Positions 1 to 64,000 of a stretch of DNA of 64,000 bases are shown here, one piece after another. A program made the translations under genes and the position numbers. The notes below the pieces were generated by a model. That model saw only the letters and a list, made by a program, of their open reading frames with translations, ran no database searches and had not been told where the DNA came from. The stretch comes from an uncultured virus (IMG/VR IMGVR_UViG_3300025646_006603) (taxonomy: Duplodnaviria > Heunggongvirae > Uroviricota > Caudoviricetes). The number at the start of each line of letters is the position of its first letter. Within the stretch, counting starts at the first letter, position 1. The DNA is taken from IMG/VR virus record IMGVR_UViG_3300025646_006603; one strand, written 5' to 3'.

Positions 1-1
1 C

Positions 2-1915
2 ATAATTAAAATATGGCACTCTTTCTAATTCATTATTAGCAAGTTCATTTCCAGATAATAACCATCTTAATTTTTTATTAAAATCTTCATCGTTTGTTGG
101 AGCATAATTAGAAAAATATCCTCTATCACTTATATTACCTAAAACAGATAAATTAGCACCTGCTTGTTGAACCCCTGAATTTGGTGGTACATTATACGAT
201 TCACTACAATTACAATTTTCACAATCAGGATATGATATCATTGGTAAGTTAAATGTAGGCATTGCGATTGGTTGAAATAGTGGTGAGTCAAGACCGAACC
301 ATCTTAATACTGAAAATATCGCATTTAAAATGGATATTATAATAGTCATACTAAGAAAAACCGCATGTAAGACAATCAATAAAGGTATTGAGATTGCCCT
401 TATTATAAACATTATAACATCAAGTAGGAATATACCACCTGAATTTTGCTCACCGTCATTAACAGGAAACTTATTAGTACTATTTTTACATATTGAATCA
501 TCAATGTTTTTTATACCAATGTGTTTTTTATCACCAAAACCAAATTTAAATCGGTCAACATGTGATGAAATAGTATAAACTTTATTATAATGAAATTCAT
601 AAAAACGGTCTTCACAATTTATCGCCTCGTCAACCATAATTTTACCAACAGCAGATAAAGTTTGCGAATTAAATAATTTATCACCGTAGTCATTCCAATC
701 GAGTGAGAATGCATAAGAGGCATTTGTATCTATACCAGACCCATAATATTCTTTAATATTTGGTACTAAGTAATTAGCCCTTTGAACTTCATTTTGAAGA
801 CCTCCTTCGTTTTGCCATTTTATTTTAAAACGATATTTTGAACTTGTTGGAACACCAACAGATGGGTCATTAGATAATACTTGTTCACCAAATTCATTTG
901 TAACAACATAATCTAAATTCATTGGTAATTCAATTAACCAAGCACCGTCACTATCAATAACATTTCCACCATTTTCAAGTTTATATTCTTCAAGTACAGG
1001 TCTACCATCAGCATCAACACCAATTGTTTGTCTAATACTTAAGATTTGACCCGGTCCTGTTGTTAACTGACATAATCTACCATATTCATTTTTTAAACCA
1101 CAACCTTCTCTAATTGAATCTTCATCAGGAGTTGAAAAAAGAGAACCCATGAAAACCGCGTGTGGTTGAATTGAAATTCCGTAATCTCTTAAGTCAAAAT
1201 CAACTCTTGTGATTCCTATAGTACAAAGGTCTTCTTGCCCCCAAAATGATGCAACGTCAGCATCTTTAATACCATTAACAATTTGAGGTAGTGTAAATAA
1301 GTCAGTTGACGCTCTAAACTCCTGACCTGCCACTTGAGTTTCACTAGCAAGACCCATTCTAATTAAATCGGATGGTCTTAATGAGAAACAACCCATATCT
1401 GAAAGGTCAAGGTCCATTACTACTTTTTGCATTCCAAGAGGAACACCAATAATCATAAAGTCACCTGACTCGTTTGTTTTTACCGTATATTTGTAGTATT
1501 TTTCATATACCTCTAAAACTTCTTGTCTTGTTAAGATATCATCCTCAGTTGGGAATGTTCCTGTTGGTGTGTGTCCTTGATATGATTGTTCATAAGGCAA
1601 AAGATTATATCTATAACCATCTTCATTCTTTTGACCTAAATTTCTATATGGATATAATGTTGAAATTATTGGGTCATTTTCATCCACACTGTCTAAAGGT
1701 ACAAATACTGAAATTTTAGCATTTGGAATACCATACCCACCATTGGTAATAACTCTACCTACAACCACACCATAATCAGCACAGAATCTTGTATAGACAT
1801 CTTCCTGTCTTAATTTTAAAGACAGTATCTCTAAAAAATCAAAATCTTGATTTATCTCAACTCTAATATTTTTATCGACACCAGGTTGTGTTCTAATTCT
1901 ATACGACTTGGGCAT
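2..1915 (-). CDS. Large baseplate-associated/structural protein, partial (C-terminus runs off the window; absent from ORF track)
   Basis: Manual translation from ATG at 1915 (MPKSYRIRTQPGVDKNIRVEINQDFDFLEILSLK...YGVVVGRV...KTNESGDFMIIGVPLG) stays open to the window edge; follows the gp6-like gene; hydrophobic segment near 290-440. Confidence 0.8.
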   Translation of the reverse strand, partial: MPKSYRIRTQPGVDKNIRVEINQDFDFLEILSLKLRQEDVYTRFCADYGVVVGRVITNGGYGIPNAKISVFVPLDSVDENDPIISTLYPYRNLGQKNEDGYRYNLLPYEQSYQGHTPTGTFPTEDDILTRQEVLEVYEKYYKYTVKTNESGDFMIIGVPLGMQKVVMDLDLSDMGCFSLRPSDLIRMGLASETQVAGQEFRASTDLFTLPQIVNGIKDADVASFWGQEDLCTIGITRVDFDLRDYGISIQPHAVFMGSLFSTPDEDSIREGCGLKNEYGRLCQLTTGPGQILSIRQTIGVDADGRPVLEEYKLENGGNVIDSDGAWLIELPMNLDYVVTNEFGEQVLSNDPSVGVPTSSKYRFKIKWQNEGGLQNEVQRANYLVPNIKEYYGSGIDTNASYAFSLDWNDYGDKLFNSQTLSAVGKIMVDEAINCEDRFYEFHYNKVYTISSHVDRFKFGFGDKKHIGIKNIDDSICKNSTNKFPVNDGEQNSGGIFLLDVIMFIIRAISIPLLIVLHAVFLSMTIIISILNAIFSVLRWFGLDSPLFQPIAMPTFNLPMISYPDCENCNCSESYNVPPNSGVQQAGANLSVLGNISDRGYFSNYAPTNDEDFNKKLRWLLSGNELANNELERVPYFNY

Positions 1916-1929
1916 ATTTTACTTTTAAG

Positions 1930-1936
1930 ATAAATA
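1930..1936 (-). promoter_or_regulatory. TATTTAT motif, putative phage late promoter element
   Basis: Recurring motif just upstream of structural gene starts. Confidence 0.5.
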
Positions 1937-1987
1937 CTTATTTATCCATTTTTAAAAATAAAACTTGATTGGTGGATGTAAACTGTC

Positions 1988-3826
1988 TTATGAGAAAGAG
2001 ACAGATTTAAAATCTTTAACCCTAACTTTAATATCTTTATTAGGGAACCTTATTTGATAAATTTGATTTGGCTCAGCAAAGATAGTGTCATCAATAAGTT
2101 CTATCTGTTTAGTTGCAGCGTTTGAGTATCTTTGTGACGTTTGTGAAGATGAATATTCTCCACCAGTTTTATTAAAGATTGAAATATCTGAAAGTGATAT
2201 TACTCCTGATATATTTTGTATTATTCTTCTAATTTCAGATACGTTAACATTTTGACCCATTTCACGATTTAATGAACTCATATATTGTGATAACTGATTA
2301 ACTATTTCAGTAATAACCTGACCCTGATTTTGTGTTGAATCAAATACAACTGACAAGTCAAATTCTAAATCAATAACTTGTGCACTTCCTATTTCTACAT
2401 AATCATTAATCATTCTGTAGTTAGACAAGTATGTTGCGACATTATTTTTTAAAGTGTTCGATACAACTTGTGTTAATTGACCATTAGAATCATATGATAA
2501 CATTTGTACATAAATCTTATTGTTATTTTCAGTAACACTGACTTTAGCAGGTGCTCCAAATTTTCCTGGCATTAAACTTATTAATGATTGATAGTCATTT
2601 ACTGTAACAGCCCTCTTTTGTGCCGCGAAGTTAAAACCTACCATGTTTCTCACTTCCTCAGTTGTTGGTTGATTTGCCCCACCAACAGCCGCTGTAACGT
2701 TATTTACCGTAAGTGAATTTATAACTGTTTGGTTTATATTATCTGAAGGACCATTTACTGAGAAGTTAACTGTACCTAATTGGTTAATAGCATTAACACC
2801 AATATTTGATGCCGTACCTCCTCCAATTCTATATTGAATAAATAAAGTTGTGTTTGCTCTAACAGTTAAACCTAAACCTATATTATTTTGGTAATCTTGT
2901 ATTCTCATAGGAATACCTGTCTGAGCAAATTGAGCCAATTGTTGGTCAGGTGTAGTTGTACCACCACCAAACGTTAATTTTAAAAATCCCTCAGGAGTAT
3001 ATTCTGAAATAAATCTAGTATCTGTTTCTAACCATCGACCAACTTTAACTCCTGTTGAATCCGCAGGTTTTGTTGGGTCTTCGATAAACACTTTTGATTC
3101 GGCTAAAGCATCCACTTCGTACCATTTGTTTGGTGAACTAATAAATTCATTATATGTTGGTGTTGCTTGATAGTTTGTACCATCTTTCTGTATAACAGAT
3201 GTAATACCTAAAACATTTCTTTCAGGTAAAAAGATTTCGTAGAAAGGAATTACATCATTTGGATTAATAATTTGTTTAAAAACTTTAGTAATACCATTAA
3301 CTACCGTTTCTCTTTTAGTAATCGTGTAATTTATAAGTTTGTTATTAGCATCAAAGTTTGGAATTTTAATTCTATTAGGGAATCCGTTTTGGTTGTATTG
3401 TGATGCAAAGTCAATGTCATATACATTTTCAAATGTCTGACCCCCACCAACTACTTGAGAACCTGCTCTTAGGATACCCAAATATCTCGCATCTTCTTTA
3501 TCACCATAAGCAGGAACTGTAATAGAAAAATCAACCATAGCCACTGATGGTCTATATCCGGGAATCTTTAATCCATATGTTCTTGCAATGTTATATACAG
3601 ATGAACGTTGTTGAGCATATTGTAAAACCGTTTCTTGAATACTACGGTCCATGTGATAGTGTAAGTTATCACCAATGGCTGCGTTTAAATCTAAAAATAC
3701 AGAAAATACTGATGCATCATTAAAGTTATCAATGAGTTCAGGGTAATATTGTCTTGTATAATTTATTAGGTCTTGTCTTAAACCTTCAAAATCTCTTTCA
3801 GTATATGATATTCTATTATTTGCCAT
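1988..3826 (-). CDS. Baseplate wedge subunit, T4 gp6-like
   Basis: N-term SYTERDFEGLRQDL, A(Q)QRSSVYNIARTYG, and AQKRAVTVNDY motif typical of gp6/baseplate J family; adjacent to gp25-like gene. Confidence 0.85.
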   Translation of the reverse strand: MANNRISYTERDFEGLRQDLINYTRQYYPELIDNFNDASVFSVFLDLNAAIGDNLHYHMDRSIQETVLQYAQQRSSVYNIARTYGLKIPGYRPSVAMVDFSITVPAYGDKEDARYLGILRAGSQVVGGGQTFENVYDIDFASQYNQNGFPNRIKIPNFDANNKLINYTITKRETVVNGITKVFKQIINPNDVIPFYEIFLPERNVLGITSVIQKDGTNYQATPTYNEFISSPNKWYEVDALAESKVFIEDPTKPADSTGVKVGRWLETDTRFISEYTPEGFLKLTFGGGTTTPDQQLAQFAQTGIPMRIQDYQNNIGLGLTVRANTTLFIQYRIGGGTASNIGVNAINQLGTVNFSVNGPSDNINQTVINSLTVNNVTAAVGGANQPTTEEVRNMVGFNFAAQKRAVTVNDYQSLISLMPGKFGAPAKVSVTENNNKIYVQMLSYDSNGQLTQVVSNTLKNNVATYLSNYRMINDYVEIGSAQVIDLEFDLSVVFDSTQNQGQVITEIVNQLSQYMSSLNREMGQNVNVSEIRRIIQNISGVISLSDISIFNKTGGEYSSSQTSQRYSNAATKQIELIDDTIFAEPNQIYQIRFPNKDIKVRVKDFKSVSFS

Positions 3827-3831
3827 TACTA

Positions 3832-4293
3832 TTAAATATTGATAATTACGAAATCTCTGGTCTCAAATGCTTTATCGTCAACCGAATAATCTATTCTTAA
3901 TTTAGCGGTATATTCTTCCGTACCTTTTCCAGGTATTCTATAAACAGCACCACCTAATTTTTCATAATTTAATTCTCCTTGAGCATCTAAATCATCCAAG
4001 TATGGTGTTAATGTTATATCTTTGATTGTTAAGTTTGGAATATACTTATCAACCGCTTCTCTTATATCTGACTTTATTGCCTCAAATGTTGGTCCGTCCA
4101 TTGGTTCAAATATAAATTCATATATTCTAGTACCAAAGTCAGGTAAATAATACCTACTACCTTTTCTAGTTAATATTAAATGCAAAAGGTCAGTTCTTAT
4201 CTCTTCAACACTACTCTGTGAAAGTGATAAGTACTTACCCTGTAAACTATCTCTAAAAGGGAAGTTTATACCATATGTAAAACCATCTGCCAT
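3832..4293 (-). CDS. Baseplate wedge subunit/sheath initiator, T4 gp25 (GPW/gp25) family
   Basis: GINFPF...LILTRKGSRYYLPDFGT...FEP motif. Confidence 0.9.
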   Translation of the reverse strand: MADGFTYGINFPFRDSLQGKYLSLSQSSVEEIRTDLLHLILTRKGSRYYLPDFGTRIYEFIFEPMDGPTFEAIKSDIREAVDKYIPNLTIKDITLTPYLDDLDAQGELNYEKLGGAVYRIPGKGTEEYTAKLRIDYSVDDKAFETRDFVIINI

Positions 4294-4324
4294 TACTCAT
4301 AAATATATTACTACAATAAATTAT

Positions 4325-4351
4325 AAAAAAAAGAGGACCGAAGTCCTCTTT
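4325..4351 (-). terminator. Intrinsic terminator with cUUCGg tetraloop after nrdA
   Basis: Minus strand AAAGAGGAC-TTCG-GTCCTCTTTTTTTT. Confidence 0.85.
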
Positions 4352-4378
4352 ATTTCAATAAAATGTTATTTTTAACAA

Positions 4379-6085
4379 TTATCCTTCACAAGCCACACAC
4401 TGAAGGTCGTTCAAGTTTAACTTTTTTCTAGCAAATGCTTGAGCCGAATTCATTGAGTGTTGATAATATAATGTCTTAACACCTAATTGCCATGCTTCTA
4501 TAAGAAGTTTGTTAACATCCTTAGTTGGCATGTCAGGTGAAATCATAAGGTTTAATGATTGAGCTTGGTCAATATAATCCTGTCTGATTGCCGCTTGGTT
4601 AATAATTGAAGCTTGGTTAACCTCAGCAAATGTTCTAAATACCTCTTTTTGTTCGTCCGTTAAGAAATCCAAATGTTGTACTGAACCGTCATGTTTCTTA
4701 ATACTATCCCAAGTTGTTTTGTTATCTTTCTTCAATTCACTCAACAACTTCTTTAATACCGGATTCTTAATTGTAACTTTTAACTTAGCCACGTCTTTAA
4801 CATAACAGTTAGACCAAATTGGTTCGATAGATTGTGAAACCTGACCCAAAATAAATGCTGAAGATGTTGTAGGAGCAATAGCATTCAAAGTAACATTTCG
4901 TCTACCATAACCAACAAGCGTTTCTGGTTCACCAAAAATTTTAGCCAACTCAGCTGATGCTTTGTATGATTTATCTTTAATCAATTTAAATACCTCAACA
5001 TTTAATCTTGCAGTATCTCTACTATCAAATGGTAATCCTTTTGATTGAAGAAGTGAGTGCCATCCCAAAACACCTAAACCTAATGCTCTTTGTCTAACTG
5101 CGAAGTTGTATGATTTTTCTAAATAGAAAAATGCTCTTTTACCTTCGATTGTTCCGTTATCACGGATGTCTTCAATCTTTGTGATAAATTCACTTACAAC
5201 CGCGTCTAAGAAATAAACCATAAGTTCAACCGCGTCAGTGTCTTTCCACTCATCATAGTGAAGTAAATTCATAGATGAAAGTACACAAACAAATGACTCC
5301 TCTTCAGAGTTGTGAAGTGCTATTTCAGAACAAAGATTTGAGTTATAAATTTTCATATCTTTATCACGATACACTTCAGGTGCTTTTTTATTCATTGTGT
5401 CGGTAAACATGATATATGGATATCCAATCTCACCTCTACGTTGAATCACTTTAGCCCATATTGCTCTCTTTTCTTTATCACCCTCAATCATTTCATTCAT
5501 GAACTCGTCAGTTACAGTAACTGCGTGAGTCAAATCTTGAATAGGTGCACCTTCAGTACCAATTTCCAAAAACTCCATAATATCAGGATGTTCTACGGGA
5601 AGGTAAGGTGAAAATCTACCTCTACGTGTAGACCCTTGTGAAATATTGTCAACAACACTTTGGAACAAGTTCATAAAGTGTACCGAACCGGGAGCGTGTC
5701 CATTGTCTGTGATAGTCGCACCTCTACCTCTAATGTTTCCAAAGAAACCTGAGGTACCACCACCCATTTTACTCATCTCACCTACTTCAGCTTGAGTATA
5801 CAAAATTGATTCAATGTTGTCTCCAATGTTAGAACCAAAACAACTCACAGGTAAACCTCTCTTTTTACCAAAATTAGCCCATACAGGTGATGACAGTGAA
5901 TACCATCCTCTACCCATATAGTCATAAAACTTATCAGCAAAACCTTCCATACCTAACAATTTTTCAGCATGTTCTGCTATAGTTTTAATTCTATCTAGTG
6001 GTTCTTCTCCTTCACTCAAATATCCTCTACGAAGGAACGTAATTGACTCTTCATTAATCCAATCAAAAGCTTCTCTATTATTCAT
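4379..6085 (-). CDS. nrdA: Ribonucleotide reductase class I alpha subunit, no N-terminal ATP-cone
   Basis: PVSCF, SNLCSEI, VCVLSS, IAPTTSS, KTLYY and C-terminal CVACEG motifs; short (568 aa). Confidence 0.95.
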   Translation of the reverse strand: MNNREAFDWINEESITFLRRGYLSEGEEPLDRIKTIAEHAEKLLGMEGFADKFYDYMGRGWYSLSSPVWANFGKKRGLPVSCFGSNIGDNIESILYTQAEVGEMSKMGGGTSGFFGNIRGRGATITDNGHAPGSVHFMNLFQSVVDNISQGSTRRGRFSPYLPVEHPDIMEFLEIGTEGAPIQDLTHAVTVTDEFMNEMIEGDKEKRAIWAKVIQRRGEIGYPYIMFTDTMNKKAPEVYRDKDMKIYNSNLCSEIALHNSEEESFVCVLSSMNLLHYDEWKDTDAVELMVYFLDAVVSEFITKIEDIRDNGTIEGKRAFFYLEKSYNFAVRQRALGLGVLGWHSLLQSKGLPFDSRDTARLNVEVFKLIKDKSYKASAELAKIFGEPETLVGYGRRNVTLNAIAPTTSSAFILGQVSQSIEPIWSNCYVKDVAKLKVTIKNPVLKKLLSELKKDNKTTWDSIKKHDGSVQHLDFLTDEQKEVFRTFAEVNQASIINQAAIRQDYIDQAQSLNLMISPDMPTKDVNKLLIEAWQLGVKTLYYQHSMNSAQAFARKKLNLNDLQCVACEG

Positions 6086-6110
6086 ATTAATTTAATTATA
6101 TTATTTTTTT

Positions 6111-7391
6111 TTAAAACAAATCATTCATTGTGATTGACTTACTCTTCTTACTGTAATTGATACTTCTCTTATTGAAGAAATCTGTGTGTTTTGTTGTTAA
6201 GATTTCATCGTCAAACCATTCTGTTGTTTCCAATAATTTTTGGTCAACGTGGAAAATGTTATCAATTCCAATAGAGTTTAAAGATACATTAAAACGGTGT
6301 TTAATAAACTCTAAAGTTTGAGCTTTAGTCAAAAATTCAAGGTCACCTTCTTCAAAAATCCAATCGATAATATCTGACTCAGCACTAAACGCTTCCATAG
6401 TTGCATCAATCAAATCTTCAACTAATTCAGGTGTCCACCATGTTGGGTTTTCTTTCTTAATAAGGTTAACCAAATCAAACCCGAACTCAGCGTGAATGTT
6501 CTCTTCTTTTGAAGTTGCTTCAACTGCGTTACTCATACCTTTCAACATATTCTTATGTTTATTGAATGACATAATAACCAAAAACTGAGAGAACAAAGAT
6601 ACGTTCTCAACAAACATAGAGAACAATACTACTGACTCAAAATACTCACGATTTTCAACTGACTTTGAACTAACTAAAGATTTCTCTAAATATTTAATTC
6701 TTCTTCTGACGGCAGGGACCTGAAGTAAACTTTCAAACTCACTATTCAAACCAAGTACTTGAATTAGGTTAGAATAAGCATCTGCGTGTCTAACTTCTGA
6801 CTCTGCGAAAGTAGCACCAACATTTCCAATTTCAGGTTTTGGCATTCTCTTGTAAATGTCACCCCAAAATGTTTTAACAGCTATTTCAATTTGTGAAATA
6901 GCCAACATTGCTCGTTGTACTGCAGTTCTTTCAGCATCACTCAAGTGTACTTTAAAATCTTGAATGTCTGATGTGAAATTAAACTCGGTATGAACCCAAT
7001 AAGAATGTCGAATTGCGTCAACATATTCAACTAACTCAGGGTACTCATAAGGTTTTAGGTTTACTCTCTTTGAGAAGATATTTGGTGTGTGTGTTGAACG
7101 ATAGATGATGTACTCTCTTGCAACATCATTAAGTCCATTATCCATTAACTTGTTCTCAACCGTTTCGTGAATTTCATCCACATGAGGTACACGGTCTTTA
7201 TCATCTCTAAATAAACTTTTTCTTGTTAATCTTGCGATTTTTTCAGCCATTTCTTCATCAACCATATTGATGCTTTTCATAGCTTTTACAACCGCGCTTT
7301 TTATTTTTTCTTCTTGAAATAAAACTTTTTCTCCTCGTCTTTTAATCACAAAACGAGCGTCTTTTTCTTCTATAATGTTTAAATTATCCAT
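6111..7391 (-). CDS. nrdB: Ribonucleotide reductase class I beta subunit with N-terminal ATP-cone (NrdBi/class Id-like)
   Basis: N-term VIKRRG...F...KI...VENKLM...VAREYIIYR ATP-cone; ferritin-like ligands SQIEIAVK, ESEVRHADAY, ENVSLFSQF, EENIH; C-term DFF...NY. Confidence 0.93.
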   Translation of the reverse strand: MDNLNIIEEKDARFVIKRRGEKVLFQEEKIKSAVVKAMKSINMVDEEMAEKIARLTRKSLFRDDKDRVPHVDEIHETVENKLMDNGLNDVAREYIIYRSTHTPNIFSKRVNLKPYEYPELVEYVDAIRHSYWVHTEFNFTSDIQDFKVHLSDAERTAVQRAMLAISQIEIAVKTFWGDIYKRMPKPEIGNVGATFAESEVRHADAYSNLIQVLGLNSEFESLLQVPAVRRRIKYLEKSLVSSKSVENREYFESVVLFSMFVENVSLFSQFLVIMSFNKHKNMLKGMSNAVEATSKEENIHAEFGFDLVNLIKKENPTWWTPELVEDLIDATMEAFSAESDIIDWIFEEGDLEFLTKAQTLEFIKHRFNVSLNSIGIDNIFHVDQKLLETTEWFDDEILTTKHTDFFNKRSINYSKKSKSITMNDLF

Positions 7392-7406
7392 ATTCTTAAT
7401 TTTATT

Positions 7407-8783
7407 TTAAATTTGATTTTCTTGTTTTCGTTTGTCAAGTAATTGCTTGATTCTCAAACGATTCTTTTCTTCCTTCTGTTCTTCTAATCCCAAGAACGTA
7501 ACACTTTGTTCAGTATCAATTTCAAGTAGTTCATTGTCGAATTTACAGTTTTCGAATACAATACCATCTTTACCGATACGTGACTTTGTTATCGCAATTG
7601 TAGCCAAATTCATTTCTTTTTGTTGTAATGACTTAGCAACAGAAATAATAACGTGTCCAACTTGTGCTTTCTTGATTGAACCACCCATTTGGTCGGTAGT
7701 AACAACATCTGAAGAAATTGAAGAACGGTTACCTTGAGTTGCGGTCCATCCAGCTAGGTCTAATTCATGACACATAGCTTCAAATCCTCTCATAACCGAA
7801 CCTTCACTTTTCCACTCATCACCCAAATTCTTATCGGGCATAATACAATCAATATAATCCAATACAACCATATCAATTTTGTTTCCTTCAGCAATCATCT
7901 TACGAATTTGGTTCTTAACCTGATTCATAGTCAACGTATCAGAAGGTAACTTTTTCAATGTTAATTTGTTTGGAGTATCATTTTGTATTTGTTTTACTCT
8001 TTCCATAACCTGTTCTTTGTGTAAAGACAAGTTGTCAGGAGAAATACCCGTCCACAACGTGAAGTGTTTTCTTTGAATGATTTTAGGATTGTCCTCAAAA
8101 AATATCTGAAGAACGTTATATCCCAAGTTAAAACCGTGATTTGCAATCTTAGTTAGAACTGTGGTTTTACCAACACCAGTAGGTGCCAATATTACCCCAA
8201 TTTCACCTTTTGCTAAACCACCCTTTAAACAGTTGTCGATACCTGGAATACCAATGGGTATTGGATGTCTAAAATCGTCTTGAAGTACTTGGTCTAAGTT
8301 TGAAAACACGTCATCCGCACCTTGATTCAATTCACCTACTTGGAGAGCATCTCTTACCATTTCCTCCAATTTGTCATAACTCTCAAAATCACCTTTATCG
8401 ATAATCTTTTGAGCTTTAGTCATAACTTTCTGTAACTCTTGTTGTTTACAGAACTTTAATGACTTTTCTTGAACAAACTGATGTCCTTGAAATGGAGCTT
8501 CTTTTACCTGTGAAACCATATCCAAGACCATTTTTTGGGCCATGGCTGATGTAATTTCACTTTTTGTTAATTGTTCTAAGGTTTCAAATGTTGGAGCGTG
8601 TTCATACTTTACATAGTACTCCTTAATCATTTGCATAATCAAACGAAAATATTGATTATCAAAGTATTTTGGGTCCAATACATCTACTATTGAATTTGCG
8701 AATTCTTTATATAAAATAATGTTGTTTAAAAGTTGTATTTGAAATGTATTTCCTAGGTAACCAAAATTCTTTTCGTCTGACAT
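7407..8783 (-). CDS. Replicative DNA helicase, DnaB/T4 gp41-like
   Basis: Walker A APTGVGKTT, Walker B VVLDYIDC, WTATQGNR, KSRIG. Confidence 0.9.
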   Translation of the reverse strand: MSDEKNFGYLGNTFQIQLLNNIILYKEFANSIVDVLDPKYFDNQYFRLIMQMIKEYYVKYEHAPTFETLEQLTKSEITSAMAQKMVLDMVSQVKEAPFQGHQFVQEKSLKFCKQQELQKVMTKAQKIIDKGDFESYDKLEEMVRDALQVGELNQGADDVFSNLDQVLQDDFRHPIPIGIPGIDNCLKGGLAKGEIGVILAPTGVGKTTVLTKIANHGFNLGYNVLQIFFEDNPKIIQRKHFTLWTGISPDNLSLHKEQVMERVKQIQNDTPNKLTLKKLPSDTLTMNQVKNQIRKMIAEGNKIDMVVLDYIDCIMPDKNLGDEWKSEGSVMRGFEAMCHELDLAGWTATQGNRSSISSDVVTTDQMGGSIKKAQVGHVIISVAKSLQQKEMNLATIAITKSRIGKDGIVFENCKFDNELLEIDTEQSVTFLGLEEQKEEKNRLRIKQLLDKRKQENQI

Positions 8784-8824
8784 AATCTATCTAAAATTTA
8801 ATGTGTGAGTTTTAATAAATATGG

Positions 8825-9277
8825 TTAAATCAACGAATAACCCATGTAGTTGTGTGTTAAATTTTCAGTTGCAAAAATGTCAGTCAACACACGAAGAATG
8901 TTTTTTAGTCGTGGGCGTATGTCTACGGTATATCTTACCTTCGGAGGGTATGGTTTAGCATCCCAACCTGACTGACAAATTGTCTCATCTCCAATCTTAA
9001 TTGTCATATAAAAACTTTCAGGACCATCAGTATTTGAGGTTTCCAAGATAGTTTCATCGACCAAAATTTGTTCATAATTTTCCAACAAATAGTAACAAGA
9101 TTTGTTTGTCAAATCTTTCTTAATGTCTTCAATTATATCATGAACGGTTTCAATCATTTCCAAACTTTTACGTGCGTTTGGATTGTAACCTCTAACGTTA
9201 AAATAACGTTGTACAACGATGTTCTCATTTAATGTCAATAAGAACTCAAGCTTAATCAAATCATTTTGCTCTTTCAT
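8825..9277 (-). CDS. Hypothetical protein in replication block
   Basis: 150-aa ORF tightly packed and co-oriented between exonuclease and helicase. Confidence 0.75.
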   Translation of the reverse strand: MKEQNDLIKLEFLLTLNENIVVQRYFNVRGYNPNARKSLEMIETVHDIIEDIKKDLTNKSCYYLLENYEQILVDETILETSNTDGPESFYMTIKIGDETICQSGWDAKPYPPKVRYTVDIRPRLKNILRVLTDIFATENLTHNYMGYSLI

Positions 9278-9281
9278 AATT

Positions 9282-10289
9282 TTATTTTTTGTTATTAAAT
9301 CTTCTTTTTTCTTTTCTTGTAAGTTTCATAAAGGGTTGTAGGAATTCAACCCAAGCATTGTCTTTTTTTGGTAGATATTTGAAAAGTCCATCTTCCATCA
9401 TGTACTTTATTAGGTTTTTGTACCCCCTACCTTCAGGGTCCAATTCTTCTCGGTAATATAAATCTATTTCCTCTTTTCCATCTTCACTTATTAAAGGGTT
9501 AGACAAATCTACAATCTTTTTGTTAGTATCTAAAATTTCTTTTCCGAATACTCCATTTTTCGTTACACCATCTATAAGATTACGTAATGTTTTGTTTTTA
9601 CTATCTTCTTCAATTAATACTTTAGCACGGGTTAAAATATCATCAACAGAAACGGGAGTGTCAACTATCTCAGGAAAAAATTTCAAAACAGTTTTCTCCC
9701 CCAATCTCAATACACCATCAATGTTGTCTGACTTATCACCAATTAAGGTTTTAAGTGTGACAACATTTTCAGGAATAATTTCAATGGAGTCAAATTTAAT
9801 TCGGTCCCCATTTTTAATGTATTGTCTTTTAAGGGGAGAATAAATTTGAACCTTATCAGATATTAACTGTGTAAGGTCTTTGTCTGAAGAAAAAATGGTT
9901 TTGTTTTCATCGGGTGAGATACTACAATAGTAAGAAATACTATCATCTGATTCACATCCATCAAGTATTACTTGACGAATGAACATTTCTTCCAAATACA
10001 GACGCACACGTGACTTCTGGTGATAGAACGACTGTTTCTTAATCTCGTTCATCGTCTCACGTCTGTTCTGTTTGTATTGGGGATATAAAGCTCGTCTTTG
10101 GGTGGCATTATTATTACCATCCCAAAAGACGATTACTTTATCGTAATTGTGTTCTTCTAAGAACTTTTTTAGAACGTTGATAAAGTGGTAAATTCCGCCA
10201 ATATGGTTTCCATCGTGATAGTAATCTCTAACTCCGTGAAATCCAATCTTGAAAAGGTTATCCCCATCAACTAATAGTGTCTTTACCAC
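9282..10289 (-). CDS. 5'-3' exonuclease/flap endonuclease (T4 RNase H/PolI N-terminal-like)
   Basis: LLVDGDNL, VFWDG, R...YPQYKQNR, ESDD, SSDKDLTQL, GDKSDNIDGV..GEKT. Confidence 0.92.
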   Translation of the reverse strand: MVKTLLVDGDNLFKIGFHGVRDYYHDGNHIGGIYHFINVLKKFLEEHNYDKVIVFWDGNNNATQRRALYPQYKQNRRETMNEIKKQSFYHQKSRVRLYLEEMFIRQVILDGCESDDSISYYCSISPDENKTIFSSDKDLTQLISDKVQIYSPLKRQYIKNGDRIKFDSIEIIPENVVTLKTLIGDKSDNIDGVLRLGEKTVLKFFPEIVDTPVSVDDILTRAKVLIEEDSKNKTLRNLIDGVTKNGVFGKEILDTNKKIVDLSNPLISEDGKEEIDLYYREELDPEGRGYKNLIKYMMEDGLFKYLPKKDNAWVEFLQPFMKLTRKEKRRFNNKK

Positions 10290-10299
10290 AATTTATTTT

Positions 10300-11304
10300 T
10301 TAAAGGTCCAACGTTTCTTCTTCTAACCTAAAATCACCACCAGTTCCAATGATGTCTTTCCAATAATCTGACTGTTCTGCTTTGTAATCTTCAATAGATT
10401 TTTTCTCTTCAGCTGCATCTTTACCTGCCAAGAATCCGTGAGCGGTTACCAAGATTTTTCCATCTTCATAACCCAAACCATTAATGTGGTTTTTCATAAC
10501 AGAAACTTTTGTACGAGTAGCAAACTTAACTTTTCGTTTGTCTTTTACCGCTGAAATTTTTGTGGTACCCGCACCTTTTTGGTTTCCGAATAAAAATACC
10601 AAAGATGAGTTTAACCAAATCGCTTCACCACCTTTAGCTTTAATTTTTGGTTGACCAAATGGATTGTCAGGAAGTTCAACCCACGGTTGGTTTACAATAA
10701 CCAATGAATTTTCATACTTTGATTCTGATTTACGAGAACCCGAAATTCTTTGGTTAATACCCATACCGATTTTGTCCGCAAGAACCGCGGCGTTGTGTTG
10801 TTTACCACCTTTACCTTCGTAAGTCATCTTACATGGTACTGAACCAACGGAATCCCAAAGGAATAGTAAATCATATTCTAATTCACCTTTTTCTTGAGCA
10901 TCTAACAATTCATTAATATAATCGGTAATTTGTTCGATATATTCAAAATTATTATTAAACAAGAAAAATCCATCCCAATCCAATTCACCCGTTTCTTGGT
11001 CCACCACTTCTTCACAATCAAAACCCATAAGTTTTGCGTGTTCAAAAGACCATTTTTGTTCTGTAATAATAAAAACAGGAAGGATACCTTTCTTCTGAGC
11101 ATCAACGGCAGTTTTAACCAAGGCAGTAGTTTTACCTGTGTCGGAGTGACCTAAAAACATATTTAGATGTCCAATTGCAGGACCTGGAACACCAACAGCG
11201 TCCAGAAAATCTTGACCCAAATCAAAAAACCTTTGTGGTTTAAATTTGGCTGAAGTTGAAAACTTCTTTTTAATACTACCGAAATCTTTTTTCTTAATTG
11301 CCAT
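10300..11304 (-). CDS. RecA/UvsX-like recombinase
   Basis: GHSDTGKTT Walker A, LWDSVGS Walker B, IVNQ, KGGEAI, KNH. Confidence 0.88.
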   Translation of the reverse strand: MAIKKKDFGSIKKKFSTSAKFKPQRFFDLGQDFLDAVGVPGPAIGHLNMFLGHSDTGKTTALVKTAVDAQKKGILPVFIITEQKWSFEHAKLMGFDCEEVVDQETGELDWDGFFLFNNNFEYIEQITDYINELLDAQEKGELEYDLLFLWDSVGSVPCKMTYEGKGGKQHNAAVLADKIGMGINQRISGSRKSESKYENSLVIVNQPWVELPDNPFGQPKIKAKGGEAIWLNSSLVFLFGNQKGAGTTKISAVKDKRKVKFATRTKVSVMKNHINGLGYEDGKILVTAHGFLAGKDAAEEKKSIEDYKAEQSDYWKDIIGTGGDFRLEEETLDL

Positions 11305-11321
11305 ATTTTTTAATATATAAA

Positions 11322-11348
11322 GATGGTGCAGACATTGCCTGCACCATC
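11322..11348 (-). terminator. Stem-loop after SSB gene (terminator or processing/stabilising hairpin)
   Basis: 10-bp perfect inverted repeat GATGGTGCAG/CTGCACCATC; weak U-tract. Confidence 0.55.
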
Positions 11349-11361
11349 AATTTAGTTTTTT

Positions 11362-12207
11362 TTAGAATGGAAGGTCCTCATCCACTTCCATATCCGCTTG
11401 TGGGTCAACAGTTTTTGAAGTTGAAGAACCACCTATAGTCATTTCAACATCATCACCATATACATACTTTTTAGCTTCACTATCCCAAACAGGAGTTTCT
11501 CCTCTTGCAACTGCTTCCAAATATTCTACAGGTTTTTTAGAATAAACATCTGCCCATGTCAATTCATCTTCCATCCACTCTTTCATTAAAGACGCATCTT
11601 CATGAAGTGGTGATGGGTCATCATACATAATGGTTTGAGTAATTGTGTACTCCTTACCCGCAGGTGTTTTAGCTTTAGTCAACTCAATGATAAGGTCACG
11701 ACCTTTTTGTGCGTCTGTGATATCACCCTTTTGTCTCCAAATTGGAATAATCTTATCCAAGATACCTTCTTGTTTGTAGTTGTCTTTAAATCTCCAAAAC
11801 TTAACACCATCATCTTCAGCATCACGGTCTACAACCTTAACAATGTAAAACTTACGTGAACGGTACTGACGAGCCAATTCTTTATCAGAAGCTTTACCTG
11901 TTGATACCAACTCTTCGTAAACTTCATTCAAAGGTGAACGCTCACCATCATTTTTCGCGGGGTCATACAATTTCATCCACTGACCATTTACCTGAAGCTC
12001 ATGATACCAAACTTCTTTGAATGGTGATGAACCATCAGATGTTGGAAGAATACGAACTCTTCTCTGACCTGTTTTTTCATTTTTTTGAAGAATAGTAGTA
12101 AAATACTTCTTCATTCTTTCGTCTTGCGACATTCCTGAACCTCCACCCATTGGTGTGGTGTTCTTCTCGTACTGAGCGAGAACTGCATCTAAACTTGAAT
12201 TACTCAT
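11362..12207 (-). CDS. Single-stranded DNA-binding protein, T4 gp32-like
   Basis: VRILP...PFKEVWYH, GVKFWRF, DITD...GRDLII, acidic C-terminal DEDLPF; next to recombinase. Confidence 0.82.
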   Translation of the reverse strand: MSNSSLDAVLAQYEKNTTPMGGGSGMSQDERMKKYFTTILQKNEKTGQRRVRILPTSDGSSPFKEVWYHELQVNGQWMKLYDPAKNDGERSPLNEVYEELVSTGKASDKELARQYRSRKFYIVKVVDRDAEDDGVKFWRFKDNYKQEGILDKIIPIWRQKGDITDAQKGRDLIIELTKAKTPAGKEYTITQTIMYDDPSPLHEDASLMKEWMEDELTWADVYSKKPVEYLEAVARGETPVWDSEAKKYVYGDDVEMTIGGSSTSKTVDPQADMEVDEDLPF

Positions 12208-12256
12208 TTTTTGTTTTTTTTTAAATTAATTGTTTATCTCTTTTATCGTGTACTTA

Positions 12257-12285
12257 ATAATAATCATTCGTCTGAATAAGTCAAA
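12257..12285 (-). promoter_or_regulatory. Putative host-RNAP promoter for the SSB-to-RNR replication block
   Basis: Minus strand TTTGACT-N16-TATTAT, directly downstream of a terminator. Confidence 0.5.
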
Positions 12286-12296
12286 CTATAGAAATG

Positions 12297-12324
12297 AAAA
12301 AAGACCACCGAAGTGGTCTTTTTT
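12297..12324 (-). terminator. Intrinsic (possibly bidirectional) terminator with cUUCGg tetraloop
   Basis: AAAAAAGACCAC-TTCG-GTGGTCTTTTTT. Confidence 0.85.
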
Positions 12325-12346
12325 AAAAAAATATTCTTTTAAGTGA

Positions 12347-13015
12347 TTAGAACTTATCTTGGTCCTGTTCAAACTTATTAAATGTATTTTTAATTTCATT
12401 AGGTGAAAAATTTTCAACTTCGTCTGTAGTTAAAATATACTCATTTTTTCCTGTTTTTTCAAACTCTTCTTGTTTATCAACAAAGAAATCAGTTAATTTT
12501 TGATTGTATGGGTAACTATCTAAACTTCTCAAAGACAATTTTTCTTCAGGAGTTTTTTCTCTATACTTCTCAATTTTGTTTTCAATATCATTAATTTTAG
12601 TGAAGATTGAATCCATCTGTGAAAGTTTCTGTTCCAAATCATCTAACTTAGAAAACATAGTACTCATAAATTCATCTTGTTTAGATTGTATATCTTTCTG
12701 AGCAGTAACTAATTCAGTAACATCTAATTCTTCAGTACCACCTTCTTCTGTTGGTTCAGAACTAGTAACGTCAGTTGATACGTCACCTTCGGTATCATCA
12801 ACAACCTCAACATCTGGGTCATTCTCAACATCTACAGGTTCTGGTATAGTATCAACACCAGTGTCTGCTGTAGGCGCTGTGTCTGTAGGTGCAGCATCCG
12901 TAGGTGGTGTCGCAGCGTCTGCAGCGGGCGCCTCAGCATCAAATTGTTCAGAGATATATTGATTTATCGAATTATATTTCTGAATCTCTTTTAAAATTTT
13001 TTTATCTACACTCAT
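12347..13015 (-). CDS. Acidic low-complexity/coiled-coil hypothetical protein (possible virion internal or scaffold protein)
   Basis: D/A/P/T-rich region followed by a coiled coil. Confidence 0.7.
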   Translation of the reverse strand: MSVDKKILKEIQKYNSINQYISEQFDAEAPAADAATPPTDAAPTDTAPTADTGVDTIPEPVDVENDPDVEVVDDTEGDVSTDVTSSEPTEEGGTEELDVTELVTAQKDIQSKQDEFMSTMFSKLDDLEQKLSQMDSIFTKINDIENKIEKYREKTPEEKLSLRSLDSYPYNQKLTDFFVDKQEEFEKTGKNEYILTTDEVENFSPNEIKNTFNKFEQDQDKF

Positions 13016-13027
13016 AATAATAATTTT

Positions 13028-13252
13028 TTAACCATTCAATAGAGTTTTTACTCCATTAGGCGTTTCAACTCTGAGAGTTCTGTTCATGTTCATAGTGTTA
13101 TCTACTCTTTCAATGAGACCGTCTCTCATTCTGACAGTGTAACAATCACCCGTATCTAAATCACAAACTTCTTTGTAGCCATTACCTGATTCACGTTCAG
13201 TAATACGAGTGTCTTTCATTAAGTAGTTATCTAAAAGATTTTTAATATCCAT
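13028..13252 (-). CDS. Hypothetical protein
   Basis: 74 aa, co-oriented, preceded by TATTTAT motif at 13266-13272. Confidence 0.7.
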   Translation of the reverse strand: MDIKNLLDNYLMKDTRITERESGNGYKEVCDLDTGDCYTVRMRDGLIERVDNTMNMNRTLRVETPNGVKTLLNG

Positions 13253-13295
13253 AACTTTTTTATTAATAAATATATCAAAACTTAACTTTTTCTAA

Positions 13296-16200
13296 TTATG
13301 GTAAGATATTCTGTGTTGCATTGAACATTTTATTGAATATTTTATTAAATTGGTCTTGAGAAAATGTTTCGTTTGTTATTTTAGTATCTGTTTGTTGTTT
13401 AATATTATTTCCATTTGAACCGTATCCGTAATTATCCACCCATGTTGATAAATAAAGATAGGTTAAAGCACTTGCTAATTTTTCATCATCAGTATTGTAA
13501 TTAATACTTAGAGTTTTAAGTTTTTCAATAATAACATTAAAATTCTTGTAGAACTCTAAATAAAAATCAACACTTTTATTCATACTTTCAAAACTAAATA
13601 TAGGTAAAGTGTTACCATTAACATCCACACAAACTTGTCCATTAGTAAGTCCCGTTAAGTTTTGATATGTTGGAGCACCATTGGTTTCACTATTAGCACC
13701 AACTCCATACATATTATTATTAGGACAATCAAATGTACCAACACCGCCTCTTCTATATGAAACCACACCATAGGCGAAGATTCTTAAATTTAAATCTATA
13801 TTAGTTAAACTATTTAAATAATTTCTAACATCATTTACCGCAATTCTACTATTTTGGAAATCAACAAACGCAAGTGATGGATATGTTGTACCATTAGTAC
13901 AACTTTCACCTGAACCCGGATTTTCAGTACCACTTGTAACACTATTATTTGTTTGATTTGTTAAGTTTTCTTGAGCTTCTTGACTTCTCTTCTTTCTATA
14001 TACTTGTTCATATTTTTTTAACAAGTTCTTATTAACACTCATAACTAATTTATCAATCGATGGGAATGAAAAAATAGGTTGTCTAATTCCTTCAAATGTC
14101 GTTTCAAAACCATTGTTACTAATATTATGACTTACTCTAGTTATAAAATAAGGTCCATAAAACATAGGTACATGTCTAAGATTAAAATACATGGTTGGTT
14201 GTATCATCATATTACCCATTGATGATACTGCACAAGTATAACTTCTAGTTCTATATACGTTATATAAGGATGCCGTTTGTTGTGCTACTTTATCTCCTGA
14301 AGCTTGGTTAGCCATGTCACTTAATACTTGGAAAGTTTCTGAAGTATTTTTATATTGATTTTGGTCTAAACTAATTGATTTAAATATGTTTTGATTTCTA
14401 ATACCAAAATCTAAATTAAATCCAACTACTTTATTAGATTTACTCCAATCTATTTTGTTTGATTGGTTTTCCAATAATGGATTATTACTACTTCTTCTTA
14501 AATCAAAAGTGTCGGTTTTAAATCTTGATGTTTTATTTTCCTTCATATCCAAATGTTCTGAAGGTTTACCAACATATAAACATAAAAACTTAGGTCTTGA
14601 ATCTTGGTAATCTACCTCCAAGAAAGTTCCAAAAGCCGAATTGGCAATATCAGGATTTACAGTTGGTACACCATTTTTCGAAGCTTCTTGTATACCATAA
14701 AAATTAATATAAGACGGTAATGCCATGAATATAAAATTATTCTCTGACAATATATAACCTATTAAACTCATCAATGAAAAACTTGAAACTTTACCTTTTA
14801 AATATGACTTTAGTGAGGTAACATCAATTGTAAAATCATCACCAATATCTCTGTTCGCCCTATCTAAAAACAAGAAATCTTCAAATAATGTTCTTGTTTT
14901 AAAATTACCACCAGCAATCCACTTGTCATTAAGATTTTTTAATGTGGTATAAACTTCAAGTTTAGGTTGTTCCCCATCGACAGCACTTAAGTTATTGTTA
15001 GTTTCTGACTCACTATAATTAGGTAATTTGTTTCTTAACTGTGTAAATGTGTTGTTTAATATTCTTTCTCTGAATGATGATTGGTCGGCTACTAATTTTT
15101 TTATGTTCGTTTGAAAACTACTACTATTTCCCCCATTTAATTTTTCATTAACATACATTTTTATTATCTGAGAAAGGTCTCTAATATTATCAACAGTAAA
15201 ATCAATATTATTGTCAATAAAGAAATCTGTAATGTATGAACCGTTATTAGTATATGTTATACCTGAAATTGTTGAGAATCCAACATAGGTTTGAAGAGCG
15301 CTCCACTCATCAGGAAATGCCTGTTGACTAATTACCAAAGGTGTTAAAGTACCATCACCAGGAAGAGTACCACTAATATAATTACCAAAAGATATTGGTT
15401 CTGTAACAAGAGCGGGTTTAACAAATGAACCAAATATTCTTTCATTATATTTTCCTGTATTACCTAGTTTTAATATTACCTTGTAATTTAAAAAGTCGGT
15501 TAAATAAGAAACAGTATTATTCATTTGTAACACACCCAACTTGTAACTATCATTGTCGGAACTGTTTGTTTTTTGGAACTCTCCTGAGAATCCCATAATT
15601 TCTGACAACACTAATTGTATGTTTCTAAATCTTCTATTTAACGCATTTTGTACTAAAAATTCATTTGAATTATTGGCTTCACCATCTAACAAATTAACAC
15701 CATCATTTAAAGGTTTACAGAAATTTAAAAATTCTGTTTCAAACTTATCTAAAGTGTTCTTGTCAAAAATTGAAAATAATTCTTCAACACTTGAATATTG
15801 AAAATCTGACTCTAAGGTAAACGCACTTTGTTTACTATCACCTGTATAAATTTGTTTCAAATATTGAGTTGGTGAAGGTTTTTGTATTAAATTATTATTA
15901 TAATAACCGTAATTTGGCGATAACCATAAACTTCTAACCGAACCATTATAAATAGAAGTATTACCTGTCATCTCAAGTATTAATTTACCATCGTTATTGG
16001 TACATTCAAACTTTGATTGGTTAAATGGTAAAAATCCACAAGATGGGAAAACTAAATAATCCTTATCATTAATTGCAGTATTTTCTCTATCTGTATTTCC
16101 ATCCAATTCTATATATTGGAAGTAGTTATTCAAAGCTAATCCTCTTGTTGGGTTATTAGGGTCAAACCCAAAATTAAAATTCGTATTGGCTGTCTTCATC

Positions 16201-19200
16201 TCACCAACATAAAACTTTTTGTTATATGCAGAAGTTAAGTCATTTTGCGTAATACCTGTCAATAAATCCTTTGCAGTAAAGAAATAATAAGTGTCATTTA
16301 CCATTTTAGGATAAAAACCAACATTCATAAAAGAGAATGTTGACGGTAGAACCTGAATATTAGATTCCATATTGAACTGTGATGTACCACCCGTATAGTT
16401 AGCATAATTATACGTAGTTGTCGTAGCACTGTTTACAGGGTCATAACCTTGTAAGTAATTATAATCAGTCCAAACGTCATCTAAGATATCTTCATTATTT
16501 TCAATATAGTTTTTGTATCTATGCCATATTGAACCATATTTTAATATCCACGCATATGGTAATTTGTGCACCGCAGAAAATTTATTTAATACTGACCATA
16601 TATAGTCCAACTCTGTTTCAACATCGTCATCATTAAAACTCTTAAATTTTTCTTTTAATGTTGCTAATGGTAATGAGTTTACCAACAGATAACCTAAAGA
16701 TTTAAAACTAACGTTAGTTTGATTTGTACTATTTCTTAAATCATCGGCAGCTTTACTTATCGCATTAACAAAATAAGGTGTGTTTAATAATGAAGTAGTT
16801 TGAGTGTTTGTTAAACCAGAAGTGCCATATTCATTACCATAGTTTAGAAAAGATTCAGTAATCCAAAGATTTTCAAAGTTTTTATCCTCATAGAATTTCT
16901 TAGCACCCTCTCTAGTTATCTGATTAAGACCAACAGTTGTAGAACCACCTTGTGCAAAATTATCAAAATTTAAAATGTTTTGAGTTGACCCCTCACCCGT
17001 ATTTCCTCTCCAATATGTTGAAGTTAATACTGTTTTATCATAGGTATTGTCCTGAAGTCCAAATGAAGAAATTACTTTCTTTTCATCATTAAACACTAAC
17101 GTATTAATTGTTACGTTAGATTCTGTTGTACTGTTTACAGTTTTTCCATTTGCCAAGTTTAACTTCTCCCATTCTAAGTTTGTGAATGGATAAACATCAT
17201 AATATGTAAAATCATTTGAAGATGTATTTTTTAAATATTCTTTAATGTTTTCTGAAGAAGTTGAACCATTTGTTACTTCAGGTGTTGTATTAAAAACTGT
17301 TATATCGTATATTTGTGTTGGGTTGTTTACCAAAGTTTCAATGTATGGTGTAACAAAATTTCCTTTTCTGTGTTCTGTCCATAATTCACCCTCACCATTT
17401 AGTGATTGGCTTCTTAATTCTTCAATAAATGTTGCATAAGAAAACGCAAAGTTTTTTAACTTAATAGTAAGTGACAAACTTTTCTTTACCGCTTCTGATA
17501 TATTGTGATATTCAAATTCACCCAATAAGGCATAAACTTCATTACCATTACTTGAGGGTCTAAACAGTTTAGTGTAGTCAGAAGCTAACATTGACCTTTC
17601 TAAAATCTCATACAAGAAATTAGTTTCTGTTAGGTCTGTATATGGTATGTCTGTATTTGGGAATTCAATCGCACTGTTACCAATATATTCAATTTCAACA
17701 CCCGGATTTGCAAGACCTGTTGGGCTTTGCTGAATATCTTTTTGTACTGAACCTTTTAAATATTCTTCAACAAATTGTATCTCAGGCCAAACACTATACA
17801 AATAACCTTTAGTTTTTGCCAATGAAGATGGGTCACCAGGATATTTTATCACATAGTTTGAGTTACCATTACTATCTAATTCTGTTTCAAAATATTGTGG
17901 CCATGGATATACAATATTATCTTCAGTTAATTTTCCATCAACTGTTACTTTTTGAACTGCGTCTTTTGTATCAGTTCCAAAATTTTTGTCGGGGTCAATT
18001 ATCGAAGTTAATCTAATTGGGTTATCTTTTTGTGAGTACGCTCTTGTGTGAGTGTCATCCATTAATCTTAGAAATGCATCAGCATTTGCACAGATTACAC
18101 CTATGGTATTTCTAATTGTTGGGTTAAACCCTAATCCACCTTCAGAAGCCGGTCTTGTAATTTTTCTAGCCAATGATTTTGAAAGCGCCACCTCAATATT
18201 CTGCTCTTCTCTATTGAACTGTCTTTCCATTCTATCCAATAAATCCAAAAAGGTATTCTGTGGGAAGTTTGCATCATCAAAAGTATCACCAAAAACATAA
18301 TAAGGTTGTTTTTCACTAACCAAATTACCATTTACTAAAACTTGTACTTGTAGATTTAACTCAGTTAATAATTCAGCCCTGAATGTTGTTAATTCTTGTT
18401 CTGATGGTTGTCTATTTTTTCTTAAAATAAAAGTTTTTTCAAAATCTATTTTGTTAGAGTCAACACCATTTTTTTTAATTACATTTGTATTAACAGTAAA
18501 ATTAATTTGACTGTTAACTGTTTCTATTTTACCTGTATCAGGATTTTCTAAAGTATAACTTCCGTTATTACCAAATGTATTATTTTGAGTTAATATTTCC
18601 TCATATCTTTTAATAATTTCATTTAGTTTTGTATTTGCTTGCTGAGTTTTTTGTGAATCTTCACGTATGTCTTTTTTTAACGGATAATAAACATAACCAT
18701 TACCTCTATCTTTAGATTCAACTATTGGAAAAGAACCATCAACATAATCATTGTAAAACGCACCACTAACACTTGAAAATATTTCTCTTCTAAATTTACC
18801 TAATTGTTTTCTATATTCACTAATATCATTTAATACTTCAAGATTCTGTGGTCCAAACTGTTCATTAATATAACGTTCTAAAGATTCAATTCTATAAACA
18901 AATTCACTTAATGTTAACTCTTCAAAGTTTTGGTCTAATAGTCCTTTAGCTTTATATTGACTATACACTTCACCTAACATCTGTCGACCTTTAGTTGTAT
19001 TCTGTATCGTAACAGGGGTTGTAGATGGTACGTTCCCTGATTGGGCTTGTTGTTGTTGTGCTGAAGACGCTGTACTATCTTCGTTTCTTGTAATTTGTTT
19101 ACTATACATTCTAGGCCCAGTAAATAAATGTTGAATATTAATATCCTCAAGTATTGCCGATGTTCTACCAATAAATTCTGTAGTAATTTTATAGTTACCA

Positions 19201-19871
19201 TCTGAAGGGTCAAATCTTGCGTTGAATTTTTTTAACATCAACTCATATTTAACTGCCTTACCATAATAACCTTTAACTGTTAAATAAAAAATTGGATATG
19301 GTAGTTGAAAAAACGCCGAATATGGAGATTGGTCTCCTTGTTCAAAAAGAGTTCTTCCTTGAACGTCAACCATTTCAATTACAACTTGTGGTATGTAAGC
19401 GGGATTATTGTCAATTTTAATACTTGTAATACCAAGACCTTGGGTATCTTCAACATTAATTGTTTTTCTTACTACCTTTCTATTTGGTTCTTGTCCTACT
19501 ATATATTCTTGTATTTGATTAATACCCTTACCTTCTCTTGAACCTTTACCTGTTTGTTGGTCTGACCAACTCGTATCCATCGCTAATTTACCTCTTGGAC
19601 TCAAAAAATTTATTTCTTGTAATCCTGGTTCTCCTAATGTTGCAACGGATGTATTAATTACGGAATCATCTAAATCTGAACCAACCGCTAATTTTGTTCT
19701 TGGTAATACTTTAGCTTCTAAATTGGCATAAAAAATTAAATCCTCATGGTCAACCAATCTTTCTTCAACTTCACCATTAGGCAACGTTATTTTGTTTGGG
19801 TCAACCAAAATAATGTTTTCATAATCATTTTCAACGTAAATGTTTTTTGTTTGTCTATTGTTACCTGCCAT
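13296..19871 (-). CDS. Very large baseplate hub-like structural protein (gp27/late-control D-like ends) with possible degenerate muramidase-like C-terminus
   Basis: 2191 aa; C-terminal MGNMMIQPTMYF...FYGPYFITRVSHNI...FETTFEGIR resembles hub proteins; follows LysM/gp53-like gene. Confidence 0.65.
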   Translation of the reverse strand: MAGNNRQTKNIYVENDYENIILVDPNKITLPNGEVEERLVDHEDLIFYANLEAKVLPRTKLAVGSDLDDSVINTSVATLGEPGLQEINFLSPRGKLAMDTSWSDQQTGKGSREGKGINQIQEYIVGQEPNRKVVRKTINVEDTQGLGITSIKIDNNPAYIPQVVIEMVDVQGRTLFEQGDQSPYSAFFQLPYPIFYLTVKGYYGKAVKYELMLKKFNARFDPSDGNYKITTEFIGRTSAILEDINIQHLFTGPRMYSKQITRNEDSTASSAQQQQAQSGNVPSTTPVTIQNTTKGRQMLGEVYSQYKAKGLLDQNFEELTLSEFVYRIESLERYINEQFGPQNLEVLNDISEYRKQLGKFRREIFSSVSGAFYNDYVDGSFPIVESKDRGNGYVYYPLKKDIREDSQKTQQANTKLNEIIKRYEEILTQNNTFGNNGSYTLENPDTGKIETVNSQINFTVNTNVIKKNGVDSNKIDFEKTFILRKNRQPSEQELTTFRAELLTELNLQVQVLVNGNLVSEKQPYYVFGDTFDDANFPQNTFLDLLDRMERQFNREEQNIEVALSKSLARKITRPASEGGLGFNPTIRNTIGVICANADAFLRLMDDTHTRAYSQKDNPIRLTSIIDPDKNFGTDTKDAVQKVTVDGKLTEDNIVYPWPQYFETELDSNGNSNYVIKYPGDPSSLAKTKGYLYSVWPEIQFVEEYLKGSVQKDIQQSPTGLANPGVEIEYIGNSAIEFPNTDIPYTDLTETNFLYEILERSMLASDYTKLFRPSSNGNEVYALLGEFEYHNISEAVKKSLSLTIKLKNFAFSYATFIEELRSQSLNGEGELWTEHRKGNFVTPYIETLVNNPTQIYDITVFNTTPEVTNGSTSSENIKEYLKNTSSNDFTYYDVYPFTNLEWEKLNLANGKTVNSTTESNVTINTLVFNDEKKVISSFGLQDNTYDKTVLTSTYWRGNTGEGSTQNILNFDNFAQGGSTTVGLNQITREGAKKFYEDKNFENLWITESFLNYGNEYGTSGLTNTQTTSLLNTPYFVNAISKAADDLRNSTNQTNVSFKSLGYLLVNSLPLATLKEKFKSFNDDDVETELDYIWSVLNKFSAVHKLPYAWILKYGSIWHRYKNYIENNEDILDDVWTDYNYLQGYDPVNSATTTTYNYANYTGGTSQFNMESNIQVLPSTFSFMNVGFYPKMVNDTYYFFTAKDLLTGITQNDLTSAYNKKFYVGEMKTANTNFNFGFDPNNPTRGLALNNYFQYIELDGNTDRENTAINDKDYLVFPSCGFLPFNQSKFECTNNDGKLILEMTGNTSIYNGSVRSLWLSPNYGYYNNNLIQKPSPTQYLKQIYTGDSKQSAFTLESDFQYSSVEELFSIFDKNTLDKFETEFLNFCKPLNDGVNLLDGEANNSNEFLVQNALNRRFRNIQLVLSEIMGFSGEFQKTNSSDNDSYKLGVLQMNNTVSYLTDFLNYKVILKLGNTGKYNERIFGSFVKPALVTEPISFGNYISGTLPGDGTLTPLVISQQAFPDEWSALQTYVGFSTISGITYTNNGSYITDFFIDNNIDFTVDNIRDLSQIIKMYVNEKLNGGNSSSFQTNIKKLVADQSSFRERILNNTFTQLRNKLPNYSESETNNNLSAVDGEQPKLEVYTTLKNLNDKWIAGGNFKTRTLFEDFLFLDRANRDIGDDFTIDVTSLKSYLKGKVSSFSLMSLIGYILSENNFIFMALPSYINFYGIQEASKNGVPTVNPDIANSAFGTFLEVDYQDSRPKFLCLYVGKPSEHLDMKENKTSRFKTDTFDLRRSSNNPLLENQSNKIDWSKSNKVVGFNLDFGIRNQNIFKSISLDQNQYKNTSETFQVLSDMANQASGDKVAQQTASLYNVYRTRSYTCAVSSMGNMMIQPTMYFNLRHVPMFYGPYFITRVSHNISNNGFETTFEGIRQPIFSFPSIDKLVMSVNKNLLKKYEQVYRKKRSQEAQENLTNQTNNSVTSGTENPGSGESCTNGTTYPSLAFVDFQNSRIAVNDVRNYLNSLTNIDLNLRIFAYGVVSYRRGGVGTFDCPNNNMYGVGANSETNGAPTYQNLTGLTNGQVCVDVNGNTLPIFSFESMNKSVDFYLEFYKNFNVIIEKLKTLSINYNTDDEKLASALTYLYLSTWVDNYGYGSNGNNIKQQTDTKITNETFSQDQFNKIFNKMFNATQNILP

Positions 19872-20178
19872 AGTAGAAGAAATGATTATCCAATGCTGAT
19901 TTATAGTCCTGTAAAGAAGTTATTAATGGAAATGGAATAATCAATGTTGTAGAATCAGGAATATTTGTTTCCAAACCACCAAAATTTGGGTTAGCCACCA
20001 TAATCAACCAACCAAAATATGGTGTTGAATATATTTCCTGAGATATTTTGTCTAATCTACTTCTTCCGACTTTATAGATGTATTTCTTATCAGTCGGCTT
20101 AGCAGGTATTCTAACAAAAGGAACAACGGTTTGTTGTCCATTAATTAAAAACTCTTTATATCTGTTATAGTACTGCAT
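19861..20178 (-). CDS. Baseplate LysM-like protein (T4 gp53/tail protein X-like)
   Basis: RLDKISQEIYSTPYFGWLIMVANP...LIIP motif. Confidence 0.75.
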   Translation of the reverse strand: MQYYNRYKEFLINGQQTVVPFVRIPAKPTDKKYIYKVGRSRLDKISQEIYSTPYFGWLIMVANPNFGGLETNIPDSTTLIIPFPLITSLQDYKSALDNHFFYYGR

Positions 20179-23100
20179 TATTTTAATTGTTTTTTACCAT
20201 TAAAAGAATCATCAGACCCTGTGTTTTGTGTATTATATAATGTTAATAAACTATTTGACAAAGTATTGTCTGTAATCTTTGAGAAAGTAAAGTTTCTTGT
20301 TTTGTCTTGGTTATAAGGTAAATACTGTGAGTATTTCTTATTATAATATTCGTCTTTAAATTTCTTAAAGTTCTTAAGAGATTCAGAATATGCAGAATCA
20401 TAATAAATTTTTAATTCGTCTAAAACCTCATTCAATTCTTCAGTAAATCTTCTTTTTTGGTTGTCTTTATCAAATTTCATATTTGAAATAATTCTATCGG
20501 CAATTGTAGATTTATTATCCTTTATTTCTTTACCCATGAACGTAAACAAACTAACCTCGGCAGGTGTGTTTATTCTCTTTTCTTTAGATGTTCTTCTAAA
20601 GGCACCCTTACTTTTAAGAGTTGTATCGTCAGGGTAAACACTATATGTGAAGTTTTGGTTCCACTCATTACTTTTTGTAGTTAACAAATAGTATGAGATT
20701 AATTTTGAATTCAACTCATTCATATCTGTACCAATAATTTCAAAATCATTTGTCAATTCATCTAATGTATCCGTTGGTGTTGGGTTTGAAGATGGGTCAG
20801 TTTCTGTGGTTCCCGTTATTGAAAATACTACAGTACTACCTTGTGAAGTTTGGTATCCGTCACTACCTGAGTTAGCCCCTGTAGATTGAGTCGTAACATA
20901 ATTTATCTTATCAATGTCAAATATTAATGTGGTTTCATCAGAAGCTATTCTTTGTGTAGTTGTCTCCATATTAAGAATTAAATCATTCTTAATTTCACCC
21001 ATAACTTTTTTGATAGATTTTTTATAACTATCAATTAATGAGTTTTTAAATAAACCAAAATTACCATACTCAATAAATGGACTAGTTCCATTGTCTACAC
21101 TACTTGTACAGAAATTATATGTTGTGTCAATTTTTTCTTCTATATACGTACTTTTCCCAAATAACTGAGTATCGTTTCCGTTAACCACTCCTGAAGTGTA
21201 ATTTCTATCTTTAACAAACAATTTTAATCCACCATATAAATAACTATTGTTAATTTCTTCAAGTGAAGATAAAACAGTTCCAGCATATGATTTATTATGT
21301 GCGGTTATATCTCTCATTATTTGTCTATAATCAGAGGTACCTGAAATGGCACCAGTTTCTACTGTCGTTTGTTGTGTTTGGATATTACCGATAGTAACTC
21401 CACCCAATCTTTGGTTTTCTACCGTTTGTCTTGGGTCAGTATTACCGTTTAATAACTGTATTCCTTCTAATACTTGAGCATCAAATTGTGATGCAGAATC
21501 ATCGGTGATATCAGCTCTATCATCATACATTTCTGTGTTTGCATAATAGTTAAATGTCAAAGCGTTTTGTAACTTAGCAACAGGTTCTTTTAAACCTTCT
21601 CCACCAATAAAGTTAAATGTCATACTAATGTCGGCAATCATTGGTTGTACACCAATACCTTCAGGATTTAAATCAAACAATAATGGTTCATATCTAATTG
21701 ATAAAGTATTGATAACAATCTTGGTGTGATAAAAATCACCAATTCTTAATATACAAACAGGAGGTGCACCAAATGCAGTATTAAACGCATCGTTATATAC
21801 TTTAGTTATTCTACCTGTCGAATCTTTTTGAATAGTTGGGATTGTGTCACCCGGTCTCATACATTGTTGTAAGAACGTTAATCGTGAGTTTAACCCTTCA
21901 GGTGTTATAGAGTGGAAAGATGGTTGGAAGTATTTAAACTTTTCTTTAATACTTTCATAAACCGCAGGACTATCATCTTGTAACATTTGGAAATAGTTAC
22001 ACTCACTCAAAGTTCTTCTAAGAACTCTTTTTGCAATATCCTGTCTAACTTTTGACTCCTGTGTTTCTACAGTTGTACTGTTTTTAATATTTGACGTTTC
22101 TTGGGTTACACCTTGACTATCTGTTGTTGGTTCAGCCGGTTCTTGAGTTTTAGTATTAGTTGGTGGTACTATTTCTGAATTTATAACCAATCTAGTTCTT
22201 CTACATGCCATAGCACCCATAGAATATTTAGCATCAGGACCTTCATCAGCAACTTTAGTACAATCAACAGTATTACCATTAATGTCTGATACGGTACCAG
22301 TTTCCCCTTGACTGTCTTTTTTAAATGTTAATTTCTTTTCAGAAATATAATCATCTATTTTACCACCACCCTCAATAGGGATTTCTTTTAACCAATTAAT
22401 TACTGATTCTATTCTTCTTGAAGATAATGCTTTGTTGTAACTATCACTATTATTTGGTGATGCACTACCTAATAAGGTTAAACTCACTGAATTACCTTGT
22501 TTTAAACTTTTAGTTAATTGAGCAACAAATTCTTTATTTAGATTATAAGAATTTTCAATTGTTGTAAAAAATTCAGTTACAGCAGTTTTTCCTGATTCAG
22601 GTGTGTCATTAATATATGTTGTTTTATCACCAATATAGGTATTATATGTTGTGTCGTATGAAACCGTTGTTGTTGTATTCCAATTTGGCCTTGTTCCTTT
22701 GGGTCCGGGCACATCATTATCAAAATAAAATACCAACTGTTTTTCTAAGAAGTCATCTAATTTCTTATTATTTTCATTAGGTTTTTCTGTTTGTTGTTCA
22801 GGTGCAACGTCTTTAGTTTCTATTTTATAATCTTCAACTGAAGTTATGTTATTAACTATCTCGTATATATCTGTTAATGAAAACTGAGGGTATTTTGTTA
22901 CCAATTCATAAATGTCATAATTTAAACAACCCGCAATAAATGAATCAACAATAGCATTAACCTGTTCACCATTCTGTCCTTTTAATTCCTTATCAATAAT
23001 TAAGTTCATGATTGACGGATGGTCAACAACAATCTTCCACGATAAGTTACCTGTTCTTGTTGTGTTATTATAGGTATATACAGGTTCAGGTCGACCTAAA

Positions 23101-25166
23101 AATTCATTGGGGGTCCATCTTGTACTTATACTTTCATCCACCCTTAAATCATATGGGGGGAACCACATGATACGACCCCCATTTGGTCCCTTTTCACAGT
23201 TAGCCAAATCATCATACGTAACTCCTTTTCTATTGGATGTTCTCCAAGCTAAATTTTCCAAAGAGAACATATATTTTTTAGGACCATTATTAGAAAAGTC
23301 ATTACCCAACATGTTTGTTGAGTCCTCACCTTTCATAGGTGCTATATTCAAATTATATGTTTTGTCTAAAACAGAATATGTAAACTGTCTTATATTTCCT
23401 CTTGTTTTTTGTAAGTCACCCAAATTAAAGAATGGAGTATCTTTTGTGAATACACGACAATATTCATAACCTTCAGAATAGTTATTTTCACTTGAATACC
23501 TAACCACTCTCGAACCTTTACTTAATATCTTATAACCATCAGAGAATTTTTTACTTACTTGGTTAATCGCATTTCCTGCGTGTTCAAGCCTCTTGTCACT
23601 TTTATCTGCGGCATCAATTAACTTTTGTGTGGTATCTAATATAGACCCATCCTTATATTGATATATTGAATTATTACTTGTTTTAGATTCAAACGTACTC
23701 TTAGTTGCTGTCCATGAACTATCTGTTGGTTGTGAGGGGTTGTCATTTGTTGGACCAGGTCTCTTTCCATAACCACCAACACTCTTATCACTTGACCAAA
23801 CAAATCCACCTGTAATACCACCTGTGTCATAGGTTGATTTTGTATTTAATCCAAATTGAAAGTCATTTTGTGAACCTTCATACTCCTTACCTAATTCTCC
23901 ATAACCGTAAACAGGTGATTGGGTTGCATAACCAAATCGGTCTAATGGCATCGCATCTGCAGGGAAAACAAGGTCAGTAGGTTCAGATGTTCTCTTACCA
24001 ATGTAGTAGTTACCTGGAGGTGCACCAATATTTAAATCATTTATAAAGTTAAGTCGATAATCAGGACGATAATCATTAAATTTTAAATTGTTAAATAACT
24101 GTGATGATTGTCCTTGTCCTGTATTTGCTAAGAATATATCCGAAGATGTTCTATTGTTTGGTAAATTTAATTTTTCAACCGCTTTTTTAACACCACCTAA
24201 TCCTAAAGCACCTGCCGCTTGTCCAACACTATTAACTGCTAGGTTTACCACACTTGTTCTTTGGATTTGTTCTAAAAATCCTCTTCTTTGTGGTAATGAA
24301 AAATAATCACCAGGTATCCATGAATATGGCGGAGTGATACCCGCAATTCTTGATACAAAATCTAAACCTTTACCAATGACAGAATCAGGTACTGATATAC
24401 TCCAATTAGGTTCAATAATAGGTACTCTACCGGCAGCTATACCCAAAGCCCTAAATGGGTCATTAACCGCATCTAAGATGTTTGCACGACCAACCGTGTA
24501 TTGATAAGCATTACCTTCAGTTCTTGTAACCCAATCTCTTTGTAGTAATTTAGCACCAATCTGCATCAAATCAGAATCCTCAGTCAATCTACCATCAGAA
24601 CCTTGTGGGTCATCAGATATTAATAATTGATACGGAGAATAAGTTGACGCAATAAATTTATAATAAGTGTCTCTTACAGGGTTTGGGTCTAAAACATACG
24701 TTATTGGACTACCAGCAACTAAATTAAGAGATATTACAGGGGATTTTTGATTGTCTTCAACTTCAATAGGCGCTCCCCATCCAGCTTGTGGTCCAAAGGT
24801 ATTTTTAATAAAAGAATCTTTTATTGATTCTGTAGTTGTCTTTGGAGGTTCAGATGCATAATAATCATATTCACCTAAATTAGATTGAGTACCTTGGTCT
24901 ACATTAATATCGACAACATCACCGTAACCGTTGAATCCATTTTCAGGACCATACGCATTTTTTACATATAATAACTTTTCTTGGTCATCACCAATGTCAA
25001 CTAATGACGGTGTATCATATACCGCCAAATCGTCAATATATAAATCACCCAATGCTGGTTGTGAATTTGGTGAGAAAACACCAGGATACGAGTAAGGTTG
25101 TAAATTCCTTACAAGTAGTTTTTTTCTGAATCCTTCAGTTGAATTAAATGATAATGGACTTGGCAT
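20178..25166 (-). CDS. Large baseplate/tail-tube initiator-like protein with inserted OmpA-like domain
   Basis: 1662 aa; W...EFLGRPEPVYTYNNTTRTGNLSW and APPVCILRIGDFY tube-initiator-like motifs; FYFDND...GSAS...YNKALSSRRIESV...RR OmpA-like. Confidence 0.6.
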   Translation of the reverse strand: MPSPLSFNSTEGFRKKLLVRNLQPYSYPGVFSPNSQPALGDLYIDDLAVYDTPSLVDIGDDQEKLLYVKNAYGPENGFNGYGDVVDINVDQGTQSNLGEYDYYASEPPKTTTESIKDSFIKNTFGPQAGWGAPIEVEDNQKSPVISLNLVAGSPITYVLDPNPVRDTYYKFIASTYSPYQLLISDDPQGSDGRLTEDSDLMQIGAKLLQRDWVTRTEGNAYQYTVGRANILDAVNDPFRALGIAAGRVPIIEPNWSISVPDSVIGKGLDFVSRIAGITPPYSWIPGDYFSLPQRRGFLEQIQRTSVVNLAVNSVGQAAGALGLGGVKKAVEKLNLPNNRTSSDIFLANTGQGQSSQLFNNLKFNDYRPDYRLNFINDLNIGAPPGNYYIGKRTSEPTDLVFPADAMPLDRFGYATQSPVYGYGELGKEYEGSQNDFQFGLNTKSTYDTGGITGGFVWSSDKSVGGYGKRPGPTNDNPSQPTDSSWTATKSTFESKTSNNSIYQYKDGSILDTTQKLIDAADKSDKRLEHAGNAINQVSKKFSDGYKILSKGSRVVRYSSENNYSEGYEYCRVFTKDTPFFNLGDLQKTRGNIRQFTYSVLDKTYNLNIAPMKGEDSTNMLGNDFSNNGPKKYMFSLENLAWRTSNRKGVTYDDLANCEKGPNGGRIMWFPPYDLRVDESISTRWTPNEFLGRPEPVYTYNNTTRTGNLSWKIVVDHPSIMNLIIDKELKGQNGEQVNAIVDSFIAGCLNYDIYELVTKYPQFSLTDIYEIVNNITSVEDYKIETKDVAPEQQTEKPNENNKKLDDFLEKQLVFYFDNDVPGPKGTRPNWNTTTTVSYDTTYNTYIGDKTTYINDTPESGKTAVTEFFTTIENSYNLNKEFVAQLTKSLKQGNSVSLTLLGSASPNNSDSYNKALSSRRIESVINWLKEIPIEGGGKIDDYISEKKLTFKKDSQGETGTVSDINGNTVDCTKVADEGPDAKYSMGAMACRRTRLVINSEIVPPTNTKTQEPAEPTTDSQGVTQETSNIKNSTTVETQESKVRQDIAKRVLRRTLSECNYFQMLQDDSPAVYESIKEKFKYFQPSFHSITPEGLNSRLTFLQQCMRPGDTIPTIQKDSTGRITKVYNDAFNTAFGAPPVCILRIGDFYHTKIVINTLSIRYEPLLFDLNPEGIGVQPMIADISMTFNFIGGEGLKEPVAKLQNALTFNYYANTEMYDDRADITDDSASQFDAQVLEGIQLLNGNTDPRQTVENQRLGGVTIGNIQTQQTTVETGAISGTSDYRQIMRDITAHNKSYAGTVLSSLEEINNSYLYGGLKLFVKDRNYTSGVVNGNDTQLFGKSTYIEEKIDTTYNFCTSSVDNGTSPFIEYGNFGLFKNSLIDSYKKSIKKVMGEIKNDLILNMETTTQRIASDETTLIFDIDKINYVTTQSTGANSGSDGYQTSQGSTVVFSITGTTETDPSSNPTPTDTLDELTNDFEIIGTDMNELNSKLISYYLLTTKSNEWNQNFTYSVYPDDTTLKSKGAFRRTSKEKRINTPAEVSLFTFMGKEIKDNKSTIADRIISNMKFDKDNQKRRFTEELNEVLDELKIYYDSAYSESLKNFKKFKDEYYNKKYSQYLPYNQDKTRNFTFSKITDNTLSNSLLTLYNTQNTGSDDSFNGKKQLK

Positions 25167-25207
25167 CTAATTAATCTTTTTACATAAATAGATGCTTGAT
25201 TATTTTT

Positions 25208-27157
25208 TTAAGCAAGATATCCTGCAGTTGTATTACCTAAAGGTGCACCTATACCCGCCATAATTTGTTTTCTAACAGCAGCAGTAAATTCAGGACTCTT
25301 CATCATTGTTTCAAATTCTCTATTATTAACACCTGAAATATCTATTCTTATTTCTAAAGGTTTACTAAAACTTATATTTTGTTCAGATTTTGAAGTACTA
25401 CTACTACTATTATTATCAAATAAATTAGTTCCTGCAACTATAGTATCTAAGTCATTAAGTTGGATACTACCTTTAGGCATCTTTAAGGTACGATTACCAT
25501 ATCCACCAGTAGATACAATATCATCACCCATATCGGGATTTTCTCCACCACCGTTACCTCCACCTCTACCACCAAAATCTCTAAAAAAAGTTTCTAATGA
25601 AGTATTAATAGCATTTACGGTGTTAGTCATACTTCCCACAGCACTATTAAATTGGTTTGTACTTGACATTAATGTGTTCATATTATTGGGTATTTGAACT
25701 GCAATATCCTGTAACATTTGTGTTGTTGTACCAACTAAATTAGCAGCATCTGTAATAAATTGGTCACTACCGGAAATAAATGAACCAAAAACTTTATTAA
25801 AGTTACCTTCACTAAAGAAACTTGACATATTATCAACAAATCCTTTAGTTGTTCCTTCAACGGTAGCTTTTGTTAGTTCAGTTAAATCTTTATTTAGTTT
25901 TTGTGTTGGGTCTACTATACCTGATGAAATTAACCCTCTTGTTGATATTTTCTCTAACGCAATAGTTCTTTGTCGTGCCAAACTTAATTGTTCAGTTTGT
26001 ATTTGTTCTGCACTTTTTGCATTATCTTTTTGGAATTGTTCAATGGCTTTTTGGTCTTCGGCAGATATATTTGTAAAATCGGTAATTGTTTTTGTAGCTC
26101 CATCTAATCCAGGGAATGTTAATTCAACCTCACCGTTTTTATTTATCTCAGCTAAATTGGCAACCAATTGTTTTTGTTTTTCATTTAATCCGGTAAACTC
26201 AAGACGTGACATCACCTCTTGTTCTTTAGCAGCTTTAACCGCAGTATTTGCAAGGTCTTCATAACTCATATTTAAAGCTTGAGCTTGTTCACGTAACCTT
26301 CTCATTTCCACACCCGTAATTTTAAATTCACCGGTTTCTTTGTTGAACATTACCGCAGATTTAGCAGTATCAACAATAGCATTTTGAAGACCTTCCATGT
26401 CATTCTCAGCCATGTACATCAATTTGAATGGGTCACCTAATGCACCAATTTCACCACCTAATGTTTGAAAACTCGCAGCTAACTCTATCGCTTTCTCAGG
26501 ATTAAGTAAATCCGCAGCCAATGATACAACTTTGGTGAAATCCATACGAAGAGCTTGAGCTCTGGCAACCATTCTACCCAACCCTTCAACACCATCCTTA
26601 AATCCATAAGAATTGACTAACTTAATATTTTCACCAACCTTTTTAAGAAAAGTATTAACATTAAGACCATAACCTCTTGCACTTGCAGCTAAACCATCAA
26701 CACTTTCTAAAGCTTTACCTGTACTTTGACCTAAATCTTGATATCCAACGACTAATGTCCCTAACTCTTCAGCAGAAATACCTGTTGTTTTTTGTAATCT
26801 AACAGCAGCAGCCAATTGTTCATCTTGTAAATAAACTTGTCTTTGTAATGCTGATGAGATTGCCTTATATGTATCCGCTTGGTCTTTTAATGTTCCACCA
26901 ATATCAAGTGTAGATTTGTAAGATTCTAATAAAGTTTTTTGAATAGAGGATGCATATTTTCCTGTGGTACCAAAGACCGTTCTTGACATTTCTTTAGCAC
27001 TATTTTCAATAGATAAAAAGGATTCTTGTACTTTTTCAAAATTAAACGCATTTTTAAATGCCACAGAAGCGTCTGTAATAAACCTACCTTGGGTATCTGC
27101 ACCTCCTTGACCAAATAATCCTTGTGAACTAGCAGCTTCTTCGTTTTGGAAAAACAT
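25208..27157 (-). CDS. Tail tape measure protein
   Basis: 649 aa, A/Q/G-rich, helical; canonical position after tube and chaperone genes and before baseplate genes. Confidence 0.65.
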   Translation of the reverse strand: MFFQNEEAASSQGLFGQGGADTQGRFITDASVAFKNAFNFEKVQESFLSIENSAKEMSRTVFGTTGKYASSIQKTLLESYKSTLDIGGTLKDQADTYKAISSALQRQVYLQDEQLAAAVRLQKTTGISAEELGTLVVGYQDLGQSTGKALESVDGLAASARGYGLNVNTFLKKVGENIKLVNSYGFKDGVEGLGRMVARAQALRMDFTKVVSLAADLLNPEKAIELAASFQTLGGEIGALGDPFKLMYMAENDMEGLQNAIVDTAKSAVMFNKETGEFKITGVEMRRLREQAQALNMSYEDLANTAVKAAKEQEVMSRLEFTGLNEKQKQLVANLAEINKNGEVELTFPGLDGATKTITDFTNISAEDQKAIEQFQKDNAKSAEQIQTEQLSLARQRTIALEKISTRGLISSGIVDPTQKLNKDLTELTKATVEGTTKGFVDNMSSFFSEGNFNKVFGSFISGSDQFITDAANLVGTTTQMLQDIAVQIPNNMNTLMSSTNQFNSAVGSMTNTVNAINTSLETFFRDFGGRGGGNGGGENPDMGDDIVSTGGYGNRTLKMPKGSIQLNDLDTIVAGTNLFDNNSSSSTSKSEQNISFSKPLEIRIDISGVNNREFETMMKSPEFTAAVRKQIMAGIGAPLGNTTAGYLA

Positions 27158-27181
27158 ATCTATTCTTTATGTATAAATAGA

Positions 27182-27394
27182 TTATTTTTTGTTTTTTTCG
27201 TACATCTCTTGTTTGGCTTCAAAATCTTCAACAATCTTATTGATAAAATATTTTCTCTCAAATACGGGCATAATTAATATATCCGAATAAGAAAAATTCG
27301 CATGCTTACACAAATAATAAATTTCGTCTAGTTGTAATTTTTTATAATCAGAAGAAAGGTCGAAAAAACTCCGCCCCGAAAGTGACAACAACAT
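27182..27394 (-). CDS. Tail assembly chaperone C-terminal extension (T4 gp51-like); probably expressed by frameshift
   Basis: EIYYL..H..FSYSDILIMPVFERKYFI motif; overlaps upstream gene end in the +1 frame. Confidence 0.6.
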   Translation of the reverse strand: MLLSLSGRSFFDLSSDYKKLQLDEIYYLCKHANFSYSDILIMPVFERKYFINKIVEDFEAKQEMYEKNKK

Positions 27395-28103
27395 TCACTT
27401 TTTCTCCTGACGGGGCGGTAATTTGTTTATTCAAATCTAATCTTGGTTCACATTTTGAAAGTTCTTTTCTAATATATTTGGAATCCGCAATTGGCATTTG
27501 TGAAATAAACACTGATATATTTTGTTTATTATCGTCACCATTTAAGGTAACAATTTGTTTTTCTAATGTCTTTGTTGTAATAGGTGCAATCATACCCTTA
27601 GGGTATTGTGAGGTTAATTTTGTAATTTCCTCTTGTTCACCAATATTCAATAACTTACACTCCACTACTTTACCACTTGACGGTAATGTAAATTGAAAAA
27701 GTCCCCTTTCATTTGGTTCAATTTCTGGTTTTAAAAAATTGATTTCATCTAACTCAATTTTTGTTTCAAATTCTTTATTAGTAACTGGGTCAATTGCTTT
27801 AATATTATATGACGTACCAAATGCGGTGTTTCTTAAAAACATTAAAATAGCTTGAACATCTCCGTCCAATAATTCATCTACATTAAAATTTGGTTCATAA
27901 ATTTTTTGTTTTAATAAAGTTCTAATAACACCCTCTGATTGGATAATATTAGGTGACATAAGAATGTTTTCGTCATTTGCCGTCAAATATCCAACCTTAA
28001 GTGAACTTTTTTTGTTTTTATAAAATTTACCACCCGAAGGTAAGTTTACCACATCGTGTGGTAAGTTCATGTCCATTTGTCCATATTGTGTAGATGTATC
28101 CAT
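27348..28103 (-). CDS. Baseplate hub assembly/tail assembly chaperone, T4 gp26-like
   Basis: Twice-repeated LPS.GK motif, LTANDENIL, C-terminal EFFRPFF; lies between tube and tape measure. Confidence 0.7.
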   Translation of the reverse strand: MDTSTQYGQMDMNLPHDVVNLPSGGKFYKNKKSSLKVGYLTANDENILMSPNIIQSEGVIRTLLKQKIYEPNFNVDELLDGDVQAILMFLRNTAFGTSYNIKAIDPVTNKEFETKIELDEINFLKPEIEPNERGLFQFTLPSSGKVVECKLLNIGEQEEITKLTSQYPKGMIAPITTKTLEKQIVTLNGDDNKQNISVFISQMPIADSKYIRKELSKCEPRLDLNKQITAPSGEKVNVVVTFGAEFFRPFF

Positions 28104-28115
28104 ATTTCTTTAAAT

Positions 28116-28144
28116 AAAAAAACCATAGGGTTTCCCCTATGGTT
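28116..28144 (-). terminator. Intrinsic terminator after tail tube gene
   Basis: Minus strand AACCATAGGG-GAAA-CCCTATGGTTTTTTT. Confidence 0.8.
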
Positions 28145-28180
28145 AAATATAACAAAATACTTTTTTTCGTAAATATTAAA

Positions 28181-28669
28181 TTAGTAAACCAAAATACATC
28201 TATCAGGACGAAGAGTAGCGGTAATTGTTGCCAATCCTTCATCACTATAACCTAATGAATCAAAGTTAACATCTGTTAAGAATGTTCCTTGTAAAATCCA
28301 TTTTTCAACCGCAACACCTGTTGGGTCCAACATCTCTAAATCAAGGTCTTTTTTATATCCCGCAGCATAACCCATACGACCTGTTACTGATTCGGCATGT
28401 AAGCGAACCCACTCCATAAGAGCTTGAGCCGCTGATGGTCCGATTGGGTCACGGAATGTTACGTTAATTGTGTTCCAGTTAAATCTTCCTGCAACGAATG
28501 TTGATGTGTTCAAAAATGGAATCTCTGTTGCTCCAATTGTCACCTGTGGACGTGAAGTTGATTCTACGTACCAAGAGTTGATACCCAAAGATGAAGGAAA
28601 AGTAAGAATGAATCGATTCTTTCTTTTTGGTTCATACGGTGTGGGCATTTTCATTAATAAATCAGCCAT
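28181..28669 (-). CDS. Tail tube protein, T4 gp19-like
   Basis: YEPKRKNRF, AGRFNWNTINVTFRDP, YKKD...LDPTG..VEKW.L.G.F; near sheath gene. Confidence 0.9.
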   Translation of the reverse strand: MADLLMKMPTPYEPKRKNRFILTFPSSLGINSWYVESTSRPQVTIGATEIPFLNTSTFVAGRFNWNTINVTFRDPIGPSAAQALMEWVRLHAESVTGRMGYAAGYKKDLDLEMLDPTGVAVEKWILQGTFLTDVNFDSLGYSDEGLATITATLRPDRCILVY

Positions 28670-28712
28670 AGTATTTTGGTTTTAGTTTTTTTTCTTATTT
28701 TGTTTATTTACA

Positions 28713-28720
28713 TATAAATA
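28713..28720 (-). promoter_or_regulatory. TATTTATA motif, putative late promoter of tail tube gene
   Basis: Recurring upstream motif. Confidence 0.5.
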
Positions 28721-28802
28721 TTACGAACTCGAAAAATTTTTCTATTTACTTTATTTTAGAAATCAATTACACATATAATGTGCCCAGATTTACTGATATA
28801 AA

Positions 28803-29654
28803 TTAAACTTCTTGTTTTTCTCCTCCTTTTGTTAAATATGTTTTAACTAGTTTATCTTTATCTTCTGCATCTAGGAAATCTTTAATTTTCTCAATATTTC
28901 TAGAATCATCATCAGAAAATCCTATATTTGGTACAAAGTTGTTTTTAATGTCATTTTTAAGGTACGCTTTTTGTCCAACCGTATCAGACATCTCTTTAAC
29001 ATATTGTATAAAGTTTCTTAAAGCAACAATCTTACCCTCCTCAGGATTGGCGGCACTACCCTCCCCGTAAGTTACAGGATGGAATTTAGCTAAGTCCAAA
29101 TAAAAATCAATCATTTCTTTGTCACTCATTTTTGTGTCGTCAAAATATTCACGATACTTTTTTAAGTTGTCCAATAATGATGACTTACTTATCCCATTGT
29201 GGTCGGTTACAATCATATTATAAACCGCTTCTCTTAATGTGTTAGGGTTGTGACCCCTCGCAGTGATTATCGCAAAAATAGACCCCCCGTTTATTGCCTC
29301 AACAAAATCATTCCATGAAGGACCCGTTTTTGCCATCATAGCATCCACGATAAATGCTTTGTCACCCTTAACCCCAAAATTCCTATAAGGGTCAGATGCA
29401 TAACCTACAACGTTGTGTCCTTTATAATCAAAAGGTTCTTTTCCTATTTGTTCTCTGTATTCAGCAAAATCTTCAGTACTCATACCCACTTCTTCATCCT
29501 TATCATCAATAAGAATAATCTGTGTTGGCATTGTAACAATGTTATCATCCCAGTCAAAAGCATAATACTTCATATCGGGATTACCTGCTTCATCAAACCC
29601 CTCACGAAGTTGTTTTTCTTCAGCAAATTCCTTTATAATACGTTTTAAATTCAT
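28803..29654 (-). CDS. HAD-superfamily phosphatase-like protein
   Basis: Motif I FDWDDNI, motif II IITARG, motif III K, motif IV GFSDDD..NI. Confidence 0.7.
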   Translation of the reverse strand: MNLKRIIKEFAEEKQLREGFDEAGNPDMKYYAFDWDDNIVTMPTQIILIDDKDEEVGMSTEDFAEYREQIGKEPFDYKGHNVVGYASDPYRNFGVKGDKAFIVDAMMAKTGPSWNDFVEAINGGSIFAIITARGHNPNTLREAVYNMIVTDHNGISKSSLLDNLKKYREYFDDTKMSDKEMIDFYLDLAKFHPVTYGEGSAANPEEGKIVALRNFIQYVKEMSDTVGQKAYLKNDIKNNFVPNIGFSDDDSRNIEKIKDFLDAEDKDKLVKTYLTKGGEKQEV

Positions 29655-29797
29655 TTTTTCTCTTTAGATACTTTTGAAATTAATCTTTCTAATTGTTCTT
29701 CAGAAACAACAATACTTTGTGGTTTTTCAGAAAATGTTTTCTTTTCTGAACTTTGTAAGTTTAAAGCTTCACTTAATGTTTTTTTATTAAATTCCAT
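29651..29797 (-). CDS. Small hypothetical protein (48 aa; absent from ORF track)
   Basis: MEFNKKTLSEALNLQSSEKKTFSEKPQSIVVSEEQLERLISKVSKEKK; ATGA stop/start overlap with the next gene. Confidence 0.7.
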   Translation of the reverse strand: MEFNKKTLSEALNLQSSEKKTFSEKPQSIVVSEEQLERLISKVSKEKK

Positions 29798-29818
29798 TTG
29801 TTTCTATTTTTAGGCTAT

Positions 29819-29847
29819 AAAGGGGGGAACTTGCGAACCCCCCTTTT
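29819..29847 (-). terminator. Stem-loop terminator after tail sheath gene
   Basis: G6/C6 stem flanked by A/T runs. Confidence 0.65.
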
Positions 29848-29864
29848 GTTGTGTTTATTATCTA

Positions 29865-32800
29865 TTAGATATTTTCGAATGATGCTCCTGTTGGAGTAAT
29901 CAAGAATTCGATATCGATGAATTCAAGAGCTCTTGTTGGTTTTAGATAAATCTTACCTGTTAGGGTATTTGAATCTAAATCTTCAGGAGTGTTTGATACT
30001 GTTACACGGAAGTCAATCAAACCTCTATCTCTACGGATTGAATCCAAGATTGGGTTAACTGAATCCAAGAACTGTTGTCTTACTTTCTCATCGTTTTGTT
30101 CGAACAACAATCTAACCGCAACTGCTGAAATCAACTTACGAGCTTGTAGTAACAATCTTCTAACGTTGATTCTGTCAAGTGCAGATTCTTTAATTTGAAG
30201 GGTTTTGTTACCCCAAATTACTGTTCCTACATCTGAGAATGTTGCGATTGGGTTGATTCTACCTTTGTAAAGAGTATCTCTATCATCTTGAGTTAACTTC
30301 TTACGTGCTTTAACTGCATTTACAATACCTCTTGTGTAACCCGCAGATGCGAACCAAGGGAATGCAATGTTATCAGTCAATGCTAAGTTTCTAACTACTT
30401 CACCTGTTGGTGGTAAGTAGATTTGAGTATTGTTTGAAGTATCTCTTGTTAAAATCCAAGGATAGTAAGTTGCACTGTAGTTAGAGTCAATTCCTGAATC
30501 ATTTAACAAGTCAACCAACTCTTCAGGATAGATAAACTGAGTTTCGAAATCCGCAGTGTTTGGTGAGAACATATCGTAGTCAGGTGCAGTCAATACATAA
30601 ATTGAATCTGCTCTGTCTGTCTCAACAATATCAATTGCGTCATTTACTAACGAAGCGTTATTAACAAAATCAATACCTGGTGTTGTGAACACGTTAATGT
30701 TTACTGACTCAGGATTAGAGAATGTTGTTTGACCCCACAAGTATGCGTAGTAGTCAGTGTTTGCCCATTGTTGTTGGTCAGGACCTGTGATTGGTTTAAA
30801 GTAACCCCAACCTGTAGAACCTGGATAAGTAATTGAAGTTGAACTGTTACCTTTCAAGAAACCTGTATTACCTAACGAGAATGAATCACCGTTTGTACGA
30901 TATTCTCTGTAGATATCCCATCCGTCAAAACCACCTTGAGCTAATAAAGTGAACTTTCTAGCTGCTAATGAATAGTATGGGTTAGTATTGTTTTGTGGGT
31001 CAGATTGGAATGATGCATCACCTACATCAAAAGCTGATGTACCTGAAGATGTAAATCCACCTGAAATTGTTACAACAGTTGCTCCTGAGTCCATGTGGAA
31101 ACCTTTGGTCATTACTGGCCAATTTGTACCTTCACCGTCTGAAGATGTTGGAACTTGTTTACCTTTATACTCAAAGAAATCAGGGTCAATACCAACTGTA
31201 GATGAGAAACCTAAGTAAGTTTTTCTAACTCTATCACCAGCACTTCTAACTACGTTGTCAGAACCTGTTGTTGTACCAAATGGTGGGTTATAGATGATAT
31301 CACCAGGATTGTTATATTTTGTTTTATAAACAGGGAACGGATTTTTAGCTCCTGAATATTCTCTGAAGTTATAACCTTCAAATCCACAAGGAAGTGCGTC
31401 ATCAGGATGGTCTTCATCCATTTCAACCATTATAAATCTTGATTTTAATTCATACTCACCATTAGCAGTACCTACTCTTTGTGCTACATATGAGTTTTGT
31501 GTTGGGTTCATTGTACAGTTTGTAAACTTCTCCAATACTACAGGATTTGAATCCGTATCAAAGAAATCACGAACAATAATGTCAAATGTTTCATTACTAA
31601 ACTGCATGTTAGCTATAGAAACTTTAACTTGTCTGTTTGCTGCACTACCGTCAGAGATTAAGATAAACTTAAATAATCTATAAACTGTATTACCACGAAG
31701 TTCTGAAACTACATATGGTGTTTCAGGTGTTTGATAATTATTTAAATACCAACCAATTGAAGTCGTATCCAATCCTCTTGATTGTGGTAAAGCAATTAAT
31801 GACGAGTTAATACCTCTAATGTAACCATTATTATATGAATCATTCAAAGTTGTTTGGAAAACTTCTTCTAAGAAGATAGGAACTTCAGTTCTTGGTTTAG
31901 AGAAGTTACCCTTTCCAAATACCTTACTGATATAATTTGTTGCTGAACTATCGAATGATGTATCAAATGTAAAGTCATCACCACTACTTGTAACACCCGA
32001 AACTTGGAATGTTAATTTAGGGTTTGTACTAATACCTGAATATGCTCCTGTTGTGACTAATTGTACATCACTTGTACCTGTAACAGTATAAACAGGACCA
32101 CCTGAAGTGTCAGTTGTAACACCACGTGAACGAAGAGTTGCAACTACAACATCATCATAATCTGTGTACGATGTACCTGAATATTTTGAATAGTAAAGAT
32201 TAACAGAACCTGAAAACGCTCCACCACCATCATTATTTAATGTTTTAACCATACCACCAAAAGAGAAACCATAGTAGTGATTACCTCCGTAGTTATTAAA
32301 TAATGCATAATACCAAGGGTCATCATTAGGACTTGTATAATCCGCAGTAGATTCAGTAATACCTGAAACTCCAAAAGTTTCAGTGTCAGCACTATAACCA
32401 CCATTAATACTTGTTATATCAGTATATGAACTATCACTAACAGTACCCCAAAAATATGCAGTACCACCCGAACTATGTGGAGCATTTAATACAGATGTTA
32501 AGTATGTAACAAAATCTTGTCTAATACTTGATGTACCTCCATTAAATGTTGTATATGGTAATGCAAAATTAGTTGTTAGTGTTGAAGGAACTGTAAAACT
32601 AAATGTTCCATTTGTATTACCTGAGAATAATAAAATTTCAGGTCCTGTATTTCCTGTTACACCAACGGTTGTTTGGTCAACATTTGCTATTGTTGTTATG
32701 GACCACGATGGACCCGCATCGTAACCATTAAGACCCAAAACTCTTGTTACGAATAATTGATTTGACTGTTGTAAATAAGCTTTAGCGATGTAAGCTGCCT

Positions 32801-33026
32801 CATATTTTGGAATCTGAGTATTTACAAATTTTTCCGGTGATGTAGGACCGAAATACGTTTGAAATTCATCGAAGTTTGTGATGAAAATTGGTTCGAATGC
32901 TGGACCCTGAAGGGTTTCTCCAACAATACCCAATGTAGTTACACCTACGCTCTGAGCTACGAAACTTAGGTCTCTTTCAGAGGTATATACACCAGGAGAA
33001 ACGAATACTTTGTTTGATGTTGCCAT
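29865..33026 (-). CDS. Tail sheath protein, T4 gp18-like
   Basis: FVSPGVYTSERDLS N-term; YYPW, WFASAGYTRG, INPI..F...GTVIWGNKTL, LDRINVRRLL, IYLKPTRALEFI. Confidence 0.95.
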   Translation of the reverse strand: MATSNKVFVSPGVYTSERDLSFVAQSVGVTTLGIVGETLQGPAFEPIFITNFDEFQTYFGPTSPEKFVNTQIPKYEAAYIAKAYLQQSNQLFVTRVLGLNGYDAGPSWSITTIANVDQTTVGVTGNTGPEILLFSGNTNGTFSFTVPSTLTTNFALPYTTFNGGTSSIRQDFVTYLTSVLNAPHSSGGTAYFWGTVSDSSYTDITSINGGYSADTETFGVSGITESTADYTSPNDDPWYYALFNNYGGNHYYGFSFGGMVKTLNNDGGGAFSGSVNLYYSKYSGTSYTDYDDVVVATLRSRGVTTDTSGGPVYTVTGTSDVQLVTTGAYSGISTNPKLTFQVSGVTSSGDDFTFDTSFDSSATNYISKVFGKGNFSKPRTEVPIFLEEVFQTTLNDSYNNGYIRGINSSLIALPQSRGLDTTSIGWYLNNYQTPETPYVVSELRGNTVYRLFKFILISDGSAANRQVKVSIANMQFSNETFDIIVRDFFDTDSNPVVLEKFTNCTMNPTQNSYVAQRVGTANGEYELKSRFIMVEMDEDHPDDALPCGFEGYNFREYSGAKNPFPVYKTKYNNPGDIIYNPPFGTTTGSDNVVRSAGDRVRKTYLGFSSTVGIDPDFFEYKGKQVPTSSDGEGTNWPVMTKGFHMDSGATVVTISGGFTSSGTSAFDVGDASFQSDPQNNTNPYYSLAARKFTLLAQGGFDGWDIYREYRTNGDSFSLGNTGFLKGNSSTSITYPGSTGWGYFKPITGPDQQQWANTDYYAYLWGQTTFSNPESVNINVFTTPGIDFVNNASLVNDAIDIVETDRADSIYVLTAPDYDMFSPNTADFETQFIYPEELVDLLNDSGIDSNYSATYYPWILTRDTSNNTQIYLPPTGEVVRNLALTDNIAFPWFASAGYTRGIVNAVKARKKLTQDDRDTLYKGRINPIATFSDVGTVIWGNKTLQIKESALDRINVRRLLLQARKLISAVAVRLLFEQNDEKVRQQFLDSVNPILDSIRRDRGLIDFRVTVSNTPEDLDSNTLTGKIYLKPTRALEFIDIEFLITPTGASFENI

Positions 33027-33060
33027 TTAACTTGTTATTTCTTTTAGATTTATTTTTATG

Positions 33061-33067
33061 ATAAATA
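33061..33067 (-). promoter_or_regulatory. TATTTAT motif upstream of sheath gene
   Basis: Recurring upstream motif. Confidence 0.5.
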
Positions 33068-33153
33068 TTTAGAAAAATATCAAAAAACATTTACTTAAGG
33101 GTAATATTTATTATCAGTAAGAATTTTTTCTGCCTTTTTTCTACCTACAAATT

Positions 33154-33303
33154 ATGAGTGAGATTAAAAACCTAAAAATATCAAAAGAAGTTCACCAGGT
33201 CCTAAAAACCTATTGTGATGATAATGGTTTAAAAATGTATAAGTTTTTAGAAAAACTTATTATGGAAAAATGCAAGAAGAAAAAAGATATATACGGTGAA
33301 TAA
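33154..33303 (+). CDS. Small ribbon-helix-helix-like DNA-binding protein (49 aa; absent from ORF track)
   Basis: MSEIKNLKISKEVHQVLKTYCDDNGLKMYKFLEKLIMEKCKKKKDIYGE: strand-helix-G-helix pattern. Confidence 0.65.
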   Translation: MSEIKNLKISKEVHQVLKTYCDDNGLKMYKFLEKLIMEKCKKKKDIYGE

Positions 33304-34344
33304 TTACTTAAGGTATGCAACTCCGTTAATTGATGCGGATTTTGAACCATCTGATTTTGTAATAACAATCTTAACTAAATCACCGTCAGTTATTTGAATA
33401 GTACTTATATCCTCACCAACATAATAGTCATTAATATACACATCATATGATGTGACATTAGTGGTTGTTTCAACCAATAAATCTACGGTATATCTAAATG
33501 TCTCACTCTTTTCAGTTTGAGATTCTGAAAAAGCAATATTCAAATTAAAGTTGTCAGGTCTTGATGGCTCTGCTTTTGCTTTTCTTGCACCCCTTTTTGT
33601 TTCCACTTCAAACATTGTTAGTGCTCTTGTAATTGCAGGTGAAATTTGAAATTCTTCTTCATCCATTAAAAATCCTAACATAGTGAAGTTATAGTTTTGA
33701 ACATAAAACTTTCTCTTGTTAACCTCTGTTACTGAATTATCAGAAACATTATTCAATATGATTGGAATGTAATGTCCTTTAATAAAGGTATACGCTTGGC
33801 GTGAACTAAACTTTTGTAAAACAATTTTGTTAAACTGATTAAGTTCTCTCATTCTATTACAAACAATTTTAACATCATATGTGATATCAACAGGAACAGG
33901 TTGTGGAATCTTATAAATGTCCATACCCTTTCTTGTACCGTCCCAAGTTGGAACCTGAGCATATAGAAACTCTTTTCTATTAGGTATTGTATATTGTAAA
34001 GATGGATTTGAACCATATGGAACTTCAGGTTGTCTAACCGTTGTAATAAAAGGTAACTGAACGTTACCATTCAAATCCTCAATGTTCCATGTTTGTGTAA
34101 ACTGAGCCCAATTCTGAAGAGTAATAATTAAATCAATGTTATGAACTTTACTACCGTCAACAACACACTCCAATTCATCACGAACAAAATCCAACATACC
34201 CCTATCCAAATCGGCATGTAAAATACCCTTAGGTAAATAAGTTCCGTCCTTTTGGATATATTCCAAAAGTTGTTCTCTTCTCTCTAAAAGTTGTTTTTCA
34301 GGAGTAAGTGGTAAATATTTTTTTATTTGTTTAGGTAATGCCAT
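33304..34344 (-). CDS. Tail terminator/sheath stabiliser, T4 gp15-like
   Basis: LP.IT..R, PQPVPVDITYDVKI...MRELNQF; position between neck and sheath genes. Confidence 0.6.
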   Translation of the reverse strand: MALPKQIKKYLPLTPEKQLLERREQLLEYIQKDGTYLPKGILHADLDRGMLDFVRDELECVVDGSKVHNIDLIITLQNWAQFTQTWNIEDLNGNVQLPFITTVRQPEVPYGSNPSLQYTIPNRKEFLYAQVPTWDGTRKGMDIYKIPQPVPVDITYDVKIVCNRMRELNQFNKIVLQKFSSRQAYTFIKGHYIPIILNNVSDNSVTEVNKRKFYVQNYNFTMLGFLMDEEEFQISPAITRALTMFEVETKRGARKAKAEPSRPDNFNLNIAFSESQTEKSETFRYTVDLLVETTTNVTSYDVYINDYYVGEDISTIQITDGDLVKIVITKSDGSKSASINGVAYLK

Positions 34345-34859
34345 TATATTCCTCTAAATTCGTTTTCTGACACAGGTGTTGCAGTATAAGTATAATAGAA
34401 ACTTCTGTATCCACCGTATGTGTGTTTATTGTCATAGTCAGGGGTTGCCGCATCTATAACTGAATAATATTTGATTTCATTCTCTCTAATCCAATAACCT
34501 ATATAGTCACCTAACTTAATATCAATATCTTTTTCTTGTAATTCTTTTGTATAAACAGAAAAGATAAGATTACCTGGTTCGTTTTGTAATAATCTACTTC
34601 CATTAATAAAATCATTTGTTGGAGCTTCAATTCTTACCAAAGCATTAAACTCAACAGGTGGGTAAAATTGTACACCGTCAGAACTAACCTCTCCATATAC
34701 ATCATCCTTAACTGTTCTTTGTGAGTCAACACTATATAATACAAGAGTAAAGTTCATGTCTCCGTTCAACCACTCTCGACCCATTTCTATTTCGAGATTG
34801 AAGTCCTCGGACCCAAAAAACTTATTCAAACGTGTTATCGGTACTCTTCTCTGTGCCAT
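34344..34859 (-). CDS. Neck/head-closure protein, T4 gp14-like (start revised to ATG 34859)
   Basis: MAQRRVP...DDVYGE...F..PVE...GD; TATTTAT motif at 34866-34872 supports this start. Confidence 0.6.
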   Translation of the reverse strand: MAQRRVPITRLNKFFGSEDFNLEIEMGREWLNGDMNFTLVLYSVDSQRTVKDDVYGEVSSDGVQFYPPVEFNALVRIEAPTNDFINGSRLLQNEPGNLIFSVYTKELQEKDIDIKLGDYIGYWIRENEIKYYSVIDAATPDYDNKHTYGGYRSFYYTYTATPVSENEFRGI

Positions 34860-34904
34860 ATATTGATAAATATTTGATTTTTGATTATATTTAAATTTAT
34901 TTCT

Positions 34905-36671
34905 ATGATGCAAGAAAACAACAATACAATTTCTAACATACCTGAAATTAAAGCCATGCGTGTTCTTGAAGAATACGAAGGTTTTAATAACTATATTCTT
35001 GCAATAAAAAAGAAGAAAGAAAATTCCAAAAATTTCAAGATTACAAGAGCACAAGCTGACTACATAAACAACTATAAAGATGTTGTTCCAAAACTAGCAA
35101 GAAGATGGGTTCCATTGGATTCTTATTTTTCAAAAAGAATGATGGAAGACAAACTATTAACAAAAGAACCTGAAAAGATTTATATTGAAAAACTTTTAGT
35201 TGAAAAAGATAAAGCATTTCATATTTGGGGTCGACTATTTGAATCCGAAGAATTTTATGATTTTTGGTTACCAAAAGCCGCAATTATAGGAAAGAAAGAA
35301 AATAAAGTTGAAATAGATTATTCAAAGTATTCTAATCGACCTCCGTTGGAACACCAAAAAGAAGCAATTGAAAAGTTGGTGGCTAATGACAAATACATCC
35401 TTGCAGATGACATGGGTTTGGGTAAAACAACATCAACCGTTATAGGTACATTAGAATCAAAATCCGAAAAAGTTTTAATTATTTGTCCCGCATCACTTAA
35501 GATTAACTGGATGAGGGAAATACAAAATTACACAGATAAAACAATTTCAATCATCGAAGGTAAAAATTGGGAAAGTGCCGACTATATGATTATCAACTAT
35601 GATATCCTTAAAAACTTTCACGATTCAAAACTACCTGACGAATCAAAAATTTTAAATGAAGGTTTTGATTTGGTTGTTGTCGATGAAGCTCACTACATTC
35701 AAAACGCACAAGCACAAAGAACAAAGATTGTTAATGATGTTTGTAAGAAAATTGGTCGGGTATGGTTACTAACAGGTACTCCGATGACATCAAGACCGAT
35801 GAACTACTACAACCTTCTTAATCTTGTTGATAGTCCCGTCGCTTACAATTGGATGGCATATGTAAAAAGATATTGTAATGGATATCAGTTCACTGTTGGT
35901 AAACGAAAAGTATGGAACGTTCAAGGGGCTGACAATCTTGAAGAACTAAGAGACCGTACCAAAACTCATGTACTTAGAAGATTAAAAGAAGACATATTAG
36001 ATTTACCAGACAAAATTATTACACCCGTTTATTTGAGATTAAAATCTCGTGATTATGAACAACTAATGGGTGAATATTATGACTGGTATGAACAATCAGA
36101 TGAATCATCATCATTGACCGTTCAATTTTCAAAGTTAATGAAAGTTAGACAAGTAATTGCCGAAAATAAGGTAAAAGAAACTTGTGAACTTGCAGAAAAC
36201 ATAATTGAACAAGGTAAAAAAGTTATCATATTCACAAACTTTACAAACACACTGAATATGATAAAAGAACATTTTGGGAAAGCAGCAGTAACTTTAGATG
36301 GTAGTATGTCTAAACCTGCCCGTCAACATTCGGTTGACCAATTCCAAGAGAACGATAAAATAAAAGTGTTCGTTGGTAACTTAAAAGCTGCGGGTGTTGG
36401 TATCACCTTAACAGCTGCAGAAGCTGCCATTATGAACGACTTATCATTTGTACCTTCTGACCACGCACAAGCAGAAGACCGAGCCTATAGATATGGACAA
36501 AAATCAAACGTATCTATATTCTACCCAATATTTGAAAACACAATCGAAGGTGTTATCTATGATATCCTATCAAAGAAGAAGAATATTTTTGAAACTGTAA
36601 TGGGTGACAACGAAGGTAAAGGTGATACTCTAGAAGAAATATTAAATGAGATTTCACAAAGAAGAAAATAA
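34905..36671 (+). CDS. SNF2-family helicase (SMARCAL1/HARP-like)
   Basis: LADDMGLGKT, ICPASLKINW, VVDEAH, LTGTP, AAGVGITLTAA, QAEDRAYRYGQ. Confidence 0.92.
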   Translation: MMQENNNTISNIPEIKAMRVLEEYEGFNNYILAIKKKKENSKNFKITRAQADYINNYKDVVPKLARRWVPLDSYFSKRMMEDKLLTKEPEKIYIEKLLVEKDKAFHIWGRLFESEEFYDFWLPKAAIIGKKENKVEIDYSKYSNRPPLEHQKEAIEKLVANDKYILADDMGLGKTTSTVIGTLESKSEKVLIICPASLKINWMREIQNYTDKTISIIEGKNWESADYMIINYDILKNFHDSKLPDESKILNEGFDLVVVDEAHYIQNAQAQRTKIVNDVCKKIGRVWLLTGTPMTSRPMNYYNLLNLVDSPVAYNWMAYVKRYCNGYQFTVGKRKVWNVQGADNLEELRDRTKTHVLRRLKEDILDLPDKIITPVYLRLKSRDYEQLMGEYYDWYEQSDESSSLTVQFSKLMKVRQVIAENKVKETCELAENIIEQGKKVIIFTNFTNTLNMIKEHFGKAAVTLDGSMSKPARQHSVDQFQENDKIKVFVGNLKAAGVGITLTAAEAAIMNDLSFVPSDHAQAEDRAYRYGQKSNVSIFYPIFENTIEGVIYDILSKKKNIFETVMGDNEGKGDTLEEILNEISQRRK

Positions 36672-36711
36672 CCTTTTTACATCTAGAGATTATTTATTAA
36701 TAAAACTTTAG

Positions 36712-38274
36712 ATGGGTTTCAAAAAACTAAAACAAAGAGTTAAAGAACTCGAAGAACAAATCAACAAAAATGTTGCAGATAACAATACGATTAAAGAATC
36801 TGTAACGGAAAAATCACGCAAAGAAATTTTATTAGAAATGAAAAAAATTGGTATTGAAAAATTACCATACTCCTATTCTGCCTTAGATACATTCATCGAC
36901 AAAGAGACAATGTATGTACATTACAATAAACATTACAAGGGGTATGTAGACAAGTTAAATAAGGCAATTGAAAAAAGAAAAGGTCCTGATTTGGACTTAG
37001 AACAAATTGTAAAAGGTATAAGTAGATTTAATAATAGTATTAAAGATAATGCTGGCGGTGCATTTAACCACGCACTGTTTTGGAAGATGTTAACACCAAA
37101 AAATACTCGTGTATATGGTCCTATACTTAGAAAAATTAAAGAAGAATTTGGTACATACGAGGATTTTAAAAAAGAATTTGAAAAGAAAGCTAAATCTAAA
37201 TTTGGCTCTGGATGGGTTTGGTTAGTGGTAACTAACAACGATAAGTTAAAGATTATGACCACATCCAATCAAGACAACCCGTTGATGAACACAGTAAAGT
37301 TTGGCGGTTACCCTATACTTGGTTTAGACCTTTGGGAGCACGCATATTACTTGAAATACAGGAATCGAAGAGACGAATACGTTGAGAATTTTTGGAAAGT
37401 AATTAACTGGCCTTTTGTTAATAAACTTTATTTAGGTAGAACAAAAGACAAAGTTAAAGAAGGAAAGTTTATTCAACAAGTAATTAATGAGGGTGTTTCT
37501 GCAGGATGTAATGCAAAACAAGTTAACACATATAGAATGATATTTAACCGAAATCCACAGGTTAAAAAGAAATTTATGTTTGCAATTATGGATATATTAA
37601 AAGAAGTATTTGCCGATTATTGGTTTGAAAAGAATGAATATGCATCAGGTCAAATGTCAGGAATATACGACTATGAACAACCAGGTCGTTCTGTAATTAA
37701 TAAGTTAAACACTAATTACACTGCATTTTGTACATTAACTAATGATATAAACCAATACTTAAAAAAAGTTGGTATAAATCCAATCAATTATATTGGTCAA
37801 AACGAACAACAACAGTTATCCGAAACAGATAGATTGATTAGGTACATGACGGAATTACGATATAGGATTTTTAATCCTGAATCAAGTACATTCCAAACAA
37901 TTATGTCAGGATTAGATAGGTCCAATAAATTTGGAGATAAGAGAGAAATAAATGCAGTAGTAAACCTAAAAGATATTTTTGGAACTCAAGAAGTTTTTAA
38001 AGTAGGAGAATTAGGTGGTGTTGATGATATGTTAGGTGGTATTGACGCATATGTTGAAACTCCTGAAGGTAAAAAAACAATGCAGATTAAACCATTTAAT
38101 GATATTAAAGAAGAAGATGGCAAAGTAACTGTATTTGGTAGTGGTAATGTTAAACCATACAAAACAGATTATTTAGTATTTCATAATGATAAAGATGGTA
38201 CAGTTGTGTTCAAAAACAACGCCGAAATTGTTGATGGAAGGTACGTGTTCAGTGTTGATGATAGAATCAATTAA
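36712..38274 (+). CDS. sod: Fe/Mn superoxide dismutase (Mn-type signature) fused to an uncharacterised C-terminal domain
   Basis: LPYSYSAL, HYNKHY, GGAFNHALFW, FGSGWVWL, NQDNP, DLWEHAYY; about 270 extra C-terminal residues. Confidence 0.88.
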   Translation: MGFKKLKQRVKELEEQINKNVADNNTIKESVTEKSRKEILLEMKKIGIEKLPYSYSALDTFIDKETMYVHYNKHYKGYVDKLNKAIEKRKGPDLDLEQIVKGISRFNNSIKDNAGGAFNHALFWKMLTPKNTRVYGPILRKIKEEFGTYEDFKKEFEKKAKSKFGSGWVWLVVTNNDKLKIMTTSNQDNPLMNTVKFGGYPILGLDLWEHAYYLKYRNRRDEYVENFWKVINWPFVNKLYLGRTKDKVKEGKFIQQVINEGVSAGCNAKQVNTYRMIFNRNPQVKKKFMFAIMDILKEVFADYWFEKNEYASGQMSGIYDYEQPGRSVINKLNTNYTAFCTLTNDINQYLKKVGINPINYIGQNEQQQLSETDRLIRYMTELRYRIFNPESSTFQTIMSGLDRSNKFGDKREINAVVNLKDIFGTQEVFKVGELGGVDDMLGGIDAYVETPEGKKTMQIKPFNDIKEEDGKVTVFGSGNVKPYKTDYLVFHNDKDGTVVFKNNAEIVDGRYVFSVDDRIN

Positions 38275-38312
38275 AGAAATTGTATTTGAATGATATTTAT
38301 AAATAAAAGTTC

Positions 38313-39434
38313 ATGGCTGTAACTAATATCATCAAAGAACCGGATAGAAGTAAATTATACACTCGTATTAGACACCTTTTGGGTGCACCAATTAGAAGTG
38401 TAGAAATTGAAGACGAAATGATGGATTCCCTTTTGGAATTATCAATTCAGGACTACGCACAATATGTTAATGATTGGTTGATTGAAAATCAGTGGACTTC
38501 CTTGTACGGAATGAATCTTGATGAACAATCACTAACAAGAGCATTTACTACTCGTTCTTTAGATTGGGAAACTCAATATACTTACGCATATTCTAAAATT
38601 GTTGGACTACAAGCTGGTGGTGATTGGGTTCTGAAAAAAGATTATGTTGATTTAGTACCAGGACAACAAATTTATGAAATACCTGCAGGTCGTGAAGTTA
38701 ACGAACTTTTATGGTTTTCAAGGTCTGAATTAGATGCCGCATTCTTTGACCCATTTATGGGTGGATTTGGTGGATTTGGTGGAATTGGATTAGGTGGCGC
38801 AGCCGGTTTCTCTCAAATGGGAACTATGGGTAACTATTTTATTACACCAGCATTTGATATCTTGTTAAGAATGCAAGACATCAATATTAAAAGAAGAATT
38901 ATTTCAGGTGAATTAACATATAGAATTACCGCATTACCTGATGGTAAAAAAGCACTTCATTTAATGAACGTACCTGGTGGTAAATTTGATTTTGGAAATA
39001 TTCAATATAACGAGTATAGATGTTGGTATTGGTATTACGATACAGATGATAGAGAAGCTTGTTTAGCGGCAAACCCTGATGTTGTAAAATTACCTTCTGA
39101 TATTCCAATCGATGAAATGTCGTGGACAGAACTAAACTCACCCGCACAAACATGGGTACGTAGATGGTTTACTGCTTACGTTAAAGAAACTTTAGGTAGG
39201 GTTAGAGGTAAATTTAGTGGTAATTTAAAAACGCCAGATTCAGAAGTCACTTTAGAATATGATTCATTGTTAACAGAAGCAAAAGATGAAAAATCTAAAT
39301 TAATGGAAGAATTAACTGCGAGATTAGAAAGATTACGTCCTGAAAAAATGATGGAAAGAGAGGCTAATGTTGCAGAACAATTAAATAAATCGCTCCAATA
39401 CAGAGCGTTCCCAAGACAATTTTATGTAATTTAA
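38313..39434 (+). CDS. Neck protein, T4 gp13-like
   Basis: LGAPIRSVEIEDEM, WVRRWFTAYVKETLGRVRGKF, LLTEAKDEK. Confidence 0.78.
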   Translation: MAVTNIIKEPDRSKLYTRIRHLLGAPIRSVEIEDEMMDSLLELSIQDYAQYVNDWLIENQWTSLYGMNLDEQSLTRAFTTRSLDWETQYTYAYSKIVGLQAGGDWVLKKDYVDLVPGQQIYEIPAGREVNELLWFSRSELDAAFFDPFMGGFGGFGGIGLGGAAGFSQMGTMGNYFITPAFDILLRMQDINIKRRIISGELTYRITALPDGKKALHLMNVPGGKFDFGNIQYNEYRCWYWYYDTDDREACLAANPDVVKLPSDIPIDEMSWTELNSPAQTWVRRWFTAYVKETLGRVRGKFSGNLKTPDSEVTLEYDSLLTEAKDEKSKLMEELTARLERLRPEKMMEREANVAEQLNKSLQYRAFPRQFYVI

Positions 39435-39436
39435 TT

Positions 39437-39745
39437 ATGTCAGTTTTTAGAACAAAAGATAGTGCAGTTATTACTCTTCGTGATTACACAACAAAAGAAG
39501 AAAAATACTTAATTGTTAGAGCTTATGAAGGTCAACAAAGTGGTGAAACAGTAAAAGTAACGTTAAACCACAATGTTAACAAACACATCACAATTAAATC
39601 ATTAACGGATTGTGTGATTGAATCACCACATTCGTTTGATTTAGAATTTGATGAAATCGTACTTAACAAATTTGCAAGTATTGAATTGAAAAATGTTGGT
39701 GATGTTTGGTATATACTTTCATCAGATGGATTAAAGAATTCTTAA
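39437..39745 (+). CDS. Hypothetical beta-rich protein (possible structural/fibre-like domain)
   Basis: 102 aa ending ...ASIEL....VWYILSSD. Confidence 0.65.
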   Translation: MSVFRTKDSAVITLRDYTTKEEKYLIVRAYEGQQSGETVKVTLNHNVNKHITIKSLTDCVIESPHSFDLEFDEIVLNKFASIELKNVGDVWYILSSDGLKNS

Positions 39746-42570
39746 TAATCCATAGAGTAAAGATAATTACCTTCCTCATCCATTTCGTACAATTCATCTT
39801 TTGGTATTACAGTTTTAGGTTGATACGACATATCATCCATTAATACCTTATTTCTGTTAACACATTCTTTATCCACCAAATCAATAGTGCCGTCCAAGTA
39901 CATGTAATACGGGTCAATACCTACGTGTCTCCAAAACGCAATTTCAGAATCCGATAAAGTTAATACTTCTTCCAAAGTATCTTGGTCACCATCTCTACGA
40001 GGATATCCACGAACCAATTCAGTTTGCGTCTTTGTAAAGAATGGTCTGTCTTTAGGGTCTTCAATCAAAATTTCATCACGAATTTCAGGTGAGAACACAA
40101 CCAACAAAGGTTCAATACGTTTGTTAAATGCAGAGATATAACGAGGAACATTGTATTCACCCAACATATCAGGGTTTTCTGTAATATCTTTTTCGTTTAC
40201 CAAGTAACAATTCAAGATAACTTCATCACCTTTCTTTTGTACGTCTCCGTGTGATTTACGAGTACCATTATTTATGTAATATATTGTATCACCCAAACCA
40301 ACAGGAATGTTTTCTTTTAATACTAATTCCATATGTGCTTGACGAGACATCAAAGAACCTGATTTAGTTCTTTTCTTTGTGTGTACTTTATAATCATCAA
40401 TACTCTGTTTTACACGAGCTTTGTTTGCAATTTTAGCAATTGGTATTTTTTGATTAAATAAGTCATCCACATACTGATAGTAAGATTCCAAAAATTCACT
40501 ACCCTTACCATCAAGTAACAATCGTAACCCTGCATCCAAAAACTCGGCAACATATGTCTGAAGTTTTTTAGATTTAATGGTGTTACCAGTTAGTTTTACT
40601 TTTCCTTTATCGGTTAAAAGTGCGTAGTTCTTACGAGCCACATTAATAGTTGCTGGCCATTGTCCGTCAGTATCCAGTCCCATCTCACCCCTCATAAAGA
40701 GGTCATTATATTCGGCAACATCCGCCTCAGTTCCAACATATTCGTGACCTTCTTTTACCAATCCATTATTACCCTTACCCACATATTTGTAAGTGTATCT
40801 TTCTTCAGGAACCGCAAAGTTCACACCGTCCGTATCCATTACAAGAGGTTGATATCCACGTTGCATAAACCACATAATCATCTGACGAAGGTATTGTCTA
40901 CCAGTACAAGTAATCTGTTCTCCCATGTCCATATCACCCCACGGAAATACCTGAGGGGCTGACAATGAACCGAAGAATGCGTTAATAAAGATTTTAATCG
41001 GTAATTGTTTACGTCCGTATTGTGATGAAAGTTTTGGGTCTGTTTTTGAATGTTGTTCCGCCAACTTTTTGTACTTGATACGAGTATCACGGAAATACTT
41101 CAACATACTTTTCATTGCCCCTGTTACGTCACATTTGGGAAATACATCATGTACCAACTGAATAGATGGATATAGTGATGAGTAGTCAAGTTTTAATACA
41201 TCTGTTGAGTATCCAACTTTTAACAAACGGGACAATCCACCTGTAAAGGGTCTTTTATCACCTTTCATTGGAATTGCCAAATTATGTTTGTATGACCACG
41301 AGCTCATAATCATCTTCCACAATGTCGCGGTACCCATAGTAGATAGTCGTTCATATGTTGTTGGTACCAATTTAGCAAGAAGGAAGTTAGCTTGATTGAA
41401 CTCATCATCAACAACCATCGTTTCATACAAGTCATCGTCAAGGTATCTCTCAATAAGATACTTACCGTTAACCATTTCAAACTTACCGGGGAATCTTTCC
41501 ATTAAGTTTTCTGTACCCTTACTACCCACCTCACGGTAACCACCTGATTGTGGGTTAAAGTAATAATCTTTATTATCAAAATAGATGTTACCAATCTTAT
41601 CACCCTGAACATAAACTCGGTTTTCTTTTTCTGCTCCGATAAACTGGGTAATGTATTTCAAACCCCAACTCTTAATGTCAGAGTTAATAGCTTGTGCTCT
41701 ACGAACCGCGTGGGCAATATCCACAATATTGTACCCCCACATCATTGTCTGAGTGTATGGTTCCATTTCATTGGCAAGTTTCAACATACCCTCTTTCTGA
41801 CGAATGGAAACTTCAGGGTTAAGTGTTTTAACAATCTTTTTTGGGTCAAGTCCCAAGATTTCCGCTCTACGAAGAATAAACGGAAAGTCAAAGAATGCTG
41901 AGTTGTAACCACCCACCAAACTTGGTTTTAGGTAATCAATGGTGTAGAAGAAATCAATAATCATTTGTTTTTCTTCTTCTTCATTTTGAGCAGATAGGGA
42001 ATGAACAAAACCACGATTGTCTTTCATTCCGATTAAGAAGATACGACTATCTTCAGGAGAAAGACCTGTGGTCTCGATGTCAAATACAAATCGGTGAACC
42101 TCATCGTATTCTTCAAAACCTTTAAACAAACGTTTTTGTTTTTGAACAAGGTATTGTTCTACGGGGGGTAGAATTTGAATGTGGTCAGAATTTTCTCGAC
42201 TCCAAGGGTCAAGACCACCCTGTTTAAAAAAGTTAATTAAGTGTTGGTATGTTTTTGTTGTCTTAACCAAAAAACGAAGACCGTTCTCCAAACGAGGGTC
42301 CCCATGTGTTTCCAATTTTTCGATGATAATACCAAAGTCAGACATTGCCTTCTTTTGGTCAAATTTGTTTCCTTTATAAAACTTCTTGTCGTGTAGATTA
42401 CCTACCCACGCAAATGGAATAAAATTATCGGGCTTGATAATCTTACCCTTCTCAGGGTCTTGAATAATCTTAAATACTTTTGATGTTTGATAATCGTATT
42501 CTAACGCTACGATGTATTTTTCGGGGTCCTCCCCCAATAGGAATTGTTCAATTTCTTGTTGTGATACCAT
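39742..42570 (-). CDS. DNA polymerase family B
   Basis: Exo I FDIETTG, GYNSAFFDFPFI; Pol motifs LDYSSLYPS, KIFINAFFG, MDTDG, KNYA. Confidence 0.95.
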   Translation of the reverse strand: MVSQQEIEQFLLGEDPEKYIVALEYDYQTSKVFKIIQDPEKGKIIKPDNFIPFAWVGNLHDKKFYKGNKFDQKKAMSDFGIIIEKLETHGDPRLENGLRFLVKTTKTYQHLINFFKQGGLDPWSRENSDHIQILPPVEQYLVQKQKRLFKGFEEYDEVHRFVFDIETTGLSPEDSRIFLIGMKDNRGFVHSLSAQNEEEEKQMIIDFFYTIDYLKPSLVGGYNSAFFDFPFILRRAEILGLDPKKIVKTLNPEVSIRQKEGMLKLANEMEPYTQTMMWGYNIVDIAHAVRRAQAINSDIKSWGLKYITQFIGAEKENRVYVQGDKIGNIYFDNKDYYFNPQSGGYREVGSKGTENLMERFPGKFEMVNGKYLIERYLDDDLYETMVVDDEFNQANFLLAKLVPTTYERLSTMGTATLWKMIMSSWSYKHNLAIPMKGDKRPFTGGLSRLLKVGYSTDVLKLDYSSLYPSIQLVHDVFPKCDVTGAMKSMLKYFRDTRIKYKKLAEQHSKTDPKLSSQYGRKQLPIKIFINAFFGSLSAPQVFPWGDMDMGEQITCTGRQYLRQMIMWFMQRGYQPLVMDTDGVNFAVPEERYTYKYVGKGNNGLVKEGHEYVGTEADVAEYNDLFMRGEMGLDTDGQWPATINVARKNYALLTDKGKVKLTGNTIKSKKLQTYVAEFLDAGLRLLLDGKGSEFLESYYQYVDDLFNQKIPIAKIANKARVKQSIDDYKVHTKKRTKSGSLMSRQAHMELVLKENIPVGLGDTIYYINNGTRKSHGDVQKKGDEVILNCYLVNEKDITENPDMLGEYNVPRYISAFNKRIEPLLVVFSPEIRDEILIEDPKDRPFFTKTQTELVRGYPRRDGDQDTLEEVLTLSDSEIAFWRHVGIDPYYMYLDGTIDLVDKECVNRNKVLMDDMSYQPKTVIPKDELYEMDEEGNYLYSMDY

Positions 42571-42601
42571 AATAATTTAATTTACCGTCTGAGACATTTG
42601 C

Positions 42602-42618
42602 TCTCAACAATGTTGAGA
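42602..42618 (-). promoter_or_regulatory. 5' leader hairpin of DNA polymerase gene
   Basis: TCTCAAC-ATT-GTTGAGA perfect 7-bp stem between promoter and start codon. Confidence 0.45.
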
Positions 42619-42640
42619 TTACCCTTGGACATTTAAACTA

Positions 42641-42669
42641 AATATAAAACGGTCTTGTTAGATTGTCAA
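42641..42669 (-). promoter_or_regulatory. Host-RNAP promoter of DNA polymerase gene
   Basis: TTGACA-N17-TATATT; also reads as TTTG-N20-TATATTTA, close to the Bacteroidota -33/-7 consensus. Confidence 0.65.
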
Positions 42670-43019
42670 ATTATATTGATATATAATGTTTCTCTAATTG
42701 GGGCAATTAACTCACCCATTGAATTGATTACTGAAAACTCTCCGATGTATCTTCCTTTTCTTCTTGTATCACGAGAAGTCCATTTATAATATATGTAATA
42801 TTCTGTATTAGAATCTGGGTTATTTTTGAATTTTTCAACAATATATGCGTTATTCATCAAAATTTTTGGAATACCTGTTGCCTCTTCTTTCATAGAAAAA
42901 CGAATGGTGGCATTATCTAAGTCGGCATCAAAAACTTTCCATGCGTCAGTTCTTCCGTCCTTAACAACTTTCATTTTAAGGATTGGTAAGTCACTATATT
43001 GTTTTATGTAAAAATCCAT
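42666..43019 (-). CDS. Putative structural protein (BppU N-terminal-like domain), paralog of 43041..43820
   Basis: F.IKQ...LP.LK, YY.W...DT...GRYIGEF, P.RETL.IN shared with neighbour. Confidence 0.65.
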   Translation of the reverse strand: MDFYIKQYSDLPILKMKVVKDGRTDAWKVFDADLDNATIRFSMKEEATGIPKILMNNAYIVEKFKNNPDSNTEYYIYYKWTSRDTRRKGRYIGEFSVINSMGELIAPIRETLYINII

Positions 43020-43040
43020 CTTTTATAAATATTAAATTAA

Positions 43041-43820
43041 TTAAGTACACCCATAAATACTCTTACACGTATCACAATCTGAATAGGTGTTTGTAACTAT
43101 AGGACCTAATGGACTACCCTGATTAATTAGTGTTGGAATGTTTATTAGTTCATAACATTTTATATCCCCGTCAAGGTTTATACTTATGATATCACCACTG
43201 GTCAAAACACTATTACTACTCAATAAACCTGTTGGTACATCGGAACCGTCACAACAAGAAACTAAACCACCTAATTCCCAATTATAGTTGTAATATGCGT
43301 TAGTAGGTGTTGGAGTAGGAGTATTAGTACCCGTTGGGGTGTAAGTTGGTGTAACTGAAGGTGTTGGTGTAGTTGATAAAGATAGTGTCGGAGTTACAGT
43401 ATTTCTAGGAGTTTCAGTTGGAAAAACAACAGGTGCATCTCCCCTATTAGGTCTACAACATGTATCACTATCAGCAAACGATTCTAATACATTAACAAAT
43501 AAAGTTTCACGAAGTGGTAATATTATTGTACCCTGTGAATTTGTTATTTTAAATTCACCGATATATCTTCCCGATTTTTTACTGTCCGTTTTTCTAAACT
43601 GGTAATAAACATAATATTCTGCAGGTATGGTATCTGTTGACATTATACTTGCAGGTCTGTCTAATATCTTATAAACTTGTGTTTCTTCGTCATACATGGA
43701 AAATGTAATAGTAGATGCGGTTAGAGAATCCGAAAATTCTTTATAGTTATTTCTTCCGTCTTTAAAAACTTTCACCTTTAAATAAGGTAAGGTGGCGTTT
43801 TGTCTAATATAAAATTCCAT
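43041..43820 (-). CDS. Putative structural protein with BppU-like domain, Pro/Thr-rich linker and Cys-rich tail
   Basis: N-term paralogous to 42666..43019; TPTPSVTPTYTPTGTNTPTPTPT; CC...C...CDTC. Confidence 0.7.
   Translation of the reverse strand: MEFYIRQNATLPYLKVKVFKDGRNNYKEFSDSLTASTITFSMYDEETQVYKILDRPASIMSTDTIPAEYYVYYQFRKTDSKKSGRYIGEFKITNSQGTIILPLRETLFVNVLESFADSDTCCRPNRGDAPVVFPTETPRNTVTPTLSLSTTPTPSVTPTYTPTGTNTPTPTPTNAYYNYNWELGGLVSCCDGSDVPTGLLSSNSVLTSGDIISINLDGDIKCYELINIPTLINQGSPLGPIVTNTYSDCDTCKSIYGCT
43302..43421 (-). repeat. Pro/Thr-rich (TPT) low-complexity coding repeat
   Basis: PTETPRNTVTPTLSLSTTPTPSVTPTYTPTGTNTPTPTPT. Confidence 0.8.
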
Positions 43821-45853
43821 TATGGTACAATGTTAAAATCAAAGTCACAACTTGCCTCAACGATATTAAATCCAAAATCACAAGTTAATTCGTTTATTAC
43901 GAAATTATAATCACAAGCAGCTTCACCAATAGTAAAGTCAAAGTAACAACCAAGTAAACAGTCGTAACAGTTTGAACACCAAAAATCATATAAATCAAAT
44001 TTATTTTTAAGTATTCTATAGTTGTGCTGTACTTGAGGTGTTGTTAATGGTTCAACATACATTCTAAATTGAGATATTCCTCCCATGAATGTTCCACCAA
44101 AATTTTGTTCTAATAATATGTCAGTAGTTAATCCTGATAGTGAACTACCCGATAAAATATTGTTTGGTAATAATTCAGGGTCTTGAATATATGGACCATA
44201 TCTTTCAGTACAATCTTTAAAAATTAAATGGTCGTGAAGTCCTTGAGTTCCCCCACCCCATGATATATTAAAAGGAACACCAATTTGTTTTTCTCTTTCG
44301 GTGTTTAACTCGTGTGGGATAATCTCTTCAAAATCTTCAATAATCATGAACAGGTATCCATTAACATATAGTTTTAATAAACCTCTTCTATCATCTACTT
44401 GGTCTAACCACTTTTGATTAAACTCTATAATGTCTCGTTTCTTTTCCTTTGTGGTACCACTATGTGTTTGTGGTGGCATGATAAGATTGTAAGCTGCACC
44501 ATTCAAGGATGAAGGATATCTTCTTTGTCTGATATCACCCAAACCCCCAATATTTAATAAATCACAATCTTCAAGGTATTGATATCGCTCAAACGTTGCG
44601 GTTATCATTACCCATCTTTCTTTTGTGTTTGCAGTATAACAAATCAAACTATCATAACCACAATCATTATAGATACCTCTTGTTGAACATATTTCATTTA
44701 TTGTATAACCTGTTTGATATGTAACACCAGTTGTTGAACATGTTCCTGTTGTAACACAATCTCCGGTTATTTTAATATACTTAACACACAATCTTGGATT
44801 TTTTGGGTCACCACTTAACCTAAGGGATAATGCATTTGAAAGGACATCAAACTTAGGGTCTTTTGGTGGGACAGGTTTTAAGGTTGTACATGCACCACAA
44901 CCACATCCCGTATTGTGGTATACTGTAGTTGCCGATGATGGATAAACATGAATACAATCAGAATCTGTTACTGCGGTACTTGCACATGCACAAGTTTTAA
45001 TACAACTTAAACTTTCAGTTACTCTTGTATATCCTGTATCTGATTGTGGACTACCACTGGCAAAGTGGTAATACTTGTCTTCGGCTCTTGTACCAAAATA
45101 AAAGAATGTACCCGCATTTTTAGGATATATGTCATTCAAATATTGTTGAGAAGGTTGTGGAGTGTATTCGTTTCTTTGTCTTGGTTTTAATAAAAATTCT
45201 GTAGTCCAACCCTTATTTACTCTTTCAGGAAATACTTCGTAATCCCATCCGTGTAGTTTATAAAATCCTTGATAGAATCCTCCATAAAGTTCATTATAGT
45301 ACCCTACATTATCATTTTCTTTTGATACTATGTTATATATTGTATCCCTTCCACTACCTGTAAATCTAAAATTTGGCCATTGAGCATAAGATGTTACTGG
45401 ATGTAACTTCATGTGTCTATCATAGTAGTGAGGATGAAACTTGAAAAATGGATTTGTTTCAACACCCATTTTATAATACAGAGTTTGTCCTGTCATTTTA
45501 TCGTACAAACCATTATCTGTCGCAACTAACCCAACATCACACAAACCTGTGTAAGCACTGAAACAACCTAAATCAACATTTTTTGGGTTATAATAGTTTT
45601 TTGAAACTACAGTATTACCTGAATAATATGTGTTCCACAATAAAGTTTCTTTTAAGTTTGATTCCGCAGAATTTAAATCAATATTGATAGGTAATCTATT
45701 ACCATCGTCTTCGGCTATTAAATCAGTAGAAAATACCACCTCTTCATCATAGTCCCTTTCATCTGACGCTAATGTTAGGTCAAAGTAAGAACTATAATCC
45801 AATTTTAGGTCGTATCTATTAAAATAATAATTATTGATATTTTGCGACGCCAT
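43820..45853 (-). CDS. Cys-rich putative structural protein with LamG/ConA-like features
   Basis: GWTTEFLLKP, LKLYVNG, FMGGISQFRMY..PL...QV.HNY; many Cys. Confidence 0.55.
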   Translation of the reverse strand: MASQNINNYYFNRYDLKLDYSSYFDLTLASDERDYDEEVVFSTDLIAEDDGNRLPINIDLNSAESNLKETLLWNTYYSGNTVVSKNYYNPKNVDLGCFSAYTGLCDVGLVATDNGLYDKMTGQTLYYKMGVETNPFFKFHPHYYDRHMKLHPVTSYAQWPNFRFTGSGRDTIYNIVSKENDNVGYYNELYGGFYQGFYKLHGWDYEVFPERVNKGWTTEFLLKPRQRNEYTPQPSQQYLNDIYPKNAGTFFYFGTRAEDKYYHFASGSPQSDTGYTRVTESLSCIKTCACASTAVTDSDCIHVYPSSATTVYHNTGCGCGACTTLKPVPPKDPKFDVLSNALSLRLSGDPKNPRLCVKYIKITGDCVTTGTCSTTGVTYQTGYTINEICSTRGIYNDCGYDSLICYTANTKERWVMITATFERYQYLEDCDLLNIGGLGDIRQRRYPSSLNGAAYNLIMPPQTHSGTTKEKKRDIIEFNQKWLDQVDDRRGLLKLYVNGYLFMIIEDFEEIIPHELNTEREKQIGVPFNISWGGGTQGLHDHLIFKDCTERYGPYIQDPELLPNNILSGSSLSGLTTDILLEQNFGGTFMGGISQFRMYVEPLTTPQVQHNYRILKNKFDLYDFWCSNCYDCLLGCYFDFTIGEAACDYNFVINELTCDFGFNIVEASCDFDFNIVP
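43823..43948 (-). repeat. Four degenerate 11-aa (33-nt) C-terminal repeats
   Basis: CYFDFTIGEAA/CDYNFVINELT/CDFGFNIVEAS/CDFDFNIVP. Confidence 0.75.
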
Positions 45854-45866
45854 CCTCTTTTTTATG

Positions 45867-45892
45867 ATAAATACTTTAATCGCAGTATTTAT
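45867..45892. promoter_or_regulatory. Back-to-back GTATTTAT motifs at a divergent gene junction
   Basis: ATAAATAC-N10-GTATTTAT between divergent ORFs 45853(-) and 45909(+). Confidence 0.6.
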
Positions 45893-45908
45893 AGTAAAAA
45901 AGTAATCA

Positions 45909-46661
45909 ATGAAGCGCGATTTATTTGATACAAAAGGTGCAGCAGAAAAAAGGGCATCTAAATTAGGTTGTAAAGGTACTCATGAACATGAGGATGGTTT
46001 TATGCCTTGTAGTAGCCATTCTAAATGGGAAGAGGCAGTAAAAAAGTCAAAAAGAAAATCATCTAAGAAAAAAGAAGAAATAGACGAATTTATTGATTTT
46101 GATGGTACAATGAACAATTCTAAGATTCCAATCTTGGACCCACACTTACATCCAAAGAGTACTACAGACCAAACTGTTGCCATGGCAAGAATAACTCAAG
46201 ACCCGTTATTAAGAGGTTACAGAACTTATTATGGTGAGAGTACGGTTAAGGAAGAAGATATGTCAGATGCGTTTGGTTATGAGGAAACTCAATTTATGGA
46301 TGCCGAAGACACCATTAAATTTTTGGAAAAAGAATTAGGTTTAGACCAAGATTCTGCAGAAATGAGAGCAGACGAATTTGGTAAATCAGAAGACCGTGAT
46401 AGTAAGTCAGAGTTTAAAGGTGAAAAAGGATTTGTTGGAAGACCAATATTAAAAGAAAAACATAAGATTTACACCAAAAAAGAAGTTGAGGAAGTAATTG
46501 AAAATCTTTTAACAAAAAAAGATGATATCGATGATATCCAACCAAAAGAATTAAAAACCATGTCAGACATTTTGGTTAGAAATGTTAAGGCATTAAGAAA
46601 ACTTGCCGAAAAAGAAGGTATAAGTTTATCACAATTATCAAAAATGATTAAAGGTGAATAA
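45909..46661 (+). CDS. Hypothetical protein with N-terminal DUF3721-like Cys/His motif
   Basis: F.TK..AE.RA..LGCKGTHEH..GFMPCSSH. Confidence 0.65.
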   Translation: MKRDLFDTKGAAEKRASKLGCKGTHEHEDGFMPCSSHSKWEEAVKKSKRKSSKKKEEIDEFIDFDGTMNNSKIPILDPHLHPKSTTDQTVAMARITQDPLLRGYRTYYGESTVKEEDMSDAFGYEETQFMDAEDTIKFLEKELGLDQDSAEMRADEFGKSEDRDSKSEFKGEKGFVGRPILKEKHKIYTKKEVEEVIENLLTKKDDIDDIQPKELKTMSDILVRNVKALRKLAEKEGISLSQLSKMIKGE

Positions 46662-47118
46662 GGATTTATACGATAGAAAAGCTAAAGTACCAGATACGTT
46701 AATCAATCATCTAAATAAAAGTTTTGAAATGGTTGAAGCGGATTCTAATGTTGAAGGATTCAATAGAAATAAAGAATTAAGAGACAACCCCGTTGTTACA
46801 TACCAACAAATAAAAAGAATAAAAAATTGGTTTGACTCATATAATGGAAATAAAGAAGACGCACCATTTATTTTAAATGGAGGTGAAAGAATGAACAAAT
46901 GGTGTAATCACGTATTAGACCATTGGAGAAAAACATTAGAGAGTGGTAAACAAATAAAAATGGATACCGGTATGGAAAACCAATTTATTAAGAACCACGA
47001 AAAGGACGGATTACCACAAACACCAGGTCAAAAACACGAAAAGGGTTTAAACAAATATGATGTGGCGGTAACCGAAAATATAAAAAAAATAAATAAACTA
47101 ATTAAAGACATACTATAA
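46654..47118 (+). CDS. Hypothetical protein
   Basis: 154 aa, overlapping and co-oriented with neighbours. Confidence 0.7.
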   Translation: MNKDLYDRKAKVPDTLINHLNKSFEMVEADSNVEGFNRNKELRDNPVVTYQQIKRIKNWFDSYNGNKEDAPFILNGGERMNKWCNHVLDHWRKTLESGKQIKMDTGMENQFIKNHEKDGLPQTPGQKHEKGLNKYDVAVTENIKKINKLIKDIL

Positions 47119-47450
47119 TGGCAACACAAAATGACAAATTAGATTTTTCTCAGCCTGAAAATCAATTAACTGCTTATGCAGTGGCTGAAAGAGCTAAGTT
47201 ATTTCCAAGAAATGACTTTTCACCTGAATCAGACAACTATTCACCACAACATCCTGATGCAATGGCTGACGGTGATACTATTGGTAGAGGAACAGGTTCT
47301 TATTTGGACATCTATAACCAAAACGCAGGTACTAAAGAAGATGTTCAATTAAGAAAAGAAGAAATAAAAATTAATAGATACAATGCGTCTCAACCATATT
47401 ACGTTTCTGACCAAGGAAATAATGGTAGTAGACCAATGGCGAATTTATAA
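47118..47450 (+). CDS. Hypothetical protein
   Basis: 110 aa, TAATG coupling to upstream gene. Confidence 0.7.
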   Translation: MATQNDKLDFSQPENQLTAYAVAERAKLFPRNDFSPESDNYSPQHPDAMADGDTIGRGTGSYLDIYNQNAGTKEDVQLRKEEIKINRYNASQPYYVSDQGNNGSRPMANL

Positions 47451-47452
47451 AA

Positions 47453-47845
47453 ATGAAACTACTCACCACTGTAAAATCTTTAATAACAGAAATTGCCTCA
47501 TTGAGTGATATACAAAACTCGATTAGGAACAAAACTGTTATGACTATATTTTACGATGGTGATGAGCCTGGTGGTAGAGGTTTAAGAACTATTGAACCTG
47601 TTTGTATTGGTATGAGTAAGGCGGGTAACTTAGTATTAAGAGCTTGGGATTTAACAGGAGCATCTCATACTGCATACAAAGGAGAACAACCACTACCTTC
47701 GTGGAGATTATTTAGAGTCGATAAAATCTTTACTTATAAACCAACCGGTGATAATTTTTATACACCGAGACCGGGTTACAACCCTAACGGTGATAAAAGT
47801 ATGACCAGAGTTATACTAAACGCACAATTTGATACGACAGAGTAA
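47453..47845 (+). CDS. Stand-alone WYL-domain protein
   Basis: I.Y...RTIEPVCIG...LRAW...WRLFRVDKI. Confidence 0.78.
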   Translation: MKLLTTVKSLITEIASLSDIQNSIRNKTVMTIFYDGDEPGGRGLRTIEPVCIGMSKAGNLVLRAWDLTGASHTAYKGEQPLPSWRLFRVDKIFTYKPTGDNFYTPRPGYNPNGDKSMTRVILNAQFDTTE

Positions 47846-47846
47846 T

Positions 47847-48410
47847 ATGAGTGATTTAATGCAAAAATTGGCAATGTCCAAAAAGATAATGGAAGTTCAA
47901 GATAGAATACCAAGAGGTCAAAGTACCGGTCTTCCAACAAACGAAAATGTTAATTACAATATCCCTGAAGATATGATGGTTAATCAACAAATGCCTGTGT
48001 CACAACCACAACAGACAATGAATACACAGCCAGTAACTGAAGATAGAATTGTAAATTCAAAACTACCTGATGAAATTAAAAAGTTAATGATAGAACACCC
48101 AATTCAACAACCAAGCTCTATGGGTGGTTCAGTATTATCAGACGAAGTTATTGCAGGAGCAACAAGATTAATGGGTAACAACAAACCTCAACCAAAACAA
48201 CAATCACAACCAATTATGGAAAATAGTGATTTAAAACAAATGATTAGAGATGTTGTTCGTGACACAGTAAGAGATGTTGTAAGAGAAGAATTACAAAGCG
48301 CTGGTTTACTTTCTGAAAGTTCACAAAACACAAATGAGGTATTATCACTTCGTGTAGGTAAACACATATTCGAGGGTAAGGTTTTAAAAATCAAAAAACT
48401 AAAACAATAA
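47847..48410 (+). CDS. Hypothetical protein (start revised to ATG 47847)
   Basis: Q/P/M-rich; SKLPDEIKKLMIEHPI; C-terminal LRVGKHIFEGK. Confidence 0.7.
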   Translation: MSDLMQKLAMSKKIMEVQDRIPRGQSTGLPTNENVNYNIPEDMMVNQQMPVSQPQQTMNTQPVTEDRIVNSKLPDEIKKLMIEHPIQQPSSMGGSVLSDEVIAGATRLMGNNKPQPKQQSQPIMENSDLKQMIRDVVRDTVRDVVREELQSAGLLSESSQNTNEVLSLRVGKHIFEGKVLKIKKLKQ

Positions 48411-48457
48411 CTTTTCTTATCAGTTAATTTTTACTATACTTTATTAAAAACTAAAGT

Positions 48458-49669
48458 ATGTCAAAAATTAATGTATTAGTATTACCCTCCGATAGAACAG
48501 GTGTGGGTAAATTTCGTTCGGTAGACCCTCACATCTTTTTACAAAATCTTTATCCTGATGATTTTCATGTTGATATTGACTATGAACCAAAATTAAATGA
48601 TTTTAATTATTGGAAACAATATCAAATAGTTCATTTTCACAGAACTATCGGGGATTACGATACCGCACCAATCTTAATAGAAACTCTTAATAATTTAGGT
48701 ATTATCACAATCATTGATTTGGATGACTATTGGTTACCAACCAAAGAACATCCTGCATATACTTTGGTTATGGAGACAGGATTACACAAAAAAATATGTG
48801 ATAATCTTAAGGCCGCAAAATATGTTACAACAACAACACCTATTTATGCTGACGAGATTAAAAAACTTAATAAAAATGTTTTTGTTCTTCCTAACGCAAT
48901 TAACCCTGACGAACCACAATTTAAAGCAAAAACCGAACCATCAGATAGGTTGCGTTTTGGTTGGTTAGGTGGTTCTTCTCACTTACACGACATTGATTTG
49001 TTGAGAGGTAATTTTGGTAAATTGTCATCAGTTAAAGATAAGTTCTCATTAGTACTTTGTGGTTTTGATACAAGAGGAACAGTAACTGAGATAAATGCAG
49101 AAACAAAAGAACAAAGACAAAGACCAATTAAACCACACGAAACTGTATGGGCTCGTTACGAAGAAATCTTTACCGAAAACTATAAATTAGTTTCACCACA
49201 ACAGAAAGATTTTCTCATTAAGTTTTCAAATGAAGAATACACTCAAGAGGATAGTCCATTCTATACTCGTGTATGGACACAACCTGTTACATCTTACGCT
49301 AAAAACTACAGATTGTTTGATGTTTCATTAGCACCAATCAAAAACCACATCTTTAATAGAATGAAATCTCAACTTAAAGTTATTGAGGCAGGATTCTATA
49401 AAAAACCAATTATTGCGTCTGAAATTGGACCTTACACTATTGACTTGAAACATTCACTTCAAAATGGTAACTTTGTTGATGGTAACGCACTTCTTGTTAG
49501 AGAAGGAAGAAACCATTCAGATTGGTCAAAGTATATGAAGAAACTAATTGATAACCCATCTTGGGCTGAAGATTTAGGTGAAAGATTATATGAGACGGTA
49601 AAAGACAAATACAATTTGAATAACGTAACAAAAACAAGAGCAGAACTATATAAATCACTACTAAAATGA
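48458..49669 (+). CDS. Glycosyltransferase, GT-B fold (GT4-like)
   Basis: G.GKFR...P, DLDDYW, VLPNAI, GWLGGSSH..D, DVSLAPI....FNRMKSQLKVIEAG. Confidence 0.82.
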   Translation: MSKINVLVLPSDRTGVGKFRSVDPHIFLQNLYPDDFHVDIDYEPKLNDFNYWKQYQIVHFHRTIGDYDTAPILIETLNNLGIITIIDLDDYWLPTKEHPAYTLVMETGLHKKICDNLKAAKYVTTTTPIYADEIKKLNKNVFVLPNAINPDEPQFKAKTEPSDRLRFGWLGGSSHLHDIDLLRGNFGKLSSVKDKFSLVLCGFDTRGTVTEINAETKEQRQRPIKPHETVWARYEEIFTENYKLVSPQQKDFLIKFSNEEYTQEDSPFYTRVWTQPVTSYAKNYRLFDVSLAPIKNHIFNRMKSQLKVIEAGFYKKPIIASEIGPYTIDLKHSLQNGNFVDGNALLVREGRNHSDWSKYMKKLIDNPSWAEDLGERLYETVKDKYNLNNVTKTRAELYKSLLK

Positions 49670-50367
49670 TAAACACACCATTAACCAAAATTTTATTTCT
49701 CGACATTGAAACTGTCGGTCTTACTCCTGACTTTGAAAGTTTGGAAAAATTCTATCCTGATTTGGCATACCAATTTGAAAATTATTTAGATTGGTTTGAG
49801 AAAAGATTTCCTGAACATAAGGACGCAGGTCCTTCGGAAATGTTTTATAACAAAGCGGCATTGGTTTCAGAATTTTTAAAGATTGTTTGTGTAAGTGTTG
49901 GGTTCGTGGACCCAAAAGGAGATATTAAAATGCAAAGTTTTTATGGAGATGATGAAAAGAAAATTCTTGAAGATGTTCAACACTTATTGAAAAGAATTGG
50001 AAAATTAGATTTTCATTTGTGTGGTCACAACGTAAAAGGTTTTGATATTCCTGTTTTAGCAAAACGAATGGTAATTAATGGATTGTTACCTCCACCAATT
50101 CTACCAAATCACGATACAAAGCCGTGGGAAATTAAGGCACTAGACACAAAAGAGTTATGGCAGTTTGGTAGTTTCTCTTCTATTGCATCATTAGAATTGA
50201 TGTGTATTGGGATGGGTGTTGAATCTTCTAAAACTATGGAAGTTACAGGTAACAAAGTACACGAAGCTTATTGGAAAGACCAAAAATTAGAACAGATTAA
50301 AGATTACTGTGAAAAAGATGTTGAGGTGTTAATAAACGTTGTTAGAAAATTTTACGATTTAAAATGA
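49666..50367 (+). CDS. Stand-alone 3'-5' exonuclease related to the PolB exonuclease domain
   Basis: FLDIETV, GHNVKGFDIP, YCEKDV (DEDDy). Confidence 0.85.
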   Translation: MINTPLTKILFLDIETVGLTPDFESLEKFYPDLAYQFENYLDWFEKRFPEHKDAGPSEMFYNKAALVSEFLKIVCVSVGFVDPKGDIKMQSFYGDDEKKILEDVQHLLKRIGKLDFHLCGHNVKGFDIPVLAKRMVINGLLPPPILPNHDTKPWEIKALDTKELWQFGSFSSIASLELMCIGMGVESSKTMEVTGNKVHEAYWKDQKLEQIKDYCEKDVEVLINVVRKFYDLK

Positions 50368-50963
50368 TAAAAGGTATTAATGATATTAGAAACAACTTGA
50401 AGTCCTTGAAGGACTTACAAGGAAATTTGTCAAACATTGACATGTCAAATCCTGAAAAGATGTTAGAATCTATGGGTATTGATATGGAACAATTAAACAA
50501 AGATTTTATGGATAGTTACAAAACTAAAGTAGTATTAGAATATACATACAAATCTGAGAACAAGAATCCCGAATATGCATATCCTACGGATTCAGGGTTT
50601 GATTTAAGAGCCAATGAAAAAGTTCATTTTACAGGGTTTGAAAGAAAATTAGTTTCAACAGGACTTTTTGTTAATATCCCTGAAGGTTATGAAATACAAG
50701 TAAGACCTAAAAGTGGATTAGCAATCAACAAAGGTTTGTCTGTTCTTAATACACCAGGAACTGTAGACCAAGGATATACAGGAGAAATTAAAGTTATTGT
50801 TATTAACATGAGTAACATGCCACAAACCATTGAGGTTGGAGATAAAATTGCCCAAGCGGTTTTATGTCCTGTAGTGTGTGGAAAATATGTAACCCTAAAG
50901 GAAGTATCTAAAGTAGAAGATAAAGACAGAGGGGATAATGGATTTGGTTCAACGGGAAATTAA
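50364..50963 (+). CDS. dut: Trimeric dUTPase with N-terminal extension
   Basis: SGFDL, QVRPKSGLA, NTPGTVDQGYTGEI, GDKIAQ, RGDNGFGSTG. Confidence 0.95.
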   Translation: MIKGINDIRNNLKSLKDLQGNLSNIDMSNPEKMLESMGIDMEQLNKDFMDSYKTKVVLEYTYKSENKNPEYAYPTDSGFDLRANEKVHFTGFERKLVSTGLFVNIPEGYEIQVRPKSGLAINKGLSVLNTPGTVDQGYTGEIKVIVINMSNMPQTIEVGDKIAQAVLCPVVCGKYVTLKEVSKVEDKDRGDNGFGSTGN

Positions 50964-50964
50964 T

Positions 50965-51348
50965 ATGAATGTATCACCAATTTTACCGGAAGGTATGAAG
51001 AATTATCTAATAGATATTGATGGAACTATAACGGATGATATCCCAAATGAAGAATCATGGAGAATGTTAGATTGCCTTCCATATGAAGGTTGTGTTGACA
51101 TTATTAACAAATGGTACAGAGAAGGTCATATTATAACCTTTTTTACTTCAAGAACAGAAGAACATCGAGCAGTAACTGACACATGGTTACAAAAAAATGG
51201 TTTTCAATTTCATAATCTTTTAATGGGTAAACCTCGAGGTGGAAATTACCATTGGATTGATAATCACATTGTTAGAGCCACTCGATATAATGGTGTTTGG
51301 AGTGAATTAAAAACCAAAACCGTAGATATACAAGTATTTGAAGAATGA
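50965..51348 (+). CDS. Small HAD-superfamily phosphatase (start revised to ATG 50965)
   Basis: LIDIDGTI, FFTSR, WL, MGKP, WIDN. Confidence 0.78.
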   Translation: MNVSPILPEGMKNYLIDIDGTITDDIPNEESWRMLDCLPYEGCVDIINKWYREGHIITFFTSRTEEHRAVTDTWLQKNGFQFHNLLMGKPRGGNYHWIDNHIVRATRYNGVWSELKTKTVDIQVFEE

Positions 51349-52727
51349 TAACAATAGCGTATAGTACAAAATCAACTAAACCTGAATTCTCTAATTATTT
51401 AAGAGAAACCTGTGGTGTTAAGAATGCTCAAATCATTGAGAAGGTTAACCCAGGTATCAAATCATTGTCAAAAGTATATAATGAGATTTTAGATGAATCA
51501 GAAAATGATATTGTAGTCATATGTCACGATGATATCTATTTTGAAAAAAATTATTGGGCTAAAAGAGTTTTAGAACATTTTTCAAAAAAAGATAACTACG
51601 GTATATTAGGTGTTGCAGGAACGACTTACTACCCTTCATCAGGGAGATGGTGGGATATTCAGGGAGAGATGGTTGGACAAGTATACCATCAACATGAAGG
51701 TAAGAAGTGGTTATCACAATATAATGAACCTTTTGGGGGTAAGACCATAAAAACTGTTATAATTGACGGAGTTTTTATGGGTATAAACCGAAAAACTATT
51801 AAAAAAAGATTTAACGAAGAAGTAGATGGGTTCCATTTTTATGATACAACATTCTGTATGGAAAACTTTTTGGAAGGTGTAAACATTGGGACAATATCAA
51901 ATGTCCCGTTAACTCACCTTTCAATCGGCATGACTAATGACCAATGGGAACAGAATCGTTTAAAATTTGTAGAAAGATTTAAAGACCACCTACCAATTAA
52001 GTTACCGTCAATTTATCCCGTAAACAAAATCAAAGATAAACAACCTTTGGTTTCTGTTATAATGCCGGTTTATAATTACGGAGTTCAGTTTGAAAAATCA
52101 ATCGAATCTGTTTTTAATTCAACGTATAAAAATGTTGAATTAATTATTGTAAATGATGGGTCTACTGATGAATATGTTTTAGAAAAACTTAATTCAATAA
52201 ACCACCCAAATATTACAGTTTTACATAAAGAAAACGGTGGTCCATCTGCCGCCAGAAATTACGGTATAAAAAACTCAAAAGGACAATACATTTTACCTTT
52301 AGATTCAGATGATAGAATCTATCCTGATTACATACAAGCATGTGTAAACATCCTTAATAGAAACCCAAAGATAAGTCCAGTGTATTGTGATACACATCAC
52401 GTAGGTGAAATGCAAGGAATGGAACCAAGACCTGAATGGTCTATGGATAGATTGATTCAAGGACCATTTATTGTGAATTGTTCTATGTTCCATAGAAGTG
52501 CATTTGATAAAACTGAAGGTTACGATGAAACATTAAAAGGATGGGAAGATTATGACCTTTGGATTAGAATGGGCCAAAAAGGATATGAAGGAAAACGAAT
52601 TCCAAAACCATTGTTTATGTATTTTCATCATGAAAAAGATGGGACCGTTTCAACGCAAGCAAATAAAAACATGCAAGAGTTGTATGATAAAATAATGAAT
52701 AAAAATTTTAATCATGAAACTATTTGA
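51345..52727 (+). CDS. Two-domain glycosyltransferase (GT-A-like plus GT2)
   Basis: N-domain YNE...ICHDDI...GVAG...IDG...FHFYD; C-domain VSVIMPVYN, VNDGSTD, ARNYG, LDSDD, EDYDLW. Confidence 0.88.
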   Translation: MITIAYSTKSTKPEFSNYLRETCGVKNAQIIEKVNPGIKSLSKVYNEILDESENDIVVICHDDIYFEKNYWAKRVLEHFSKKDNYGILGVAGTTYYPSSGRWWDIQGEMVGQVYHQHEGKKWLSQYNEPFGGKTIKTVIIDGVFMGINRKTIKKRFNEEVDGFHFYDTTFCMENFLEGVNIGTISNVPLTHLSIGMTNDQWEQNRLKFVERFKDHLPIKLPSIYPVNKIKDKQPLVSVIMPVYNYGVQFEKSIESVFNSTYKNVELIIVNDGSTDEYVLEKLNSINHPNITVLHKENGGPSAARNYGIKNSKGQYILPLDSDDRIYPDYIQACVNILNRNPKISPVYCDTHHVGEMQGMEPRPEWSMDRLIQGPFIVNCSMFHRSAFDKTEGYDETLKGWEDYDLWIRMGQKGYEGKRIPKPLFMYFHHEKDGTVSTQANKNMQELYDKIMNKNFNHETI

Positions 52728-53337
52728 AAGATACGATAAAGTTTTTTGTATTAATTTATCTAAAAGACCTGACCGATTAGATAACTTTAAATCTGAAGTT
52801 GAAAAACACAACTTGGGTGAGTTTGTGAGATTTGAGGCTGTTGATGGGGACTTATTAAAGATTAACTCTAAATTATTAAAAGGAGAAATTGGTATAAATC
52901 AATCTATCATTAATTTAATGGAGTTGTCGATTAGAGAAAACTACAATCATATACTAATAATTGAGGATGATTGTGTTTTTAACGAGAATATTAAACAACT
53001 AGATGATTATCTACCCCAAGTCCCTAATGATTGGGATATGTTATATTTTGGGGGTAACCATAACACACATATGGGTACAATACCACCATTTCCCGTTAAT
53101 AAAAATATTGTAAGATTACATACAACATATGCCGCACATTGTATTGCAATTAAAAAACATATGTTTCCAATAATATTAAAAGAGATTAAAAAATTTGAAT
53201 CTCCTTTGGATGTTTCATATCAAAAGTTACAAAAAAATCACAAGATTTATGGACTAAATCCTGGTGTTGCTACACAAATGAAAGATTATAGTGACATACA
53301 GAAAAAAGAAGTGAATTATGATTGGTTAATAAAATAA
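52714..53337 (+). CDS. Glycosyltransferase family 25
   Basis: CINL..RPDR, RFEAVDG, GEIG...S, LIIEDD, WDMLYFG. Confidence 0.85.
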   Translation: MKLFERYDKVFCINLSKRPDRLDNFKSEVEKHNLGEFVRFEAVDGDLLKINSKLLKGEIGINQSIINLMELSIRENYNHILIIEDDCVFNENIKQLDDYLPQVPNDWDMLYFGGNHNTHMGTIPPFPVNKNIVRLHTTYAAHCIAIKKHMFPIILKEIKKFESPLDVSYQKLQKNHKIYGLNPGVATQMKDYSDIQKKEVNYDWLIK

Positions 53338-53344
53338 AAACAAA

Positions 53345-54160
53345 ATGGAAATATTTTCTACAGCATATTTGATGGGTGGGTTGGGGAATCAAATGTTTCA
53401 AATTGCACATGCCAAGGCACAAGGTTTAAAAAAGGGAGTTAAAACAATCTTTACAAAGAATTGTTTTACACCGATGCAAGCATCAAAACCAACCAAATAT
53501 TTAGATAATATATACAAAAAAATTGAGTTCGTTGACTCTTTAACTAATACAACAAGAATATCTGAATCAGGATGGAATAATCCTAATTTAAATTTTGATT
53601 GGGATACACCAATCGAATTTTATGGATATTTCCAAAGTTCAAAAAACTTTTTAGAATATCAAAATGAAATACAAGAGTTATTTCAACCAAGTGAAGATTT
53701 TATAACAAAAATATACAATGAGTATCCTGATTTACAAAATGAATGTATTTCATTACACATTAGACGAGGAGATTATTTAAAAATTAAACATGTTTTACCA
53801 ACAGTAGACATATCTTATATTAATGAAGCACTTCTAAGATGTGATAAAAATCAAAAAGTATTTTTATTTAGTGACGATAAAGAATTTTTAAAAAGTAATT
53901 TTAATGATTCAAGATTTATTATTGTTGATGATAAAGAAGATTATGAAGAATTATGGATGATGAGCCTTTGTAATACCAATATAATATCTAACTCTACATT
54001 TTCATGGTGGGGGGCTTATCTTAATAAAAACAAAAATAAAAAAGTTTTTATGCCATCACAATGGTTTGGACCCAGCGGTCCAAATCCTCATGATAGTATT
54101 TTTGAAGATGATTGGGAAAAAATAAATGTAAAATATATTGATGGAAAATTATGTTATTAG
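53345..54160 (+). CDS. Alpha-1,2-fucosyltransferase, GT11
   Basis: GGLGNQMFQ, GYFQS, HIRRGDY, FSDD, NSTFSWWGAYL. Confidence 0.9.
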   Translation: MEIFSTAYLMGGLGNQMFQIAHAKAQGLKKGVKTIFTKNCFTPMQASKPTKYLDNIYKKIEFVDSLTNTTRISESGWNNPNLNFDWDTPIEFYGYFQSSKNFLEYQNEIQELFQPSEDFITKIYNEYPDLQNECISLHIRRGDYLKIKHVLPTVDISYINEALLRCDKNQKVFLFSDDKEFLKSNFNDSRFIIVDDKEDYEELWMMSLCNTNIISNSTFSWWGAYLNKNKNKKVFMPSQWFGPSGPNPHDSIFEDDWEKINVKYIDGKLCY

Positions 54161-54762
54161 ATTTAATAAGTTTGGTAAAAAAATATGATATGAAAATTAA
54201 TGGTGTTATCCATATTGGTGCACATCATGGTCAAGAAGATAGTACGTATAAAGTTTTGGGTATAAAAAATAAAATGTTTTTTGAACCACTAAAAAGAAAT
54301 TTTGAAATATTAAAACAAAATGTTTCTGAAGATTCAATTTTAGTTAATAAAGCATTAGGTAACGAAACAAAAAACGTTAAAATGTTCGTTGAGACGGCTA
54401 ACAGAAGTCAATCTTCATCTATATTAAAACCTAAGTTACACTTGACCCAATACCCTAGAATACAATTTAATGAAGAAGAAGAAGTCGAAATGACTCGTCT
54501 TGATAATATTCAAGTTGATACTACCAAATATAATTTTATAAACATAGATGTCCAAGGATATGAACTTGAAGTTTTTAAAGGTTCAGAAAAAACTTTAGAG
54601 AATATTGACTATATAATGTCTGAAATTAATAGAGATGAGGTTTATGAAAATTGTGCAAAAATTAATGAGTTAACAGAATTTCTATCTTCATATGGATTTA
54701 AGTTAGTAGAACAAAATTGGGCTGGAAGTACATGGGGTGACGGATTATTTATTAAACAATAA
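54151..54762 (+). CDS. FkbM-family SAM-dependent methyltransferase
   Basis: HIGAHHG, FEP, SSSIL, RLD, IDVQGYELEVFKG. Confidence 0.88.
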   Translation: MLLDLISLVKKYDMKINGVIHIGAHHGQEDSTYKVLGIKNKMFFEPLKRNFEILKQNVSEDSILVNKALGNETKNVKMFVETANRSQSSSILKPKLHLTQYPRIQFNEEEEVEMTRLDNIQVDTTKYNFINIDVQGYELEVFKGSEKTLENIDYIMSEINRDEVYENCAKINELTEFLSSYGFKLVEQNWAGSTWGDGLFIKQ

Positions 54763-55559
54763 TGAAAAATTATAATTTAAATAATAGTCCATTTTCACAT
54801 GCCCACTCATCGACTTGGTGGAAGAAATCCACTTATATAAATTGGCAATACAACACCAAAGAAAATGATACTACCTTTTATATTGATTCAGGATTACAAA
54901 AAGGTATTTCAGAAAAAAACGATGGGAAAATAAAAATATTGTGGGGATTAGAATCACCACATTATAATGGTAATTTTATTCAAAATATTAAAAACAACTT
55001 AAATGAAGTAATAGATACCTATGATTTAATTCTTACATATTCTGATGAATTAATTAATCTAAATGAAAAATTTAAATGGATACCTGGTAATGGTTTTTGG
55101 ATTGAGGAACCAAAAATATATAATAAGACAAAGTTAATTTCTATAGTTACATCAAACAAAAAATTTACACCCCAACAAATGTTTAGAACTGAATTTGTTG
55201 AAAAATATAAAGATATTGTTGATGTGTATGGAAATGGATATAATAGAATACAAAAAAAAGAAGAAGGTCTAAAGGATTATATGTTTTCGGTAGCCATCGA
55301 AAATGAAATACATGATACGTATTTTACTGAAAAAATATTAGATTGTTTTGCCACGGGCACTATACCTATTTATAGTGGCACTAAAAAAATTGTTGAACAT
55401 TTTAATTCTGATGGTATATTATTTTTAGATGAAATAAATTTAAATGATTTAAATGAAGAATTATATTTTTCAAAACTCGATGCGATAAAAGATAATTTTG
55501 AAAGGGTTTTAAAATATGATGTTCTTGAAGATTGGTTTTATAAAAAATATTTAATATGA
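54762..55559 (+). CDS. GT10-family fucosyltransferase-like protein
   Basis: YMFSVAIEN....YFTEKILDCF..GTIPIY.G nucleotide-sugar motif. Confidence 0.82.
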   Translation: MKNYNLNNSPFSHAHSSTWWKKSTYINWQYNTKENDTTFYIDSGLQKGISEKNDGKIKILWGLESPHYNGNFIQNIKNNLNEVIDTYDLILTYSDELINLNEKFKWIPGNGFWIEEPKIYNKTKLISIVTSNKKFTPQQMFRTEFVEKYKDIVDVYGNGYNRIQKKEEGLKDYMFSVAIENEIHDTYFTEKILDCFATGTIPIYSGTKKIVEHFNSDGILFLDEINLNDLNEELYFSKLDAIKDNFERVLKYDVLEDWFYKKYLI

Positions 55560-56263
55560 TTAGTATAGTCACAGGAACTTTAAATCGTAAGGAATTTCTT
55601 CCAGGTTTAATAGAAAATACAGTTGGTAGGTCCGAAAAACTAGAGTTAGTTTTAGTAGATGGGGGTAGTACTGATGGTACTATAGAATACATAAAAGAAT
55701 TGTCTCACCCACAAATAACATTAATAGAATATGGGGAAAGAAGTTCTTACCCTCATTTTATGAATTTAGGTATACGTAATTCAAAATATGATTATATAAT
55801 ACAATGGAATGATGATGTTCTTTTAGTTAATGATTGGGAAGAAGTTTTTAACGAGATTGATGACCATGATTTTTATATTTTTAATTGGAAATATGGAAAT
55901 GTATCCGATGTAACTAACAACGAATGGATAAAAGGAGATTATAGAGATAATGGTTGGTGTATATGGGATGATTATAATAAAAATAAAGAAGTTGTTATGA
56001 ACTACGGAATATACCACAAACGTATTTTTAAAGAGATTGGTATGTATAGTAACGAATTTAAATATTATTATGCGGATGGTGATATGTCGAGAAGAGCTTT
56101 CTTATTTGGGTATAAAATGAAAAGTTGTCCCAATATTAAGGTATGTTCTATTAATACAGACAAAAGAGCAATTAGAACACCAGAATCTCATTCGGTATAT
56201 GAGAGATACCATCAAGAGTATAAAAATAAATTTTTAAACGAAAATATAGAATTCTTAAAATGA
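55556..56263 (+). CDS. Glycosyltransferase family 2
   Basis: ISIV..TLNR, VDGGSTDGT, MNLGI, WNDD, YYADGD. Confidence 0.85.
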   Translation: MISIVTGTLNRKEFLPGLIENTVGRSEKLELVLVDGGSTDGTIEYIKELSHPQITLIEYGERSSYPHFMNLGIRNSKYDYIIQWNDDVLLVNDWEEVFNEIDDHDFYIFNWKYGNVSDVTNNEWIKGDYRDNGWCIWDDYNKNKEVVMNYGIYHKRIFKEIGMYSNEFKYYYADGDMSRRAFLFGYKMKSCPNIKVCSINTDKRAIRTPESHSVYERYHQEYKNKFLNENIEFLK

Positions 56264-56970
56264 AAAAAGTTATAGCATTTTCACTGTATCAAGCACCCGA
56301 TAGTTGGGAAAAGAAAATGGATACAAACTACAAAAAATATCTCAATGGTTTAAAGATAAACATGGAAGATATAAAAAATTATTACTCTGATTGGTTTGTC
56401 TATCTTTATCATGATGAAAACTTAGATAAATCTTTATTAGATGAATTTAAAAGTTATGATAAGTTCACACCTTTTGAGGTGACGGATAAATCTATCTCTG
56501 CAATGCAATGGAGATTCTTACCTAATGATGACGAAAGTGTAGATTTATTTATTGTTAGAGATATGGATTCTCGAATCTCACAAAGAGAGGTTACATCAGT
56601 GAATGAATGGATTGATAGTGGTAAGGTATTACATATCATGAGAGACCACCCTCACCACCATTATAAAATATTAGGAGGTATGTGGGGAATGAGATGCCAA
56701 AGAGATTTTAACATTACAGAAGAATGTAGAAATTACAATACCTCAAAAGGTTATGTTATAGATACAGGATGGTACGACAAATGGTGGGATATGAATTTTT
56801 TAAGAGACGTAGTTTACCCAAAATATATTGATAGTAGTTTCGTAAATGCATCTTATCATAAGATGGAGAATTGGGCAACTGATTTTACCGTAGAGAGAAA
56901 AGATAGAAAATTTATTGGCGAAATTTATAATGAAAATAACGAAAGAGGATATCATTACAATTTATTATGA
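56260..56970 (+). CDS. Conserved glycan-cluster protein, putative GT-A-fold transferase
   Basis: IAFSLY, M.WRFLP, IVRDMDSRI..RE...V.EW, HIMRDHPHH...ILGGMWG. Confidence 0.6.
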   Translation: MKKVIAFSLYQAPDSWEKKMDTNYKKYLNGLKINMEDIKNYYSDWFVYLYHDENLDKSLLDEFKSYDKFTPFEVTDKSISAMQWRFLPNDDESVDLFIVRDMDSRISQREVTSVNEWIDSGKVLHIMRDHPHHHYKILGGMWGMRCQRDFNITEECRNYNTSKGYVIDTGWYDKWWDMNFLRDVVYPKYIDSSFVNASYHKMENWATDFTVERKDRKFIGEIYNENNERGYHYNLL

Positions 56971-57623
56971 CATTAGGATTAGCAATACCATGTACTAAAA
57001 GTTACATTAACTATTTGGAAAATTTATTAGAAAATATCAGTAAACAAACTGTAATTCCTGATGAAATTTCAATTTCTATTTCAGAAATGGATAATTATTA
57101 TCCCACAAATGATTATGGTTTAAATCTTATAATCACTACGACTATAGATAAAAAAAATGGAGCTGAAAACAGAAATATTGCATCTTCAAAATTAAACACA
57201 GATATTGTATCATTTATGGATTGCGATGATTTAATGCATCCACAAAGAACTGAATTTATAAAAGAATCTTTTGTGAATGATATTGATGGTGTTGTACATG
57301 ATTTTGAAATATCACATAATTGTAGTTGGAAAACAATAGAATTTCCTTTAGATGAATTTTTAAATGTAACATATGAAAATATGGACTTTAAAAAAGACGT
57401 AATAGATTCAATAGTTTCTGGTAGTTTATACCCTAACAACGTTAGTGTAAAATATGTTTACCATAACGCACATGTATCAGTAAAAAAAGAACTACTAAAA
57501 ACTTTTACATACGACACAACACACACTTTTCCTGACTCTATCTTTAATAGGTCACTAATAGAAAACGGACACAAATTAAGTTATATATCAAATAAACTAT
57601 CTTACTACGATTTAAAATGGTAA
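56967..57623 (+). CDS. Glycosyltransferase family 2-like
   Basis: AIPC, QT..PDE, NRN, SFMDCDDLMHPQR.E. Confidence 0.72.
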   Translation: MTLGLAIPCTKSYINYLENLLENISKQTVIPDEISISISEMDNYYPTNDYGLNLIITTTIDKKNGAENRNIASSKLNTDIVSFMDCDDLMHPQRTEFIKESFVNDIDGVVHDFEISHNCSWKTIEFPLDEFLNVTYENMDFKKDVIDSIVSGSLYPNNVSVKYVYHNAHVSVKKELLKTFTYDTTHTFPDSIFNRSLIENGHKLSYISNKLSYYDLKW

Positions 57624-58435
57624 TAGAAAAAGTAATCTTCACAATAGATGATAATCCACATTACAAAGGATTTTGGAAATCAATAAGCAGACATTACAAA
57701 ACAAGATTAGGTTTTGAGTGTAAATTATTTATTATTGGTAATAATGTTGACATAAATGAGTATGACTCCACATACGGAGAAATAGAAGTGGTACCTTTAG
57801 TTGAAGGGGTTCCATCAATAATACAAGCACTTATTGGTAAATTTTATTACACACTAACCGAACCAAATACCACATGGAAAATTGGTGATTTAGATTTATA
57901 CCCACTACAGAAAAATCATTTTGTAGAAAAAATAAAAGATATTGATGATGACAAATATGTACATCTTCACTCTCACGCATATGGCGAAAATTGGCGTGAT
58001 ACAGTTTATGGTCTAGCCGGTTATTACCATGTAGCTAAAGGTAAAGTATTTGAACGTGAATTAAAATTTACAGATAAAACCTTCAGTGATGTGGTACATG
58101 AAATATACAACGGAAATAGATGGGGTATAAAATTTTATGAAAATAATGCATCTGAAGTTAGTAAAAAAGCTTCTCCTCATTGGGGATGGTTTTGTTGTGA
58201 GGAAATGTATACTGGTGAGATGTTAAGAACCTCAACCAATTTAATTGAAATAAAAGCAGAAGAAACTGAAGGTATTTACAAGGGAATTTATAGGAGAATT
58301 GATAGGTCTAATTTAAACTATATTGAGGATGATTTGATTAATGGAAAATATATTGATTTTCATTCTCCAAGACCCTATGAAGACCATTCTGAATTTATTG
58401 AAAACCTCATAAAACAACCTAACGATTTTAATTAA
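57617..58435 (+). CDS. Putative glycosyltransferase/hypothetical protein
   Basis: DDNP.Y..FW, GDLDLYPL (DxD), RIDR, YIDFHSPRPY; lies within glycan island. Confidence 0.55.
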   Translation: MVIEKVIFTIDDNPHYKGFWKSISRHYKTRLGFECKLFIIGNNVDINEYDSTYGEIEVVPLVEGVPSIIQALIGKFYYTLTEPNTTWKIGDLDLYPLQKNHFVEKIKDIDDDKYVHLHSHAYGENWRDTVYGLAGYYHVAKGKVFERELKFTDKTFSDVVHEIYNGNRWGIKFYENNASEVSKKASPHWGWFCCEEMYTGEMLRTSTNLIEIKAEETEGIYKGIYRRIDRSNLNYIEDDLINGKYIDFHSPRPYEDHSEFIENLIKQPNDFN

Positions 58436-58436
58436 A

Positions 58437-59126
58437 ATGATTTATTTATTGGCATATCCAAGAAGTGGTAGTTCTTTTTTTAGATATCTTTTAGGTTTTT
58501 TAACCGAATCTAAACCCATGCAACCTGACGGTCATTGTGAGTTGGATAACCTTTTAAAGGATTATTATAAAAAAGAACCATACATTAAAAAATTTCATAA
58601 ACCCGTTGAATCTTTCACACATATGATACAACAAAATGGTAATGATAAATTAGTTTTATTATTACGAGACCCAGTTGAGAATATATTATCATTCGCATTA
58701 TCAAATGAAAATTTAAATAAAAAGAATTTTTCAGATTCTTTTATCAATAATTTTGTTAATAAAGAATTTAATAATGGAAGTTTTGTATTTCACAGATACA
58801 CAAAATCTTTTTTAGAAAATATTAATTTTTATAAAAACTGGCAAGGTGAAAAAACTGTAGTTAATTATGAAAACTTAATGACTGATATTGAGAATGAACT
58901 ATTAAAACATTGTGATTTTTTTGGTTACTCAAAAGAAAGAGTTGATTTACTAATGTCTGATATTGAATATCATCGCAATCTAATGTTAAAAGAAAAAACA
59001 AAAAACACCGACCCTTTTTCAGTTAATACTAAAGGTAAAGATTTAAATAAATTTAAAAATACACTTAACGAAGATAATTTACTATATTTAGAAAAAATGG
59101 TTTCTAATAATGTCGGTGAATTATGA
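58437..59126 (+). CDS. Sulfotransferase (PAPS-dependent)
   Basis: 5'-PSB YPRSGSSFFRYLL, K.H, 3'-PB LLRDPVENILS, YENL. Confidence 0.75.
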   Translation: MIYLLAYPRSGSSFFRYLLGFLTESKPMQPDGHCELDNLLKDYYKKEPYIKKFHKPVESFTHMIQQNGNDKLVLLLRDPVENILSFALSNENLNKKNFSDSFINNFVNKEFNNGSFVFHRYTKSFLENINFYKNWQGEKTVVNYENLMTDIENELLKHCDFFGYSKERVDLLMSDIEYHRNLMLKEKTKNTDPFSVNTKGKDLNKFKNTLNEDNLLYLEKMVSNNVGEL

Positions 59127-60210
59127 TTTTCTTATAGTTGGTTCAGGATTTTTTGGTTCAATATGTGCTTATGAATTAAAAAAATTAGGATACTCAGTAT
59201 GCGTAATTGACTCAAGAAACCATATTGGTGGAAATTGTTATACTCAAAAAGAATCAAATATTAATGTTCACAAATACGGACCACATATATTTCATACTTC
59301 AGATGAAGAAGTGTGGAAATGGATTAATCAGTTTGTCGAATTTAATAACTTTACACTTAGACCTGTTGCAAATTACAAAGGGGAAATTTATTCATTACCT
59401 TTTAACATGTGGACATTCTCAAAAATGTGGGGAATAACACAACCTGAAGAAGCAAAAAAAATTATTGAAACACAATCATTAGAAATAACAGGTACACCAA
59501 AAAATTTAGAAGAACAAGCAATTAGATTAGTCGGTACTGACATATATCAAAAACTTATAAAGGGTTATACCGAAAAACAATGGAAGAAATCTTGTAAGGA
59601 ATTACCACCTGAAATAATTAAAAGATTACCTGTTAGATTTACATACGATAACAACTATTTTAATGACAAGTATCAGGGTATACCGATTGGTGGATATACT
59701 CAAATTTTTGAGAAACTTTTAAAAGATGTTGATGTATTGTTAGATACAGATTTTTTCGAAGATGAAATACCAAACTATAATAAATTAATATATACCGGAC
59801 CAATAGACCGTTTTTATGATTATAAATTTGGTGAGCTAGAGTATAAAACTACAGATTTTATACATCATACTCTTGATGGTATTTCTAATTTTCAGGGAAC
59901 TGCTATGATGAATTTTACATCTAAAGATGTTGAACATACTCGCATAATTGAACACAAACATTTTGAAGATACGGAATCATATAACACCGTTATTACTTAC
60001 GAGTACCCAAAGGATTATAAAGCCGGTAAAACCGAACCATTGTATCCTGTTAATGATAAAGAAAATAATGAAAAGTACCTAAAGTATAAATCTTTATCCG
60101 AAAATGAAGAAAATATTTACTTCGGTGGTAGATTAGGTGAATATAAGTATTATGATATGCATCAAGTTATAAAATCAGCATTAGATTTTATAAGAAAAAT
60201 AAATAACTAA
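59110..60210 (+). CDS. glf: UDP-galactopyranose mutase
   Basis: IVGSGFFG, HIGGNCY, HKYGPHIFHT, YTEKQW, RLPVR, YQGIP, GRLGEYKYYDMHQ. Confidence 0.95.
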   Translation: MSVNYDFLIVGSGFFGSICAYELKKLGYSVCVIDSRNHIGGNCYTQKESNINVHKYGPHIFHTSDEEVWKWINQFVEFNNFTLRPVANYKGEIYSLPFNMWTFSKMWGITQPEEAKKIIETQSLEITGTPKNLEEQAIRLVGTDIYQKLIKGYTEKQWKKSCKELPPEIIKRLPVRFTYDNNYFNDKYQGIPIGGYTQIFEKLLKDVDVLLDTDFFEDEIPNYNKLIYTGPIDRFYDYKFGELEYKTTDFIHHTLDGISNFQGTAMMNFTSKDVEHTRIIEHKHFEDTESYNTVITYEYPKDYKAGKTEPLYPVNDKENNEKYLKYKSLSENEENIYFGGRLGEYKYYDMHQVIKSALDFIRKINN

Positions 60211-60235
60211 AATAAATAACTAAAAAAAATAAAAA

Positions 60236-61132
60236 ATGAGATTAATAACAGGAAATGGATTGGTTGGTTCAGCGTTAGATGGGGACGTAAAAATCTCGTC
60301 ACACCACTTTGATTTAAGGGACACGGAAAGTGTTAAATCAATGTTTGAATTTTATAAACCTACAGAGGTTATACATACAGCCGCGAAAGTTGGAGGTTTG
60401 GGTTCAAATATGAAATATAAAGGAGAATATTTTTACGATAACATTATGATGAATACTAATGTTATTGAGCAAGCCAGACAAAATGGTGTTCAAAAATTAG
60501 TTGCCTTTTTATCTACTTGTGTTTTCCCTGATGATGTTGAATACCCCCTAACGGAAAAGAAAATTCATTTAGGTGAACCACACTTTTCAAACAACGCATA
60601 CGCATACGCTAAAAGAATGACGGATGTTCAAATTAGAGCTTATAGAGAACAATATGGTCTACAATACAAATCGGTAATCCCGACAAACATTTATGGACCT
60701 AATGACAATTTCTCATTAACACATGGTCACGTGATGCCGATGCTAATACACAAAATGTATTTAGCTCAGAAGAACAACACTCCTTTTGAGGTTTGGGGTT
60801 CGGGTAAACCATTAAGAGAGTTTATCTTCTCTAAAGATGTTGCACAGTTAACTGAATGGGTTATGAAGAATTATGATGAAGATGAACCTATTATTCTATC
60901 TACATCAGAAGAAATATCAATTAGAGATTTGGTTGATTTGCTTGTTCAGGAATTTAATTTTAAGGGTGAGGTTATTTTTGATTCATCTAAACCTGATGGA
61001 CAATTTAGAAAACCATCAGATAATAGTAAGATTAAAAATTATCTTCCTGAATTTAAATTTACACCAATAGAAGAAGGAATAAAAGAAACAGTAAAATGGT
61101 TTATTGAAAATTATGAAATTACAAGAAAATAA
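60236..61132 (+). CDS. fcl: GDP-L-fucose synthase
   Basis: TGNGLVGSA, AAKVGG, STCVFP, YAYAKR, PTNIYGPNDNF, WGSGKPLREF, KPDGQ.RK. Confidence 0.92.
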   Translation: MRLITGNGLVGSALDGDVKISSHHFDLRDTESVKSMFEFYKPTEVIHTAAKVGGLGSNMKYKGEYFYDNIMMNTNVIEQARQNGVQKLVAFLSTCVFPDDVEYPLTEKKIHLGEPHFSNNAYAYAKRMTDVQIRAYREQYGLQYKSVIPTNIYGPNDNFSLTHGHVMPMLIHKMYLAQKNNTPFEVWGSGKPLREFIFSKDVAQLTEWVMKNYDEDEPIILSTSEEISIRDLVDLLVQEFNFKGEVIFDSSKPDGQFRKPSDNSKIKNYLPEFKFTPIEEGIKETVKWFIENYEITRK

Positions 61133-62099
61133 AGTCGCATTAATTACAGGAATTAACGGACAAGACGGTTCGTATTTATCTGAATTTTTATTAGAAAAAG
61201 GTTATACCGTTTATGGTATATTAAAGAGAAATTCTGTTGCAGAAAACCAAACAGCAAGATTAGATAATGTATACGATAAAATTAAATTATTTTATGCGGA
61301 TATGACTGATTTATCGTCATTAATATCTGTTATACAAAAAATAATGCCAGATGAGATTTATAACTTAGCTGCACAATCACACGTAAGAATTTCATTTGAC
61401 CAACCAATATATACTGCAAATGTTACGGGTCTCGGTACTTTAAATTTACTTGAAGCTGTGAGGTTAATTAAACCAAACGCTAAGGTCTATCAAGCATCAT
61501 CTTCTGAGATGTTTGGTAACAGTATAGATGAAGATGGTTTCCAAAGAGAAACAACACCTTTAAATCCAGTATCACCTTATGGTTGTGCTAAGGTTTTTTC
61601 ATATAACATTTGTAGAAATTATCGTAACTCTTATGGAATGTTTATTTCAAATGGTATTCTATTTAATCACGAATCACCACGAAGAGGAACAAACTTTGTA
61701 ACAAATAAAGTTGCAAAAGAGGCAGTAAAAATTAAGTTAGGGTTATCTAATGAACTTAAGTTAGGTAACTTAGATGCGACTCGTGATTGGGGACACGCTA
61801 AAGATTATGTTGAGGCAATGTGGATGATTTTACAACAAGAAAATTCTGATGATTATGTATGTTCAACAGGTATTTCACACTCAGTTAGAGATTTATGTGA
61901 ATATACATTTTCAAAACTTGGACTTAATTATGAGGACTATGTAAAGATGGATGAAAAGTTTTTAAGACCTGAAGAGTTACATGATTTAAAAGGTGACTCA
62001 ACAAAATTAAGGTCACACACAGGATGGAACCCTGTTTACACTTTCGAATCTATGATGGATGAAATGATTGATTATTGGTTAAATTATTATACATTATAG
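61113..62099 (+). CDS. gmd: GDP-mannose 4,6-dehydratase
   Basis: ALITGINGQDGSYL, YNLAAQSHV, QASSSEMFG, SPYGCAK, FNHESPRRG, LGNLDATRDWG. Confidence 0.95.
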   Translation: MKLQENKVALITGINGQDGSYLSEFLLEKGYTVYGILKRNSVAENQTARLDNVYDKIKLFYADMTDLSSLISVIQKIMPDEIYNLAAQSHVRISFDQPIYTANVTGLGTLNLLEAVRLIKPNAKVYQASSSEMFGNSIDEDGFQRETTPLNPVSPYGCAKVFSYNICRNYRNSYGMFISNGILFNHESPRRGTNFVTNKVAKEAVKIKLGLSNELKLGNLDATRDWGHAKDYVEAMWMILQQENSDDYVCSTGISHSVRDLCEYTFSKLGLNYEDYVKMDEKFLRPEELHDLKGDSTKLRSHTGWNPVYTFESMMDEMIDYWLNYYTL

Positions 62100-62124
62100 T
62101 AAATAAATTAAATATTAAGGATAT

Positions 62125-62847
62125 ATGCCCGCAAGAAAGAATAGTAGTGAGATGAGTACCTCACAACAAAAAATGACAACAAAAGAATTCATAAACTCAT
62201 TAGTAAAAAAGACACCAAGAAAAAAGTTTTTAACGGAATCACAAAAACATTATTTTGAAACTTTAGAAACCAATGAAATAACAATTTGTACAGGACCTGC
62301 TGGTGTTGGTAAATCTTACATCGCCATGAACGCAGCGGTACAACTATTATTAGACCCTAACAATTCGTATGAAAAAATAATCATTGTTAGACCAGCGGTT
62401 GAGGCGGAAGAGAAATTGGGAGCATTACCCGGTAATGTTGAAGAAAAATTAGACCCATATATTTTCCCATCTTATTATCTTTTAAATAAAATTATTGGTA
62501 AGGACGCTAGAGAAAAATTAAAAAATTCAGATGTTATTGAGGTTTTTGCTTTGGCGTATATGAGAGGTATGAACATCGACAATTCAATTTTGATTTTTGA
62601 AGAAGCACAAAACTGTACACCAAAACAAATGAAATTGTTGTTAACTAGAATTGGTTTTAATTCTAAGTTTTTTATCTCAGGTGACTTAGAACAAACCGAT
62701 AGATATAAAGATAAAACACATTCAGGATTGTGGGATGCGATTGAAAGATTTAAAGGACTTAATAATATTGGTATATTTCAGTTTGAATCTAACGATATTA
62801 TTAGAAACCCATTGATTACAAAAATTTTAGATAGATACGAAGAATGA
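62125..62847 (+). CDS. phoH: PhoH-family ATPase
   Basis: GPAGVGKS, RPAVEA.E.LGALPG, LAYMRG, EEAQN, LTRIG, GDLEQ.D, DIIRNPLI. Confidence 0.92.
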   Translation: MPARKNSSEMSTSQQKMTTKEFINSLVKKTPRKKFLTESQKHYFETLETNEITICTGPAGVGKSYIAMNAAVQLLLDPNNSYEKIIIVRPAVEAEEKLGALPGNVEEKLDPYIFPSYYLLNKIIGKDAREKLKNSDVIEVFALAYMRGMNIDNSILIFEEAQNCTPKQMKLLLTRIGFNSKFFISGDLEQTDRYKDKTHSGLWDAIERFKGLNNIGIFQFESNDIIRNPLITKILDRYEE

Positions 62848-63455
62848 AAATCGCGGTAGACGTTAACGGGGTTTTAAGAGATACTTTTGGTAAAGCTGAA
62901 CAGGTTTATCAAAAATTCTTTATTGATGATTATGTTAAAGAAGAAAATGAGGAAGAGTTTGAGTATAAATTAAATTTACCCGTAACATCTTTAAATTTAT
63001 TGGACCATTTTGCATTTCCCAAAAATGAAGATTTATATGATTTTCTTTATGTTGATTTCCCTATGAATATTTTTGGACATGCAGCTTCATTAAGTTCAAA
63101 TACATTTAACATTCTTAATGAAATTTATGAGGATTTAAGAGATGAAAATGACCTTTATATTGTATCTGATGAAATTCAAAAATCAAAACCAGCAACTCTT
63201 TTCTTTTTGTCAAAATATGGTTGTTTGATTGAAAGATATGTTTTTTATTCTAAAATAACATTAGAAAATGTATTTTCAGAGTTTGATTTATTGATTACTG
63301 CAAATCCTGACTTATTATCATTAAATAGAGAAAATTTAATTGTTGTAAAATTTGAAACAACATATAATGAGAATATTAAATCAAATTACACAATTAAAAC
63401 ATTAGATGAGTTTAAAAATCTATATAATGAATTAAAATTAAAAAATAATGATTAA
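62844..63455 (+). CDS. HAD-superfamily 5'(3')-nucleotidase-like protein with variant motif I
   Basis: KIAVDVNGVLRD (DxD replaced by DxN), K.ATLFFL, TYNE. Confidence 0.55.
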   Translation: MKIAVDVNGVLRDTFGKAEQVYQKFFIDDYVKEENEEEFEYKLNLPVTSLNLLDHFAFPKNEDLYDFLYVDFPMNIFGHAASLSSNTFNILNEIYEDLRDENDLYIVSDEIQKSKPATLFFLSKYGCLIERYVFYSKITLENVFSEFDLLITANPDLLSLNRENLIVVKFETTYNENIKSNYTIKTLDEFKNLYNELKLKNND

Positions 63456-63723
63456 AGTATTAGGTGAAATATATTATCTTGATTTCGATGAGTTAGACAA
63501 ACAAATTGAGATTATAGATACTATTAAAAAAGAAGATGAGGAATCTACTCATAATGTCAATTTGGTTAAATTTGAGTTATTTAAAATAATGATTGAAGTT
63601 TTACTAACAGAAAAAGAAGATTATGATGAAAATCTTGGTAGTTACGGAGCTAAAGATTTAAGTATTCCTTTTCGTCTGGCTTTTAATACTTTATTAAAAC
63701 ACAAAATTTTAAAAAGTTTATAA
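63448..63723 (+). CDS. Hypothetical protein
   Basis: 91 aa; overlaps upstream gene end. Confidence 0.7.
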   Translation: MIKVLGEIYYLDFDELDKQIEIIDTIKKEDEESTHNVNLVKFELFKIMIEVLLTEKEDYDENLGSYGAKDLSIPFRLAFNTLLKHKILKSL

Positions 63724-63724
63724 A

Positions 63725-64000
63725 ATGGAATTAGAAAAAATTAAAAAAATCGAAGATTCAATCAGTAGGTTATCTAATCGAAATGCTAAAATATATTTTT
63801 TAGTACAAGATACTAAGGGTAACGCCAAAGGTTCTATTAGATACATTTACCAAATGGCAATGACACTAAAAGAAAATAATTTTAATCCTATTATTATTCA
63901 TGAAGCCAAGGATTATAAAGGCGTTGGAGAATGGTTAGGTGAAGAGTATATGGAATTACCTCACCAATCTATTGAAGGTCAGAATTTAGAAATCTCACCA
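63725..64000 (+). CDS. Partial CDS, probable GT-B glycosyltransferase N-terminus (runs off window)
   Basis: Manual translation MELEKIKK...IYFLVQDTKGNAKGSIRYIYQMAMTLKENNFNPIIIHE...EISP, open to edge. Confidence 0.55.
   Translation, partial: MELEKIKKIEDSISRLSNRNAKIYFLVQDTKGNAKGSIRYIYQMAMTLKENNFNPIIIHEAKDYKGVGEWLGEEYMELPHQSIEGQNLEISP

Follow-up and report, generated by a model that had tools for sequence, protein, structure and literature searches.

What would a phage do with a superoxide dismutase (SOD) that is joined in one reading frame to a nuclease-like domain? The window, i.e. the whole stretch of 64,000 nucleotides analysed here (uncultured virus record IMGVR_UViG_3300025646_006603), carries such a gene at 36712-38274 on the plus strand, a single frame of 520 amino acids (aa) with zero internal stops. 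The original prediction described a complete Fe/Mn SOD followed by a PD-(D/E)XK-like domain and proposed either a two-function protein or a cleavable polyprotein, coupling defence against reactive oxygen species to nucleic-acid processing. Using aa 250-520 as query, 342 matches were found among 1395 candidates. The SOD motif was present in 96 of 121 proteins (the query and the best 120 of the 342 matches), and both parts were fused at 39/39 close viral loci having the C-terminal part, with lengths of 515-521 aa. Two fused loci from separate records showed a 100% identical C-terminal part. The SOD-nuclease fusion is a real, widely conserved single protein. An assembly artefact or a lost stop codon, the error considered with the prediction, was ruled out by the 39 fused loci, including the identical separate records. 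No description of an SOD-nuclease fusion was found in the literature searched, whose coverage excluded most subscription papers. The reading frame and the homologue loci define a layout of leader, SOD, linker and nuclease. Three of its elements go beyond the prediction: a leader of 42 aa, joints with I/L-x-E motifs and, separating the SOD from the nuclease core, a helical domain of 144 aa (aa 261-404).

The SOD module (aa 43-243; 36838-37440, plus strand) was found as complete as predicted. Pfam Sod_Fe_N matched aa 48-127 (3e-21; 76.1 bits at a cut-off of 27) and Sod_Fe_C aa 137-238 (7e-40; 135.6 bits at a cut-off of 20.9), and all four metal ligands were present as H70, H120, D206 and H210. 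Together with H74 they were invariant in 97/97 full-length fusions, while the outer-sphere residues Y78 and Q187 were kept in 96 of 97 each; this set comprised 97 of 99 proteins of 470-560 aa, picked without an active-site filter. The expected GG and NQD signature was located at G115-G116 and N186-Q187-D188. The NCBIfam Mn SOD model scored above the Fe model (194 versus 158 bits), both under the cut-off (equivalog 363 bits), and the best solved relatives were Mn SODs (44-49% identity, rmsd about 2 A). These comparisons suggest a Mn-type enzyme, with Mn as the predicted metal. The dN/dS of the SOD was 0.01-0.03 in 4 of 5 close pairs, the fifth being incomputable and dS partly saturated. With bacterial Mn-type SODs (S. 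aureus SodA, 5n56; Sphingobacterium MnSOD, 6gsc/5a9g) the phage module shares the four ligands, H74, Y78, G115-G116 and Q187; unlike them, it sits inside a putative polyprotein, with a leader before and a nuclease after it, and remains below the equivalog cut-offs.

The C-terminal part was less easily classified. Zero family matches were obtained for aa 244-520 in Pfam, PHROG, NCBIfam and PADLOC, and a PDB sequence search with the C-terminal part reached E 0.24 at best, with none under E 0.2. The predicted structure of aa 262-520 (pLDDT 87) consists of one helical and one alpha-beta half. For the alpha-beta half, which holds the nuclease core (aa 405-520; 37924-38271, plus strand), the structural matches were archaeal Hjc (Z 7.6 over 100 residues, rmsd 3.5), I-Ssp6803I (7.2), HhaI (6.8), Hje (6.6), NhoI (6.5) and DpnI (5.5). 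Foldseek returned the same nuclease set with I-Ssp6803I on top (E 5e-3, none under 1e-3), and Atlas feature clusters labelled RE_TaqI and RE_MjaI matched at 0.93-0.94. The top 6 VIA rows and the 10 top Foldseek rows were all PD-(D/E)XK-fold nucleases, the matched entries being, as we take it, members of this superfamily. The best scores are singly modest, and the fold was assigned because several such matches agree. The sequence pattern noted in the prediction was recovered at G408 and E412 (37933-37947), D439, D445 and Q458-I-K460 (to 38091). Of these, E412, D439, D445, Q458 and K460 were invariant in 123/123 rows, distant forms included, and in 97/97 full-length fusions. Predicted structure, Foldseek, feature matches and invariant residues agree with the proposed domain and support a PD-(D/E)XK nuclease fold for which catalysis is predicted. 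The core fold over aa 404-520 and the E...D...QxK pattern are common to Hjc (2wcw), I-Ssp6803I (2ost), NhoI, HhaI, DpnI and RE_TaqI/RE_MjaI-like phage clusters; compared to these nucleases, the phage protein shows 7-19% identity and has an extra, unmatched helical domain. This domain (37492-37923, plus strand) carries a conserved GRSxxNKLNTNY motif. It had no family match, aa 262-405 had no Atlas match, and structure comparison gave only generic rows (Z<=4.2). Probably it serves in DNA recognition or dimerisation.

The nuclease family is broad, with 324 representatives at E<=0.001, from which P0242 (TPR) and P0134, P0168 and P0181 (partial matches fused to different Pfam domains) were set aside. 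The relative G002 contains two distant stand-alone paralogues (L050:3906-4982 and L050:16600-17607), both with TATTTAT upstream, and a distant homologue was observed in a 735 kb phage (L040; LR756501), where nearby genes start with short, E-ending, leader-like residues. Databases tag the proteins studied here as superoxide dismutase, and a conserved nuclease family for which no profile exists has been overlooked.

Two of the structural matches suggest functions of their own. T4 endonuclease VII clears branched DNA during packaging, and the nuclease might have a similar task in the prohead, resolving junctions or debranching DNA that is being packaged, with the SOD as passenger. Hjc is the best structural match, but it is tied with I-Ssp6803I, HhaI and Hje within about 1 Z unit and has no counterpart of the 144-aa extra domain, and the feature matches are to restriction-enzyme families. 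I-Ssp6803I, top in Foldseek and second by Z, would suit a free-standing homing endonuclease which captured the SOD as a selectable passenger; its presence varies between relatives, and the two G002 paralogues would fit as well.

The locus is a fixed slot. Its left border is the gene of an SNF2-type helicase (34908-36671, plus strand) and its right border that of a neck/head-tail adaptor (phrog_211; 38313-39434, plus strand) with its own TATTTAT. Gene order at fused loci was sheath, a 346-aa gene, a 171-aa gene, SNF2 helicase, fusion, neck and polB, the last two where the contig extends. The content of the slot varies. A search with a nuclease-only protein yielded 80 loci, of which 54 have only the nuclease in this position and 26 have the fusion; three nuclease-alone genomes, at least 91% complete, contained no SOD anywhere. 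A total of 65 distinct SOD-centred genes comprised 59 with SOD and nuclease (one frameshifted), 4 with SOD only and 2 with SOD between other flanks. The SOD-only proteins carry the same leader as the fusion, and an I/L-x-E leader was kept by 117 of 120 short SOD relatives, some of which are fusion fragments. As each domain also occurs alone in the same slot, a shared delivery route rather than a shared reaction is indicated. Of the two options first proposed we favour the cleavable polyprotein; a functional coupling of ROS defence to nucleic-acid processing stays hypothetical.

Further slot variants were observed. The frameshift at L207:3959-5510 breaks the fusion inside the nuclease and reflects a pseudogene or an assembly error. 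At L189:749-2846 and L190:3575-5674 the slot encodes a 699-aa protein in which the SOD follows an extra N-terminal domain and precedes a C-terminal part that bears no relation to the nuclease; no Pfam match was obtained outside the SOD, and both loci retain GATC. At L073 and L098-L103 the helicase frame has 962-968 aa, where about 600 is usual, and may contain an intein, and extra genes of 219-386 aa are inserted beside the slot at L074, L075, L095, L122, L137-L141 and L212.

A quick tree with midpoint rooting, which covered 90 of 123 rows, placed 15 nuclease-only rows in one clade (support 100) nested within the fusions, and 14 distant rows were without SOD; some nuclease-only proteins lacking context may be partial gene calls. 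A single SOD gain with later losses would be the simplest, if undemonstrated, history. Divergence of the nuclease followed that of the neck gene closely at 40 fused loci (Spearman 0.92), that of the SOD less so (0.55). This difference fits a resident nuclease gene with a more mobile SOD module. The co-inheritance with the neck gene, the fixed position beside helicase and neck, and the late motif described below would all suit a packaging resolvase; the 4 loci without a nuclease in the slot and the forms under a housekeeping promoter do not, and overall we consider this function clearly unlikely. The homing endonuclease appears highly improbable: the site is identical at all orthologous loci, divergence follows the neck gene, and the active site is invariant, with a nuclease dN/dS of 0.035-0.14; neither lateral spread nor decay was apparent.

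By PHROG assignments (sheath, neck adaptor, polB) the window is a segment of a T4-like jumbo phage, and complete relatives measure 308-309 kb. Close relatives encode Gp23 and bS21; in G002 the bS21 gene lies between portal and protease. The source phage fits the T4-like bS21 phage group, for which Bacteroidetes hosts have been predicted (Chen et al. 2022; PMC9723584). In that study, family fam090 occurs in 17 of 22 bS21 genomes, mostly annotated as superoxide dismutase, and the gene order polB-x-neck-SOD-SNF2 is the same as here, fam090 being matched by gene order and not by sequence; the SOD is unmentioned in the main text, and the supplement rows consulted name no nuclease (PMC9723584). A cultured member was absent among 50,697 phage records, and 2 of 190 candidate stretches were confirmed in cellular genomes. 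One of the two, a contig with this gene order (L061), lies inside a Polynucleobacter metagenome-assembled genome, at odds with a Bacteroidota host; it is probably a mis-binned phage contig.

In T4, the protease gp21 cleaves after L/I-X-E, and N-terminal propeptides direct cargo into the head, including EcoRI and staphylococcal nuclease (PMC9026906). A gp21-type protease (PF03420) was detected in 3 of 5 close-relative records, the remaining two being about 20% complete. Its gene lies beyond the window and is known from the relatives alone, which counts against a transfer of the T4 scheme. The Gp23 capsid protein showed, in 6/6 relatives, LINE followed by A about 60 residues in, at the expected end of the propeptide; we take this to be the equivalent of the T4 Gp23 cleavage site.

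The fusion itself offers candidate sites of this kind. Its leader (aa 1-42; 36712-36837, plus strand), a K/E-rich helix with L-L-E42 at its end, is a putative propeptide or capsid-targeting segment, and the linker (aa 244-260; 37441-37491, plus strand) contains two putative protease sites, E250 and E260. In the full-length model pLDDT fell below 50 only at aa 22-43 and 246-260. Joint statistics were calculated for 39 non-redundant fusions under 75% identity, the rows being related and not independent trials. I/L-x-E was most frequent in the linker, at 9.0 per 100 aa (3.3x shuffled), and in the leader, at 8.3 (2.2x); the helical half had 1.59 (1.5x), the SOD 0.87 (1.0x) and the nuclease core 0.54 (0.63x). 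The control patterns I/L-x-D and I/L-E were not enriched at the joints of the same fusions. The E42 site was present in 31/39 of them, and the E250 and E260 sites in 35/39 each. Among the 97 full-length fusions E was found at position 42 in 78, at 250 in all 97 and at 260 in 95. An ungapped comparison gave a dN/dS of 0.4-1.1 for the leader, which thus changes rapidly but keeps its terminal E. Because the modules recombine freely at the I/L-x-E joints and the model shows no fixed inter-domain contact (pTM 0.50), cleavage is favoured over an intact two-function protein.

T4 internal proteins IPI-III and Alt offer the closest precedent, with an N-terminal segment ending in L/I-X-E ahead of a folded enzyme, a gp21 protease and Gp23 (here in related genomes) and late expression, which is putative here (PMC9026906). 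In contrast, the present leader has 42 aa instead of about 10, there are two enzymes per chain with internal sites, the cargo would be SOD plus nuclease, and the case is known from sequence alone.

Several observations speak against reading these joints as cleavage sites. The E250 site is V-K-E in this genome, with I/L-x-E in most relatives, while the E260 site is I-N-E. Conserved I/L-x-E also occurs within the helical domain (E298 in 27/39, E371 in 28/39) and would have to be shielded from the protease. Moreover, the non-virion SNF2 helicase was enriched in I/L-x-E (15 versus 8.3) and the scaffold was not (9 versus 9.3), and by itself the pattern is a weak predictor of cleavage or packaging. 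An uncleaved, cytoplasmic two-domain late protein would need no such sites: its SOD would shield replicating phage DNA, its nuclease would recycle host DNA to nucleotides, and I/L-x-E would be helix patterns. The poor predictions for helicase, scaffold and the phage PA5oct (see below) agree with this, as does purifying selection on the linker (dN/dS 0.01-0.03 in three close pairs). It leaves unexplained, however, why a rapidly evolving leader retains the terminal E in all three contexts, i.e. on fusions, on the SOD alone and on the nuclease alone.

A second line of evidence came from upstream regions. TATTTAT lies 21 nt 5' of the ATG (36691-36697, plus strand). Within 50 nt of the start it was found for 43/43 distinct fused genes, 16/17 genes with leader and nuclease, and 1/13 leaderless nuclease genes. 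TAnnTTTG showed the opposite distribution, with 0 fused, 0 leader-plus-nuclease and 11/13 leaderless genes. Backgrounds per 50 nt were 0.013 for TATTTAT and 0.041 for TAnnTTTG; L136-L141, missed by the pattern, were dropped from the counts, and L062 and L040 were left out. In Bacteroidetes, TANNTTTG serves as the -7 element of housekeeping promoters (PMC6847099). TAnnTTTG replaces TATTTAT upstream of the leaderless genes at L087, L088, L095, L096, L098, L111, L114, L115, L120, L121 and L128. In the window TATTTAT precedes 13 of 47 genes. These include sheath, neck, further genes whose position suggests a structural role, and a single replication gene; polB, the SNF2 helicase and most of the genes for replication and sugars lack it. 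This distribution suggests a putative late promoter motif and, for the fusion, late timing. A scan for sigma-70 promoters and terminators gave chance level, and Rfam had zero matches within the 64-kb window.

Joint loss of leader and TATTTAT would be expected if the leader serves only a late-made, packaged protein and the nuclease is needed early either way. An uncleaved cytoplasmic protein leaves this joint loss unexplained. Leaderless forms sit at two places on the tree, so the 13 leaderless genes represent two events only. Two of the 13 show neither motif, which weakens the reading as packaged cargo. The same holds for the G002 relative, where among 216 frames the link of TATTTAT to I/L-x-E leaders was weak (31/58 versus 56/158, p=0.019), with control patterns in the same association test at p=0.06-0.75.

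Data from other phages bear on both readings. In one lake phage, a single sample of the six with data showed the fam090 transcript (1.5e-4), and in another phage the level was 0, too sparse for timing; the neck neighbour reached up to 6.7e-4, polB 0.7e-4 and the helicase 0 (PMC9723584, Table S8). Low-level transcription of the SOD-annotated gene of this locus would be in line with an uncleaved protein acting in the cytoplasm, an alternative which we hold to be rather unlikely overall. Pseudomonas phage PA5oct encodes an unannotated Fe/Mn-SOD family protein, EST35_0261 (MK797984; L246:3031-3579), with I-A-E before the fold, and three of its peptides were detected by ESI-MS in a virion preparation (PMC7318152, Table S5), which speaks for packaged cargo. 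Compared to the fusion, it has 27% identity and 182 aa, lacks a nuclease and is annotated as hypothetical/structural (PMC7318152). The virion MS list also includes cytoplasmic enzymes, e.g. ribonucleotide reductase and thymidylate synthase (PMC7318152). Across 73 PA5oct genes, I/L-x-E in the first 20 aa did not predict MS detection (7/27 versus 10/46, p=0.78), which counts against the fusion as packaged cargo.

Weighing these data, we favour, with a probability of roughly 0.55, a late-made capsid cargo whose SOD and nuclease are separated by cleavage and enter the cell at infection. Synthesis would start late from TATTTAT, and the leader would carry the polyprotein into the prohead core. There, a gp21-type prohead protease would cleave after E42 and after E250/E260, releasing a 24.7-kDa Mn-type SOD and a 29.8-kDa PD-(D/E)XK nuclease, both of which would be ejected along with the phage DNA. 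As infection begins, the nuclease would most likely attack DNA of the host (or of a competitor), and the SOD may clear superoxide, either in the cell just infected or within the particle. The fusion would then reflect one shared targeting leader and one late promoter, not one common substrate. Pieces that are cut in the prohead but stay in the particle or lack activity, acting only as internal filler or in protection of the packaged DNA, would rest on the same sequence evidence; both active sites are invariant, though, and leaderless forms under a host promoter imply intracellular action, which leaves little credence for such a filler. Both domains and the delivery route are already known; relative to the literature searched, their combination and the slot have not been described.

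The tetranucleotide GATC was considered as a target of the nuclease. GATC was absent from the window (0 versus 378 expected) and from G002 (0 versus 1106), and was missing at 116 of 124 nuclease-bearing loci. It was kept along with an intact nuclease active site at 8 loci of 4 lineages, and the 4 SOD-only loci have neither a slot nuclease nor GATC. Residue 331 failed to separate the GATC groups, 10 loci without K at this position being GATC-free, and no D12 methylase was found in four partial GATC-positive records (11-17% complete). Host restriction accounts equally well for the absence of GATC, and cleavage of GATC by the nuclease is in our view very unlikely. AGACT was absent from the window only (0 versus 57). 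A long cluster at 48458-62099 of the window holds, judged from translations, glycosyltransferase-like, methyltransferase-like and sugar-nucleotide genes, and may modify virion, cell surface or DNA.

For the biology of these phages the cargo reading has several consequences. Tentatively, and with more doubt than for the cargo itself, these jumbo phages may use a modular cargo slot to inject a preformed antioxidant enzyme together with a nuclease against the host genome, both synthesised as one chain and set free by the head protease; on at least two occasions, lineages would have given up delivery of the nuclease in the capsid and turned to transcribing it early from a host promoter. Capsid delivery and host-promoter transcription would then be two routes to the same early nuclease action. 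Phage redox genes are usually taken as auxiliary genes expressed in infection. A head-carried, protease-released SOD would act from the first minute, and with it one could test directly if infection is limited by a superoxide burst. The slot suggests how T4-like jumbo phages may combine several enzymes into one cargo. Leader and late motif are lost together, and this pairing would provide a sequence rule for the prediction of head cargo in a widespread group of uncultured lake and coastal phages.
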